A DNA stretch of 63,739 bases, filler included, from Platydemus manokwari (taxonomy: Eukaryota), in NCBI GenBank assembly GCA_037951405.1. It is 5 parts of 5 records of this genome, joined end to end, with 100 filler letters (N's around TTAATTAATTAA, not from the genome) between each part and the next. Parts side by side here need not be neighbours in the genome. Positions count along the whole stretch, not along the records: positions 11,781 to 20,668 come from JBBMOY011334428.1; 4 more parts are not named here. The stretch is one strand, 5' to 3'. The position numbers and the translations under genes are program-made. The notes under the pieces were generated by a model. The model searched no databases. It was not told where the DNA came from and saw only the letters and a list, made by a program, of their open reading frames with translations. How positions within the stretch are numbered: position 1 is the stretch's first letter; each line of letters opens with the position of its first letter. This document shows positions 1 to 63,739 of the stretch, in pieces.

Positions 1-399
1 ACTTATTAAGAAAAGACTTTGGTAATACAAGGTTTATTCCTATCTTATCTTTGATAACAAATTGCATCATAAATATATATTTCAAAATCAAATTAAACGT
101 GTTAATAACATTTTTCACACGTGGTAAAAGATAAATCAAAATTTAGTTCTCAAATAGCTTAAAAATATTTTTAAATATAACAAAACTTGATATTATTTAT
201 TTTTTTTATTTTAAACATGCTTGGAGACCTTTTTAAATAATAATTTGCTAAAGAATAATCAATAAATGCACTAAGTTCAAAAGAAACTTCGAAAATTTTT
301 CATATACAGTTTTAAAACTATATTCATCAAGGTTATAGTTTCCAAAGTAAAACTTTAACAAATAAATCTCTTTCGTCAAATTCAGGCACTTTTTTCTTC

Positions 400-1350
400 C
401 AATTAGCTGATGTATCGTTAATGTTTACCACACTCGAATTACAGATATCGCAAAATACAATCCGCTACCTTTTTAAAACACATTATCTCAAAATCTCGTA
501 CAAAGAACCTAAAATAATTGCTTATTCCTCGAACGTAGAAGTTTTAAAATTGGATCCAATTAAATAATTGTGGAATATGAACTATATATGCATATGAAAT
601 AGTAGTAAAATAAATTTTAAATATTAAATAATCTAATGAATTTCTATTTTCTTATCTGACAATTTGTATCCCATTGATACTTGGTTTGCTATTTTAACTA
701 ACTGCTCTTTGATTTAGGATGAATTATGAATAAAAATTCGAAGTAGATATCAAGACATTTGATTATTTCCATTTCATTTGATGCTCATCATATTAATATT
801 CATGTAATTCATCAGGAATAGGAAATTTTATAATCAATGGAGAATGACAGAAAATATCAAACAAATGGCTAATTTGTAAATAAATAAATAAATTCTAAAT
901 TAGACAGTGAACCTGAGCTAAATTTAGAAGTTAGAACATTGAAATAATTTTTCCAACAATATAATTTCTACTAGTTATTTTCCATTACTACAATTGTTGC
1001 ATAGAAAATATCCAGAATAACCATTTTCTAAATAACAAAAGCATGAATGTTTGCCAACATTTTATTGGTTCAATTTCATGATAGCAAGTTATAGCATTAA
1101 ACCTTTTGTGAAAATTGAAATGCCCCATTGTCTATAATACGTGAAACAATGAAGATAAAAAAATACCAAAAATAGAACATTAATATGAATTTTTATCAAA
1201 ATTTTCTTTTCAATTTTTATCATTGTAGTACTATGAAGAACTCTCGCTAACAAATCAATAGAATAAATGTCTTTCTAATATATTCCATGTCAATTTTATT
1301 CTTATTGTGCTTTTGTCTTTCATATAATCTATATTTACAATACTTTTGCA
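400..1350. mobile_element. Highly degraded IS630/Tc1-like transposase relics
   Basis: Plus strand about 450-580 reads ISQNTIRYLF...EVLKLDPIK*LWN, resembling the Tc1 DLNPIENLW motif. Minus strand about 890-1000 reads TIVVMEN...SKFSSGSLSNLEF, resembling IVMDN...YSPxLNPIE. Many stops and frameshifts; boundaries approximate. Confidence 0.3.
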
Positions 1351-1879
1351 TCGAATTCTTTGAAAATGGTTTCTTAATTTTTTTCAAAATATCCATTCCA
1401 ATTTTATAATATCGATTACTAAACTAGATTCAGAGACAAAAAGTATCATGAATATATCAAGTATAGAATTATACTTGTGATTAAATCGCATATCATTTAC
1501 GATCCATGTTTTGTTTCATATTTCTTTCTGGGTTCAAATAATTATTGGTTTTCATGTCAAATTTTGATGGAACTATGAAATGATTGATTTTATCATCTTT
1601 TTATGAATCATAAATCTTCGCTTATTTGAAATTAATTACCTTCGAAAATTTCTGTAAAAGTTCAAATTTCTTTTAAATTCTGCGTTTATAGCTTGAATTT
1701 TTGTTTTACTCATACTATTATGAATAGTGATTATTTCATTAAATTATTCTATACAATAATCTCCATAGATTAATCAAATATTCTCTAACAGCAGATCATC
1801 AAAATAATATTTCAATCTTATAATTATAAATAATATGATCTTCAATGGCTCTGAAGATTTCACACATAAATGCATTTGC

Positions 1880-2100
1880 ATTGCATCCATAGATCTTTTA
1901 ATCGTGTGAAATATCTACTCAATTCATATAATTCATATTATTATCTGTGATATGGCCCATTTTGCACGTTCCCTTTTGAATTACTTCGTTTGGAAATTCA
2001 TTGATTTTGAATTACTTTTATGGAATTGATTGGTATTCACCATTTATCAGCCTATAGAACTCAATGTTAGGCATTTGCTATATTAACAATCACGGAAAGA
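1880..2100 (-). mobile_element. Possible Copia-type RNase H relic
   Basis: Broken minus-strand frames give NQFHKS...EVIQKGTCKMGHIT...VDI(F)TR, similar to the Copia HxRxKH...RExVxxGxIxL..I.T...ADIFTK C-terminus. Degenerate. Confidence 0.3.
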
Positions 2101-2321
2101 AAGATTGAAATGAATAACTTTTGTGATACAAATTTAATTACATTACGAATAATGGAAGAAATAGAAAATAAAAATGTGTTTAAATTAAATCTCTAAATAA
2201 TTTCAAATTATTAATAACTATTCAAATCAATTTGTATTCATATTGTTGAGGGTCAAAGATGATAAAGCAATAATCAAAGTCTTATTTAACACTAACATAA
2301 TATTCATCAATAAATAAATGT

Positions 2322-2553
2322 GCCCTTGATTATGAAAGTGTTATAATTCATATATTTCTTGTTTGGAGATATTAAGTGATTTGCATGTTGAAGAATTTAA
2401 AAATATGTGTGTATTATGGAATGAAATATTTTGACAATTAATTAGCGCCGGTAAATCAGCATTTAATATGATTGTGAAATTTATTACCATTTTTAAATGG
2501 AAATTTTGTTTTGAAAAGTTGAAATGACTTATGCCACTTTCATAATCAAGGGC
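2322..2553. repeat. 232-bp segment bounded by 29-bp imperfect inverted repeats (MITE-like)
   Basis: Left arm 2322-2350 is GCCCTTGATTATGAAAGTGTTATAATTCA. The reverse complement of the right arm 2525-2553 is GCCCTTGATTATGAAAGTGGCATAAGTCA; the first 19 nt are identical. No clear target-site duplication. Confidence 0.6.
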
Positions 2554-3973
2554 TCAAATATCACCCTTAGACTTAATATGACAAAGAATTTTAATCATTT
2601 CAGTTTTATAGCCATCAATTTGCATGTTTTTGAGTGAGTGCGTATAATTTTCATTTGTCTTCCTTGTTTCCAAAAAACTTTGAATTTTTAATTTATAATA
2701 ATTGTGATTGATCAGTCAATATGTTTGTACACTTTGATAAGTCTCTGATTCAGTGAAATTAATTTTCTGCTTTAACATTGCCGGATTGGTCCTCACATGT
2801 GTTTGTATGCGTGCAAGTATGTAAAGTATTACTATATTGAATAATCAAAATTAACAGAATGAAAATATAAATTTCCGAAGTCTTTACCTAACTAATATTC
2901 CGTGATATTACTCGATTAGATTTGAATATTTTAATACATTAAGTTTCATGAATATTGAATGTGTTGAAAACTTGATTTAGATTTTTGAAACACTTGGAAA
3001 TAGATGGCAAATTTTCCCTTCAATTCAAGATAAATTACCTCACTCAACAAACAGAAAGATTTACTTGTCAAAAGTAAACTCGTTGAAGTAGACAATTCAT
3101 CAATGTTATCAGCTGATATAGACAGAAACATAATTAATAACAAAACATTCATTAAAGATTCAATGAATATATCGACATACAACTTATCAGAGCTAACGTT
3201 TTCGTAATTTCCTTGGTTTTTAAACCACAAAAAATTGAAATTATATTGTTGGCTTACAAAGTAAATATATCTCAATTGTGAAATTTAATATTTACAGAGT
3301 CAACTGGTTGAGAATCTCTAATTGTTTTTCGCATCACAAGAGGACGTCTATTTTTTTTAATTGATGAACCACAATGTAAATTTTAAAAAATAACAGAAAA
3401 TATTGAACGAAAAATTATATTATAATTATATTATAATTAAACAAAATTGAGTAATAATGTCTGTAATGATAGTGACGATAATAATATTTTTATAATAATA
3501 GTAATAATTATTATAAAATAATAATTATATATAAGATATTATCATTATAAAATAAATTCCATCACAAAATATAGCTTAATATAATAATTATCTAACTAAT
3601 TAAATTTCGAAATTTAAAGGTCTCGTTTATAAAGGCAGAATCAAAAAGAAAACTTTTTCATTAATTTTCAATGTCATTCGAAAATTATATATAACTTTTT
3701 AATTTTTATTTTTTGCTGCTTTTTCCAAAAATTTTTCCAGGGAAATATAATTACAAAAACAACTACTGCGGTATTATGGAATTCAAAAAAAATCCCATTT
3801 CTTTTGATTAGAAACATTTCTGAATATTTAAAAACAATAACAACTCAAATAAATAATAAGTTAATCATTCATTCAAATAATAACTGATAATTAAATGTTA
3901 GTAATAAACAAATTTACTTGAAAACTTTTTAAATGTTGATATTTATTATGATATAAAATAATAATTTATTAAC

Positions 3974-4253
3974 CTCTCGTAAGTAAATGTACGGCCAGTT
4001 TAACCTGAGAAAAATTTCCATTGCCTAAATTCCCTTTAATTCTGTATAAACCAACTCTTTTACCAAGCATGATTTCCTTTTTCACGTTTTCATTGCACTG
4101 CATTTCTTCAGTAAACTTATCGAATACGGTTTCACCATTGCTTTCTTTTTCTCTATATATAAATGTATTAAAATATTTTTCAAAAATGAAATCTAAATAT
4201 TACTCTGATATTTTAGGTAAAATATCAAGTGAATTTCTTCTATTCGTATTCAT
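3974..4253 (-). CDS. NIM1K: NIM1-type Ser/Thr kinase (AMPK-related), first two coding exons; rest not found in window
   Basis: Exon 1 4253-4204 (MNTNRRNSLDILPKISE), 51-nt GT-AG intron 4203-4153, exon 2 4152-3974 (EKESNGETVFDKFTEEMQCNENVKKEIMLGKRVGLYRIKGNLGNGNFSQVKLAVHLLTR), phase-consistent, ending at a GT donor. Matches the NIM1 N-lobe signature EITLGKRIGFYRIRGEIGSGNFSQVKLG. Confidence 0.85.
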
Positions 4254-5099
4254 CAAACAAAAATAAGATCATAACTTATTGAGAAAACCAATTTTAATTT
4301 ATAATGGTAACAAATTTTCAAATGTACTTGATTTAAAATTGGCGTAAGTTACCTTGAAAGATGATAAGAATAATTTGATACAGAAAAACAAATTATAAAA
4401 CTAATTCTAATTATGGTTTGAGAAGCACCTATTACAAATAATCTTTAAATCATTTAATTTCAACAAGATTTGATTGATTGCGTGAGACTAATAACTAACT
4501 AAGTTTTATACGTTGCACGGATTTGATAGCGGCCTAAATTTAAGATAAACAGACTTGTTAATCTTGCATATTTGCTCAATTGAATAGATCTCCGCTAACG
4601 CATTTGCTAATACATCTCTGCAGAAAAGCAAAAATTAAAAATACATTTTAGAATATTACTCTTTAACACCAGCAAAACGTCAATGCGATGCTAATCATTA
4701 TTTTCAGTTGTCACTGATCGATTTACTTCTTTCATAATTACAGTTTAAAAGTAGGTTTAGTTAATTATCAAGTATGAACAAAGAAAGTATAAAGGGCATT
4801 CTATAAAATATTCAGATAAAAATGAAACATTGTGATAAAATAAATGAAAGGCTTTCCTATCATCTCTACTAGAATGCAGAAAATTCACATTAAATAAAAA
4901 TAAAATATTACCTAGATACTAAACTAGAAACCATCAAGGGGTCTTGTAAAGATTCCCAACTTAACAATAATAGACGGAAAACTGAACTTCCATTCTATAG
5001 ACGATATGAAATAGGTAGCCATTATACCATCCAAAATATTAAGGAGGCCAAACGAGAATAGTATTTCTTCTGTTAAGAAACAGATGAATCTCAGAAATC

Positions 5100-7000
5100 A
5101 TCCGAACTATTTACCAGAATGAAGTTACGGTACAGAATTATGACCATCTTTCTACAATGGTTCATTTCAATAAATAAGCAGAAAATGTGACATACCAGAA
5201 ATTTGAACGGTTTATTGCATTCAGGTATTTACGTCATTTGTGTAATCATCAAGATGGTAGTACATAGGACTACTTATCACCTATATGAAGGTTTGGGCCA
5301 TTCCAGGCAATAATAGCTGACGAGGTAATGCAAGAGAAACACAGAGCAAATGCGAAAATAGTCTAACATCTAAATTCTAGTCATCAATCAACCAGACACC
5401 CTCCTATATAGTGGGCACTAAAATCACCGAACATTTCTAATTATGAATCAGGTTATAATTCCGAAATAAAGTTGATAACAAAACCCATTATTCCAAGGGC
5501 ACAACTAGTCTATCAAACTCTTAATCAGGTAGGACAAGGATTAGCACCATCAGAGGAAGCCGCATCTAATCATTATCCACTCGAGGTGTTACAGCAACAT
5601 AAGAAGGAATATTCATTCAGTAACTACTATTCTACACTGTATCGACTCAATTTTTTTGAAGTACACAGAGTATCACTATATGATGTAATGCACAGGGAAT
5701 ACTAACATATTGATTACTATGATGCTCAACTGGCATACAGTTTTTGCCTTAATAGATACTGGAGCAGACTCAACAATTATAACACACGAGTGCTAAATAT
5801 GCATGAATTATAAAAAATGTCGAAAAAATAATAATCACTTTTACAGGAATTAACTGAAGCTCGTTACCGCTATTTGTAGAAATGGATTACAAAATAAAAA
5901 TATCCGGACAAACACTACCAGTCTCTGTCAGACTGTGTAGTTGGAAAAGAAACACTGAGACAACTAAATTGTATCCTTTATTGATATACCAAAGGCATCT
6001 TAGTCAAAGTAACTAGTGATAATCACAAGCGTGGAAATCAAGCTTATATAGACAAAGAAATTACCATTTAACCTCGATCGGAAATAGTCTGCCTTGGAGA
6101 AACAAATCGAGCGAACACTGGGAAAGTGTTATTCGAATCCAGAGTTAGTTTTATGAAACGAACATCCATGCCTGTGAGTCCAAGCATCGCAATAGTAGAA
6201 ATTTAAAATTCACATACGAATAGCCAAAATTTCGGATAAACCAGTGAAATTATACCCATAGACAAATATAGGTGCAGTGACAGAATTTTTAATTGAAGCA
6301 CAGAAAAGACACCTATCAAATACTATGGGCCAATCGAGGATATCACCTTAGTTCAGATATCACCTCTCAGCAGTGTTCACAAATCACTAAATTCCTCAAT
6401 CAATATCTCGATGCTTTTGCGAAACATAAACATGATCTGGGGAAATGTAATTTAATTGAGCACAGAATCGAATTGATTAACCATCAGTCGATATACCAAC
6501 AAACATATCGTACAACTCTTACGTTTGGGTATAATTGGGTAATAGTATTGTTATTTAATGCCACCCTTATTTTCGGAGAATCACTCTTAGAAAAGCGCAA
6601 TTCTTTTACCTAGAATTATTAGAAGATCTAAGGCCACACGAAATTTTTTCCAATTAGCAATTCAACTGTGGAACATCCATCGACACCCTTCTATGGTTAC
6701 CAATTTCGAGAATTTGTAAATGCAGTAAAAAAAACCATTTGGCAGAACGGAAGCGTTCTATTATAATAATATGATTATTATTGCCACTAAGGAACTGAGC
6801 TTGTTCAACCAAATTATAGGGTCAATAAGTGGCTACAATAGAAATTATAATCTATTTATGGTGATTTAGTACTTATTCAATTATACTCGCACATTTTTTA
6901 ATTGGCTTAAAGATGATGTACAAAAAAATCAATTATAGAACTCCTAATGAACATGTCTTCCTAAATCAAAATGAAATTCCGATTTCAACCCATACTGTTC
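5100..7000 (+). mobile_element. Degraded Ty3/Gypsy LTR-retrotransposon pol fragments
   Basis: ORF 6293-6613 contains FLNQYLDAFAKHKHDLGKCNLIEHRIELINHQSIYQQTYR, the typical Gypsy pre-RT segment. About 5290-5325 reads RFGPFQAIIADE, resembling the integrase core. Numerous stops; no LTRs recognised; boundaries approximate. Confidence 0.65.
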
Positions 7001-7759
7001 AACTAATTACCTCTGCATCATCTACTATGGTAACAAATACTACATAGCCCAGATGGCAAATATTAATTCCACTCAGTCATATCAGCCATTACAACCAGAC
7101 GTGTGCAAAAGGATTATAAAGAAGAGGAAGAGAAAACCATGTATCCGAAAAACCGAACCTCATTATAAACTAAAATGAATCCACGAAGAATCTGAATCAA
7201 ATACAGGGATGAAACCCCGAATCCAAGTGACTTGACAAAATTATTAGTTACTTCTGATATGAGACCATAAAAATCAATTAATGATGTCTACAACCATGAT
7301 TCTTAAGAAATACGCCTCTAGAAGAACAACAGAAAAAGAAAGTGAGTTGCGACATGTCTCGGATAACAATGATAAACAATGAGGAGCAAGAGAAGAATTT
7401 CAATTCATTACACATTAATTTGATATTATTTCCTTTCATTATAATTTTTCTGCATTCTTTCCTTTAGATGTTGTATATTCTCTGTATTTTCACATTTTTG
7501 TGTTCATGCATGTATTTTTCTGGGCGACAAAACTTAAAAGAGGGAGAGATGTTGAAATTCATTAGAGCCATCCGAGCCACTAAATATTCACATACAATAG
7601 TTATTAAAAATTCATAAGCAAAATTTAAAAAATTAAAAATTTTCATCAAAAAATAAACATAAAATTTGTTTACTCGCATCAATTATTTCACTGATCTCAA
7701 GGTCTGATTTCACTGATTTCACAGTCTCAACCAAAATTCAATCAACATTTAAATATAGA

Positions 7760-10700
7760 ATGTTAGGATTTATTGTAAATAAACATAACAGTCTTCATGA
7801 CTGAGGCATACAAGTCCTCATGTCTACTTTTAAATTGAATTATTAAGATTGGTGTGTTTGATGTTCTGATTCGAGATTTCTTCATTTGAAGTCTTCACAT
7901 TCGCTTCACAACATTGCCGAGTATGCATTTGTTATACGTTTGTTGTTTTAGCTGCCAGTGCTGGAGAGTTAATAATCGATCTCAACAAATATTCTTTGGT
8001 TTTTCTTTGGTCCGTATGATTCTTGTAAGTTGATAGGCATTTCTGAGCAATGTCGTTATTAGAAATCCCGAGGTAAACGTGATTTGCCTTTTACCGAGTC
8101 CGATATTCGATAGGACCTTGTTGTTATGAGGGTCCCGAGTACGCCGATGCAGATGACATCGAGGTGGATTTCGAATCTCGTTTTCCTGCAGATCTCTTTG
8201 GCAATTGTTTTGTATGTTTTGTGATTGAGGCATCGATGATCCTGGAAGTTGTCGCTCTTATCAAGAGGAATTTTAAGGTCGATGAAGAAGGTTTGTCGTT
8301 TGTTTTTGTTTCGAATCACCAAGTCCGACCGTAGTTAACTCGTAAATCCCGGTTGTGTTGCATCGATGTCTGTGTCGAAGCCTAGTGACTGCGGATAATT
8401 TTCTAAATGATCTAGGATTATCCTGTGACGCTTTAAAGCTAGTTCTAGAACAGCTGAGTAATGGATAAAAATATGAGCAGCGTCAGCAGTGTTGATTTAT
8501 TTGCCTTGATAAAGCACGACGTATAATTGATCAGTAAGAGGTTGTTACGCGCGTGGTGGGTGAATATTCAAACTTCCGGTGATAGATGGAATTTCTTTAA
8601 TGACTTATGAGATAGATGAGATGCGGAAAACAGTGGACCAGCTGTCCTTGTTTTTTCATTGTAAACTAATGGTTGAAGAAAAACATGAATATCCAATCGT
8701 GTAGAATATCTGAGACTTTGCTACGGCTATCTTCTGAGAAAAAAGTATGCCTTGTGACTTTTAGGCGGTGACTTTTAGTTGAATTTTATCATTATTATGA
8801 TTTAATTCACAGCCGATTTGAAGATTTCTGAGTTTTCTGGCAGCAATTCTAGTCATGGTCTACCAAGTTAAGGACGTTGATGCAATTTTGTCCCATATCC
8901 ACAGGAGTGCACATGATAAATCGGTAGCTTCGTTGAGTCTGTACTTGATCAGGCTGATTAAGTGAATTATGACAAATGATCTGAATTGATGGTCTGGAGT
9001 TGTTAGAAATCTCAAGGCATAAACAATCCCCTGGATACAACATTACATGAGTAAGGTAGTTAGGCCGATTTCCAAGAGTTTTCGTGGAGAGTAGAGGAAG
9101 TAATTTTTACAGGTTTTTGAGCCTTACAAATTCAGTATTTTACAAGAGATTGCTCATATCTTTTTGTCCTGCTTTGTTGTCCTCATTAGTGATCAGAGTA
9201 TGAGAATCGAGGTTAGTAGTTTCGACCTGTTGAATTCTGAAAATGTACGAGATCCTTGAGTACAGGAAAGTGCTGTATGCTTAAAACTTTTGAGAATGGT
9301 GCAGTCGAGACTTCGCAATGGCTTTGAAGTCTGATATGATGAATGAAGTATTGATGAATTGAATTGTATGTTGATATTGATATTTGAATTATTGATAGTG
9401 ATATTTGGATTATTGATTATTAGTAATAATAATAATAAATCACTATAATAGGGTAAATAAGTATGCATTGTGTTCCGCACATCCATCAGAGGCCAACATT
9501 GCCTTTTGATTAGGAAAGAGAATCCTTCTATCCATCTGAGAATTTGTAGGTTCAAGATAGTTTAAAAAATCCAGTATCACTTGTCCATGAGAGCTATCGG
9601 GCGCCATAAGGATACAATGTGTAAGGTTGACTATTTTTCTGGTTTAAGGATGAGATTGGTGTTGCATTCTTCCGTTTGGTTTGGTATGATCTTTGTTCGA
9701 AAGATCTTATTGAAGAGAGCCAGTATAAACCATGTTTGGGATTTATAGTTTTTCAATCCTTGTGCGTCATGCCCACTGACTCAGGTGCAACTTTGACAAT
9801 TTTTGGAAGATGTTTGTAATCTTTGCAGTTTTAATTTCTTTAACGTTCGAGTTATCTTCGAGCTGAAGCAGAGTGGGAAAGAATTCTTATGGTGGTGAGG
9901 AAGGAGCTGGAATTGTGAAGTGTATTGTTCAAAAGTTGATAGAGATGTTGGTGTTGAAGAGGGAACACTGTTAGGGCTCACTGAGAAATTTAGTACAAAG
10001 TTTGAAATCTGAAGATGTTTTCCTATTGAAATGCAATACTGAAAATTTGACATGTTTCTTTGGTACAAATTTAGAGGGTTCGGCGATGAACAAGGCTGTT
10101 CTAGTAGTAGATAGTATTTATTCGAGATATGGAGAATCAATCTCCAGCAGTAATAGATGTGTCATTTGGTCTGTAGCTGACTCGCTGATCATTGATCTTT
10201 TGAGGAAGAGTAGAATATTGGCTACAGTCAGAAGTCGTGGAAACACTAAAGCATGGAATGTTATTTGACTTTATTTGCTTTGGGAGTTCTGATATAATGG
10301 ACTGTTGAAATGATAGCATTTTCTTTACTGCCTGCAGATTCTGTAAGAGATTGTCTAACTTTGCCAACAAATATTTTTGTCCATTTATAGGAAGAAGGTG
10401 GCTGGATCGATGTAATATGACTTAGAGTGTACTGCGAAGTAGGGATTCCAATGGTTTCCATTCAAATGAGTAAGCCAAAAGATGACATGATGACAACGTC
10501 TGAAATTGAAAAAAGTGGTAGTGTTTCAAAGTCTTTGTTGATGATAACGATTGCAGGCTGCGGTTTGATGACAACGAGATCAGTGAAATTGGAAAGTTTT
10601 GTAAGGAGATAAGCTTCGATTGCAGGGCTTGATAGTCATTCAGACCGAAAATCTTCGTTGATTAAAGCAATGCTGGTATTTGACTGGTTTGTTTGCATAT

Positions 10701-11450
10701 TTTCAGTCTTGTGCTGGCCCAGATACAGCTTAAAGAGTGTTACAAATCCGATGAAACCACAGTAATATTGGACAACAAATTCGAGTAACTGAATGACATC
10801 GTGGTATGGATTTGGAATGTGATTAGGAGCTTGTTAGAGGTTGGTTGGAGTGATGTGTGGTATGGTATCAGTTTTCGGTTATTTGTTTACGAGGTCTGGA
10901 GCGGAATTTGATTGATTGGTCATTGATACCGAGTTAATTTAAGCTTGGGCTAATTTTCTAATTGGTTAAGATGTGACTTATGAGGGTAATTTGAATCTCG
11001 TATTTTGTTGGAGTTTGATAACTAAATTTAATGCACAAAGGATGTTGAAGTTATTCCATTTAGAGCTCACGTTTTTTTACCTTAGTTTGGACAGTTTTGG
11101 ATCAAGTGATGCATGACCACAGAAGTAGATCGCAAATGTGAAGAATTTGATGTGCTCTATCTTTGATTTTTGGCTGGAATCTGAGATCGGATTTTATTCT
11201 GGAGTTGCCCTCGATGATTGGATATTTGCATAGTAGGTCGAATGACCGTAGTGCAATTTGGTCAGTTATTAAGACGAAGGGATCAATGCTTTAGGTAAAA
11301 GGTTTGTGCAGAGACTGCAGTTACATTTGATGTATCGCAGGGGCATCAAAAGCTGTTCATAATTAAGAGTTTGACGAATTGCTAGAGATATCCGAGGAGC
11401 ATTTATTGGAGAAAGAGTATAGATTTTGAGTAGTTAAAACTGGTAGGCCA
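7760..11450 (-). mobile_element. Decayed RLE-type non-LTR retrotransposon (NeSL/Utopia/R2-like), near full length
   Basis: In 5'-3' order on the minus strand: Cys/His remnants (CNCSLC about 11320, FCGHAS about 11120); RT motifs WRPIAL (about 9600) and QKAMLASDGCAEHN (about 9490); AHIFIH...KRH zinc-knuckle remnant (about 8450); restriction-like endonuclease RSDLVIRNK..TFFIDLKIPLD...IGVLGT/DPHNNKVLSNIG (8330-8090); 3' UTR ending AATAAATC about 7770. Many stops and frameshifts. Confidence 0.85.
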
Positions 11451-11680
11451 GAAAAGGTTTTCAGATAGTTTTATACATTGATTGCATTTTCAGTCATCTA
11501 GTAGTCGCTTCATGTCCAAAAAACAGAATAACTTCAAAAGTTACCTTTAATAACCAAGATATCTAAAAATAATTATTCATACATAACAGACACCAAAATT
11601 AGTAATACCAGGTTGAGTCAAAAGTTATTCATGTTTTTATGCAGGTATTTTATTAACACAAATTGTTATAACGCTGAACA

Positions 11681-11780
11681 NNNNNNNNNNNNNNNNNNNN
11701 NNNNNNNNNNNNNNNNNNNNNNNNTTAATTAATTAANNNNNNNNNNNNNNNNNNNNNNNNNNNNNNNNNNNNNNNNNNNN
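11681..11780. other. Artificial contig spacer (44 N + TTAATTAATTAA + 44 N)
   Basis: Identical 100-nt spacer occurs four times; the 12-mer puts stop codons in all six frames. Confidence 0.98.
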
Positions 11781-11921
11781 ATGTTTTTGGTGATGTTTTT
11801 TTAGATGATGCTTTTATGGCAAAATTTTTGGGTGTTTCAAATTCTAAATGAGAAGCTAGCCCTCACTCATGTGTAAACGATTACCCTTCTTCTTAGTCGT
11901 TCCCAAAATCCAGTCATAGCT

Positions 11922-14333
11922 ATGCAATTACAACGCACGATGCATCATTACGAGACTCGCTTCGCAGGCCGGAAAGTGCCGTTCTCTGCACAAATGTTGC
12001 CCTACACAACATCCCGAAAAAATAGTTCTCTCAGGGGCAAAAATACGACCTTACCAAGCAAAGTGCCTGCAAGTAAGAGAACTACACCCTATCACTCACA
12101 AGATTCTAATGCTCAAAAGACAGGAGACTTGTTAACAGCTGCCAGTAACCTCGTCAAAGAATGTGTCTCACCTTCCGAAGCAACGTCAGTAAAGACCATG
12201 CAACCAATATCGCCGGATGAGGGAAAACATATCTGCCAAACCTCCAGCAATCATTTGAAGGTTCGAAGCAGTAAAGTCTCAGCCGCAGCTCCACAACAGC
12301 CTGCTGCGCCTCATCTGAACAAGCAAAACAGTGCGCAAGCTCCCCAGCTCTGCGTCAACAACAACGCTCCGAACTGTCCGCCAGCGACGGGGACACAAAC
12401 ACCATCCTCATCAGTGGTACAAGACAGAATAGTTGTTATTAATAAGGACATTTCAAGCGTGGTAGACTCTCCTCATTCTCCAGATTATATGTTCGATAAC
12501 ATTCGCGCACAAACCGATACTGGCAGTAAATTACCCCAGGACGTAAGCTGCGAGAACAAAATAAAATTTCCAGTACAGAGCAATAGAAAAAACACTGTTT
12601 CTTCTTTTAATGGTTACTTGCACCCGCTTCAAATAACAAGCTCTCAAAAAATTCATGAAATTATTCACAATTTGTCTCTAACAGCAGCGTTTTTCAATAA
12701 ATCCCTAAGACAACGTGAGCCTCCTAGCCCGTCGTCGATTTTCTCTACAGTATCAAACATTCAGAACCTAACCGAGCAACTTTTTGCTTTAAATTCACAT
12801 ATAAGTTCTCAAGACCTTGCACCTGTGGTACCTGCTAGTATCTCTTGTGAAGTCGACTCCAATTGTCGAGAACCTTACGATACTTTGCTGCTAGGTGACA
12901 ATATCCTAAGCACGATCAGAAGAAAGGACATCGATCGCTCGTGCTGGATCAAAACAGTTCCATCTGGGCGCTTCGATGACCTTCTCCATACTATAAACTG
13001 CATGCCTAGATTTAAAAATTATATACTAAGTTTTGATGGTCTCTGCCACTCGCCCTCAGACCTTTCTCGAATCAAACAACAAATTGTAAGGAAGTACGCA
13101 CTTTCTCGTATTTATATTGCCAATGCTTGCAGTGCGAAAGAATTCAACAAAGCGATGAATTTTTGCAAAAACCTGGGTTTAAACTTGATTCAATTTCAAA
13201 CTTACCCAGATAATGAAAATGGTGACGCACTCAATAACTTTCAATGGCCTCGGACCCAGGAAGAAAACTTTTGTTTTCTTGGACAACTTGCAATGAAATC
13301 AACATTGCGAATCACCGTGCCATACTGTCCTCGTTTCAACAAATGTCAAGCAATAAATGGAATTGTAGATCATTCCAATGAATCGAAAACTTCACGGAAT
13401 GAGACAAACAGTCTCACTTTAAACTTTGAAAAAGAATATAAGCCTATGCACATCACTGCACATGGTACACCAAATCCTTCAAAATTGATTGCGTCATCAA
13501 GCAGAGCTCTGAGTAACTCACTCACCCACAGCATGAGGAACGTGAATAAGCCTGAGCCTTTCCCTGACTCGATCTCAGACAAATATAATGTCAGTACGAA
13601 AAATAAATTTGGGTTACTTGCAACAGACGCAAATAGTGATTGCGACATGCCCTCCTTTTCAACCAATTCTCAACTTTCCAGTGAGTACGCAGGAACCGAG
13701 GAAAGTCAAGCGAATAACGATATTCAAAACTATTCCAAAGAAAATCAAATTATTCGAAAAAAATCTGATGCCTCTGCCAGGCCTCCATCGAACGACCAAA
13801 CCGATACTGCTACCGCAAAATCAACAGTGAATCAAATTTGCACACGCGTTGCAGACACACTGGACGACCTGAAACGATCGCTCAAAATGGAGCCTGCTTA
13901 CACTTTAGGTGACGGACACTGTCTCCTCCACGCCGTAACGGCGCAGCTGGCTTCACAACAAATATGGAAATGGAATTATACATCTCTGAAAAAAGCCATC
14001 AAAACTGAGAGCTCCAGAAACAGAGATCAGTATGCAAAATTCGTTGACAAGAACAGTGGCAGTTTCGAACAACTCATCGATAAATACATCGATAGAAAAG
14101 TCTTCGATCACGCAGTTGGAGACCTCATACCCCAAATACTTTCTAATGTGACGAGAACACCAATTCACGTATTTGATGAAAGAGACAATGGGATTTGGAA
14201 GACGATAATCTCCCCTATATCAAATGCTCTGATAAACTGTCCTCCGGTAAGCATACACCGGAAACAGGACCACTATAGCGCCCTCTTGAAAATGCGTGAT
14301 GAAAATCGTGCTGCTCCCGCCCCCATTTTGTGA
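11922..14333 (+). CDS. LINE ORF1 protein: low-complexity N-terminus, degenerate SGNH-esterase-like domain, C-terminal OTU cysteine protease domain
   Basis: 803 aa from the first in-frame ATG. TLLLGDNILS...WIKTVPSGRFDDL (GDS-type block, Ser replaced by Asn); VSTKNKFGLL (T.NRF..L-type ORF1 motif); TLGDGHCLLHAV (D664, C667)...VGDLIPQILSN...PIHVF...VSIHRKQDHYSAL (H784), the OTU Cys and His boxes. Confidence 0.88.
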   Translation: MQLQRTMHHYETRFAGRKVPFSAQMLPYTTSRKNSSLRGKNTTLPSKVPASKRTTPYHSQDSNAQKTGDLLTAASNLVKECVSPSEATSVKTMQPISPDEGKHICQTSSNHLKVRSSKVSAAAPQQPAAPHLNKQNSAQAPQLCVNNNAPNCPPATGTQTPSSSVVQDRIVVINKDISSVVDSPHSPDYMFDNIRAQTDTGSKLPQDVSCENKIKFPVQSNRKNTVSSFNGYLHPLQITSSQKIHEIIHNLSLTAAFFNKSLRQREPPSPSSIFSTVSNIQNLTEQLFALNSHISSQDLAPVVPASISCEVDSNCREPYDTLLLGDNILSTIRRKDIDRSCWIKTVPSGRFDDLLHTINCMPRFKNYILSFDGLCHSPSDLSRIKQQIVRKYALSRIYIANACSAKEFNKAMNFCKNLGLNLIQFQTYPDNENGDALNNFQWPRTQEENFCFLGQLAMKSTLRITVPYCPRFNKCQAINGIVDHSNESKTSRNETNSLTLNFEKEYKPMHITAHGTPNPSKLIASSSRALSNSLTHSMRNVNKPEPFPDSISDKYNVSTKNKFGLLATDANSDCDMPSFSTNSQLSSEYAGTEESQANNDIQNYSKENQIIRKKSDASARPPSNDQTDTATAKSTVNQICTRVADTLDDLKRSLKMEPAYTLGDGHCLLHAVTAQLASQQIWKWNYTSLKKAIKTESSRNRDQYAKFVDKNSGSFEQLIDKYIDRKVFDHAVGDLIPQILSNVTRTPIHVFDERDNGIWKTIISPISNALINCPPVSIHRKQDHYSALLKMRDENRAAPAPIL

Positions 14334-17297
14334 CTAAATAACAGTGATCAAATTGAATTTGAAGCTGAAATCACAAACAATGAACGCGGCAATAAAGACC
14401 TAGAGACGAATACTAAATGCCCTGCTAGACCTAAAAAATGCAATAACTCCACTAAAGATCTGCCTATTGAGATAAATAATATCAAAATATTGCACATAAA
14501 TGCTCGCAGTCTCAATGGTAAAATGGATGACGTACGAGTAATGTTGATCACTAACGATATCGATATTCTATGCGTATCTGAAACATGGTTCGATTCACGA
14601 GTCGAAAGCTCATATCTCAGCATTACCGGGTACACATTGTACCGTTATGACGGAGTCAAGAGTAAGAGAGGTAGCGGTTCATGCATTTTCATCAAAGATG
14701 TCTACTCTACATCCTTATTTCCGATAAAAGAAAAATGCGAAGACATAGAAATGGTTTGGCTCAATGTTCAAGTAAACAAACACAAGTCTTTCATTATCGG
14801 CAGTCTTTACAGACATCCGTCAGCATCTCTACGTCCAACATTAAATTTCATTGAAAATACGCTTAAATTAATCTCTGCAGCCAAAAAGTCTTTCTATGTT
14901 TTCGGAGATTTTAACGTAGATCTGACAAATAAAAACAATCAGCTAAGCAAGATGCTGCACAGACTTAATCTTTCTCAAATGGTCCAAGAACCAACGCGAA
15001 TTACCAACACTTCCAAAACTCTTCTTGACCTAGCAATTACAAACAATCCCCAAGCAGTACTCAGCACAGAGATCTTACCGTCCTTTTCTGATCACCATTC
15101 GGTAGAATGCCAAATCAATATCGCAAAAGAGAAACAGAAATCTAGTTACATTACATATCGCATGAAAAACCACTACTCCCCTGAAATATTTCAAGAAAAG
15201 CTATTAGACAGATGGAGTGAATTTCAAGGCATGGAAAACACCGATGATGTCAATCTACAAGTTTCGCTTTTCAACGAAAATTTCGTATCAGCTCTTAACG
15301 AATGCGCACCTTTCACTACGAAGAAAGTTAAGCCAAGAATTTCTAAATGGATAACAGATGAGATAAAACAGTTGAGCAGAGCTAAAAGAAATTTGCAACG
15401 TGAGTACAAACTGAATAAATCAGACAGTACGCGTCGAAAATTATATAAAGATCATGAGAAGATCCTACGAAGAAAAGTTAAGGAAGCAAAACGGGACTAC
15501 TTCCACAAAGAACTCTCGGCGGCAAAACAAAACCCAAAAAGAACTTGGGAAATCATTAGAGAAGTTGCTCAGTATAAAAATTCAGACAGCAAAAGCACTT
15601 TTGACAACCCCTCAAAAATGGCGAATGACTTTAACACTTTCTTCTCAAAAGTTGGCGAAGATGTTTTCAATGAAGTATCCAGGACAGTTTCAGACACATC
15701 TACAGGGGCAAATCTGAGCGATGTTTCATCCCCAAATAGTATAAACAAATGGAGACCAAAGCCGGTTAGCGTCATAGAGATACGAAAAATCTTATTCTCA
15801 CTGAAGAATACTAAAGCGACTGGACATGATGGCATAAGTCTCCAACATATAAAAGACAGCTTCCCTGTCACAGCACCCCTCATTCGCTTGATAATAAATA
15901 CATCTATAGCCACAAACAAGTTTCCCGATCAATGGAAACTATCCATTATTAAGCCATTACATAAATCTGGTGATATCGACATAGCGTCAAACTACAGACC
16001 AATCAGTCTCCTGCCTGTTATGTCCAAAATATTAGAAAAAGTAATAACAAAACAGCTCTCGTTTTACATAGACGAGTCACATCTACTGCATCGCAATCAA
16101 TATGCTTACAGAAGGAATACCAGTACTCAGGACGCCCTGTTAAACATAACAGAAAAAATTTACAATGATATTGACCAAAAAAAATTAACTCTCTTACTAT
16201 TGCTTGATCTCTCCAAAGCTTTCGACAGTGTTGAGCATAAGAAACTTCTACAAAAAATTTCAAACCTCAGAATAGACACTCAGTGGTTTGAAAGCTACCT
16301 ACTAAACCGCTCTCATGCAGTGTGCTTGAATAACAAAATGTCATCATTCATAAAAAATAATTTTGGCGTTCCTCAAGGTTCAATCATCGGCCCGCTCCTA
16401 TTTTCAATTTTCATCAATGATTTCCCCACCATGCCGGCAAACACAAAAATCTCTATGTATGCTGATGACGTACAAATTGCCATGACAAGCTCAACAGCGG
16501 ATTTAAAAGAAACACAAGCCAACGCTGAAAACCTTCTGAGAAATCTGAAATTGTGGTATGACCATAATGGCCTCAAACTTAACGCAAGTAAAACGCAATG
16601 CATTATTTTTGGATCACAGAATGCGACTGAAAATTTACCACCATTCAAGCTAACATTTGGAGACGATACAATTGAACCAGTAGATAAGGTAAAAAATCTG
16701 GGTGTTTGGTTTGACAAAAATATGACTTTCAATTCACACGTCGAAACAATGTGCAACAAAATTAACGGAACCTTAATGTTCTTTCATCGCATTAAGAACA
16801 CACTTGACGAAAAATCTAGATTATTAGTGATTCAGTCTTTAGTTTTATCGCGTCTGGACTACTGCAGTCTTGTGTGGGGAGATTTACCTCAATGTCGTCA
16901 GGAAGAGTTGCAAAAATGTATAAACTTCGCCGCCAAAGTGGTATGCAAAGGAAATTTCAATAAATACGATCATGTCACCCCTCTTTTAAGAAAACTCGAC
17001 TGGATCCCAATACCGAACAGATTCATGATCCAAAAAGCTCGACGAGTATTCTCCTCTCTGTACCTCCCCCAAAGTAATGCAGAGGTGGTAAAATTTTTTC
17101 CATCTAATATCCCAAACAAAAAACCAAATCGGAGGAATGATGTTTTAGTCAGTTACCGTTCATCTAACGTGGGACAAAAAGCTCTCTCAGTTTCTGGAGC
17201 TTTTTTGTGGAACAAGCTTCCTCAGTATATCAAAAACTCTAAAACTGTAAAAGAATTTAGAGTAAATGTGTCACGTCATTTTGCATCTCTGTCATAG
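14334..17297 (+). CDS. LINE ORF2: AP-endonuclease plus reverse transcriptase (open directly from the ORF1 stop; no upstream AUG)
   Basis: APE motifs ILHINARSL, ILCVSETW, YRHP, GDFN, PTR, LDL, SDHH. RT motifs YRPISLL, DLSKAFD, GVPQGS, YADD, KNLGV. C-terminal DHVTPLLRKLDW and LWNKLP are typical of CR1/L2-group elements. The frame is open for 52 codons upstream of the track's TTG start at 14490. Confidence 0.95.
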   Translation, partial: LNNSDQIEFEAEITNNERGNKDLETNTKCPARPKKCNNSTKDLPIEINNIKILHINARSLNGKMDDVRVMLITNDIDILCVSETWFDSRVESSYLSITGYTLYRYDGVKSKRGSGSCIFIKDVYSTSLFPIKEKCEDIEMVWLNVQVNKHKSFIIGSLYRHPSASLRPTLNFIENTLKLISAAKKSFYVFGDFNVDLTNKNNQLSKMLHRLNLSQMVQEPTRITNTSKTLLDLAITNNPQAVLSTEILPSFSDHHSVECQINIAKEKQKSSYITYRMKNHYSPEIFQEKLLDRWSEFQGMENTDDVNLQVSLFNENFVSALNECAPFTTKKVKPRISKWITDEIKQLSRAKRNLQREYKLNKSDSTRRKLYKDHEKILRRKVKEAKRDYFHKELSAAKQNPKRTWEIIREVAQYKNSDSKSTFDNPSKMANDFNTFFSKVGEDVFNEVSRTVSDTSTGANLSDVSSPNSINKWRPKPVSVIEIRKILFSLKNTKATGHDGISLQHIKDSFPVTAPLIRLIINTSIATNKFPDQWKLSIIKPLHKSGDIDIASNYRPISLLPVMSKILEKVITKQLSFYIDESHLLHRNQYAYRRNTSTQDALLNITEKIYNDIDQKKLTLLLLLDLSKAFDSVEHKKLLQKISNLRIDTQWFESYLLNRSHAVCLNNKMSSFIKNNFGVPQGSIIGPLLFSIFINDFPTMPANTKISMYADDVQIAMTSSTADLKETQANAENLLRNLKLWYDHNGLKLNASKTQCIIFGSQNATENLPPFKLTFGDDTIEPVDKVKNLGVWFDKNMTFNSHVETMCNKINGTLMFFHRIKNTLDEKSRLLVIQSLVLSRLDYCSLVWGDLPQCRQEELQKCINFAAKVVCKGNFNKYDHVTPLLRKLDWIPIPNRFMIQKARRVFSSLYLPQSNAEVVKFFPSNIPNKKPNRRNDVLVSYRSSNVGQKALSVSGAFLWNKLPQYIKNSKTVKEFRVNVSRHFASLS

Positions 17298-17844
17298 GGC
17301 CTGCAGCATTTCGGTGTGAATTTCCCATCTACCAGAAATTTTAACTTTCCTGAAATTTCTATTAGAAAATTAGAAACTATTTCATTTTACGTTTGCTAAG
17401 CCATTCGTATATTCATCTTACTTATTTCTGTCGACAATAATGAGCACCACAGCCGTCAGTTCAATGCAGCAGAACGAACGTTCTTTCCATAATTAGGAGT
17501 ATTTCCTCATCTTTATTTTTAATATTTAACGTCCGTATGACAAATATACCATGAAACACATTTTGTGTGTACACCAATATACAGGTTTATAGATGTGAGG
17601 GTTGTGCAAAGTTTTTAATGAATTAAATTTTGGCTAACGTTGTCTCGCTATTTCAAAATCATTCTCGAAGATGTTTTCAATCGATTTTCGGCTGAGCTGG
17701 GGGGAGGGAGTAATTTAAGCATTTCATTTAGTCTTTTTATATTTTTCCGTGCGTTCAGCGCACACTAGCACTGAACTTTCAAACCGAAAAATCTCTAACT
17801 TTCCGTAATTAAAATTATCACTTTGGACCATTGTTTAATCTACC

Positions 17845-19015
17845 TATTTGTGCCAGATTTTGTAAATATTCGCCACTCAGATGTGATATCCGGCCACAAT
17901 GTTACTCCATTTTATCCCATGTACACATGTCCGTATAATGCTGAGGAGTTGTGTTGTTTCTTGACTGTAACCTGAGTTTTCTTAAAAATTTCTATGAAGA
18001 AATTAAAAACCAGTTCATTTTTACGTTTTTCGAAGTCTTCTTTTCCTTTTAGTTATTTTTTTCCGAATAATTTCTTAGGATTACAGTGAGCTCAACTGTC
18101 ATTTTCGGTGTAGTAGATGGTAGGTTGTTTTTATCTTTTTATTTTATATATGTATTTTTTTTTTTTTTTTTCATTAAATTTCATTTTCAATAAGTATATA
18201 TATTAATATGTGTGTGTACGTGTGTAGGTATATATATATCTACATAAATAGATATACATGTTTCTATTTCATTTCTTTACGCAAAAACCATCCGGTTAAT
18301 AAATTTTATTGCACTAGCGAAATGATTCAAAAATAGATCTATCACTTCCCCAGAGGGCGTTTCTGTGAATCGGATTAATGACAAATACAATTAATGAAGT
18401 AAAGCGCAATTTGAGCATATGAATCGTGGTAAAATTATCTTTCTGTCCGTATGTTGTACAAGCTATGAATTTTGATGTTGAGTATATGTTTGTTTACGCA
18501 TTTCTGCCAAAATTTTGTAGATATTTGTCAATCATGAGTGGTAACCGGCTTACACTGTATCTCCATTTTATCCCATGTACCCATGTCCGCATGATGTTGC
18601 AGAGAATATCGAGAAGATATGAAATATGTTTTTTTGTTGTTGTTGTTCCTCGGCGGTAACTTGAGTTTTCTTAAAATTTCTTTTAGGAAATTAAAAAACC
18701 ATTCCATTTATACGTTTTTCGAAGTCCTTTTTCTATTCCTTATCTTTCATCTGGTTATTTCTTCCGATACATCAGAACTTTGGCTGTCATTTTAAATATA
18801 GAAAGAGCAAGATTATTTTTCATGTTTATTAGCATTTTTCTTATATTCATTTTCAATACGTATATATATGAATATGTGTGTTGGTGTGTGCATGAGTGTG
18901 TGTGTGCGCACGCAAACATAAATGTCTATGTATCAGTGTACACATGCACACGTTCGCACATATATATGCGCACATGTACATATATATGTTTCTATTTCTA
19001 CTTTTTGCGTAAAAG
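17845..19015. repeat. Diverged direct repeat pair (about 17845-18290 and 18500-19015)
   Basis: Shared blocks in the same order: CTCCATTTTATCCCATGTAC.CATGTCCG, TGAGTTTTCTTAAAA, TACGTTTTTCGAAGTC, TTCATTTTCAATA, TGTTTCTATTTC. A partial third start is seen near 19120-19150. Confidence 0.8.
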
Positions 19016-19469
19016 GTAAAACCTCAAGGCACATTACATGTTACCCAAAGCTCTGCAATAAAACGCTCGTGTAAAAATTATCTCTATATTTGTATGCCGA
19101 ACAAGCCATGCATTTCATTTTTGAGTGTAAGTTTGTTTATGCATTTCTAGATGTGCGTGCTGTGTTGCTCGATGTTCTTTATAAATTACTTCGTGACTAA
19201 CCTTTTCTCAATACTTGATTGTCATTTACGATGGTGTTTCAATCTGCTCCGGTGTAGCGTTTTTTGTATTTTTCCTACTTCGATAATCTTATAAATAATT
19301 CGAATACAACTAAAGAATTCTTCGAAACTCCCAAGTTCTTGGTTGAAATTGTCGAAGTGGGAAAAAGGCAAGGGACGCTATACCGGAATCTCTTGGAATA
19401 TAAAATATCCAAGAGATGACATTTTTCAGTTCTCATTCAATTACCCTTGACTGAGTTAGACTACGTATA

Positions 19470-19892
19470 TTAGCACGCCACGTATGGTTTGTCTATTAGT
19501 ACGCCTCGTATATTTTTGTCTATTAATATGCCTCGTCTGGTCTATCTATTTGTACACCTCTGATAGTTTGTCTATTAGTACACCTCGTATAATTTGCCTA
19601 TTATTATGCCTCGTATGGCTTATCTATTTGTGCACCTCGAATGGTTTGTCAATTAGTACTCCTTGTATGGAACTTTTGTTAGACTATTAGCACACCACGT
19701 ATGGTTTGTCTATTAGGACGCCTCGTATATTTTGTCTATTAATATGCCTCGTATGGCCTACCTATTTGTACACCTCTGATAGTTTGTCTATTAGTACACC
19801 TCGTATAGTTTGTCTATTATTATGCCTCGTATGGCTTATCTATTTGTACGGATGGTTTGTCAATTAGTACTCCTCGTATGGAACTTTTGTTT
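19470..19892. repeat. Minisatellite of about 26-bp monomers arranged as two 8-monomer higher-order units (period 217 bp)
   Basis: Monomer consensus about TTAGTACACCTCGTATGGTTTGTCTA. The order of monomer variants starting at 19470 recurs starting at 19687. Confidence 0.9.
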
Positions 19893-20204
19893 TAGGACGT
19901 CCTATATTAAGAAACTTTTAAAAGCCAATATGTTGGCATGTATCTCATGTGGCAACTTGGAAATAAATGTTTTTTCTTTTCTTTTTTCTTTCTTTCCGAG
20001 GACCGAGCGGGCAGAAGATGAGAGGCTGAGGCGCCTTCCTTGCTGCTGACCTGCACCACTCACCGTCCACTCGCCTGACTGCGCTTCCTGGCTTCCTGAG
20101 GCTCACGAGTACTTGTGGAGGTTCGTAAACTATAAGTTTAGGACCAAATACTTGCCATGCCGTGAGCTGGGTACTTTGGACGACGTTTCCCCATGAATTC
20201 CTAA

Positions 20205-20277
20205 ACTTATAACTTGCCTTATAACATAATCTTATAACTTGCCTTGTAACATGATCTTATAACTTGCCTTGTAACTT
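20205..20277. repeat. 25-bp tandem repeat, nearly three copies
   Basis: CTTATAACTTGCCTT(A/G)TAACAT(A/G)AT repeated. Confidence 0.85.
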
Positions 20278-20668
20278 CTATTTATAAGTATCAAATGCAC
20301 TGGCTAGGGAAATTATTATTTCCTTCCTGTAGCCTTCAACTATCATAGTTTTCAACCATCAGCTCTATTTCCTCTGTTCACAGATTATTAGTACTTGATT
20401 TTATTATCAACTCCTGATGCAACACTTTTTCTTTTACCTTTACCTTCCCAGACTTTTCCTTCAATTTCTTTTTTACTTTTGGCTTCTATTTTTTTCCTAG
20501 ACTTTTCTTTCAAAGTTAGTGCTCACTGATCTTGACTTTCATTTCCTAAGGAACTTTATTTCAGCATTAGTCTGTCTCTGTTGTTCTCGTCCTTAATTTC
20601 CCAGGGATTGTTCCTTTGGTTTTCGTTCCACAACTTTTTGTCTTCTATTTGTCCTGAATTTTCCCTAG

Positions 20669-20768
20669 NNNNNNNNNNNNNNNNNNNNNNNNNNNNNNNN
20701 NNNNNNNNNNNNTTAATTAATTAANNNNNNNNNNNNNNNNNNNNNNNNNNNNNNNNNNNNNNNNNNNN
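20669..20768. other. Artificial contig spacer
   Basis: 44 N + TTAATTAATTAA + 44 N. Confidence 0.98.
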
Positions 20769-22346
20769 ATTAATTGATATATTTATTAACTAATCAGTGT
20801 CCATTAGAAATAAAATATCCATTCATACATGAAGCACAATCAATTCCATGTAATGAATTTCTTAGATATTTGTTGAATTGATCTTTGAGTTTTGTAGATA
20901 AATTGCGACGTAAAACGACTTTTTGACAATGATTTGATGCTAATTGCTTGAGATTGGATAACGGATGACAAAATATATTCTCATGTTTATATATTTCCGG
21001 TGTGGTAGGAGAATAGAAAAAAATTGATTGATTCATAGAGAAGCTGTGATAGTAAAGTGGCTCATAAAATAATTAAAGCATAAAATGTCAACTAGTCGTT
21101 GAAAAGTCAACCGACCAATGAAAATCGATGGAATGAGCAAGTGTTAATACAGTGTAGAGTGAGTATAATAATAGACACGCTTTATAAATCGACAGGCACA
21201 CATACACATGAGCTCATACATTTTATAGAAATAATAAGAGTTAACAAGACATTAAGAATCGATAAATAAGATATTCAATGGTAACATAATCTCGAGAAAT
21301 GCTTTGATATTTGTCAAAGGAAAATGAAGCACAATAATTATCATATCCATAATGTTAATAAGCTTGTTACCATTGATTATCACAATATCGAAGCCAGATA
21401 TCACAAATAACATATCATTGGTAAGATAAAAATTATAATTATCTTTAATCAACAATAAGAGTTGTTTTCAAAACAGGAATTTTGTGGATTGATGAATTAA
21501 AATGGCAGCGAAATATTATTGGAATGATTAACATATCTGTGCTGCCATTACTAGTTATAATTGACAATCTGAAATCAATCAACCATAACAATCGATATGT
21601 GAATGAACATGAATGTTTACGTGAACATGCTGACAGACAGGTATAACACTGCATAACACAACATAACGCAAATCATCCAATATAACAACCGATAATCACG
21701 ATTTTATAGTGATATCGAATAAATAATACTCAGATATTGATAAGCGAATAATTTTAATGAATCAAATGAACCAATTCACAAATATTTATCACCAAATCTG
21801 TGTTTATTCAAAATTGATTCTGTGAAATAGGAGAGTTGAAATGTTGGACAAAATGGTAATAATTGTGGACAAGTTATTTTGGTCTCGGCTATTATATAAA
21901 TGGAAGAATTGGAATGACATTTATTATGTAAATTTATAGATTCAATAGAAACAAAAGTAGTGAGGAGAGAGAGAGACAGAGAGCGAGAATTAGATACATT
22001 GATATTGATAACAATGAATATAAAAATCACAATATAAATAATCAAACAATGTTTATAAAAAAATAGTCGGTGTTAATCTCTGATAGTGCCAGTCATAACA
22101 AATAATAGTAGCAGTTACACACCAGTGAATTGTTTCGACATGATTGACCAATCACATATGATTGATATGGAAAACATTGATTGATTGATTTATTATCATG
22201 AAATAATAGTTTCACCATTATTGAACATTATAATATAATGAAATATTATTTTTAATTAATATGTAAAAAATCTATCAAATAAAAGTAAAAAATTAAACGA
22301 GTAAAATTATTTGATATATGGAATATTGATCCAGTCCATTTTGTAC

Positions 22347-25300
22347 CTGTTTTCATATCTTTTGCATCTTCAATTGTAATTGCTTTGACAGTATTGGAAT
22401 TAGATGAAGCCAACTGTTGATTGGGACCAAAAAATAAAAGACTTCTTCGACCATGAGAGCAGGTTCGTGAAATATTTGATGTCAGTCTAACACGTGAATT
22501 CACACCACTATCTTTGAAAGTGAGGTCCTTCTGAAATGAAAATTATTTAGAAATAATATATATATATAATAATTAAAAAAATTATTATTATTAATAGGCA
22601 TAGTAATAAGAGTAACGGAAAGACAAATCAACAAAAATAAAATCAATAATGAATCGATAATCGGCTGTGAATTGTCACGGATCACTGATCAAATAGTGTT
22701 GCTAATAACAACTAATTCCACACACACACACACCGACATAGTGGGTAAATATTGATTCAATTCAAATAAGAAATCAAACCAATTTTAATGGAAAATGATA
22801 ATATTTCCTATCAAATATCAAATCAACGAACAACATTATTGGTGAATTTTGATAATTTGATATCATCCGTTGATATTTAATTTTTTTTTCACCAGATATA
22901 TAATGATTGTTGGGAAATTTTTGAAGAGGAAATAAATCGTGATTGAAGAGCGCGTTTTATCTCTCACAAACACATCATTCAAAAATAGAATATTTTGTAG
23001 CATTTCTTGTAAAACATTTCAAAACAAATATAAACTCAACAAGCTCATTATCAAATATATTAAACATTTATTTGACTGTGTGTATGACAATATGCGCAAT
23101 ATGGGGTGTGGGTATGTGTGTGTGCCTGTGCGAATGATGTAATTTAATACAAAACAATAATCGATAATGATGATAATAAGAATTTGCTGCCATCTGAACC
23201 CTGTTATAATATTGATTATTATAACCACAAATGACTCATAAATATGCGCCATCAATGTGGTCTACAAGCACTTATTCATTCATTAATTTATTTATTCATT
23301 GACAATGACGTTAATGATGATGTTACGGTCGAAAAATCATCGAAATTTGTCGTCACACACACACACATAAAATATAAAATGGGGAAAATTCTCAATTATG
23401 TTTTCTGTGTTTTGCATTGTTGATTGTGAAATATGCAATTATGGATGAATAATCGCTGCCATAGCGAACTCTGATAGAAAATACTCATTTATTTGCTACC
23501 TCAATTCGCTTAATTTTTCTGATAAGAAAACTTGGAATTTTTCCAGATAATATTAGAAAATGTCATTCGTATATTTTTCAATGTTCCGGCAAGTTTTGCT
23601 GGGATAAAATTTTAGAAACAATACAAGCAACAATCGATAAATTGAAAATTTTATCAATACGTTTTGTTTAAAACGATAATAATATCAATAATTTATAATA
23701 AAATATTAATATAAAAAGGTTTGGGGGGGAAAAGGCTATAAATTTCATTGAAATAATAATAATAAATTAATATTAAAATTATAAAACATGTTAATAATAT
23801 AAATACTGATTTAACAATATAATTATGAATATTCATTAATAATAATATTTATAAAATAATAATAAAACTATAAATAAATATTAAAGTGACACAAATTTAT
23901 AATTAATGCAACAATTATAAATATAAATATTGATTTAATAATATTTAAAGAAAAAAATAAAATTTATTATAAAATAATAATAATAATAATACACACACAT
24001 ACATATATAAATACCAGTAATAAATAATAATCAATTGTTAATATCCCTGAATTGTGTGTCAAATACATAAAAAACATAAAATTTTGAAAATATTTGAAGA
24101 TCTCAGACCACTTATAAAATTGCTCTTTTTCATGCTGAAAAACCCACTCGATAAAGAAATTTCAAGTGACATCGATTAATTGATGAAAGTTATTGAAATG
24201 AAAATGAAATTATCCATTAAATACTTTCATTTATTATTATTATTATTATTCTCAATAAAAAAACGGGAATAAATTAATTTATTAATAAAAATTATAGAAA
24301 AATTTCTCTATAACATTGGAGAAACAGTCGAAATATAAATCATATTAAGAAATAATTATTAAACAAGATGAATGATGGCATTGGAGAAATATGTTGATCA
24401 TTTGATAGGAACATGTTTTACAGATATTTAATCAGATTATCAAAACGATACCACTTGTGGCTTGACATGATGATAACATCTTTATGCGCCATATTTCATA
24501 ATAAAATATAAATAAATATCATTATCATTTTTATTCATTTAAGATCAAATAATGTAAGACACACTGTTCAATTGATAAAATTTAGATTCGGATCAAAAGA
24601 ATTTCACGAATGATCGAGATCAGTCAATGATTTGATCGACTAATCTCTAAAATTTCTCTATAATAGATTCCTCGGAACAATGCTCGTCTATACTTGATGG
24701 ATGAATGGTTAGATGAGACATAATATGAATTACAGTCAATCCGTTGGAATATTTAAATTCATCAGTATGTTTAATAATAATAATAATGATATGCTTTATC
24801 AAACAACATACAAATATGCTCATTTTTTATGACTACAAAACTAAACCAGACATGACAAACGGCGTCATGACATGAATCTCATTAGCAAAACCTTAACTTC
24901 CTGTCATTCACAAACCAATAATCTCTTTTAATAAGAACCAACTAATGGGCAGAAATGATAATAATTGCGACCGTTATTATTATTATTATTATTAACATTA
25001 TTATTTTAATATAGTTGAATCGAAGGAAAATAAAAGATTTTATTTTTATGCCAAACCGAAAATTAAAAATTATTTTTTTCCTCTACTTTAAAAATCAATG
25101 AAAAATAAGGGAAAAGGAAAATTAATCTTGGAAAAAGTATCGAAAAATGTCAAATGAAAATCAAGGAAAAAGAGATTTAAAAAACATTGATCAATATAAA
25201 AAAAACAAAAAAATAAAACAGTTATAAAAATTGATGAAAGAGAAAACTGATCCATTTCTTCAATGGCTATGTTTTAATTAGTTTATTTTATTATTATTAA

Positions 25301-28300
25301 CAAGATTAAAAAAATATATGATGGAGAGCTTATTTGTTGATATAAATATCTGATATAATTAATCATTTTGACAATAATATGTTTAATGTTGGCCACACAC
25401 ACATACACATACACACCATCAATGATTATAGCCAGATTTGTTGATATTGCCTATTTGTCATAAAATGATGGAGAAAATGCCACCAGAAATGATTAAAAAA
25501 ATGATTTTAGAAATAACAAATCGATCTTTGTGATGATAAAAGGGGAGAAGTTTATCAATTAGAATATCTGTGAATTTCCTGGAAATGATGAAGAAGATGA
25601 TGGTGGTAAAGGTGGAGTGGTTGTGGTTGCAAAAAAACCATTGATAACAAATCAATCTACGCCAGATTTCGAAATAATAAAAAAAATTCATAAACAGAAA
25701 ACAGAGATCCCTGGAGAGAAAGAAAAGATCGATGGAAAATTATCCAGGGACAAAAACAGGTCATTTGCTAATGAAAATATAATATTTCACGGACAATATT
25801 TGAGAAATTAATTTTTTGATAAATTACCATCCATCCGAGAAGGAAACAAGGAAAGGAAAAAAACATTTCAACTAATCACCTTATACTTGGCGATATGTGA
25901 CCACCAGATGGATAAAATTTTCGTATCACTCTTGCTCCTAATGATTTTGCGAGGAGAACAAGCTTTGCCATCAGCATCTACGGTGGAAAGATCAAATGAA
26001 TTGTCCATTTCTGTATCTTTACATTCATCCATTTGAGTGAGATTCTCTATGAAACTAAGGCTTTTGGGAAATGATGAACATATAAGTTCTTCTTGTTGAA
26101 TGAGTAGATCGCGATTATGTTTAGCAACGACATTATCGAGCATTTGTGTATAAATACTATTGTCAAATTGGACGTGTTTTTTGAAATTTTCCCGTTTCTC
26201 TTTCGGAAAATTAGAGGATTGGTTTTTTTTGGTTAAAGATTCATGTAATTGTAATCGACTACGAATCTTTCGTCGACAATGACATTTACAACGCTTCACT
26301 GAATCTGTCTGAATGGCTACATCAATTTTCTGGACGGACGTGTTTTCAATATGATCCGGAACAGTTGTCAGATCATCAAGAAAGTTGGTCTCGTTGAGCC
26401 AATTATAGAGATGATTGGTTTCCATTTTCCAGTAGTGATTAGAAACGATGAATTTCAATTTTCGGTGATAAATTGATGAATAAATTACTAGAACCCACTT
26501 GAGCAAGGAATGATAAAGACATTTTGTGTTGTAGCAGAATTGTATGAAAACGAGCAGAGTCATGAGCTTTTAATAGGTTTTATGATGAATACCGAGATTT
26601 TCGGATCGCTGACACAAAATTCGTCGACTAAACATATGAACGATTATGTCGATATATCGAACTCCCTCACTTTAGATGTAAAATCAGCTGATAAATCCAG
26701 TGAATGGTCAGAAAATTTGAAGAGAATTGAACGATATCATAATTGAAGATATCTGGATAGATGAATGAATGATTAGGTATAATTCTGTTTGTATAGAGAC
26801 GGTTGAATGTCCAATATATTCAATAGTAATAATAAAAATAATAATAATAATGAGAAATTCTCTAGATCGATCAATCGACAATTGAATAATATCGCTAATC
26901 GACCAACTGTAAATCTTCAATCGACAAAAGAAATCTCATTGGTTGTCAACTTATTCAATTATGCCTCTTCATGATGCCAGAGACCAGTCAGACCAGTGGT
27001 AGTAGTAGCAAGTAAAAGTGGTAATAAGTTTTGTCTTGAAATAATTGGTTTTATGTTTTTTTTCAATGTCGTGTTGTTTCGTGGTGATTCGATTGAAAAA
27101 GAAGTTTCTTTTGTCAAGAAATGCTTAATATTTTGATGTTATCATATCAAATACACACCGACATACACATTCACACACACACCAACACGCACACATGCAT
27201 TTAAATCAATGTCACAGCAAATGTAAGAGATTCATTTTCTGTCTCCAATGGTGTACATATATTGGTGTGTATATTTTTCTGCAATTAGTTGTGTAACCAC
27301 CAGCAGCGGCAGAAGCAGCAGCAGTTATACACGTAAAACAGACTTTCGTTTCTAATTCATTGAAAATCTGCTCTTATCAAATTAATTGCGTGAGGAGCAA
27401 TATATAACTGGAATTAGCATGGAGCGCGCTTTAAGGCATATTTGGAGACAAATTTTTGATTAAAACGAGTATAAAAAATTATAACAATAATAACAAGTTC
27501 ATTAGTGGGAAAAATAACTGGAAATTTGTGATGATCTAATGATAATGATAGTGAAGATGAGGGTTTTCAAATAGTAGAGTTGATTGTTGATAAATACTTG
27601 AAATCGATAACAGATTATTGGCAGGTTATGATAAATATGCCATTCTAATGAAATGGTGGATTGGAATAAATGATTCATAAAGGTAGTAAAGATCCGAGAA
27701 TACATTGTTAACATATTGAATCTCACAGTATGGGGGAAGATGTATTGACTGAGCTGGGTAGAGCGAAGAGATCACGATTAATATCGCTTCTACTAGTGGA
27801 GATATCAATCATTTTTCCCAGCACAAGTGGAAATTAATTGTGGATAATTAGAGATTGCGAAATGGACAACATCAGAGAGAAATTTAAATCAAAAATTGCT
27901 GATGACAGAACCAGATTTACATTTCTGATGGGCTATGGATGAATTTTTAATTGAATTATAGCGTGTTGAGCTGACACATTCCACACTAACAAAGACACAC
28001 AATTCGTAGAGAAAGTAGAATCCATGTTAATGTTAATTAATGGTGATCTTTTGAGAGCCAAAAGTGATAATGGCAATCCACACTGCCAGTGATGGTGGCG
28101 AGTTTTCAATGAGAGATTTGTTGTTAGAAAAGATGAAATGCATTAGTAAAAATAAGAGCAGGTATGTGAAAGGGAGAAATTAATTATGCGTATTAAAGAT
28201 ATTGGTTATTATAAATATTTGCCGATGAATGATGGTCCGATAGATGGAAAAATGTTTGATATGATAAATGAAAACAATACTAACATGGCTGCTTGCTAGA

Positions 28301-29582
28301 TTTGGAACGGATTGGCCATGGGTGGACTGTTTGATTCTGACGAGATTGCCGGTTTCAGAATGGCCTATCGAGAATGAAAAGAATGATTAAATATTGTTTT
28401 TGAAATAAATAATTGAAAGAGAATAAATATCGTTTGAATTCTTTCTGACATATTTGATAAAACGGGGTTACCAATAGTTACAGGTTATTATTATTAATAA
28501 TAATTATAAAATATTTCACCAATTGATTTCAATAATAACGAAATAATGATGGATAAATTGTTCATGATTTTCATGGATCATCAGTATTAATGACTGGCAA
28601 ACCATTATTCTCTTATATTTCCATTGTTAATGCTGCTGCTGCTATTCATCAACATCATCATTTTGATCACAAATGTGATTTTGTTAAAATAATTCTAAAT
28701 TGACCAATCATCAATCAGTCAGAGCGATTTGAAATAAAATAATCATAATATATTATTATACAATAGTAATAATGATAATTATATATAAAATAATATCATC
28801 ATAATATTTGTGTTTCGTTCATAATAATATTAAAATCAAAGTTATCAAAAATCAATGCGATACGGCGAGATTCCAAAGATAAATAAATAAAAATATGAAA
28901 ACAAGACGAGTGAGAGTTTGACGAATAAATCGCGAGTAAAATAATTGAATGATAATATAATAATGGAAATAAATTACCAATTGTTGTGTCCAAACCGGCA
29001 ATGATGCCGGCATAAGAACGATTTGTGATTGGAGTGCTTGAAGCTGTAGTATTTGGTGTATTGCTTGCCGAAATTGACAAAGACAGTGGACGATGTCGTT
29101 TATCCATTGATAGACTACTTGTTCGATGAAGATTTCTCAAACCACTCAAAGTACGATTAGAGATGGTCTCGACTGATTTGCGAGAATTATTTCCATGGCT
29201 AGATTGATTATCATTACTATTGGAATTGCAAGGCCGTAGATAATTCCCGCTAGTATTTGTTTCTCTTTTGTTATTGGAATCTGATGAATCCTAAATTGGA
29301 AAATATGAGTAGACACTGGGCAAAGAATATATAATCCTGTTGGACAAATGTTATCAATAAACACACGCACATACACACACACATTGTATATGGCTGAATG
29401 GACAACAATAAAATTCAGACCCATTTATATATTCAATTATTTCACACAAGAACTCATTAAAAAATGGGAAAATTCCATACTAAGGCCGTAATTGGATCTA
29501 CATATCTGGTTACAGAAATTTCAGGGACCGAACATCGTCTGTGATCATTGTTGATAAGAATATTAAGTTGCTTGCAATTCAT
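22347..29582 (-). CDS. MAST: MAST (microtubule-associated Ser/Thr kinase) family gene, 5' coding exons; kinase domain outside this contig
   Basis: Phase-consistent GT-AG exons: 29582-29481 (MNCKQL...RRCSVPEISVT...ITAL), 29290-28978 (DSSDS...LDTTI), 28364-28285 (GHSETGNLVRIKQSTHGQSVPNLASSH), 22530-22347 (KDLTF...SRTCSHGRRSLL...). The last two resemble the MAST N-terminal motif NLVRMRxQxLGQSAPSLxxxLKELSL...CRTSNRKSLI. Confidence 0.75.
25880..26425 (-). CDS. Probable alternative first coding exon of the MAST gene (182 codons)
   Basis: ATG at 26425 (AAAATGG), protein-like composition (METNHLYNWL...VAIQTD...KKHVQF...RSKSDTKILSIWWSHIAKYK), ending at AAG|GTGATT. This phase-0 donor is compatible with the phase-0 acceptor at 22530. 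Confidence 0.6.
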
Positions 29583-31687
29583 GGTAGATGATTATCCAAA
29601 TTTAGCCCGATGACAACCAGAGAATATATAATTCAGGGCAAAATGTTGTCGACTAGTTTTTCAATTAATGAACATAATAAATCAAGTAGTTGCTAGGTGA
29701 TTGTAACATGCAATATGCATATGGATACACATGCTCAGCATCGCTTGAAGAAATGTCTGAGAGCAAATTCTCTCCAATCATATCGAAACATTTCCTAGCC
29801 AACACAGTCTGCAGAATATATAGAACGTGAGTACGGAATGAAATCGATTAATAAGAGCATCAATTTTCCCCACTAAAATCTCTCTTTTGTCGACTCAGTG
29901 AGATAAGTCACAGAATAAAACTATTTATTCAAATGATAATCTTCTAACTATTAATATCGTGATTTATTTGATAACACAGACCATTTTACACTAGACATGG
30001 AAGATTCTTTATCATTTAATATGATGGATGAATATCAAATCAAAAATAAAGACTATTCTAGGATCTAGACAAACAATTCACCATATATATAAACCTATTC
30101 CTATCAATGCTTGGAAAGAAAAGGGTAAAAGATGATGATGTACCAAGCAATAAATATATCAATGATCAATCTGAACCTTAGAGATCCAATTTTATAAATG
30201 CGTGTGACAGTAATGGAATAATTATTTTATTACGTAAATAAATTGAATCAATTTTGAAAATATTGAAGTGATAAGATCAAATTGACGATTAATAATAATA
30301 ATAATAATAAAATGTGATTAAAGAAAAATTATCTTTGTCATTTATCGGTGTCATGTTCATATCTATCTATCTATCTAAATACTCAGTACTTTTACAATAT
30401 ATATTTATCGTTTCACACATATAAATCATCATCATCATCAGATGATAATAATAATAATAAGCAGCATCATTTATTTCTGTGATATAATTTATCAGATTAT
30501 TTGTCCTTTTATTATGTTAAATTTTCAATCACAAATTCTATAAGAATGATTTGATAAATTCAATATTTGTTTCGCTCATAAAAATATTAATTAATACTGA
30601 AATTTTTTATACTGAAAACAACATATATTTATAAAATTTCAATTTCCGTATTAAATATCATATATATACGACTGTATTTTCAAGAATAACACACACACAC
30701 ACACACAATTATTACTGTCTAATATTGGAAAATCAATGCTGCACACCCACCCACACATACACACAGCCAACTCAAATAATATTTATCAACAGCAGATATC
30801 AAAATTTCAAGCTTTTTAATATAGGTTTGCTAAAGTGAAATAATGATTGAACGGTAAAATGGTTCGAATAATTATATAATAGAAATAATTTATTGGTGAT
30901 TTTTGGTAAAGGATTTCTTATAAAGAAATCCAATAAATAATCATTGAGGACACGAATGATAATAAATCATTTCTATCAATAATTACATGGGTTTATTTAA
31001 TAAACAAATGATGATATTGATCAGATCATGTCGATAATATTGTATTTCATCAATCTAGTACATGATGTAGTTTAATATAAGGTAGATAATAATAATAATA
31101 ATAATGATGACGAATGAATGATGTATTATTTAATAATTATTTCATGAAAATAATAATTATATATAATAGTGATGATATTTCAACATGTATCTATTAGATT
31201 ATTATTGGAATATATATCGATAGAATCAATATTGTAATGAATGATATATATATATATATATATATAAATGCAAGTGCGATTGACAATCGAATCGAATTTG
31301 TCATTGATTTCACAGATATGATCAAAAATGCAAACATACATGAAACATTGATATGAAAATGATCATCAATGAAATATAGTCAAAATAAGATGAATAAATG
31401 GCTTAATGAATAATTATATATAGATATATGTGTTGACATTATCAATGGATATAAATGACAACATGTTGACACGTGATCATGACGACAATATCTATATGAA
31501 TTTATATATGTATGTAATATACAGACAATAGTAATAATAATAATAATAATCATTAATCATTATATAAATAATAATAATAAATATTATGATATCATATTAT
31601 TACAATAATATGATGTGTGGATATTGAAAGATATTGGAAACATGAGCCATTGATCCAACTGGTATCAAATAATAACAAGATAATGAA

Positions 31688-31787
31688 NNNNNNNNNNNNN
31701 NNNNNNNNNNNNNNNNNNNNNNNNNNNNNNNTTAATTAATTAANNNNNNNNNNNNNNNNNNNNNNNNNNNNNNNNNNNNNNNNNNNN
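31688..31787. other. Artificial contig spacer
   Basis: 44 N + TTAATTAATTAA + 44 N. Confidence 0.98.
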
Positions 31788-32391
31788 GAATGTCTTATTG
31801 AGCTGCCAAAAACTAAAAAAGCTTGCAGGGGCTTTCCAGCCAAGTACCCGGACTTGGAAAAAGAAAACTTAGGGGAGAGTTATACTTGGGTGATTACGGT
31901 AGTAACATTAAATAATTAATTAAATATTAATTAAAGAATAAAAATATTGATTAAATAATAATACATTTAATAATAATAAATAATGAAGTATTAATAAAAA
32001 TAATTAAAAAAAATCAATATATAAATAAAAATTAATTAACTGATTATTATAATTTAATTATGATAATAATAATTTCTTAAATAATAATATTGATGATAAA
32101 AGTGATAAATATGAATGTGAGACTCGCTGTAATGAAATCAAATGTATAATAATAGCAGATTTATAAATTCAAGCGATAATGATAATACATGGGGATGGGC
32201 GAATTATTATGCAAAGGTTTCGAGGTCATTTTTACTTACTGATGAGTAGACAGGGCTACGAAACTAGTTTATTGGTGTTGTACCTGTTGGAATCAATCAG
32301 CGAAACCCTCACAATCTTTAGAATTTTAATAATTATAATAAAAATTAATAATTTAATTAATTAATTACTGAAATTAATGAATAAATATTAC

Positions 32392-33074
32392 GCTATCGAT
32401 TATATCGTAAACACCAGCCAAATATAACAGCGATTGATCAGCTAAAAAAATCAATATGTAAACACTATTAAAATAAAAAACAAACATTCTAACATAAATT
32501 TCTAATAAAATATGGTTGTTTTTCATTGTTCGATTGCCATTCATAAAATCTATGACAGAAAATACGTAAAGAAATACCAAATAACTTATTTCCAATGTTA
32601 ACCCTTCAATGATTACAACGCATCTATATCCTTTATTTAACGAATTTTTATAAGTTGATTTTTCGAATATTGTTTCAATTTTTGCATTATGCGTTTTTAA
32701 TTTAAAATCATTAATGGATGATTTAAACCACGATGGAATTAATCCCCATCTCATTGGTTGGATGATTCTATTATCGACAAACTCTTGATTTCTGTCATTC
32801 GGGTTTTCACAGTATAAAATAGGCCTTGTTAATAGTTTTAAATAAAATCTCTAATGACAGAAACCTACGTCATTTGATTTGGAGTGATGTTGAATGATTG
32901 TACACAATTTTGATTATTTGCAGAATTCTTAAATTTGGGATGACATTTAGAACCCACTTTATTAATGTATTGACATTTTTGTTGAATAACATCGGGCTTT
33001 AAGTTACTGTATAAAATCTTAAACCAAATGAATATATTGAAAAATATGTCTAACCAAACGATTCTTCCACACAT
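32392..33074 (-). CDS. HMCES: HMCES / SRAP-domain abasic-site processing protein, exons 1-5 (3' part not found)
   Basis: Exons 33074-33055, 33006-32869, 32824-32603, 32549-32494, 32441-32392 with GT-AG introns of 48, 44, 53 and 52 nt. Spliced product: MCGRIVCNL...SFNITPNQMTPIL...PMRWGLIPSWF...THNAKIETIFEKSTYK...RCVVIIEGFYEW...KQPYFI...LYLAGVYD, the SRAP motifs. Confidence 0.93.
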
Positions 33075-35641
33075 CTAGACAAATATAGACAGTTCGAAAA
33101 TTAAAGTTAATAATTTAAAATAACTTATTTATTTAAAGAGTTAACGTCTAGTTTAAACAAATGAATCAAAATTTTCGTGAATTCAATAGAACGATATATG
33201 TAATATATTATTTTAAAAATTATATAAAATGAAGGAAAATAAGTTATTAGTTTAGACTTTACTTAGTGAAAAAAAATTGACTATGGTTTGGGTTTGCATG
33301 CTGATAAATTTAAATTGGACTTCGCAGTTAGAAACCAGAGTGCTTTCTAACTGCAATTCACACATAAAAAGATTGGCTCCAAACAAATGTATAAATTTTA
33401 ATATATCGAACTAACAGAAATCATTCATTTTATTCTAAATATATATATGGAAAAGTTCTGCAATCAGTAACATGTTATGGAAGTAATGCCAAACTAACAA
33501 AAGAGCGAATATGTTGCCATTGTATATTTCAAAAAGTGGTAAATATCTTAGAAATTGAGAATTTCCAAATCAACTTAATCAATAACAATTGATATTAATA
33601 ACAGTTAATTTACAAAATTGATCTAATCAAATTTCCTGAAATTCAATACATCATTTTGGAGTTTTTAAGAAAACTCTTGGTGTCTTAGAAAAAATATATT
33701 GATTGCCACAGAGATACAAAATTTTGATGAAATGGTGATTGTGAAATTGGAAATATTTTAGTGAGTATAGCTGTTGAAGTTTGTTTTGATTAAGAAGATG
33801 TAGTATTAATTACAAATATGAACACTTAAATATAATTAAGGTCAACGATTGGCTTTCTATAACAATGATGATTAGAGCTTGAAGGGTTAGAAACAACCGA
33901 AAATTAATATTAATTTCTGTTAAATGAGAATGTACATAAAGCGCAAAAATGATGCATCTTGGATCCTTTGTTTAAAGAGTACAGTCATGGCAATCGACCA
34001 ATTAGAGATTATGGAAGTTGAAGATTCCAATACGTTGAAGGACATAACCACCAAATAATACAAACATGAGGATTACCCAATATTTATTATAAAATTTCGA
34101 TAAACATAATAAAACAAGTGGAAATAAAATATCGAATTATGATGTGAGATACAAAGATGGTTTATTGCCAGTTGAAAGCTGATTAAAAGTATTATTTTTT
34201 AAATTAGTGTAATGCTGGTTTTGTGCTGAGCAACATATTATGTCGATAATATTAGTTTGCAACTTTCGTTATTTTTAATAAACCAAACACCTCTAAGTTG
34301 ATCAATGGTTTTTATACTTTCAGGGCTTCACTAAATATGAGACGTATTTGATAGAATACTAATAACTCTACACACTAATAATAGACATATTTATGGTTAA
34401 AAAATGAATTATATAACTTTAATAAAGGATGCTTCTTGTTTCGCGCAAATGGCGAATTGAAGTGTACAAAGTGTAAAACCTTTGGGAATAATGATTATTT
34501 GACATATTAGTGGTTAAATTGTTAGTAAAAATGTAATAATTCAAATTTTACAAAAGATATAAGCATAATAAATTTAATCCTAATTTAAACATATCAATGC
34601 AAAATGTGTTAACACAGTTTGGTATAATTATTGAAGCACAATATTAAGAAACAATGTCCCTTGAAATATTTTAAAATAATTGAACTTAATTGTGTTTTCG
34701 AAAATGCTTAGAATGATATTTATTTGATATCGAAACATAGCTTATCTTTTATTATGATGTGGTGTTATGTAATCGTAGAAACAGTAGACGTTGTCCGTCA
34801 TGTGAAGCAAATAAATCATATAAAAATTAACAATTGTTAAGAATTTGGTTAGGTAACCGTTACGATCAATTACGGTGATTATAGATTTGATTCCAAAATG
34901 ATGACACAGAGTTATAAGTCAGTATTTGGTGAGTTAGGTTTATTTAAAAATAATTATTTGAAATTAATACGAAATAGAAATAAAAAGAAAAACAAGGCAA
35001 ACATCTAGATATAGCAAACTGGCAATGTAGCGGACCATAGTTTGCTTAGAATAAATTTAAAATCACTTAAAATTTATAATATGACTAATAATGCTGATTG
35101 TTAGCAAAAAGAATCCACATATGCAGTTTTATTTGAATAAAAATCACTTAAATAGATTAATCACAATCTATTCTACAAAAACCGAAAACCTAAATGCGTA
35201 TGTTGATTGGTGTTTTATGTAATTGTTGCAGAACCATTTAGTGTGTTTTGATATGCATCAATATCCAACCGAGTCGCATTACAAACAAGTTTTATTTACA
35301 TGGATATTCTTAAAGATTCGTATATTAATTAATACCTCGGACACAGAATAAATGTGAACTTCAATCGGACTCAGAATCGACGACTGAAAGTGGAATTTAT
35401 TGTCGACAAGCTCCGTTGATGCTCACGAGCTGACACACGTTGGGCCTATGATTGTATAAGACCAAATCATACAACCGAGCAAAGAAGTGCCAAGCCCGTA
35501 GGCAAAATATTACAAAAAAATTATTAATGAATTTTTTCCAAACCTCTATTTAATAAATTTGTTTCGCCACGAATCTCGTTTTATATTGTTATGAATTAAA
35601 TCATTTGATCACATTTTTATCTTTAATGAATTTTAACGCTT

Positions 35642-35921
35642 GACTCTTTTTTCTACTTCTATTTCCTTTTCCATGTCTGATACCACTTTTTGTGGATATT
35701 TATGATTATTAGGTCGTTATGTATTCCTTGGTCTTTGAACTGCTCGTAAACCAAGTCACTTTAACAGGTGGTTAGCGATATAAAAACAGTAATAAAATGT
35801 GGGGAAGGATAGTTAAAGATAAAACATTTCAGTTTTTCAATCTAAAAATTTCGAAGTAAGAAAAATGAAAATTTTAAAAATTTGATTTTTAATGTTAATG
35901 AATTTTCGGTTGACTAATAAC
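35642..35921 (-). repeat. Dispersed repeat copy A (inverted relative to 39056-39292)
   Basis: Its reverse complement shares GTTATTAGTC.ACC, ATCCTTC.CCACA.TTTATTAC, AACCACCTGTTAAAGTGAC and TTTACGAGCAGTTCAAAGACCAAGGAATA with copy B, in the same order. Confidence 0.85.
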
Positions 35922-38900
35922 CCGCTTGTAACTTTATATAAATTAAGTTTAATTTAATAATTTAAGTTTAACACAAATTTAAGTTTAACTTAATGAAAAT
36001 TGTATCACAACAATCGATCCAGAATTATTTTCTTACCGATAGTTACAGTTAGGTATAATAGAAACACGGATTGAAATCGACAAACAACAAGTATCAACTA
36101 ATAAATAGCACAAATGATTTTAGGAAAAGACATTCCACTTCAATAAATTAATTTCAATATTTCTGCGAAAAGGACAAAAAGAAATTGAACTTTGAAAATT
36201 TGAAATGTTAACATAATTTTAGTTTATAAATTTAATTTTATATAATATTAATGATAGCCAAGTTAAATTATGTTATGTTATGAAAAATAAAAAGTCTAAC
36301 TAGTAATTTCTTTGGCTAAGGCAGCAATTTTTTTCTTTTAATCATTGCAATTAATTTTCTTCGTCAATTTTCGGTTAACACAAACAATTGCTCGGCTTTA
36401 AAGTTCAAATTTATCACCTCAATCATCGTAACAAGGTTTATTTAAGAGTTTTTTTTAATTTAATATTTATTTAAAAGAATTTAAAGGAATAATATAGTTT
36501 TAAAAATTTTCTTTGATATCTATCAACATTTCGAGAATTAGAAAGATTAACAGAACTGATTTGATAGTTTAAAATCGATCAGGGAAATTTATTGAATATG
36601 CAAGGTGAAATATTGTAGCAACTCAAAATAAAATTTTATACCTCATCTAAATTTTTAATCTATACGAATAAAAATAAGCACATGATGAAATGATATGAAA
36701 ATTCCCATTGTTGCAATAACTATCAGTTAATATAATTTTTTGATTTCGAAATTAGTTTATGTTTAAGCTATTATCAACTTGACATTGTGATTTGATTTGG
36801 ATAATTATTTTCTAAGTTAATAAAATAAAATATGTTCGGTTATCCTGTGAAAAATGTACAAGTTAAAATAATGAGTACATTGCCTAGTTTTTATATAAAA
36901 CAACAATAACCATTGATTGGAAAATAATAAATTGTTTTCAATGATAAATAAAAAGAAACTTCAAATGACAAAATGAAAAAGGTTTTCGTGATTAAACGAA
37001 GACTTTGCAAAATAATTAAAGTGTTAAATTGCGAGATTAGAAAATAAAAGAGAATAAAACTAAAATGCTATGCGATATCCAGCAGGAATAAGATAAAGGA
37101 ATAAAGGGGAAATATTTTCCGAAAAAATCAAAGGACACGTTGAAGGACAGCTCAACACAGAATTAACAAATATCACTCACTCAAAGGTCAATGATTATAT
37201 AATCGATCAATAAATATTTCCTATTCTAAATCTACGACTTTGAACAGCATTCTGTTAGTTCAGTTCAATCCACAATCCCAACAGCTAAACACAGAAATAT
37301 TCAAACAATATAATATTGATAACATAAAAATTTGATTGGTTTGATCTTGAAGCATTTCATTTTAATTTATTTTAATAGCTATAATACGAATGAATCTCAA
37401 TAGTTCTGTTAGCATATTAGATTATTGAAGTCCCATAAGAACCATAAATATAAGTTTAATATTTCCGGACCAACTCATAGATACATAATTGTGACGATAC
37501 ATATAAATATTGTATTTCGGGTCTAGATCAATTTTTATTATTACTACAATTATTGCTTTCCTTGGCACCAATGTGTAAGACTCATCGGTACTCCGGATTT
37601 CTAATAATTCGCAAGTCACAAATGACCAAATATTATGATGTTCTTTTGACTCGATCAACTATATCCACGTAAGGAGAACGGATGAGAGGCCCTAGAGTCT
37701 AGACACTACTTTTATAATAATGAAAATTATTTATCAAACTTTTAACTCCCAATTGTCTCGACTTTACCCGACCAATTGAAATGATTCTGAAGATGAATTT
37801 ATTTACCGAAATGATGTAAAACTCTATGGCACTTGCCAATTGCAATATTAAAACAGTAATTAGGTTTCGAATACACTTTTATTATTATAACAATGATTCG
37901 AAGAAAAGACTGGCTTGATAGCACTTGAGATTAGCTATCTTGAATTTAAAAATTTTGTGATGGTTTTCAAATAAAGATTAAGGTTACACAATGTTTTATA
38001 CCTATTTTTTATACCTATGTTTTATATCAATAATTTCCAAGTTTATAGTGGCGGATTAGTTTTATTACAATAGGATTTATTGTATATATTTTGGGGTGAT
38101 TGTATTTAATTTTTTAATTTGATTATGAAATTATTATTTAATATTTTCCTTTTAAAATTTTTACAATAAACTTTCCAGAAGATTTATAATCGGAAATACA
38201 AAATGGTTTTATACATTAAAGGAAAGATTAGATCATGTAAATACTAGGATTGTTAAATAATCAATGCAATTTTACCGAAACCTCAAGATAATGAGTTATC
38301 AAATTAAACAATTTTAGTTCAACTAAGTTAAGAGATCATTATCTCGAGTTAAGAATCGGGTAGCCATTTTCTACAAGCGCTACTGTCAGTATTAAAATAA
38401 GTCTTAATCTCCAATACTTGTTGCTAGAACATCATGATACCACATTTAGATTAATATTTTAAGAAACATTTATACCATTATTTTAATTGCCATTATATTA
38501 GTGCAGTTTTATACTAATAATATAATAAACAGCTGACCAATGATCGTTACAGTAGTCAAATATGAATTTTATATTACTAATAAATTCAAAAATCGTACTT
38601 CGATTATGATTTGTAGTAATTCTTGATATAAAGTCTTGTGTGCATTAAAAACAAATCAACTGGTAAATGTGACTCAATTCCCTGTATTAATCAATCTTTT
38701 AGAAAGCTGAAATTAATTTTTGATTAAACATCAGGATCTTCACGATACGATGACACAAGTTCTCAGATTTGCCTATGGCTGTATACAATCAATTTCATTA
38801 TATCAATACAATATACATTTGGATTTTCCTCTATTAAAATTCGTATAGTTTGCATTGTTAGTTATGATATTCAGTGTCGATAATTGATAGTTAAATTTAT

Positions 38901-39055
38901 ATAAATCAATCGAAACCGATTTCCACAGTTGCATTTTATTGATTGAAGTCAAGTTTCGATAAATAATATTCTGTGATACAGTTTTCATAAACGCTCAAAT
39001 AAAATGAGAGATTATAACTGAATCAAAACATTTTTTATTAAGTTCACACTATAAC

Positions 39056-39292
39056 GTTATTAGTCGACCAAAAACTCATCAACAATAATATCAAAGAAAT
39101 TTTTTGATTGAAAATCAGGAATTTTTTTATCATTATAAATCCTTCTCCACACTTTATTACGGTTCGCATATTGAAAACCACCTGTTAAAGTGACCTTTGA
39201 TTTACGAGCAGTTCAAAGACCAAGGAATATATATCGACCTAATATTCACAAAAAGAACTGAAAAAATATCAAAAATTAGAAAAAATAAAGTC
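39056..39292 (+). repeat. Dispersed repeat copy B (inverted relative to 35642-35921)
   Basis: See copy A; the 29-nt core TTTACGAGCAGTTCAAAGACCAAGGAATA is identical. Confidence 0.85.
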
Positions 39293-39617
39293 TCAACACA
39301 TAAAAATGTATTTATAATAATATATATATTTATTTCATAGAAAATACTCTTGAAGAGATAAAAACCGAACTAATCTCGAGCCATTCATATCGACAATAAA
39401 ATTCTCAAGTAACTTTATACAAAACTCGAATCTACTAATACGAACTTAGCAGTTGAAAGAAAAACGATATCGAAGATCAAGATTGGAATCGGTTTGTGAT
39501 ATTGCTTGGAAATTTTAGTCTCGCACTGTTTGAGTTAAAGGAGTTGATGATTTTTCATAACTGAAATGTTCAAGTAATGATTTACAAATATGTTAAAAAA
39601 AATCGATAATGTTTTCA

Positions 39618-41821
39618 TTACCCGAAATATGATTTGACTGGAGAGGCTATCGGAGTAACAGCGATTTCTGATTCAAATGCATCGTTATCATTGTGCCTCA
39701 TATATCCATTAACAATTACACTTTCCGACATTCGATGTCGAGATGGTGTCCTTGCACCATAGCCAGAATAATTAGAATCACTTTCTGAAAGACCCCTGTG
39801 AGCAGCAGAAGTTAGTTTATTTTCGATAGCCTAAAACGTAGGAAAATGTTAGATCAATGAAATAACAATTTTATAAATTATAAATAATACTGCTCGTACA
39901 TGTATAATAATGAATATACAGTTAATAACTCAATCTTATATTATATCAGAACAAAAAAATGTTTATAAAAATGGGAAATATGGCAGTCATGTGATCTTGA
40001 ATTACGACTTGAATAACAATCACATTAATTAAGTATGTGTTATTAATAAGATGTAATAGCTATTCGATTTTTCATTGATCCACTTATAACCAATAGGCTG
40101 TTTACACACACACCACACACACTATTCTTTTGTGAAAATAACGATTAATTGAATTTGTTTCACAATTATTCATAAATCATTGGAGTTTCGTCACATATAT
40201 CATTTATCAATATCCTTTTCAACAATGGAAAAAGGAAATCATTATTGTTAAAGGAATTATAATAACAAATAAAATTTTCAATCATATAGAATGAGGAAAA
40301 TTAAATCGATAAAAATATCTATATCGAAACATTGAATGTAGTAAAAGAAATTCTCGTTAAAATATTTCATAAACAAATTCAAGTGTTCACTATTTAATAC
40401 AAGTCGAATGACATTTTATAAATCAATATATTCATTATTTATACTGTTTACAGCATTTTTTGGTTCAAAGTGAAGCAGATTATGAAATGTATGGCGTTTT
40501 ATGAAAAATGTCGATCAAATAATTGTATAAAAGAAATACAGATGATAGGTTATTTCGAAATTTCCCACAACAATTCCTAACTGAATAAATTCCAAACAAA
40601 TTCAAATTTAAATATTGATTAAATTATATATCATTTATACTCTAAAAAAACGACCCGATTTATCAAATTTGTGATGAAACACTTGTCCTATAAAATGAAT
40701 AATCATGGAAAATCTAAATAATACTAATAATTCCAATTCATGAAATATGAAGCACATCACTAAATTAAATATAGTAATTTACTCATCACAAATTATTAAT
40801 AGATTTGATTCGAATAATGAATTATGTCTTATTTCGTCAACTAGCCTATTTGAAATAGATGTCATATTCAATATTATTCACATTGTCGTAACTTGTCGTC
40901 AAGGTGAAATTTCCATTTTTAGATAAATAATCAATAAAATAGTACAGTATGATTGTTAACTGTTGAACTAGTTATTTTATAAATTTGCTCGATATGAATC
41001 ATTCGAAAATCATATTCAATCCCAATCAGTATACAAATTTAAAAAAATCAAAAGCACTGAAAATAGAAATTGGCTTCAGTTTTTGATATTTTCCAAAAAT
41101 CAAAGGCAATATTTAGCAATACATTTGTAAACTTGAAAAAAAGAAAATTCAAAAAATTCTTAATTGGTTCTCTTTGATTATAAAAGAGATTGAATAATTA
41201 TCAACGAAATTCATTAAATGAATATCCGAAATCGTTTAATCACCGATTTTCATTTCGTCGTTTAAGTTAGAAAAGTTATCCTGTATCACCATCTGATAAT
41301 AATCAATAAATATTATTCTAATTATAAATAATATGATTAACAGACAAGATCTGAACACGGTAAGATATGGCTGAAAAATCTGTCACGGATTAATGCCACG
41401 ATTGAAATCTGTGTGATAAAATGAATGGAAAATTATAATTTGTATAAAAATTGTTGCTAAATTAATCAATAAAGGCGATGATATGCACATAGACAACAAA
41501 ATATAATAATTATTTCAATTTTATATGACAATATCAGAAATAGCTACAAAAATCGACTTACCCCAACTTTTCTCAACATATCACTAACAAGATTCAGTGC
41601 TGAAATACGAGCTGCTGGTGTAAGAGAATTGTAAGGAGGATTATTGGTAAAATGATTAGGCCTTGTCGATGAATTCAGTTGGCCAGATGACGATCGATAA
41701 CAGAGGTAGTTCGAGTTTGGTTCGGTGAATCCATTCGATACATTGATGGCATCAGGCGGGATGGTAATATCTGTTTGGCAAACAACAGTAGCCTTGTGGC
41801 ACATTAGTGAATCATCACGTT
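39618..41821 (-). CDS. NDEL1: NudE/NDE1/NDEL1 dynein regulator, 3' coding exons
   Basis: Exon 41821-41562 ends ...NSLTPAARISALNLVSDMLRKVG|GTAAGT and joins in phase 0 to exon 39830-39618 (AIENKLTSAA...SPVKSYFG*). This matches the NUDE_C signature [27 protein letters not shown]. The NDE1/NDEL1 paralog distinction cannot be made here. Confidence 0.9.
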
Positions 41822-42279
41822 CTATAATAATAGAAAATAGTAGAAAAAATACCAATTATATTGATTAATTGAACTGATCATAAAACAATAGAATATAATT
41901 GGTCTCATTGTTGAACACATATAAAATATCATTCATTGAGCAGATCTTGTTGAAATAAACAGTATATTTCTCAAAACAATTATTATTAATCGGATAAATT
42001 AATTTGATAATCATTATGAACCAATGAAAATGATAATGTTATTGGTCCAAAAAAAATTACGCAAATTTACCATCAATGGATTATGTTAATTAATGTTATA
42101 GTTTTCATTAATTGCATGATCGGATTATCTATTTTGGAAGTACTTTTAGTACAAACTTAACATTTACTCTCTAATCCGAAATTGATGATATTTAATAGGG
42201 ATGTAAGCAGTATTGATCGAATTAATAGACATCGAAACCCGAGAACATATAATTATATAATTTTACTTTAAAATACATT

Positions 42280-42379
42280 NNNNNNNNNNNNNNNNNNNNN
42301 NNNNNNNNNNNNNNNNNNNNNNNTTAATTAATTAANNNNNNNNNNNNNNNNNNNNNNNNNNNNNNNNNNNNNNNNNNNN
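42280..42379. other. Artificial contig spacer
   Basis: 44 N + TTAATTAATTAA + 44 N. Confidence 0.98.
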
Positions 42380-45300
42380 ATTTTATCATTTAATTAATTA
42401 TATTTATATGATATATATTATAGCAAAATTTCATATAAAACGGGTAGTTATTTCGGTGGTTATCGGGTGTGTCAAAAATTATGATGACCAGTATAAAATA
42501 ATGTTTAAATATATATGGTAATACAATAAAATATGATGAATAAAACAAAATAGAACCAAGTAAATTATATTGACAATCACAGAATAATAACATAATAAAT
42601 TTAAAATACTAAAGACGATTATCACTATTGTGTGTGTAAAGAGTGCGAGTCAAGAAAAAAGTATAGGACGTAGTGCTTAAGTGCTCGGGTAAGCATCTCG
42701 TGAGAAAAACTGAAGTTGGAGCACTTTTAAACAGAACCTATATGATTTTAGTAAACCTCAAGGCTTAAACTAGCCGTGTGTCGGCAATTAATTAAATATT
42801 GAAAAATTTGACTTGTAGGATGCATAATAAAATAAAAATTATCAAAATCTGGAGATCCAAATGGTCATACAATTATATAGTGGCTTCTGAATTGAGCTTC
42901 GTCAAAATTTTCATACAATTTATAACTGTGGTTCATCGAATTGCGAGGTGCTGTCATGCATCTTGTTGCTATTTATGTTAACATTCTATGTTGCTAATTT
43001 TAGCATATGTACATCATAGGTTTTAGTCCTAGTGTCTATTTATAGCAAATATTTTTGTTATTTATGTTTTCCGTTTATCGAAAGTTTTTTTTTAAATTTC
43101 GAGGTGGATGTTCCTAATGACCTTAATGTCGATTAGTTTTGATGCAGTAAAACAAATTTAAAAATTTTATGAATATTTTTGTAATTTCTGGCATTATTAT
43201 TTTCTTAATTTGCCACTTAATTTGAAATAAATTTTATATTAATTTGTTTATTTTTTGGTTATTTTGGTTGGGTCAAAATGGCCGGTTAGTTCCCCACAAT
43301 GTTATTTATCATTCATTCACAACATATACATGATTATGTTGCACAACATTACATCGATAGTTATATATAAATATGTTTAATATTGGCTAAAAATATCAAA
43401 ATAATGACAGACATTTGAATGACTTTCCCCAAAACCAGTTCTTAAAATTGAAATTTATATAAAAATATTTTGTAAAAATAAAATTAAAATTGATTTAAAT
43501 ATAATTTGGTGTCTTGTCTTTTCAGTTAGTTTTCAAAGCTTTTTAAATAAATTAGTAACAGCCCATATGGCAACCACGATTGATAATTTATAATATACAA
43601 TTTCATGGAAACGTAGCCGTCCATATCAGTAGAACATTTATTGTTTGACCTGGTAAATGTTTCCTTAAAGGCTCTTGTTGTCAACTATGTTAAATAATTC
43701 TACAATTTTTGCAATTTCCTGCTACTGAACTAACGATTTTAATTTATGAAAAATAACCAAATATCTGGAGAAACTTCCAATAAATATTATCTAAACTATA
43801 CATTTCATTTATATTTATTTAAACTTAAATAAATATAAGTTAATGTAGATTTGTATTTTTTTGTTAATTTCGATAAAATTCCGTCACAATGCTTCTATTC
43901 ATATTTGTTTATAATATACTGCATTTAAATATTATTCGACTTCCAAATATATGACTAAATATAGAAACTAAGAGTCGACAAACTTAGCAGAATTTAGAGA
44001 CTTGTATTTTGAGCTTTTAATATTATTTCCTGTCAGTTGTTTCCATTTCAATATTTGTCCATTGTTTCTCTAGATAAATTCTAGTTTATCAGTATATTTT
44101 AATGTAGTTTTCCTTTGTTTTTCTTATCAGTGATCTTCACAAGAACGTGCCTAAACCTTAAATAAATACGTTTTTACTAGCTAGGCATACATTTGATAAA
44201 TGCCCGTACTAAATACAACTGTTGTTGCCGTCAATTTTCTTTAGGTTGTTTTTGAAAATCTTTCGCATGTACCTTTGTCTCGGAATTTTCCGTTTTTCCA
44301 GGCGCAATTTTCCGTGAGAGGTTTACTTTAAATTAACACAAAGCAAAGATTAGCAGAACAAATTTGCAGAATAAATGAAATGAGAATTTGTTTTTGTAGG
44401 AAATTTTTTTTTAAATTAATTAAAGATAAAAATCTTAAGAAAGTTCTTTGTGCGAATTTCTTTCCCCATTTATAGGTTTTTTCCCCGACTTCCTTCAAAT
44501 TTGATTTGTTTTGTTGTGATTCAACATTTCTTTTATTTTTTTTTATCTTACTTTAGTTCCATTCAAATAAGAATTAGTTTAATGGGAGGTAATCATCTTA
44601 TGGTACAGTTAAAAAAGTGTACTAACAAATTTTTGTTTTAATTATTAAAAATTTGAATACATTTATTGTGTTTCTTATAATGGGAAATGTGAGATATTGT
44701 AAATGAATTAAATTTTTAATTCAAATTTAATTCTAATTTTATATAAAATCCAAACCTGATACTTCTGAACTACTGAATGAAAATATTGAATTCCATAAAA
44801 ACTCCGCCATTATAACCTTGACGCAATAATGACCTTAAAATTAAAGATAATTAAAACAAATCTGAGGTTCAGCATTCTGTGCCTTAGTTTGAAAATTTTA
44901 TTTGTTTCGGATTCATAAATGTCAAAAAAATTTAATTTAATTTTAAAAATTATGAATTACTGTTGGATTGTTTAAATTTCATTAAATATATTTCATGCTC
45001 ATAAAGATCCTAGAAAAATAAGTTCAACCAAAGACCAAGCTTTTAAAATATGAAATAAAAAATCCTAATTGTCAACCGGTTACAGTTGACGTGATTTTGG
45101 TTAAAACGACGGATGTTAGCCGGGTATGTCTGACATGAACATTTGCCATTGTACCAGTCATACACACTGCTGACGTTTCGAATAAGTGTGTTGCTGTTGG
45201 AGTGAGGATTGTGATTTTAACCTGGTCCGATTGTATGGCAGAATCAATCTTCATAAATTATATGAAATAACATTAAGATCGTTAAATAATTTCTTTTACT

Positions 45301-45538
45301 TTTCTTCGTTTCATAAAAATCGGCAATTAATGCGACATTGAATGTGATTTATGTATGTCATTACGTTCGAATTTTCATTAATTGATTTGAATTATGAAGA
45401 CGGCAATAATTTGAATGGTGTATAACCATTTGTTTTACTTAATGATTAGTTTTATTTACAAACAAACAAAAATATTATCGATTATAATTAATAAATATAA
45501 TTGTTGAGTTTGTAAATAAATTGCTATTTGATTTACAG

Positions 45539-46033
45539 ATTGCCAGTGGAATGGCTTATTTAGAAAAGATGCATTACATTCATCGAGATTTGGCAGCCAG
45601 AAATATATTAGTAGGCGATAACAATATGTGCAAAATCGCAGATTTTGGTCTAGCTAGAATGATGCAAGATAATAATGAAACTTATGAAGCCAAGCAAGGT
45701 GCCAAATTCCCTATCAAATGGACTGCACCGGAAGCAGCTATGATTGGTCATTTTACGATAAAATCAGATGTCTGGTCATTTGGGATAGTGTTGTATGAAA
45801 TAATCACATACGGCGGTGTGCCGTATCCAACAATGAATAACACCGAAACTCTTCGTCAGGTGGATGCTGGTTATAGGATGTCATGCCCCAGGAAATGTCC
45901 TTTGACAATCTACACTATTATGCTACAAGCTTGGGATCCCAAGCCTGATAATAGGCCTACTTTTGAATATCTATGTGAATTTTTTGAAGATTTCTTTGTC
46001 AGAACCGAAACAAACTATAAGAAAACCGACTGA
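45539..46033 (+). CDS. FRK: Src42A/FRK-like non-receptor tyrosine kinase, last coding exon
   Basis: Acceptor TTTACAG| at 45538, then [77 protein letters not shown] (rather than HRDLRAAN) plus a C-terminal regulatory Tyr fits the Src42A/FRK group; exact orthology is uncertain. Confidence 0.85.
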
Positions 46034-48589
46034 GTTGAAAATATACCAGATTTATGTCAGGTAATTTTGATAGATTACTGTCGTAAGATTTTATTTTTGT
46101 CGTTTTGGTTTCAGAAAAATGCTCCTACAATCTGCATTTCTGGAGATGCATTTAGAGTTGGACTTATTATTTTTTTTATAAATCCCAACGAATAATATTA
46201 TCAAAATATATATTTTATTACTTGTTGTTTTTTTTCTATATTGTGACAAGTAATTTTATTGAGTGGTTTTTTTTATTATCAGTATGAATGATATGATGGA
46301 ATGATGACAGAGTTGATAGCAAAATCTCAATGTGGAGATTTAAACAAAAAATTCAAATTATTGGAAAATGTTGAGAATCAATGGATATTGAATTTTTTCT
46401 GTAACTGACATTGATTTGTTAGTCTTTTATGTAACGAGATAATGTTATTTTCCAATGCAATCTAAGCACATATATCAGGCTATTAAAATGTGGTGTCACT
46501 CGTGGAATTTGTAAAGCTGTCTATTAAAACAAACAACTCAATTCTTCAAATTGATGGCCATGTCGATCGGATTTTCTATCGAAATGTTATTTGCAATTAT
46601 CAAAATCCAAAATAACATTTTAATGTTTGACGTGTAATTTTTAACATCAAAGAGAAGTATGATTTTGTCTTTAGGAAAAAATATTAACGAAATCAAAATT
46701 TTTATTTCCTGATATTATCGATGGAAATTATTTTATGAGCTCACAAACAGGCGTGTTTACAATTGTGTGGAATGATTATCATTGATAATATTTAATGAAT
46801 AATACGTACAATTAGCATAATATACGATTCATAGAAATTAAGAGACAAGATTCTAGAACACCATTAGAACACCCATTGAAAACAAAACAATTACTTCACT
46901 ATAATATTAACTCTTCGTTCAATAGTTATCAAAGGAGAACTGACGAATCGTGTAGTGTTTATTTAACTTTTGTTTCATCTATATCAAATATATTATAGGT
47001 TGTTTTCTTTAATATTACAAAGAAATAAAATAGTTTGTTTAAGGTTTCACAGTAAATTGATGTCTAGAACAGCTAGGAAAAATTGATATCTATGATACAA
47101 TCGAAAAATTTTGGATTACATAATATGATAATCTATTCTAATAATCTAATAAAATATTAACACTTTTCTCGTTTTCTTTTACACGTTGCGTTTCAAACTA
47201 TTTTAGAAGCAATTACTTTGCATTTCTTTTTTGAGTGGTGTCGGAATTTTTGGTTTATCAGGTTTCCAAGAAATTCTCTAAATTATGTCATAGACGGGGC
47301 AATTTCTATTCTAGACTACAGTAGTTTGTATTTAAAGAATTGTTCAATGAGGACCACGGTGTGAGTTTTTTTAATAATTAGATTAAAATGAGTGAATATT
47401 ATTACTTTCTCATGCCGATGATTGCTTATCGAGTTGGTTAAGTGTTATTTAAGTAATATTGTACCTTAGTCTTATTATAAACCTTTTAAAAGTTATTAAA
47501 ATGTTTATTGTGCTTGGTCTTGGATCGTTAAATTGTTTTCAGTATTGTTTGTAAAATAAAAGACTTGTATAAATACATTTATTGTATTGTTTTTAAATCA
47601 AGATTGTTTTTAATCTCTTTTAAGTTACTAAATTTCTAAGTTACTAATTGGCTATCAAAAAATGTATGGGATTTCAGATAGACATTAAAATAGAGAATTT
47701 CAACATAAATTTTAATATTGGAAGACATTTTAATATGCAGAGGAGATATTGAAAGTTAATGTGATTCTTCAATAATATCGGAAAAAGAAAATTCTTCCAC
47801 ATTTCATAATATATATCTTTTAGTTTTATGTGAACACATCGATTGTCTGATTCAAAATGGAAGAAGGCACAGAATGCTTAGCTAACTCATTAAATTGACG
47901 AAAATCTCGAAAATTCTTAACTACTACGCTTAACTATTATTGATAGATTTTTATTTTAAACACAGGACGAATTTTGACATTGCATTTTTATAGAAATGTT
48001 ATACAATTTATTTACATTCATATCAAAGCACTATATTATAAATGGATGAAACAGCACGTTGTTTTGTTTCGTTTAATACTAAATCGTTTTATTTAATCAT
48101 TTTGGTTCGTACTTTGACCTGAACACCTTATTATTACTTTGCCTAGCATTATGAATAGTATTCTATATCGGTCTTAATCATTCGAAATTTCATATTTGAA
48201 ACAATTAAAATGTTCTCTTTCAACTCTTAAGTTCTTTAAATTAAAAAATATATATTAATTTCAGATATTTGCTAACTCTTCGTATTTATCAAATTGTTTT
48301 TACAATTTCGAAAGTTTTGATGAACATTTCAAGCTTGTGTTCTAAATTTATCAGGTTAAATGTAATTTCCAATAAGCTTATCAAACGAATTTTCGAATTA
48401 ACTTCATGGATATTTAAATTTTACAACTCAAATTAGACATACATCATCTTGCTAATTTCTATTTTTTTAATTAATTAAATGCAATCACAAAATTATAAAA
48501 TTAGCTGCCATTTCAAATTCCATTCCAGTTTTAATTTTAATGTTAAATGTGTTTCTGTTAATCACATTAATTATGTTTATAATCAACTG

Positions 48590-49090
48590 ATAATTTCAGT
48601 TTATGGGTAACGAAGTTTATTATTTATCGTTTCGAATGGAACTGTAATTCACATGCACGAAACACTTATCATTTTTGTAAATCTTTTCGATATAATATGG
48701 GCTTATATTTTATTACAAACACGTGTTATGTTGTTAGTTATTTTAAGAATTATGCTTTATAATAGAATCCACAAGTTCCAATGTTTGTACGACGTTTTAG
48801 TTGGACAAATATTATTTACCTTTTGGTATCAACGATAAGGTAAAGCTTACTACTCGATATTTTTCTTCGTAATTGAAACTATGAATATATGTCCAAGAAT
48901 AACGCCCAAATTTAATTCAATACTTTTGTTGACGAGTATAACAATTAAGTACTTTTTACTGACAAAAAATATCCTCTCGCAGGACACCAGATTTCAGCAA
49001 AGAACAGTCAGTGGCTCATCGATAACAGATTCCAAAATATTTTTATTAATTTTATATGATATAGATTTTAAAACTACTTCTACGGTCTGA
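48590..49090 (-). mobile_element. Possible Merlin/ISXO2-like transposase relic
   Basis: Broken minus-strand frames give KR..QTL...VNYS...NFV.P.TE, resembling RDAxTL...VNHS..FVDP.TG. Heavily degraded. Confidence 0.3.
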
Positions 49091-49539
49091 TGATTTTAAT
49101 ATCTCAGACATTACACAACTAATTACTCTATTTATAACTTAATATCATACCCTTTTCATAATGGCAAATGTCCCCATTGTTTTACAGTTAACAAGTTTCA
49201 ATTACCCCTAGATGATGTGATCTCGATGATCTTTACAACTTAAAAACAATTATTACTCTCAAGAATATTCGTATTCTCGTTATTATTCTCCTTCTCTTCG
49301 ACTTCGATTGAATATTCTCACTATTTTTATGATTAAATGCATGTGAATTATTTTATTTTATTGGTTTTTTATTTATTAGATAAGAATGGCTTATTTTAAT
49401 TGGGTTTATTCTTTCATTTTGCTTGTCTTGACTTCTATATATTGATTCTTATATTGTTGAATTCTCTAAATTTTAATTTTTTTTCAGTTCGTTTTTTCAA
49501 TTATGCAAGTTAGACTGTATAATATATTTTCTAGTTAAG

Positions 49540-50150
49540 AATTTTACAACAACTGATGTTACTGAAAACTGTTGTGGAATTGAAAAAATAATATATCATG
49601 TTCGTCATTCATGTTCTTCCAAATCCATTTGTTCCAAAGAATATAAATAGTCATTCGACGAACCTCACGTGAAAAAATTTCAAAGTGTAAAATCAGGACT
49701 TTTGCTAAGTTACTTGACCAAGACAATCCATTTATATGCTAGGAAAATGTTTCTACAGCTATTCAAGATCGATTAAAGTAAAATGCATCTATGCATTTTG
49801 TTGAGCATAGTGAAATATCTTTCAGCATTTATATTGTTGAGCAGGATGAAAGGACGTATACTTTTATGTATAATCATTATATCCCAAGAGGTTATCTTGC
49901 AATGATTTTCTATTTTCTGTGACAGTGCGATGATCGAGTTCAGTCTTCTTCGATAATCTTCTACCATCTTTGAGGTTAAATAACTTATCCTCTATTTTCG
50001 TAATGTGCTTCTAGTTGGGGATAATCCTTTAGATTTAGTCTTCCAATCATCTTTAAAGACCAATAAAACAATCGATATGAAAAGAAGAACAATATTAGAG
50101 ACTTAATTCCCCTATATCAAGTTGTGTGCACTAAGAAGTTGTGAAAATAA
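49540..50150 (-). mobile_element. Degraded mariner-like (DUF4817-associated type) transposase catalytic region
   Basis: Minus strand reads SIRPFILLNNINAERYFTML...AKSPDFTL*NFFT*GSSNDYLYS..MDLEEH, equivalent to IGPFF....NAERYL.ML...RSPDLTPLDFFLWGYLKDxVY....LEEL. Confidence 0.65.
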
Positions 50151-51639
50151 TATTATCATATTAATAAATTAAAAGATTTTTAAAATAAAGAGATAAAAAG
50201 CCACTGTATATTTCAGGAATAATTAAAATGCAGTAACATTAATATTGGTATTCATTTTATTTGGAACCAATTTTTAATGAATACATTTTCTACCTTCGTA
50301 CTAAAAGATAAGTACAATGGTAATTTATAAATCGTGAACTACAAGCATATTTAATCATCAGATGTTCTAGCAATTAAGAAAATTAGTTAACAATTTATTT
50401 AATATCAAAATGTATTTTTACTTAAATGTGATAAAAATTAAAATTATCACAAAATTAAGTCTCATAAGACCTCAAAAAATGAATTGAATCAGTTTACAAT
50501 TTTAGGAGTTATTAATTATTGTATTACCATTTAAGAAACATATATCCAATTTTAGAAAATATAAGAATAACACAGCTTCAATAATCCAAAAAAGTGTAAT
50601 AAGAACGATCAAGTCAATTAATTCTCCAAGTGTAACTTAGTTTCATGTTTGGTTTGATGTACATTTATCAGGACTTGCATATTTTCCAAATAAAAATCCA
50701 CGGCAATTTTCGAAACAATTTGAAATTCTATTTTACAATTTATCATAATGATAATAATTCTTGTGTAAGTTATTTAAATTGATGCTCAGTATATTTTCTA
50801 ACAATGATATAATCGATAGATTATAATCAATTGAAATTTATAAAAATGAAAGATTATATATAATTACTAATTTATAACTTGTTATATTATCTTATTAATT
50901 CTTGTTAATAATGTTAATATCAGTTTTCAGAGTTTGGTTCGTTATTCATTTCATTGAAGAGATCACAAAACTCATTATTACATCAAACTATTACCCGATT
51001 TCAATAGCAACAACATACAATATCCATTGAATAATTTATTAAGTCAATTAGGCCTCTAATTATAGGTTATTGTTCTATTATCTACTGATTTATTCATGAT
51101 CTTTTAGTTGGAATTAATTATCAAATATCTGATATTTTAAATTTCATATATTTAGCTTTATGTTGTATAGTGTTCAAAGATATCCATTATTCAGTATATT
51201 ATTTCCAAATTAAAAGTTTGAAAATAATATCACGAATGGAAAGATTCAGAATAAATCTTTTTTAATAAATATATACATTCAGTTGTAGCAAGTATAGTTT
51301 ATTCTAACACAAACCGTGATATTTGAAGTTTTCAACTTTGCACGATGTAGTCTAAGCTATTGCGCCATTGACTATCATTGCATCAATTCTCTAGGCGCCA
51401 CTGTATATTATAAATATTTAACATTATTCGGAAAATTATTTTTTTATTAAAACAGATGTTTTAATTTTGTTGTGTGTTGCAAAAAAATTGTTGCAATTCA
51501 TTTATGAAAAGATTCTGGGGCAAAAGGGTTAAATCAATTATAGATTCGATAAATAAATTAACCAAACAGTTGTGTTGTCTTCGAGGTCCTTTATTGTTTT
51601 TACAATAATTATCATTATTATAGGTGCCTAATAACACCG

Positions 51640-52330
51640 TCTACATCTTAACAGTTATGCGGAGTTTTGATGACCTGTGATCGTTAATATTTTATGTACT
51701 TTTATCCCGATCACTTCAAATACTCGTATGATGGCGAGATGAACGGCGCTAGACAATCTATTTGTTAGAATTTTAGAATTGAACCTTTCATTCAATCTGT
51801 TTATATGGTTCTTTATTTCTCCAACAATGATTACAAAGAATTTATAAAAGGACTTAATGATTATTTTATTGATTTTTATCTTAATAATTTTAAACAATGA
51901 CACTGTCGAAATAGTAATGAATTTGTAGCGATGATAACAGGTTTGTGAAATGATTTGCCTATCAAAATCAAAAACAACACTCTGCTTAGATACAAAACTA
52001 TATTATTACAACAAATACAATTTTTTAATAATACTTTTATACATCGAAAAGCCGATTAAATTTTCACAGAAAAATGTTTAATAGTTAATAAATTCCAAAG
52101 GGCAGTAAAACCAGTTCAGTTAAACATCGATCAGGTAAACTTGAAATATATATATCGATATTTAGATGTGATTTTAATACTGAAAATATCTTACAGAATT
52201 TCTGGATCAGGTGGCTTTCTCTTCTCATTCCGACAAATAATTTTAACACTAGGTTTTTTCCGCTTAAAAACTGGCCATACACAAACTCGAATGGCTTGAA
52301 CAGCGAAGGCTTTGTTTGTCATCAAATATA
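51640..52330 (-). mobile_element. Possible tyrosine-recombinase (Crypton-like) relic
   Basis: Ordered remnants LFVGMRRESH, VSLFKI...SFY, and ILTNRLSSAVHLAIIRVFEVIGIKVHKILTITGHQNSA resemble tyrosine-recombinase box I and box II (TNHSLR..AITRLF..G....I...TGH.S). Contains stops and frameshifts. Confidence 0.45.
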
Positions 52331-53808
52331 TTTGAGTAGCATTTTTATTAATTGAGCTATAGTTTTTTCAATAATCCGGCAAAAACACTGTCTGTTTTTG
52401 GTTTTTTACTTGTTTTTGGGACTTCATTGTCTTTTGTATCTTTATAATTTATATTTACGGTATTTACATCGAATAATTGTTATCATTATAAATTATTTCA
52501 TTGGATAATTAGAATTTATAAAATTTAATTTTGTTTCCATGAGGGATTTTATGTTTGGTATTGCCTGATGTTTTCTTACATGCTGGTATTCTATGCGGTT
52601 GTTTTGTATTTATCATATTTTTCTAGTTCATCTTTCAGTTCTCGTCAAATAATAGATAATTTTATTTCAAAACCAAACCCCAATTAATTATTCGGTTCTA
52701 TTTATTATTATTTTATTCATAATTTATATATAAATAACATTTCATGAATTGGTCACATTTCATATACAGTATAGTTCAACCATTATCTCTTTTGTGTTTA
52801 AGAGATATTTCATCAGAAAGATATATGGTAGTAGGATTTCAAAAACTTACTTTTATTTCCAATTATCATTTTCGTCACACATTTTTCAAGATAAAAAATA
52901 TACACTTAATACAATTAATTGTCTCATGCAAAAGAGTCTTTTCCACAACATAAAGAATAAATACTATTTATACATAGATTTTGACAATTTGACAAATAGA
53001 TTTCTTAAAACTTCAACTGTTATGTTAGAACCATTAATGTGGGAAAATAAATATTAATAGAAAAATAATACTTTCATAAGTAGATGGATGAAGCTTGATT
53101 AATAAATTTTTGCAATTAATGTTAGTATTTTTTGCATTAATTTATTTCATTAGGTTCAATGTTATCCGAAATGTGATGAATCAGCTCAAAAAATTCATAA
53201 ACTGGCTAAATGGATTAAAGTAGTTGAAACTTTACAGTATAGCATCGACTACATGTTGAGAATTATAGAGTTGTTGGTCATTTTAGTACTGATTCATATC
53301 GAATTAATATTTTCAAAAAAAGGGAGTTCAAATAAATAGTAAGCTTTCCAATAGTACAAAACCAATACCTGTAACCACCAATATCTGTATAGAAAAAGCT
53401 ATTAGTTGAAGTTGTATTCAGTAAATTTATAATTCTATTTTGAAAGCGAATTTTTCATCAATTGATTTAGTATTTTTATAGAGGTATTGTTATAATTCTT
53501 TTTATTCTCTTAGTATAATTTAAACTAGGGCACAGAATTGATTGGAAAATTAGTTTCTTTTAATAAATGCAGTATACTGGTACCAAGATCTAGATAAAAT
53601 TAAACATGTTATTTTATTGTTAAAATCAGAGAAATAAGTTCAGGAAACTTGACAGGATTTGACATCTACTTTAGTTAAGCCATCTAAAGTTTCCAATTTC
53701 ATTAGAAGTATTTAATTTAATTCAGTTCTTATTTAAATTTTTTTCAGATTATGTTGGAATAATTTCCTTTTCATTAAATGTCTTTTCTTTGTTTAAATCA
53801 TTAATATA

Positions 53809-54383
53809 CCGTGTGATTCATTAGTCTGTCTCTAAAGCTAAAATAAAACAACAGTAAGAACAACTAAAAGTATTGAGTTACTTTAATGAACAACAAAACA
53901 CAATAACAGTAAGAACAAATAACGGTAAATAATAAGCAATTTCAAAGCAACTGTTCAAAATGTTCACCATCTTGCTCCAAACAGAGATTGCAACGTTTCA
54001 TGAAGCTTGAATAACATTTACGGACGACTTCTTGGTTGATGTTTATTAATTCATGTGAAATTACAGTTTCTAGTATTGCAGTCTTGTTCTAGCTGGTGGT
54101 ACACAATTGAAATGTTGTTGAAATTCTTGACAAGCTTTGGCACTATTATGGTACACTACTGCATGGCTAAGTATAAAAACTCTATGCCTAAGCGAAAATT
54201 TAACATCACCAGCTGCTTCCGCTATCTTGTAATCACACAACTGATTAATAAGAAATAAGAAATAAAGTACACTAATCAGTGAATAATTATTATTATCAAT
54301 GAGTATAAATATGCGAATATAAATTATATTGTGTTTTGTTGTTTTATTTTAGTTTTAGAGAACGAGATTTATTAATCACACGG
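53809..54383 (-). mobile_element. 575-bp internally deleted Tc1/mariner-superfamily element with TIRs and TA target duplication
   Basis: TA|CCGTGTGATT...TCTCTAAA.CTAAAATAAAACAACA at the left end and its inverted copy ending AATCACACGG|TA at the right end. The interior keeps the transposase N-terminus (FSLRHRVFIL...AKACQEFQQHFNCVPPAR) close to the C-terminus (INQEVVRKCYSSFMKRCNLCLEQDGEHFEQLL*). Confidence 0.88.
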
Positions 54384-56559
54384 TAAATTATGGATATATT
54401 CCTGACAATCGAAGGATGATGATTCAGAATTATTACGATAATCCATGAGTATCAGACAAATTAAAACTTTACAAACGAATAGCTAATTTACATTACTTTT
54501 CTCTTTCCATTGTAATTCAATCACCTTTGAGATAAATATAATTTTTAATTCAGGCATCAAATTTTCTTATTCTCCTATTGATTAATCTTTCAAGACATTT
54601 TGTGACCTCTCTGTTTAATTATATTGACTGTCGCTCAGTAAAAGAAATTAACTGAGTTTCGGGTTGATAATTCACTTCCAACGTTTATATTTGTATATCT
54701 CGTTATGGAAGTCGGTACTTTTGACCTTAAAGATATTTAGACCCCAAATTCGCAACTATGATTTACACAATCACAATTGAAATACATTTCTAAAACCTGC
54801 GATATTTTTATAATCAAGTAAATCAAACAAGTTCAGAGTCCTCAAGTTAGATTGAAAATTATCGAATTATCGAAATTAAAATCATTGATACAAAATTCAA
54901 ATAGATACTCTATCGAAAAAGAAGTAAAAATATTGATTTTATGTAAATTGCAGTGAAATCGTATTTATTTATAAATTTTCTTTGAGTTTATATAAAAGAG
55001 AATAAAATTACATGAGTTCACTTCTATATATAGATCTGTTTTACTTACTAGATGTAGTTCGGAAGCAGATTAGATAAGCAAGACTTCACTCTATATTCGA
55101 AGTCAGAGTATAAATTTTAGAGATTTTATCGATAAATATAAGAAAAGCTGTTTACTTATAATATGCTATGCACATTATCTATAATGATCATTAGTTATAT
55201 ATCCCCATATATTTATTATTATTATGGAGATTCTGGATTTTCACAATGACCGATAGATTATGGGATATCTTTTCAAATAGATTCTTCACTACTTCATACT
55301 ATTGTTTTCTATAATCATACACAACAAAGGCCAATTCTTTATTTTGGTAATTTATGATGACCCATTGTTATTTAAGTTTAAACATAAAACTCGCAGAGAA
55401 ATTATCGGTGGTGATTTCTTATCAGAGTGAACGTTAAGAAGGTCGTGGTTCGAGTTTTACACCAAAGAGTAAAGAATAGGACAATTTTAAAAATTTTCAA
55501 CATAATTAGAAATAATTAAGAACTAAAAAACGCTGATGTGCATTGATCGAAGACTTCTTAATAACTCAACGTTATCGAAATAATTCACAGGTCAGTAACA
55601 TGAATATTTTGAAATTTCGGTCTTTTATTTATCAATAAAAACCAGTCGATGATTTTCTCAATCATAATAATATTAGTTGGAGTTTCCCATATAAGTTCGT
55701 CATAATCACGGTTTTGCCATGAATAATCTATAAAATATACGAAACATGTATCTTTCTTGCCGAATAATTGAATTACAAACCAATAAATATCACAGTCTAT
55801 CTGCCCATGCAAATATGAAACTAATAAGAATTGAAAATGTATAGCATTTCCTATGAAAATATTATTTTCTATGTTTATTGACAAAATCGCCAGAGTATAT
55901 TATTATCATTAATTCTATGTCTTTCATTATTTCTCTTCTTACTATTATTATGGTAATCGAAAAATCTTCATTCTAAACTTCACTGTGTTTTGCAAGTGGT
56001 GAAATGCGATGGGTTTTTATTTAGATGAAAAGTAAAATTAAAGTTGGGATTAATATTTTTGATAATATTATATAATCCAATTAGGTATGTATTAAATACT
56101 CGATTGATTTAAAAATAAATTCAGAAAATCAATAAAAATTGATTATTTTTTTCAAAAATATTCATGATATATATTCTCACCTAACAAAGATTTGTAGATA
56201 AAACAAGCATTTGTAAATAAAAAATTATCATTGTATGACATTCAAATCTATCAATGTATTAGAGTAGTATAATTATGAACATATAATATTCACTCTGATA
56301 TTTTTCATTCTGAATATGGCGTACAAATCAATTTGATTATATCATGTTTAGTTAATGACTGTAATTTTTCTTTCGTGTTTTATTGTCTTAGTAAGAAGTT
56401 TTCATATTGATATTTGTTAAAAAAATTGGTGATTTAAGCTAAGAAGTTATCAAAATCGATGAAGAAATAAATAATAAGAATTAAAACAAACACAGGTTTA
56501 AAGTTAACCTTTTAAATTTCAAAGCAGCAAAGATAATTAATTAGCACCTAATTTGAAAA

Positions 56560-57070
56560 ATAACAAATCAATGACAAATAAAAAAATGTCGAGTGAGAAT
56601 CTCAAACCACTTTGAGACTTTGTCCGAAGCAGCAAGCTAATGGTAAAAATTCTAAATAAAATCTTTTGCAATATCGAAATTGCATCCCGTCTTTCAGCTG
56701 TAATTATTGTAATGGTAGTGTATGACATAATTCTTTTAGTTCACACTATCAGTTGTTTTATATAAATAAATTTCTCTTTTTAAGCTTATCTTATAGATCC
56801 TATTTGTTATGTGCTAAAGAATCGAAACAGATTCACGCAGTCGTACATTATTGATAGAATTATAATTCCTATCCATATTCATTTGTTTAATCTGCTCTTG
56901 AACGATATAATTTTTGCAAGATTCAATAGAACTTCGAGCACATTCAAAGCAATTAATCTGTTATTAAATAAAGTTTCATTGACGATAATCATTGACCTAA
57001 AGTTGCGTGAACACTTAATTTCAGTTTACATCATTAAATTCCAAGTAATAATCTACATAGTACCCTAGAA
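56560..57070 (-). mobile_element. Possible LINE AP-endonuclease relic
   Basis: Broken frames read IITWN...MIIVNET...KNYIV...SLDIFL, in the order of APE motifs. Confidence 0.35.
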
Positions 57071-57639
57071 GCCCCATAAGACATGCTTAACTAGTGAACC
57101 ACAGATTCATCAGTAGGAATAAACAAAACAAATCTATATTTATTGTTTGAGTATAATTGCTAAATTACTGGAAAAAGTCGGTAAATTTCTCTTTTAACTT
57201 TTGGCATGACACCTCTAAATAATCTCCTAATCTAATTAATACCATATTAATTATTAGTATCAATGTGTTTACCTTTCACAGTTTTCTCAGTTGTTAATAA
57301 ATAACAAATATCATATCTGAATAACTTCCTCTCTTAAGATTTTGGATAAGAATTCATGATTTTTAAAATGTGGTTTTGAGAACTAAATAAGAAAATTTTA
57401 TTGATTTTATTCAATTTGACTTGAAATTAGTTTGATAGATAAAAAATAACTAATTGAATGAAATAATCTAATAAAAACATTTATTCTAAATGCAATTTCA
57501 TTTTTAATTTTTATAAAATAAACAAATTTAACTTTAACTTAACAAATACTTTAAAATATATCCGATAAATTCCTTGGATTCGTTATAAAATAATATCCCA
57601 TTTTATATTGTTGAGAATATGTTCTATGGACTAGGAATT

Positions 57640-57880
57640 AAGTCAAACATATTAATATTAAATTTCTACGAAATGGCTCATAAAGTCAAATATAAATGTG
57701 AGCTATCTGCAATGGGGATTGTACACGGGAAAGAGCACAGCAACATAGACATCTTTAAAAATAGGGGAAGAGGATATCCAAGACAACATCGACTAGACGG
57801 AGGAGACAGAATTGATTGTATGGTTGAACTAGTGAATTGTGATTCATTGATTGATCGAAAGAAATAACCATGTACATCCC
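57640..57880 (+). mobile_element. RTE-clade LINE 3' fragment
   Basis: GIVHGKE...RGRGYPRQHRLDG...LIDRKK resembles the RTE ORF C-terminus (GK..G.R.RGRPR.RWLD.......DR..W). Confidence 0.55.
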
Positions 57881-60800
57881 ATGTTTTAATGTATGGGTAT
57901 CTCGAATATCAATGTTTATGAATAAATATTAGTAGTTTCAGCAGTAACCAATTTAAATTTTCACTTATTTAAAACCATTTTGATACAAAGTGAAAAAATA
58001 ATAGCTTAACTAACATAAACATCTTTAATCAAAAGAATTTACGTCCATTCGATTGATCATTAATGTAATAAAAAATATTAACTGTAATATTAATTACTTT
58101 CAAATCGAAAAATTATAACAAAAATTCTTTCGATAACAAATACCAATTGATTGAAATTTCTATTCCGTTGTCATAAATTTTAAAATTCATACAAATTTTT
58201 ATATTAAAAACAAGATGCTTGCTAAAAGCCCAAACTGAGCCCCAACTAATCCATTGAAAATCACAATTTTTAATTTTGACTTAAAGGAATTAATTAGACG
58301 AAATTAAAAAAGAAAATAACACTCATAGATCGAAGCATTATACCAGAATTATTAAGTTCAATTAAAGTTGATTGCTGTTTGATAATATTTAATTATAAAT
58401 GTTACACAGAACAATTTCGATTTCAGATCAGAATTTTTGAAATTAATCATGATCGAACAAATTTGAAACACTGATTTCGATAACAGATTTAAATAAGAAA
58501 TACAAACTTAAAATATTGATATTATCGAGGAAATGAACTCGTACCATTTTAAGTATAAGCAAAATAATTACGATATAACATTAATTTATTTCTTTAACAA
58601 GGTTGCTTAATTGACTTTGTTTAGATTTGAAAAAGTAATTGATCATTTCTTCTAACAAAAATAACAGCAAAATTCATTTCATTTAATTAAGAAAAAGATT
58701 TTAAAATATAGACGTGTTTTATGATTATTAACTTTATATCATTTGATATGGATGAGATATCTCACAAAATTGAAAATAAATCTTGATTATAGACAGCGTT
58801 TTTTTATTATTCTATTTTTATTAAAATCGAAGACGGAATTAAAATCGCTTCTGAAATTTCTTGTTATTTCACACAGCATAGGATAACTTAAAATAAACGT
58901 GGTGTTGTGGGAAAGTTAATATAAGTGAACAATTTAAACAAGCAATACTGAAAATTTAAAATTTAAATAAGAACTTCATAAAGCTGAAAAATTTTTTTAA
59001 AAATACTAAAGGCTCGCAAAACTAATTTTAGAAAATAAGATAAAATTTTAAGTGATAAGCAAAAAAGGCTGCGATGTTGAAAATAAATGATGAGAAATTA
59101 TTTATTGCATTAGTATATTTCGATTGTGATTGGTGTATTTTATAAGAGGAATGAAAAATTATAAAAAATTTCTAAGATACATTAATAAGAAATGTAATTA
59201 CAAGAAATGAATCACAATTATAAATTTTCTACATGATAATTTATTTCTTAATTTTCAATAAATGAAATGAAATGTTATTCATATGAATGTAAACAATAAA
59301 TAAATTGTTGAAAGGAAATTCGATAAATTTGTATTAACAAATAGATTCATCGCATTAACCATTCATGTACAAGCTCAGGAAACATTTGTGCAAAATTTTT
59401 TAGAGCAAATTAGAGATGAAGTTTTCCTAAATTATTTAATTCATTAAAGTGAAAATTAAGGATTCTTGGATAAATTTGTTGTATTAGAATTATTATGCTT
59501 CTTAACACAAATTCCATGCTATGTAACAGATTATTTAATTACTCAAAGTCTTTAGAAAGACACCGAAATTTTATTTAAAATAATAATTCCATTTTTAAAC
59601 AACACTTTTAAAAAGTAAATTTTAATTATATTTACTGTTTTCAAAATTTCCTTTTTATTTGTAATTCGGTAAATATAGGTTTTGAAAAATGTATAAGATT
59701 CTTTCATAAGACCTTTTAAAAAGTAATGATAGATAAAATTCTTAAAAATCTTCTTTTTGGAAGAAAATATGGGCTGAATTCAAAGAAGTTCATAGTTGAT
59801 TTCAACAATTGACGTCAAAAATTATTACCTTGGAAGATACTCAGAAACATGCTTTGGAATACATCTCTCCTAGTTGTATTTCACCTATTGTTAGATCTTT
59901 TAACAAATAATGAGTTGGTGTAATGGTGAATGAAACTATACGCGTATATTTTCGCATTTTTATAAGGCCACGAATACAGATAACTAAAAGAAATGGACAT
60001 CAATGTGAACAAGTACTACCAAAAAGACTCACAGATATCGTTTTATGACTTTCTCAGAACCTTTTTCTGAACTCACATTCAGCGAATCCACACAAATATA
60101 AAAAATTATCTTTAAACACTCTCTCCAATAATTACCTCTAAGTAATTAATTTTGGTGATCCCAAAATTCATTCAGACATTATCTTTAACGATCCTTAATT
60201 CCTCAGAAATTCTTTAATAACTTCGTGATTTCTTTCTGATAATAAAAGAAATTTATTTTATGATATTTTATGATCGATACCTGAACAGATCTAATCATTA
60301 TTACAGGAAAAGTCATAAAAACGAATCCTTAAAATCCAGCATCAAAGTCACTTGTGCAAAACTGCACAACGGAGAAATGTAAAGGTATAATGCAACTATA
60401 TGTGAGTATTGGCTCAATCAAATATTTGCATGTGTGCAATATATTGATATTGATTAGTGGTAAAAATGTGAGAAATATCAACAATATTAAAAATAATAAT
60501 CATCATGCAACATTCATGGTAAAATAGAAACAAAATTATTAAGACCATGTGTAGTTGAAATAATCTGTATGAAAAATAAAGTGTTCGTGTGAAAATGCCA
60601 GCCATTTGAAATAATTCAATGGAATGGAATAAAAATACTTAAATTTCCCATGACAAACCATCCAAAAATGTGGACACGCAAGCGGAGCAAACAGCCATTA
60701 AAAATCACTAAATCCGATCGACAAGAAGCTTGTAGGAACTTAGAAATCTTCAAAAGACGGGAACCTGATAAACAATTGGAAGCATATCAATTTCGAATAT

Positions 60801-61179
60801 TTGAAACGTATTGAATAAATTTCACAATTTTTATCTTTGTTAACTTGCAGGTTTGTAAAATATGATAAAAGTATTATTATTTTAAAATATATATATTTAA
60901 AATTTTGGGTCGGAACAAGGGATCAATTCACTCATTTTCTCAGCCATCACAAGTTAAATAGTCAGTGTTGGGGTTTGATTAAGATCGTTTGGTTTATGAT
61001 TTTTAATAAAAATAATGAAAAATGGAATGTCATATAGTTCACATTTGAGTTAGTCAGCTGACATGGTAAATGGAATTTTCAATAAACGAGACTGATTAAT
61101 AACCTTCAAAATTGGAACTAAACAACTCACATGATTTCAGAAATCCCAAATAACAATATTAAATCAAATATAGTTTAAG

Positions 61180-61640
61180 ACTTTATGGATATAAAAGGTG
61201 AGCGGCGATCTTTTAATGGATGATAAACTTGTTTCAACGTGCATACCAGTACAACACAAATTACTTTATAGGTGCTTTGTATACAATTTTGATATCGAAT
61301 TCCTAAAAGCCTAAGATAAATTAATTCTTGAATTTGAGTTGAATGTCTGTCATACAAATCACGATTTCCAGTAAATACATGAATAAACAACTTTGTAGTC
61401 ATAATATTTTTGTGCGAAGTTTAATGCGTCAGCTGGTAGCTTATGTAGCTGAACTGGCTTTGCTTTAAGTCGCTCTTTTCAATTTGTCTGTCCTATTACA
61501 GTAAAAATGTTGTTTTCAATAATGTCTTTGTGTTCTGACTTCTGTGCCTTTGTTATGTACATATTGAGTTATTAATTCTGGTCATTTCATCTCACAACGA
61601 TGGCCTTGTTATTGATTCAAAGGTCAGTTATAAATTTAAA
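61180..61640 (-). mobile_element. Tc1-like transposase relic (N-terminal part)
   Basis: Broken frames read RPSL...KAKPVQLHKLPADALNFAQKY...YWKS...CIQSTYK, resembling RKKP.L......RL.FA..Y...W..VIFSDE...C..PTVK. Confidence 0.5.
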
Positions 61641-63019
61641 CAAGCTTTAATTAATGATTCATCAGTTTATAAATGTCTATTTTATTATTATATATTATTA
61701 TTATATAATTCATGTACTCCACAGAACCCACAGCTTAACACAATTAAAACTTCAAGTAACATCCGAAAATGTATTTAATATAATAAATATTCTTCATTTA
61801 AAATTCTTTAAATAACTTCATAAAAAAGTTTTGACTTATCAGTTTTTTTTTGCCAGTTTTGAGATGTATTGTTTTTATTATTTCTTGTGTCATTTTTCAA
61901 ACTTGTTTTTAGCAGTAGTTAATTGGAACATAAATATTGAGTTAATAAAGAACCCAGGGTATTTTTCATTGTTTCTATCTGATCTATTCGCTAGGAATTT
62001 TAACCAATCTTTTGCAACAAAAATCTCTTATATTTTTCAATAACGTTTACGATAATTATTTTCTTTTCTTCAGTGATCGATTTTATTGCATTTTCCTGAG
62101 TGTTTCTCGATAATTTGGTCTCTAAGAAAAAGCAAAAGTGCTATTTTGGTTTAAAATTCCTGCGAAACAATCTTGAAAAATAAACTTTTCATTTTACTTT
62201 ATTTTCAAATAAATATGATCTTACCTTTATAATTACTATAAATAGTTGATCTCGATTTTTTTCAAGTTTATCAAAGTTTTCCAACAAATCTAAAAAGATT
62301 GTGTTTTCAAAATTCATGAACATATTATCAATATTCAATTGACTAATATCTCGCTGATTAAATAGAGATTAGGTGACTTTTACTCGCTCTTGCACACTGA
62401 AGACAATAAAGGTTATTAAATCTATTATTGGTCTATATGTTATGAATTCAGTGCTATCAAACCTAGTGATTAAATTTCTCAACACGAAATGACAAAAATG
62501 AAGAAAAACACTGATGATTATATTTAAATAATGTTTTCGAGTTATACATAAGGTTATGTCTTACAGCTTTCATGGAATTTAATAATGACAAACTCTCATT
62601 AAATCTGACTCTCTCTGTGAATATTATACACTAAGGATAACAATAAAAATATTGATGTTTTTTGGAAGTCTTTAACATTGTCTTAAGAGGCTAATGATTT
62701 TTATAAATAAATTTCTTTTCCAGATTTCGATGAAATATCTAATAATACAAACTTAAATTTTAATTGAATTAAAAGAGTTGACTTAACAAGTTCTGACGAC
62801 TGAGATATTATCAAATCAACAATATATTTCAACGCAACAATTCTTCGTAAAAATAATTCAAATAAATTCTCCAGTCGATCGAAGAATAAGTGTTAAGAGC
62901 AGAAATGATGCAAGCAACTTAAATCTGGTATATAAGGAAAATGAGAATTGCTGATCAAACCAAGAGTAAAGATTATTAAAAACCTTCTTTATAGTGATAA
63001 AAAAATGATAAAAATATTT

Positions 63020-63385
63020 ATCACCGGTGGCCTTTTTGGATCTCCGGATCCTCACAATAACAAGATCCTTTCGAATATCGGACTGGACAAAAAGCAAATC
63101 TCAAGGTTCTAAATGGAGGCACAGCTCAGAGATGACTACGCGATTTACAAGGCTCATACGGACCAAAGGAAACAAAATAATACTCTCTAACACTGATCAG
63201 CTAAAACAACAAGGATATAACAGAGCTATTCGGTAATGTTGTAAAGCAAATGAGAAGACTTCAAATGAAGAAATCTCGAATAAGAATATCACAAACATCG
63301 TTCTTAAGAATTCAATTCAAAAGTGGACATGAAGACTTGCTCCAACGAGTCGTGAAAATTTTAAAATATTTGTATAATAAATCTT
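63020..63385 (+). mobile_element. 5'-truncated second copy of the RLE-type non-LTR family seen at 7760-11450
   Basis: Reads GLFGSPDPHNNKILSNIGLDKKQI and shares nucleotide blocks with the reverse complement of 7765-8150: TCGAATATCGGACT, TCATACGGACCAAAG, CAGCTAAAACAACAA, GAAGACTTCAAATGAAGAAATCTCGAAT, AATAAATC. Confidence 0.9.
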
Positions 63386-63739
63386 AGTTGACTAATAAGT
63401 TAACCAAAACGAGTTTTAAAAATGTAGCAACATGTAAAATTCTATTATTGTGCTGGACATTCATTCTGAAGCCAAAACACAATCAATATAAGTGTTGAAT
63501 TTAGAAAAAAGTTAACCACAAAAACAGCCCACATAAAAACCATTAGAGGACCTCAAACAGACATGGGCTTACAAAAATATAAACATTCGTTAAAAAGACG
63601 AATAAACGACTCATAGAGTTATGTTTTCAGATGTAGTTCAAAAATCTGATTATTAATTATTCGAACTGAAATCACATTTTCAGAATCATAAGAGAACAAA
63701 TATCAATTGATAACAAAATTACACATGAACAAAAAATTT

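Follow-up and report, generated by a model that had tools for sequence, protein, structure and literature searches.

The Platydemus manokwari genome (GCA_037951405.1) contains an intact LINE in which ORF1 and ORF2 occupy a single reading frame, interrupted by one UGA codon in the leaky context UGA-CUA. On the sequence evidence, low-level programmed readthrough of this codon is probable, with a likelihood that we put at roughly 60%, and would yield an ORF1-OTU-EN-RT fusion of about 1790 aa. This mode of ORF2 expression is favored because distant relatives have their stop at the same position and because ORF2 has no start codon. Comparison of the element with its relatives indicates that the feature itself is real and conserved. 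What is new is an animal LINE that combines an OTU-terminated ORF1 with an alphavirus-type leaky stop.

The element lies at about 11.9-17.3 kb of the window, that is, the whole stretch of 63,739 nucleotides that was analyzed, made up of five records of the genome joined end to end with filler. The frame that opens at the ATG at 11922 on the plus strand meets just two stops between 11922 and 17297, the TGA at 14331-14333 (codon 804) and the TAG at 17295-17297 that closes ORF2. ORF1 (11922-14333) encodes 803 aa and ends at the TGA. The second ATG, at 11940, may be its actual start, and ORF1 and the fusion would then measure 797 and 1785 aa, respectively; the N-terminus of the Trinorchestia ORF1 models P0137 and P0140 looks by eye like a start at Met7, and BLAST gives no alignment there. 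The TGA is followed immediately by CTA at 14334-14336, and this hexamer (14331-14336), which is found in the window and in a contig from an independent sequencing run and whose position is shared with relatives, is the candidate readthrough site. Beyond it, an open linker of 51 codons (14334-14486) leads into an APE-type endonuclease (14487-15095; Pfam PF03372 and PF14529), the motif I of which, ILHINARSL, begins at 14487, codon 52 past the stop, with HINARSL at 14493. The linker contains no ATG, and the earliest one in frame, at 14523, is 3' of motif I. The reverse transcriptase (15963-16709; Pfam PF00078, E=1e-37) carries YADD at 16458. The first-pass annotation of this DNA had reported a 1791-codon frame shared by ORF1 and ORF2 and broken only by the TGA before CTA, with no in-frame ATG ahead of motif I, and translation bears out both observations.

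For this single junction taken alone, mononucleotide shuffles of the same composition gave an open stretch of 52 codons in 1.65% of cases and Markov simulations in 0.55%, and CTA makes up 23 of the 1791 codons of the element (1.3%). The out-of-frame ATGs near the stop are all closed within 13 codons. The sequencing runs listed as carrying the sequence include no RNA run, which says nothing about its expression. No second copy of the element was found within the window, and the region near 17300-17600 holds no convincing 3' tandem-repeat or poly(A) tail.

ORF1 appears to carry two enzymatic domains. A conserved block at aa 226-345 (12597-12956), 52% identical to P0142 and 49% identical to P0137, leads into an esterase-like motif, LLLGDN at aa 322, that belongs to a probable SGNH/GDSL esterase-like domain with approximate limits at 12876-13211. 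This domain was suggested by GDSL lipase clusters in the Atlas, in which the region of about aa 319-430 scored 0.89 and all 10 of 10 named matches shared a family or clan, which is no more than a lead; Pfam gave no match for the region, and the Atlas returned no usable match for aa 225-320. ORF1 probably carries an esterase, and an esterase-type ORF1 is typical of some CR1/L2 elements. Pfam detected no zinc finger in the element.

The C-terminal domain of ORF1, which the first-pass annotation had not mentioned, is an OTU cysteine protease/deubiquitinase domain (13854-14300), as indicated by both sequence matches and a structural model. It matches Pfam PF02338 above the cut-off (E=2.9e-6), and VCPIP1 is its best sequence match of solved structure (E=1.6e-4). 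An AlphaFold model of the region (pLDDT 68) retrieved only OTU proteins as top Foldseek matches, DUBA (3tmp) among them. The catalytic residues are intact, with Asp664 and Cys667 (13920-13922) forming the D-x-x-C motif and the distal His784 (14271-14273) placed 20 residues before the stop. Neither GG nor an LRGG-type site occurs in the 1791 aa, which leaves no obvious place for self-cleavage. For this reason the most likely activity of the predicted OTU is that of a deubiquitinase, ahead of polyprotein processing. We also considered whether GG is avoided so that the polyprotein is spared by its own OTU, and rejected this, since 1.3 GG are expected and the probability of none is 0.28. OTU domains are known in Helentrons (available text of PMC4067079).

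The stop is not private to this copy, as the relatives of ORF1 show. Searched with HMMER against 1.84 billion representatives, ORF1 gave 216 matches, 150 of which were listed. Nine close-group ORF1 proteins include the OTU His, and in eight of them (P0136, P0138, P0139, P0141, P0143, P0144, P0145 and P0286) the tail from His to stop measures 20 aa, as in the window, the exception being P0140 with 13. These proteins represent three further lineages (P0136, P0138 and the Trinorchestia type), which in the OTU region have 43-53% identity to the window. The last 15 residues of ORF1 have 0-3 positions in common between the window and these lineages. Four top ORF1 matches lack the tail region because their models are truncated, spliced or frameshifted; P0142 belongs with these or represents an N-terminal fragment. 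Four more distant OTU-containing ORF1s end elsewhere, with tails of 11, 11, 66 and 83 aa. At the protein level, the stop position is conserved across four lineages, that of the window included. Junction DNA of the lineages at 43-53% identity was not found, either in a metagenome scan with the OTU alignment (0/97) or in viral scans (0/2, 0/36, 0/108 and 0/6).

At the DNA level, four sequencing runs from four studies (X1, X2, X6 and X7) were aligned to positions 13750-14950 of the window. A contig from X1, which may be the source sample, covers 14170-14796 with two differences (14311 and 14568) and keeps TGA-CTA. In X2, at a depth of about 1e5, the majority changes are at 14311 and 14319, and none of the 40 differences listed falls at 14331-14336, a further 1147 lying outside the listing. 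A contig from X6 crosses the junction with no gaps and 23 differences, 9 of them without a position. For the diverged copies in X7, the difference table excludes only a near-fixed change at TGA-CTA. The hexamer is legible only in near-identical copies and in none from lineages under about 90% identity. The diverged copies in X2 and X7 have a linker that is open, 6 nt longer and in frame; three X7 pieces that cross the junction are listed, two with a net gain of 6 nt and one with 5 nt. There is also weak homology between the linker and the N-terminus of P0289, an ORF2 relative. By these comparisons the linker is coding-like, and a linker that preserves the frame is expected under readthrough as well as under reinitiation close to the stop.

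Under readthrough, most ribosomes would terminate at the UGA and release ORF1p, while a few percent would insert a near-cognate amino acid and continue into the fusion. A high ratio of ORF1p to ORF2p would then be set by the low rate of readthrough, and a few percent of ORF2p would suit the low need of LINEs for this protein. The fusion may also tether the RT to its own RNP, and it would place the OTU beside EN-RT, an arrangement directly encoded by other LINEs. The hexamer UGACUA belongs to the type II readthrough motifs and needs a downstream structure only conditionally; the Sindbis site (UGA-CUA-A) without its stem still gives 2% readthrough in HEK293 cells and 10% in Vero and C6/36 cells (available sections of PMC13517186). 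In the element, neither side of the stop showed a significant stimulatory RNA structure (z=0.10 for 200 nt; z=-1.86 for the best local hairpin), and the proposed leakiness is accordingly ascribed to the CUA context alone.

The main alternative is termination followed by reinitiation, in which ribosomes would restart in frame at a nearby non-AUG codon, such as the ATT at +7, or independently of AUG. ORF2p would then be a free protein with an N-terminal extension of about 50 aa, and some subfamilies would retain a true AUG. We regard this as less probable, if still a serious contender. It stays in play because of P0289, a protein 59% identical to the window over the linker and endonuclease, whose initial Met falls, in alignments, at codon +1 to +4 past the stop position. 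This Met probably reflects a true ATG, given that two of the five JGI proteins considered here start with V. The related P0048, 48% identical in ORF2, speaks for readthrough instead, being called from the Met located past motif I. Codon +4 is ATT in 94% of X7 depth, which would supply a near-cognate start, and human L1 ORF2 is translated independently of AUG (PMC11485995, as far as its available text goes). However, codon +4 is AGT in the window and in the dominant X2 copies, in which nothing near-cognate occurs ahead of +7; the near-cognate codons of the linker are ATT at +7, ATC at +13, ACG at +25 and CTG at +43, with more later. Moreover, reinitiation leaves unexplained both the rare CTA after the UGA and the zero frame. 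There is no stop-start overlap, as the frame of the GTG that overlaps the TGA closes after 3 codons, and there is no downstream structure like that of SART1. A calicivirus-type UGGGA motif was also considered, but the nearest one is 142 nt upstream and was judged too distant.

Distant LINEs served as controls for this junction. RT-based scans supplied 122 loci (80 kept of 482, plus a further 42) from relatives at 22-40% identity, none with the family OTU at E<0.01. The 28 loci with an endonuclease N-terminus on the plus strand were counted and 94 were dropped, with motif I approximated by the start of the alignment in a few rows. An in-frame ATG lies upstream of motif I in 26 of the 28, and the most upstream in-frame AUG is 18-151 codons before the motif, so that the linker has a length usual for the start of ORF2, a point in favor of reinitiation. 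None of the 28 has TGA-CTA at the junction or, upstream, an ORF of at least 100 codons in the same frame. The two controls without an AUG overlap ORF1 in the -1 frame, and their ORF1 stops carry slippery-type heptamers, T-TTA-AAC-TAG (L046) and G-GAT-TTC-TAA (L062). A recoding-type signal is therefore present exactly at the ORF1 stop in all three elements without an AUG, the window element included, which AUG-independent reinitiation does not predict. The proposal of a leaky-stop fusion in the first-pass annotation gains partial support from the conserved stop column and from the TGA-CTA kept in the X1 contig, while the lack of a stimulatory structure and the Met of P0289 count against it.

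It is very improbable that splicing takes out the stop and connects ORF2 to ORF1 or to an upstream exon with an AUG. A pyrimidine-rich tract does precede the CAG at 14342-14344, and the Trinorchestia gene models P0064 and P0146 join the OTU to the RT. However, the candidate acceptor AG (14343-14344) is lost in 94% of X7 depth, and the two gene models skip the entire endonuclease and look like ab initio artifacts. Cis-preference would be expected to leave spliced DNA copies, yet none of the 15 listed joints in contigs, with 64 more outside the listing, is a GT-AG skip over the stop.

It is equally doubtful that the TGA is a sequencing error, or that a single-ORF element acquired it by nonsense mutation, for instance of a CGA or TGG codon. 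Single-ORF OTU-EN-RT LINEs do exist, and a private mutation of this kind was the possibility that the first-pass annotation had set against its own reading; when checked, it failed, as four lineages including that of the window have the same stop column and the X1 contig retains the codon. Furthermore, there is no close fused form among the 47 matches of 985-3135 aa, in which only P0025, at 25% identity, spans both domains. Decay of a CpG was rejected as the source of the TGA, the element having a CpG o/e of 0.92 and hence no CpG depletion. Decoding of the UGA as selenocysteine is hardly credible, for although the codon is in frame, it sits in an unconserved tail and not in a catalytic site, and an Rfam search of 11800-18200 found no SECIS or other relevant match, only two weak miRNA matches.

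ORF2 consists of an N-terminal APE endonuclease and an RT, with no Pfam match to RNase H. The nearest named relatives are gene models from the amphipod Trinorchestia longiramus, which are 73% identical in the RT and sister to the element with a support of 97 in a tree built by a quick method from these models and unnamed proteins, without Repbase or Dfam references. The layout fits a CR1-group LINE on the L2/Crack/Daphne/Kiri side, a placement that draws on domain layout and on motifs that we take to be characteristic. The Trinorchestia longiramus family (KAF2354356.1, KAF2348417.1 and KAF2345908.1) shares with the element both an OTU-terminated ORF1 and the stop column, and is known here only from protein models of apparently decayed copies. 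An OTU fused directly to EN/RT occurs in P0025 and in 18 of the 150 listed ORF1 matches, with the spliced model P0146 excluded. These single-ORF OTU-EN-RT LINEs, in which the OTU adjoins EN-RT in one frame, form a clade apart from the element in the RT tree. The tree accordingly does not support them as a direct ancestor, and because of the separate clade they are better read as an analogy than as descent.

In Paramecium, UGA is the sole stop codon. For the Group 3 non-LTR retrotransposons of Paramecium tetraurelia, consensus sequences led to the proposal, left untested, that ribosomes read through the stop of ORF1; 12 of these elements are given in Table S3 (Guerin et al., 2017; available parts of PMC5405496). 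Like the element, these are APE-RT LINEs whose two ORFs share a frame and are separated by an in-frame stop. In contrast, they form a ciliate clade with zinc fingers in ORF1 and ORF2, their stop contexts are UGA-UUC, UGA-GUG and UGA-GUG, as read by eye in 3 of the 12, instead of UGA-CUA, and no OTU or esterase is described in the accessible text (PMC5405496). By its coding layout the element works like Paramecium Group 3 and is not a member of it, having no zinc finger and an amphipod as its nearest named relative.

Two viral systems also resemble the element. The nsP3/nsP4 junction of Sindbis has the identical UGA-CUA-A, with the polymerase behind the leaky stop; however, Sindbis is an RNA virus with a stimulatory stem-loop of 177 nt, and no such structure was found in the element, which is a retrotransposon (available sections of PMC13517186). 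MoMLV Gag-Pol combines an abundant structural ORF with a rare readthrough fusion that contains the RT, as proposed here for the element. The aspartic protease of MoMLV is encoded downstream of the stop, whereas the OTU of the element, being encoded upstream of it, would be made at ORF1 levels. The recoding signal also differs, with UAG and a pseudoknot in MoMLV (PMC13517186, in its available sections) and UGA-CUA in the element.

The element shares with L1 and SART1 the problem of expressing a bicistronic APE-LINE, which both of these solve by reinitiation at ORF2. Human L1 has a spacer of 63 nt and an ORF2 AUG, and SART1 has a UAAUG overlap and a downstream structure (available text of PMC5972666, PMC5009743 and PMC3708506). 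In contrast, the element has no AUG for ORF2; stop-start coupling of the SART1 type would call for an AUG at the stop and a structure downstream, and neither was found. A LINE of Symbiodinium necroappetens has an OTU directly N-terminal to EN-RT in its ORF2p (available text of PMC13405545). There the OTU is inside the ORF2 frame and a 2A-like peptide is present (PMC13405545, same parts), whereas the element has a stop between OTU and EN and no NPG motif. No mention of an OTU or of readthrough was found in the available text of surveys of ORF1 and the CR1 group (PMC4120745, PMC13343379). The literature searched likewise yielded no description of the family of the element and no animal LINE with UGA-CUA readthrough, although Repbase or Dfam may list one.

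A more far-reaching proposal, which we consider improbable, is that a widespread crustacean-associated LINE clade converged with retroviruses and alphaviruses on one strategy, alphavirus-type UGA-CUA readthrough, and that its own OTU either processes the ORF1-OTU-EN-RT product of about 1790 aa or shields it from ubiquitin-based host control. If that reading were true, this would be a LINE with a Gag-Pro-Pol-like program.

The production of ORF2p from bicistronic LINE RNAs is a long-standing question that has been partly settled for L1 and SART1. A conserved in-frame UGA-CUA without an AUG bears on it directly, as readthrough and reinitiation predict opposite outcomes for point mutants. The OTU at the end of ORF1 is, in addition, a candidate counter-defense enzyme. 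If readthrough is true, the RT of a LINE can function as a fusion to ORF1, or be cut from one, and retrotransposition would depend on the fidelity of termination in the host. Recoding in LINEs, whether by readthrough, -1 frameshifting or 2A peptides, would then be far commoner than the textbook L1 model suggests.

The window contains four artificial joins, at positions 11681-11780, 20669-20768, 31688-31787 and 42280-42379, each consisting of 44 N, TTAATTAATTAA and a further 44 N. Because the window was built from concatenated contigs, features on either side of these four gaps are not necessarily genomic neighbours. The first join ends 141 bp upstream of the start of ORF1 of the window LINE. 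Two protein-domain fragments are also present. The tyrosine kinase domain fragment on the plus strand at 45488-46033 (PF07714, E=1.4e-63) is a host exon, and the ORF fragment on the minus strand at 32374-32850, which matches PF02586 (E=4e-14), the SRAP/HMCES domain that senses abasic sites, is probably another.

Within the window LINE, the true start of ORF1 may be the second ATG, at position 11940. By eye, the sequence from this codon (Met7) resembles the first residues of the Trinorchestia longiramus ORF1 models P0137 and P0140; this likeness to their N-termini had no BLAST support. In ORF2, the endonuclease (EN) motif at 14660-14690 reads GSG in place of the usual GGG, as it does in the ORF2 relatives P0289 and P0048. 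The overall absence of GG was not significant.

Among protein relatives, P0025, P0023, P0171, P0179 and P0219 form one LINE clade (support 99) in which the OTU domain is joined to EN and reverse transcriptase in a single ORF. This clade is apparently absent from the ORF1/CR1-group surveys examined. Dozens of eukaryotic LINE fragments (loci L082-L115) occur in JAAEPI01, a Cytophagales MAG in GTDB, indicating that this MAG is contaminated with animal DNA.

In two distant LINEs, ORF2 lacks an AUG and overlaps the end of ORF1 in the -1 frame. At locus L046 (1368-1377), T-TTA-AAC lies immediately 5' of TAG and is a candidate canonical -1 frameshift site. At locus L062 (1836-1848), the G-GAT-TTC found 5' of TAA is a weaker putative slippery-type site.

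What the first reader, a model, noticed from the sequence alone, without database searches (positions are those of the whole stretch)
13887..14290. Apparently catalytically intact OTU cysteine protease/deubiquitinase domain at the end of LINE ORF1
Seen: GDGHCLLHAV (D664, C667) and RKQDHYSAL (H784) with OTU-like spacing and an intervening GDLIPQILSN..PIHVF segment, ending about 15 residues before the ORF1 stop. Established: OTU domains use a DGxC...HY catalytic arrangement, and viral OTUs (nairovirus, arterivirus, tymovirus) act as deubiquitinases, the latter two also cleaving polyproteins. Inference: this OTU could release EN-RT from the readthrough polyprotein, or remove ubiquitin from the ribonucleoprotein particle to counter host degradation. 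I recall OTU domains being noted in some non-LTR families, so the domain alone may not be new; its position beside a leaky stop is the notable part.
Basis: partly seen in the sequence, partly recalled or inferred. Interest (0 to 1): 0.8.

Follow-up and report, generated by a model that had tools for sequence, protein, structure and literature searches.

The report
OTU deubiquitinase domain in LINE ORF1
A young, high-copy LINE retrotransposon (probably in an amphipod crustacean) carries a real, conserved OTU-type deubiquitinase domain at the end of its first protein, and a conserved leaky-looking UGA stop right after it suggests the endonuclease-reverse transcriptase is made by read-through, as in retroviral gag-pol.

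Summary
ORF1 (11922-14333, 803 aa) ends in an OTU domain. Pfam PF02338 scores above its curated cut-off. An AlphaFold model (pLDDT 93.6) matches only OTU deubiquitinases in its top 50 PDB hits. In 50 aligned relatives C667 is kept in 50 and D664 and H784 in 49. One caveat: the usual third catalytic position (His+2) is Ser here, where solved OTUs have Asn or Asp.

This OTU subfamily is carried by transposons, mostly LINEs. It sits either at the ORF1 C-terminus or fused directly as OTU-APE-RT in one ORF. It also occurs in a Penelope-like RT-GIY-YIG protein and a DDE transposase.

The stop is the stronger result. In 9 of 9 diverged OTU-LINEs (OTU identity 26-50%) ORF1 ends in a single TGA followed by C (CTA 4, CAA 4, CAT 1). 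EN-RT continues in the same frame, and in 7 of 9 no Met precedes the conserved endonuclease N-terminus. Two OTU-less sister elements show the same layout with TAG-G. Programmed read-through is therefore the best explanation, and it belongs to the clade rather than to the OTU.

Cutting of the junction by the OTU is not supported: no Gly-Gly occurs in any linker, and 4 of 9 linkers have no Gly at all. A deubiquitinase role is favoured but untested.

The parts
11922..14333 (+). LINE ORF1 (803 aa). It has a low-complexity N-terminal third, an esterase-like middle domain, a low-complexity linker and a C-terminal OTU domain.
   Evidence: ORF listing; Pfam; blastp of ORF1 against the ORF1s of related elements.
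12876..13193 (+). Esterase-like (SGNH-like) alpha/beta domain of ORF1 (about residues 319-424), with the motif LLLGDNIL. The nucleophile position is Asn here and is not conserved among relatives.
   Evidence: Conserved in 8 ORF1s. The AF2 core has pLDDT 82-96. Foldseek hits are mostly SGNH/GDSL hydrolases, including the ZfL2-1 ORF1 esterase 4c1b at E 1.4e-3, but TM is only 0.26-0.5. The Atlas feature score is 0.89 for GDSL lipase, a lead only. Pfam gave no hit.
13842..14291 (+). OTU cysteine isopeptidase domain (ORF1 residues about 641-790).
   Evidence: Pfam PF02338 above its cut-off; AF2 pLDDT 93.6; Foldseek top 50 all OTU; profile against PDB finds vOTU, Otu2, OTUD5 and OTUD3.
13911..13922 (+). 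Cys box D664-G665-H666-C667. The nucleophile Cys sits at the N-terminus of a helix.
   Evidence: Conservation in 50 sequences: D 49, G 50, H 48, C 50. Helix 28-39 of the model starts at C667.
14271..14279 (+). His box H784-Y785-S786. The general-base His is followed by Ser at the usual third-residue position.
   Evidence: H in 49 of 50; Y/F in 50 of 50; the +2 position is S 22, N 20, D 5, E 2, K 1. It aligns to HYD/HYN of solved OTUs.
14331..14339 (+). Single in-frame stop and its context, TGA CTA AAT (a UGA-CUA read-through-type context).
   Evidence: Sequence. TGA followed by C is conserved in 9 of 9 OTU-LINEs. UGA-CUA is listed as the type II read-through motif of Sindbis, ONNV and PSIV (PMC13517186). 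UGA-CUAG is the motif of human read-through genes.
14334..14492 (+). Open, in-frame linker of 53 codons between the stop and the endonuclease N-terminal motif. It holds no ATG and no stop.
   Evidence: Translation; script. The first Met is at codon 63 after the stop, beyond the HINARSL motif at codon 53.
14334..17297 (+). ORF2 reading frame (APE endonuclease plus reverse transcriptase). It is open from the codon after the TGA.
   Evidence: Pfam Exo_endo_phos covers about 14499-15095 and RVT_1 about 15963-16709. Amphipod relatives are 63-71% identical.
17298..17540 (+). Start of the 3' UTR. The true 3' end of the element was not determined.
   Evidence: No alignable 3' UTR in the Trinorchestia copy and no clear target-site duplication. 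A weakly similar second tail-like segment lies at about 17975-18170.

Best explanation
The piece holds a full-length, recently active APE-type LINE. Its ORF1 protein ends in a genuine OTU-family cysteine isopeptidase domain that is a conserved, selected module of a whole group of LINEs.

Shown: the fold, the conserved Cys and His boxes, and the domain's recurrence next to APE-RT in many diverged elements.

Inferred about expression: ORF2 (EN-RT) has no start codon of its own before the endonuclease's first conserved motif. It is made when a fraction of ribosomes read through the single UGA (context UGA-CUA). This gives a roughly 1,790-residue ORF1p-OTU-EN-RT fusion beside abundant ORF1p-OTU. 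As in retroviral Gag/Gag-Pol and alphavirus nsP3/nsP4, this would set the ratio of the two proteins and tether the polymerase to the ORF1p particle.

Inferred about function: the OTU acts as a deubiquitinase (or a related ubiquitin-like deconjugase) on the particle or on host factors. It would protect the particle from ubiquitin-dependent restriction or degradation, or modulate ubiquitin signalling at the integration site. It is unlikely to act as a protease that cuts the ORF1-ORF2 junction.
For: OTU identity: Pfam 28.2 bits against a cut-off of 23.3; best PDB sequence hit VCPIP1 at E 5e-5; AF2 pLDDT 93.6; Foldseek top 50 all OTU DUBs, TM up to 0.69; profile hits to vOTU, Otu2, OTUD5 and OTUD3.

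Conservation: C667 50 of 50, D664 49 of 50, H784 49 of 50.

Link to LINEs: of 37 long relatives, 17 carry APE and 10 carry RT in the same protein. Eight were examined and have RT, with APE in seven, downstream of an N-terminal OTU as placed; Pfam itself scores the OTU in only two of them, below its cut-off. Two are confirmed as uninterrupted ORFs under the standard code.

Read-through: 9 of 9 OTU-LINE junctions have one TGA, C at +4 (CTA 4, CAA 4, CAT 1) and the same frame. This holds although OTU identity is only 26-50% and linker length varies from 19 to 60 codons. In 7 of 9 the first Met lies after the HINARSL-type endonuclease motif. In the window the Pfam APE match starts at profile position 4, before the first ATG. 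Two OTU-less sisters are also in frame, with TAG-G. UGA-CUA and stop-CAA-type contexts are known read-through motifs.

Activity of the family: thousands of contig pieces, many at least 99% identical, with a 5'-truncation depth gradient, in runs labelled with at least 4 coded organisms.

DUB rather than processing: no Gly-Gly in 9 linkers and no Gly at all in 4. The same OTU subfamily is fused to a DDE_1 transposase and to an RT-GIY-YIG protein. OTU domains are also known in Helentrons and Ginger1 transposases (PMC4067079, PMC2836005).
Against: No biochemical or expression data exist: no listed sequencing run that holds the element is on record as RNA.

The third catalytic position is Ser786, not Asn or Asp, so activity could be weak or altered.

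No stimulatory RNA structure was found after the stop (z -0.6 in the window; -0.6 to +1.35 in four relatives), so read-through efficiency would rest on local context alone.

LINE ORF2 can be translated without read-through. L1 uses AUG-independent termination-reinitiation and SART1 uses UAAUG coupling (PMC5972666).

The nine elements share ancestry, so they are not strictly independent samples.

Some decayed copies have lost catalytic residues (P0065, P0067, P0068), as expected for dead copies.
Confidence: 0.6

Rival explanations
1. The OTU is a processing protease. After read-through it cuts the ORF1p-OTU-EN-RT polyprotein to free EN-RT, as arterivirus PLP2 or tymovirus PRO do.
For: The OTU sits exactly at the hinge of the putative fusion. 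Related elements have OTU-linker-APE-RT in one ORF. Viral OTU-like proteases with a dual DUB and processing role exist (established knowledge; also suggested for Helentrons in PMC4067079).
Against: No Gly-Gly occurs in any of 9 linkers, and 4 of 9 linkers have no glycine between the His box and the endonuclease. The linkers are not alignable and carry no conserved motif. The same OTU subfamily occurs in single-function transposase proteins.
Confidence: 0.15
2. There is no programmed read-through. ORF2 is translated by termination-reinitiation or non-AUG initiation as in L1 or SART1, and the OTU exists only in ORF1p.
For: These are the known mechanisms for LINE ORF2 (PMC5972666). Human L1 ORF2 translation does not need its AUG (my own knowledge, Alisch et al. 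2006). No RNA structure was found after the stop. Two of nine elements do have a Met shortly after the stop.
Against: Reinitiation gives no reason to keep the same frame in 11 of 11 elements despite linker indels. It also gives no reason to keep a single stop that is always TGA followed by C in OTU elements and TAG-G in the sister elements.
Confidence: 0.2
3. The OTU is a catalytically dead or merely ubiquitin-binding module, because the third triad residue is Ser.
For: Ser786 stands where solved OTUs have Asn or Asp. The neighbouring esterase-like domain of the same ORF1 has clearly lost a conserved nucleophile, so pseudo-enzyme domains do occur in this protein.
Against: Cys and His are nearly invariant across 50 diverged relatives, as are D664 and G665 of the oxyanion loop. 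That pattern is not expected of a pure binding module. Ser, Asn, Asp and Glu at +2 are all polar residues able to orient His. Some OTUs work as Cys-His dyads (my own knowledge).
Confidence: 0.1
4. The UGA is recoded as selenocysteine.
For: In-frame UGA recoding has been reported in some Penelope-like elements (my own memory, not checked here).
Against: Rfam found no SECIS in 11781-20668 even at E<=1. Sister elements use TAG at the same place.
Confidence: 0.02

Closest known systems
Cellular OTU deubiquitinases (Pfam PF02338; OTUD3, OTUD1, OTUD5/DUBA, Otu2, VCPIP1)
   Same: The fold is the same (Foldseek E 4e-6 to 1e-4, TM 0.6-0.77). The D-G-x-C Cys box lies at a helix N-terminus and the H-Y His box on a strand. 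The Cys box is nearly identical to that of VCPIP1.
   Different: It is embedded at the C-terminus of a LINE ORF1 protein. Sequence identity is only 13-18%. The His+2 residue is Ser, not Asn or Asp.
Viral OTU proteases (nairovirus L-protein vOTU; arterivirus PLP2; tymovirus PRO)
   Same: An OTU domain is carried inside the large protein of a selfish replicon. vOTUs are among the best structural and profile hits. A counter-defence DUB role is the working model.
   Different: This is a retrotransposon, not a virus. No Gly-Gly processing site lies at the junction. The domain lies upstream of a stop codon.
Transposon-borne OTU domains: Helentrons and Ginger1 transposases, and OTU/Josephin DUBs at the N-terminus of some ORF2p
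   Same: An OTU has been recruited by mobile elements, with catalytic residues kept (PMC4067079 and PMC2836005). A 2026 preprint notes DUB domains on some LINE ORF2p (PMC13405545). My search finds OTU-APE-RT ORFs, a DDE_1 transposase with OTU and an RT-OTU-GIY-YIG protein in the same subfamily.
   Different: Here the OTU is the last domain of ORF1p and is separated from EN-RT by a conserved UGA. I found no paper describing that arrangement.
Programmed stop-codon read-through in gammaretrovirus gag-pol (UAG-G) and alphavirus nsP3/nsP4 (UGA-CUA)
   Same: A single in-frame stop lies between an abundant upstream protein and the polymerase. The hexanucleotide matches Sindbis, ONNV and PSIV (UGA CUA) or is of the TMV type (stop-CAA), and the sister elements use UAG-G.
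   Different: The element is a non-LTR retrotransposon. No downstream stem-loop or pseudoknot was detected. Nothing has been shown experimentally.
Esterase-type ORF1p of CR1/L2-group LINEs (zebrafish ZfL2-1, PDB 4c1b)
   Same: The middle domain of ORF1 has a GD-x block-I-like motif and a weak SGNH-like fold match that includes 4c1b. The OTU-less sisters L018 and L019 have a recognisable GDSL domain plus a coiled coil.
   Different: The nucleophile Ser is replaced (Asn in the window) and is not conserved. Pfam does not recognise the domain. An OTU is appended.
LINE ORF2 translation by termination-reinitiation (human L1, Bombyx SART1)
   Same: The RNA is bicistronic, with ORF1 before ORF2 and a short spacer (PMC5972666).
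   Different: Here the frame, the single stop, the stop identity and the +4 base are all conserved, and there is usually no AUG. Reinitiation does not predict this.

Membership tests
OTU cysteine protease / deubiquitinase family (PF02338) | Profile match above the curated threshold | tested here: met
   28.2 bits against a cut-off of 23.3, E 2.9e-6, residues 663-760.
OTU cysteine protease / deubiquitinase family (PF02338) | OTU fold | tested here: met
   AF2 pLDDT 93.6. The Foldseek top 50 are all OTU domains, best OTUD3 at E 4.4e-6 with TM 0.67/0.77.
OTU cysteine protease / deubiquitinase family (PF02338) | Catalytic Cys in a D-G-x-C box and catalytic His in an H-aromatic box | tested here: met
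   D664, G665, H666, C667 and H784, Y785 are present in the window. They are conserved in 49-50 of 50 relatives and align to the catalytic boxes of solved OTUs.
OTU cysteine protease / deubiquitinase family (PF02338) | Third catalytic residue (Asp or Asn two residues after His) | tested here: inconclusive
   The window has Ser786. Relatives have S 22, N 20, D 5, E 2. Solved OTUs aligned here have D or N. This bears on activity, not on fold membership.
OTU cysteine protease / deubiquitinase family (PF02338) | Ubiquitin or ubiquitin-like isopeptidase activity | not testable with these tools
   This needs a Ub-AMC, di-ubiquitin or activity-probe assay.
APE-type non-LTR retrotransposon (LINE) | APE endonuclease followed by reverse transcriptase in one ORF | tested here: met
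   Exo_endo_phos E 6e-9 and RVT_1 E 9.4e-38.
APE-type non-LTR retrotransposon (LINE) | Multi-copy family with 5'-truncated copies | tested here: met
   17,017 contig pieces in run X2. Summed depth rises from about 8e3 at the 5' end to about 5e5 near the 3' end.
APE-type non-LTR retrotransposon (LINE) | Defined 3' tail and target-site duplication; RT-based clade | tested here: inconclusive
   The 3' UTR is not alignable to the Trinorchestia copy and no convincing flanking direct repeat was found. No reference RT set was available for clade assignment.
Programmed stop-codon read-through | Downstream ORF in the same frame after a single stop, kept across diverged relatives | tested here: met
   9 of 9 OTU-LINEs plus 2 of 2 OTU-less sisters.
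Programmed stop-codon read-through | Leaky stop context (UGA followed by C; CUA or CAA next codon) | tested here: met
   TGA in 9 of 9 and +4 C in 9 of 9: CTA 4, CAA 4, CAT 1. The motifs are as listed in PMC13517186 and PMC4132726.
Programmed stop-codon read-through | Stimulatory downstream RNA structure (needed for type III, optional for types I and II) | tested here: not met
   z-scores from -0.64 to +1.35 for the window and four relatives.
Programmed stop-codon read-through | Read-through product observed | not testable with these tools
   No listed run that holds the element is on record as RNA. This needs a reporter assay, ribosome profiling or proteomics.
Viral-type OTU processing protease (arterivirus PLP2 / tymovirus PRO-like) | Gly-Gly or Gly-small cleavage site at the junction to be processed | tested here: not met
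   No GG in 9 of 9 linkers, and 4 of 9 linkers have no Gly.
SGNH/GDSL esterase domain of CR1/L2-type ORF1p | SGNH fold with a block-I GDS nucleophile | tested here: not met
   The fold match is weak (TM 0.26-0.5, E about 1e-3). The nucleophile position is N, N, S, D, C, H, I, I in 8 elements.
Selenocysteine recoding | SECIS element | tested here: not met
   No Rfam SECIS hit at E<=1.

The most novel reading that the evidence does not exclude
A whole clade of invertebrate LINEs expresses its endonuclease-reverse transcriptase by gag-pol-like programmed stop-codon read-through. OTU-bearing members use UGA-CUA or UGA-CAA, and sister elements use UAG-G. In the OTU-bearing members this yields an ORF1p-deubiquitinase-EN-RT fusion, so the retrotransposition particle carries its own deubiquitinase. 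I found neither read-through as a LINE ORF2 strategy nor an ORF1-terminal OTU described in the searchable literature.
Probability: 0.45. Interest if true: 0.8.

Novelty: new variant of a known kind. Interest (0 to 1): 0.66.

Why it matters
How LINEs translate ORF2 from a bicistronic RNA, and how they fix the large ORF1p:ORF2p ratio, is understood for only a few elements: reinitiation in L1 and SART1, and 2A peptides in some others. A clade whose frame, single stop and leaky context are conserved across deep divergence would add retrovirus-like and alphavirus-like read-through to that list. It can be tested directly with a short reporter.

A conserved deubiquitinase built into ORF1p, and into the fusion, would mean these elements actively edit ubiquitin marks. 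That bears on ubiquitin-dependent restriction of retroelements. It would also link LINEs to the same solution reached by nairoviruses and arteriviruses, and to the OTU domains carried by Helentrons and Ginger transposons.

Tried and rejected
- **Word-index search.** The search with ORF1 residues 620-803 found nothing. This was an effect of the length window, because the exhaustive search then found 286 relatives.
- **Metagenome scan.** The narrow alignment A4 gave only 6 loci, one of them a new LINE junction, L012.
- **RNA structure after the stop.** None was found in the window or in four relatives.
- **Selenocysteine.** No SECIS was found, and no tRNA genes.
- **Ends of the element.** The 3' end and target-site duplication could not be set.
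- **RT clade.** I could not assign one for lack of reference sequences. I call the element CR1/L2-like only through the esterase-type ORF1 lead.
- **Reads.** Only Logan contigs were available. They show abundance, a 5'-truncation gradient and a 768-nt contig from another coded organism that spans the OTU, the stop and the linker with 23 mismatches and no gaps. They cannot show expression or per-codon conservation. The printed variant list holds no change at the Cys, His or stop codons, but 695 rows were not shown.
- **OTU-ubiquitin complex.** I did not run a prediction, because no ubiquitin sequence was available from an allowed source.
- **Literature.** Ten searches found OTU domains in Helentrons, Ginger1 and a few ORF2p N-termini. 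None described an ORF1-terminal OTU or LINE read-through. The library lacks most subscription papers and Repbase Reports, so absence there is weak evidence.
- **Nonsense mutation in one copy.** Rejected, because the stop is conserved in 9 diverged elements.
Full report
**What is in the piece.** Between 11781 and 20668 the + strand carries a full-length non-LTR retrotransposon.
- ORF1 runs 11922-14333 (803 aa). An open frame with an APE endonuclease and a reverse transcriptase runs to 17297 (Pfam Exo_endo_phos E 6e-9, RVT_1 E 9.4e-38).
- ORF1 and ORF2 are in the same frame and are separated by one stop, TGA at 14331-14333, followed by CTA AAT.
- The closest named ORF2 relatives come from the amphipod Trinorchestia longiramus at 63-71% identity. 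The host is therefore probably an amphipod crustacean, although the runs that hold the element are coded.
- The family is very abundant and young. One run gave 17,017 contig pieces, 5,670 of them at least 99% alike. Summed depth rises about 50-fold from the 5' to the 3' end, as expected of 5'-truncated LINE copies. The family occurs in runs labelled with at least four different coded organisms.

**The observation.**
- Pfam's OTU model matches residues 663-760 at 28.2 bits, above its curated cut-off of 23.3.
- The best solved-structure sequence match is the OTU of VCPIP1, which shares almost the same Cys box (E 5e-5).
- An exhaustive HMMER search with residues 620-803 found 286 relatives at E<=1e-3.
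- In a 50-sequence alignment G665 and C667 are invariant, D664 and H784 are present in 49, and H666 in 48.
- AlphaFold2 on this alignment gives mean pLDDT 93.6. C667 sits at the N-terminus of a helix and H784 at the start of a strand.
- All of Foldseek's top 50 PDB matches are OTU enzymes: OTUD3, OTUD1, OTUD5/DUBA, nairovirus vOTUs, a Wolbachia OTU, yeast Otu2, A20 and Cezanne. A profile search of PDB sequences agrees.

The OTU fold and the Cys and His boxes are therefore real and conserved. One caveat stands. In the solved OTUs aligned the residue two after the His is Asp or Asn. The window has Ser786, and relatives have S 22, N 20, D 5, E 2. 'Catalytically intact' is likely but not certain.

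**Where this OTU subfamily lives.** I scanned 37 long relatives against Pfam. Seventeen carry an APE domain and 10 an RT in the same protein.
- Eight examined one by one have RT, and seven also APE, downstream of an N-terminal OTU placed by the search; Pfam itself scores the OTU in only two of them, below its cut-off. For two of them I confirmed an uninterrupted ORF under the standard code, with a separate ORF1 upstream in another frame.
- Others have the OTU at the C-terminus of a long ORF1-like protein, as here.
- The same subfamily also appears between the RT and GIY-YIG domains of a Penelope-like protein, after a DDE_1 transposase, and after a GDSL esterase.
- The APE-RT part of one OTU-APE-RT protein is 28% identical to the window's ORF2 over its full length (E 5e-92).

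So the OTU is a mobile-element module whose main home is LINEs, always next to EN-RT.

**The stop codon.** I collected every related element for which the OTU and the start of ORF2 lie on one contig. These are the window, L002, L003, L004 (L005 is the same family), L006, L007, L008, L009 and L012.
- They are deeply diverged: OTU identity is 26-50% and endonuclease identity 27-71%.
- The distance from the His box to the stop varies from 10 to 82 codons, and from the stop to the endonuclease motif from 19 to 60 codons. The linkers cannot be aligned.
- Yet in 9 of 9 ORF1 ends in a single TGA, the next base is C (CTA in four, CAA in four, CAT in one), and the frame runs on without a further stop into the endonuclease.
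- In 7 of 9 the first Met after the stop lies beyond the conserved HINARSL-type motif. In L007 and L008 it lies 155 and 117 codons downstream, deep inside the domain.
- In the window the Pfam endonuclease match begins at profile position 4, upstream of the first ATG. From established knowledge of APE-type endonucleases, this first strand holds the metal-binding Asn (N14 in L1 EN), so a Met-initiated product would lack it.
- Two sister LINEs chosen by ORF2 similarity alone (L018 and L019, 37-38% identity) have no OTU. Their ORF1 has a coiled coil, a GDSL esterase and CCHC knuckles. They show the same layout with TAG followed by G.

That makes 11 of 11 in frame. If frames were free and the lineages independent, the other ten would agree by chance at about (1/3)^10, or 2e-5. 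Shared ancestry weakens this figure, but the variable linker lengths show that indels occurred and the frame was kept.

UGA-CUA is the type II read-through context of Sindbis, ONNV and PSIV. Stop-CAA-type contexts derive from the TMV motif and also work with UGA (PMC13517186). UGA-CUAG, which L003 and L009 have exactly, is the motif of validated human read-through genes.

I found no significant RNA structure after the stop and no SECIS element.

Programmed read-through is therefore the best explanation of how EN-RT is made. It is a property of the clade, not of the OTU. The rival is L1/SART1-like reinitiation (PMC5972666), which does not predict conservation of frame, stop identity or the +4 base.

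**What the OTU does.** With read-through, the OTU is present in every ORF1p molecule and also forms the hinge of a rare ORF1p-OTU-EN-RT fusion of about 1,790 residues.

It meets a direct obstacle. OTU enzymes, including the viral processing ones, cleave after Gly (Gly-Gly or Gly-small), which is established knowledge. None of the nine linkers has a Gly-Gly, and four (L002, L006, L007, L008) have no glycine at all between the His box and the endonuclease. The same OTU subfamily is also attached to a DDE transposase and sits inside a Penelope-like protein, where there is no such junction. OTU domains with intact catalytic residues are likewise known in Helentrons and Ginger1 transposases (PMC4067079 and PMC2836005).

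The common denominator is a role directed at the host or at the particle. I therefore favour a deubiquitinase (or a ubiquitin-like deconjugase) that protects the ribonucleoprotein or edits ubiquitin signalling at the integration or repair step. This is an inference; nothing here tests activity or substrate.

**Other anatomy.** The middle of ORF1 (about residues 319-424) is conserved in eight elements. It begins with a block-I-like T-L-L-x-G-D-x motif.
- The AF2 core has pLDDT 82-96.
- Foldseek returns mostly SGNH/GDSL hydrolases, including the ZfL2-1 ORF1 esterase 4c1b, but only at E about 1e-3 and TM 0.26-0.5.
- The nucleophile position is N, N, S, D, C, H, I, I across the eight.

The domain looks like a degenerate, probably non-catalytic descendant of the CR1/L2-type ORF1 esterase (PMC3905857). 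I could not assign the RT clade or the 3' end.

**Novelty.** OTU domains in transposons are known, and a 2026 preprint notes OTU and Josephin domains at the N-terminus of some ORF2p (PMC13405545). Ten searches found no description of an ORF1-terminal OTU in LINEs, nor of stop-codon read-through as a LINE ORF2 strategy. Reviews of recoding and reinitiation mention only frameshifting, 2A peptides and reinitiation for non-LTR elements. The library omits most subscription journals and Repbase Reports, so I rate this a new variant of a known kind rather than categorically new.

**Verdict.** The most valuable outcome is the comparative case for read-through, which a short reporter experiment can settle.

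Noticed in passing
window 12876-13193 (ORF1 residues about 319-424): A conserved esterase-like domain whose GD-x nucleophile position is Asn here and varies among eight related ORF1s (N, N, S, D, C, H, I, I). It is probably a non-catalytic remnant of the CR1/L2-type ORF1 esterase. The structural match to SGNH hydrolases, including ZfL2-1 4c1b, is weak.
   Followed up: partly
L018 220-5022 and L019 580-4947: Sister LINEs (ORF2 37-38% identical) lack the OTU. Their ORF1 has a coiled coil, a GDSL esterase and CCHC knuckles, yet they have the same single in-frame stop before EN-RT. The stop here is TAG followed by G, and no Met precedes the endonuclease motif. The read-through layout therefore predates or is independent of the OTU.
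   Followed up: partly
P0088 (975 aa), P0208 (747 aa), P0213 (630 aa): The same OTU subfamily occurs between the RT and GIY-YIG domains of a Penelope-like protein, after a DDE_1/HTH_psq (pogo-like) transposase, and after a recognisable GDSL esterase.
   Followed up: no
L010 1375-5364 and L011 385-4545: These LINEs have the OTU at the N-terminus of a continuous OTU-APE-RT ORF2, with ORF1 upstream in a different frame. The position of the ORF boundary relative to the OTU therefore differs between lineages.
   Followed up: partly
L001 (Trinorchestia longiramus VCRD01001598.1) 1900-7870; P0065, P0067, P0068: These are decayed copies of the closest named family. L001 has frameshifts. The three representative proteins have lost catalytic residues (Asp to Gly with His to Arg in P0067, Gly to Arg in the Cys box of P0068, His to Asn in P0065), as expected for dead copies. 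The L001 copy keeps GDS in the esterase-like motif where the window has GDN.
   Followed up: partly
window 19468-19891: A tandem array of a 26-bp unit (about 16 copies, 69% matches) with a 216-bp higher-order period (2 copies, 92%). It lies downstream of the LINE and its function is unknown.
   Followed up: no
window 17340-17530 and 17975-18171: Two weakly similar segments (a 36-nt core at 83% identity, 633 bp apart), the second ending in a run of 17 T. This may be a second short 3'-tail fragment of the same LINE family or an internal 3' UTR duplication. The true 3' end of the element was not set.
   Followed up: partly
window 18200-18270 and 18860-18990: TG/TA-rich microsatellite stretches give sub-threshold Rfam miRNA matches (22-38 bits against gathering scores of 80-101). 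I take these to be low-complexity artefacts.
   Followed up: no
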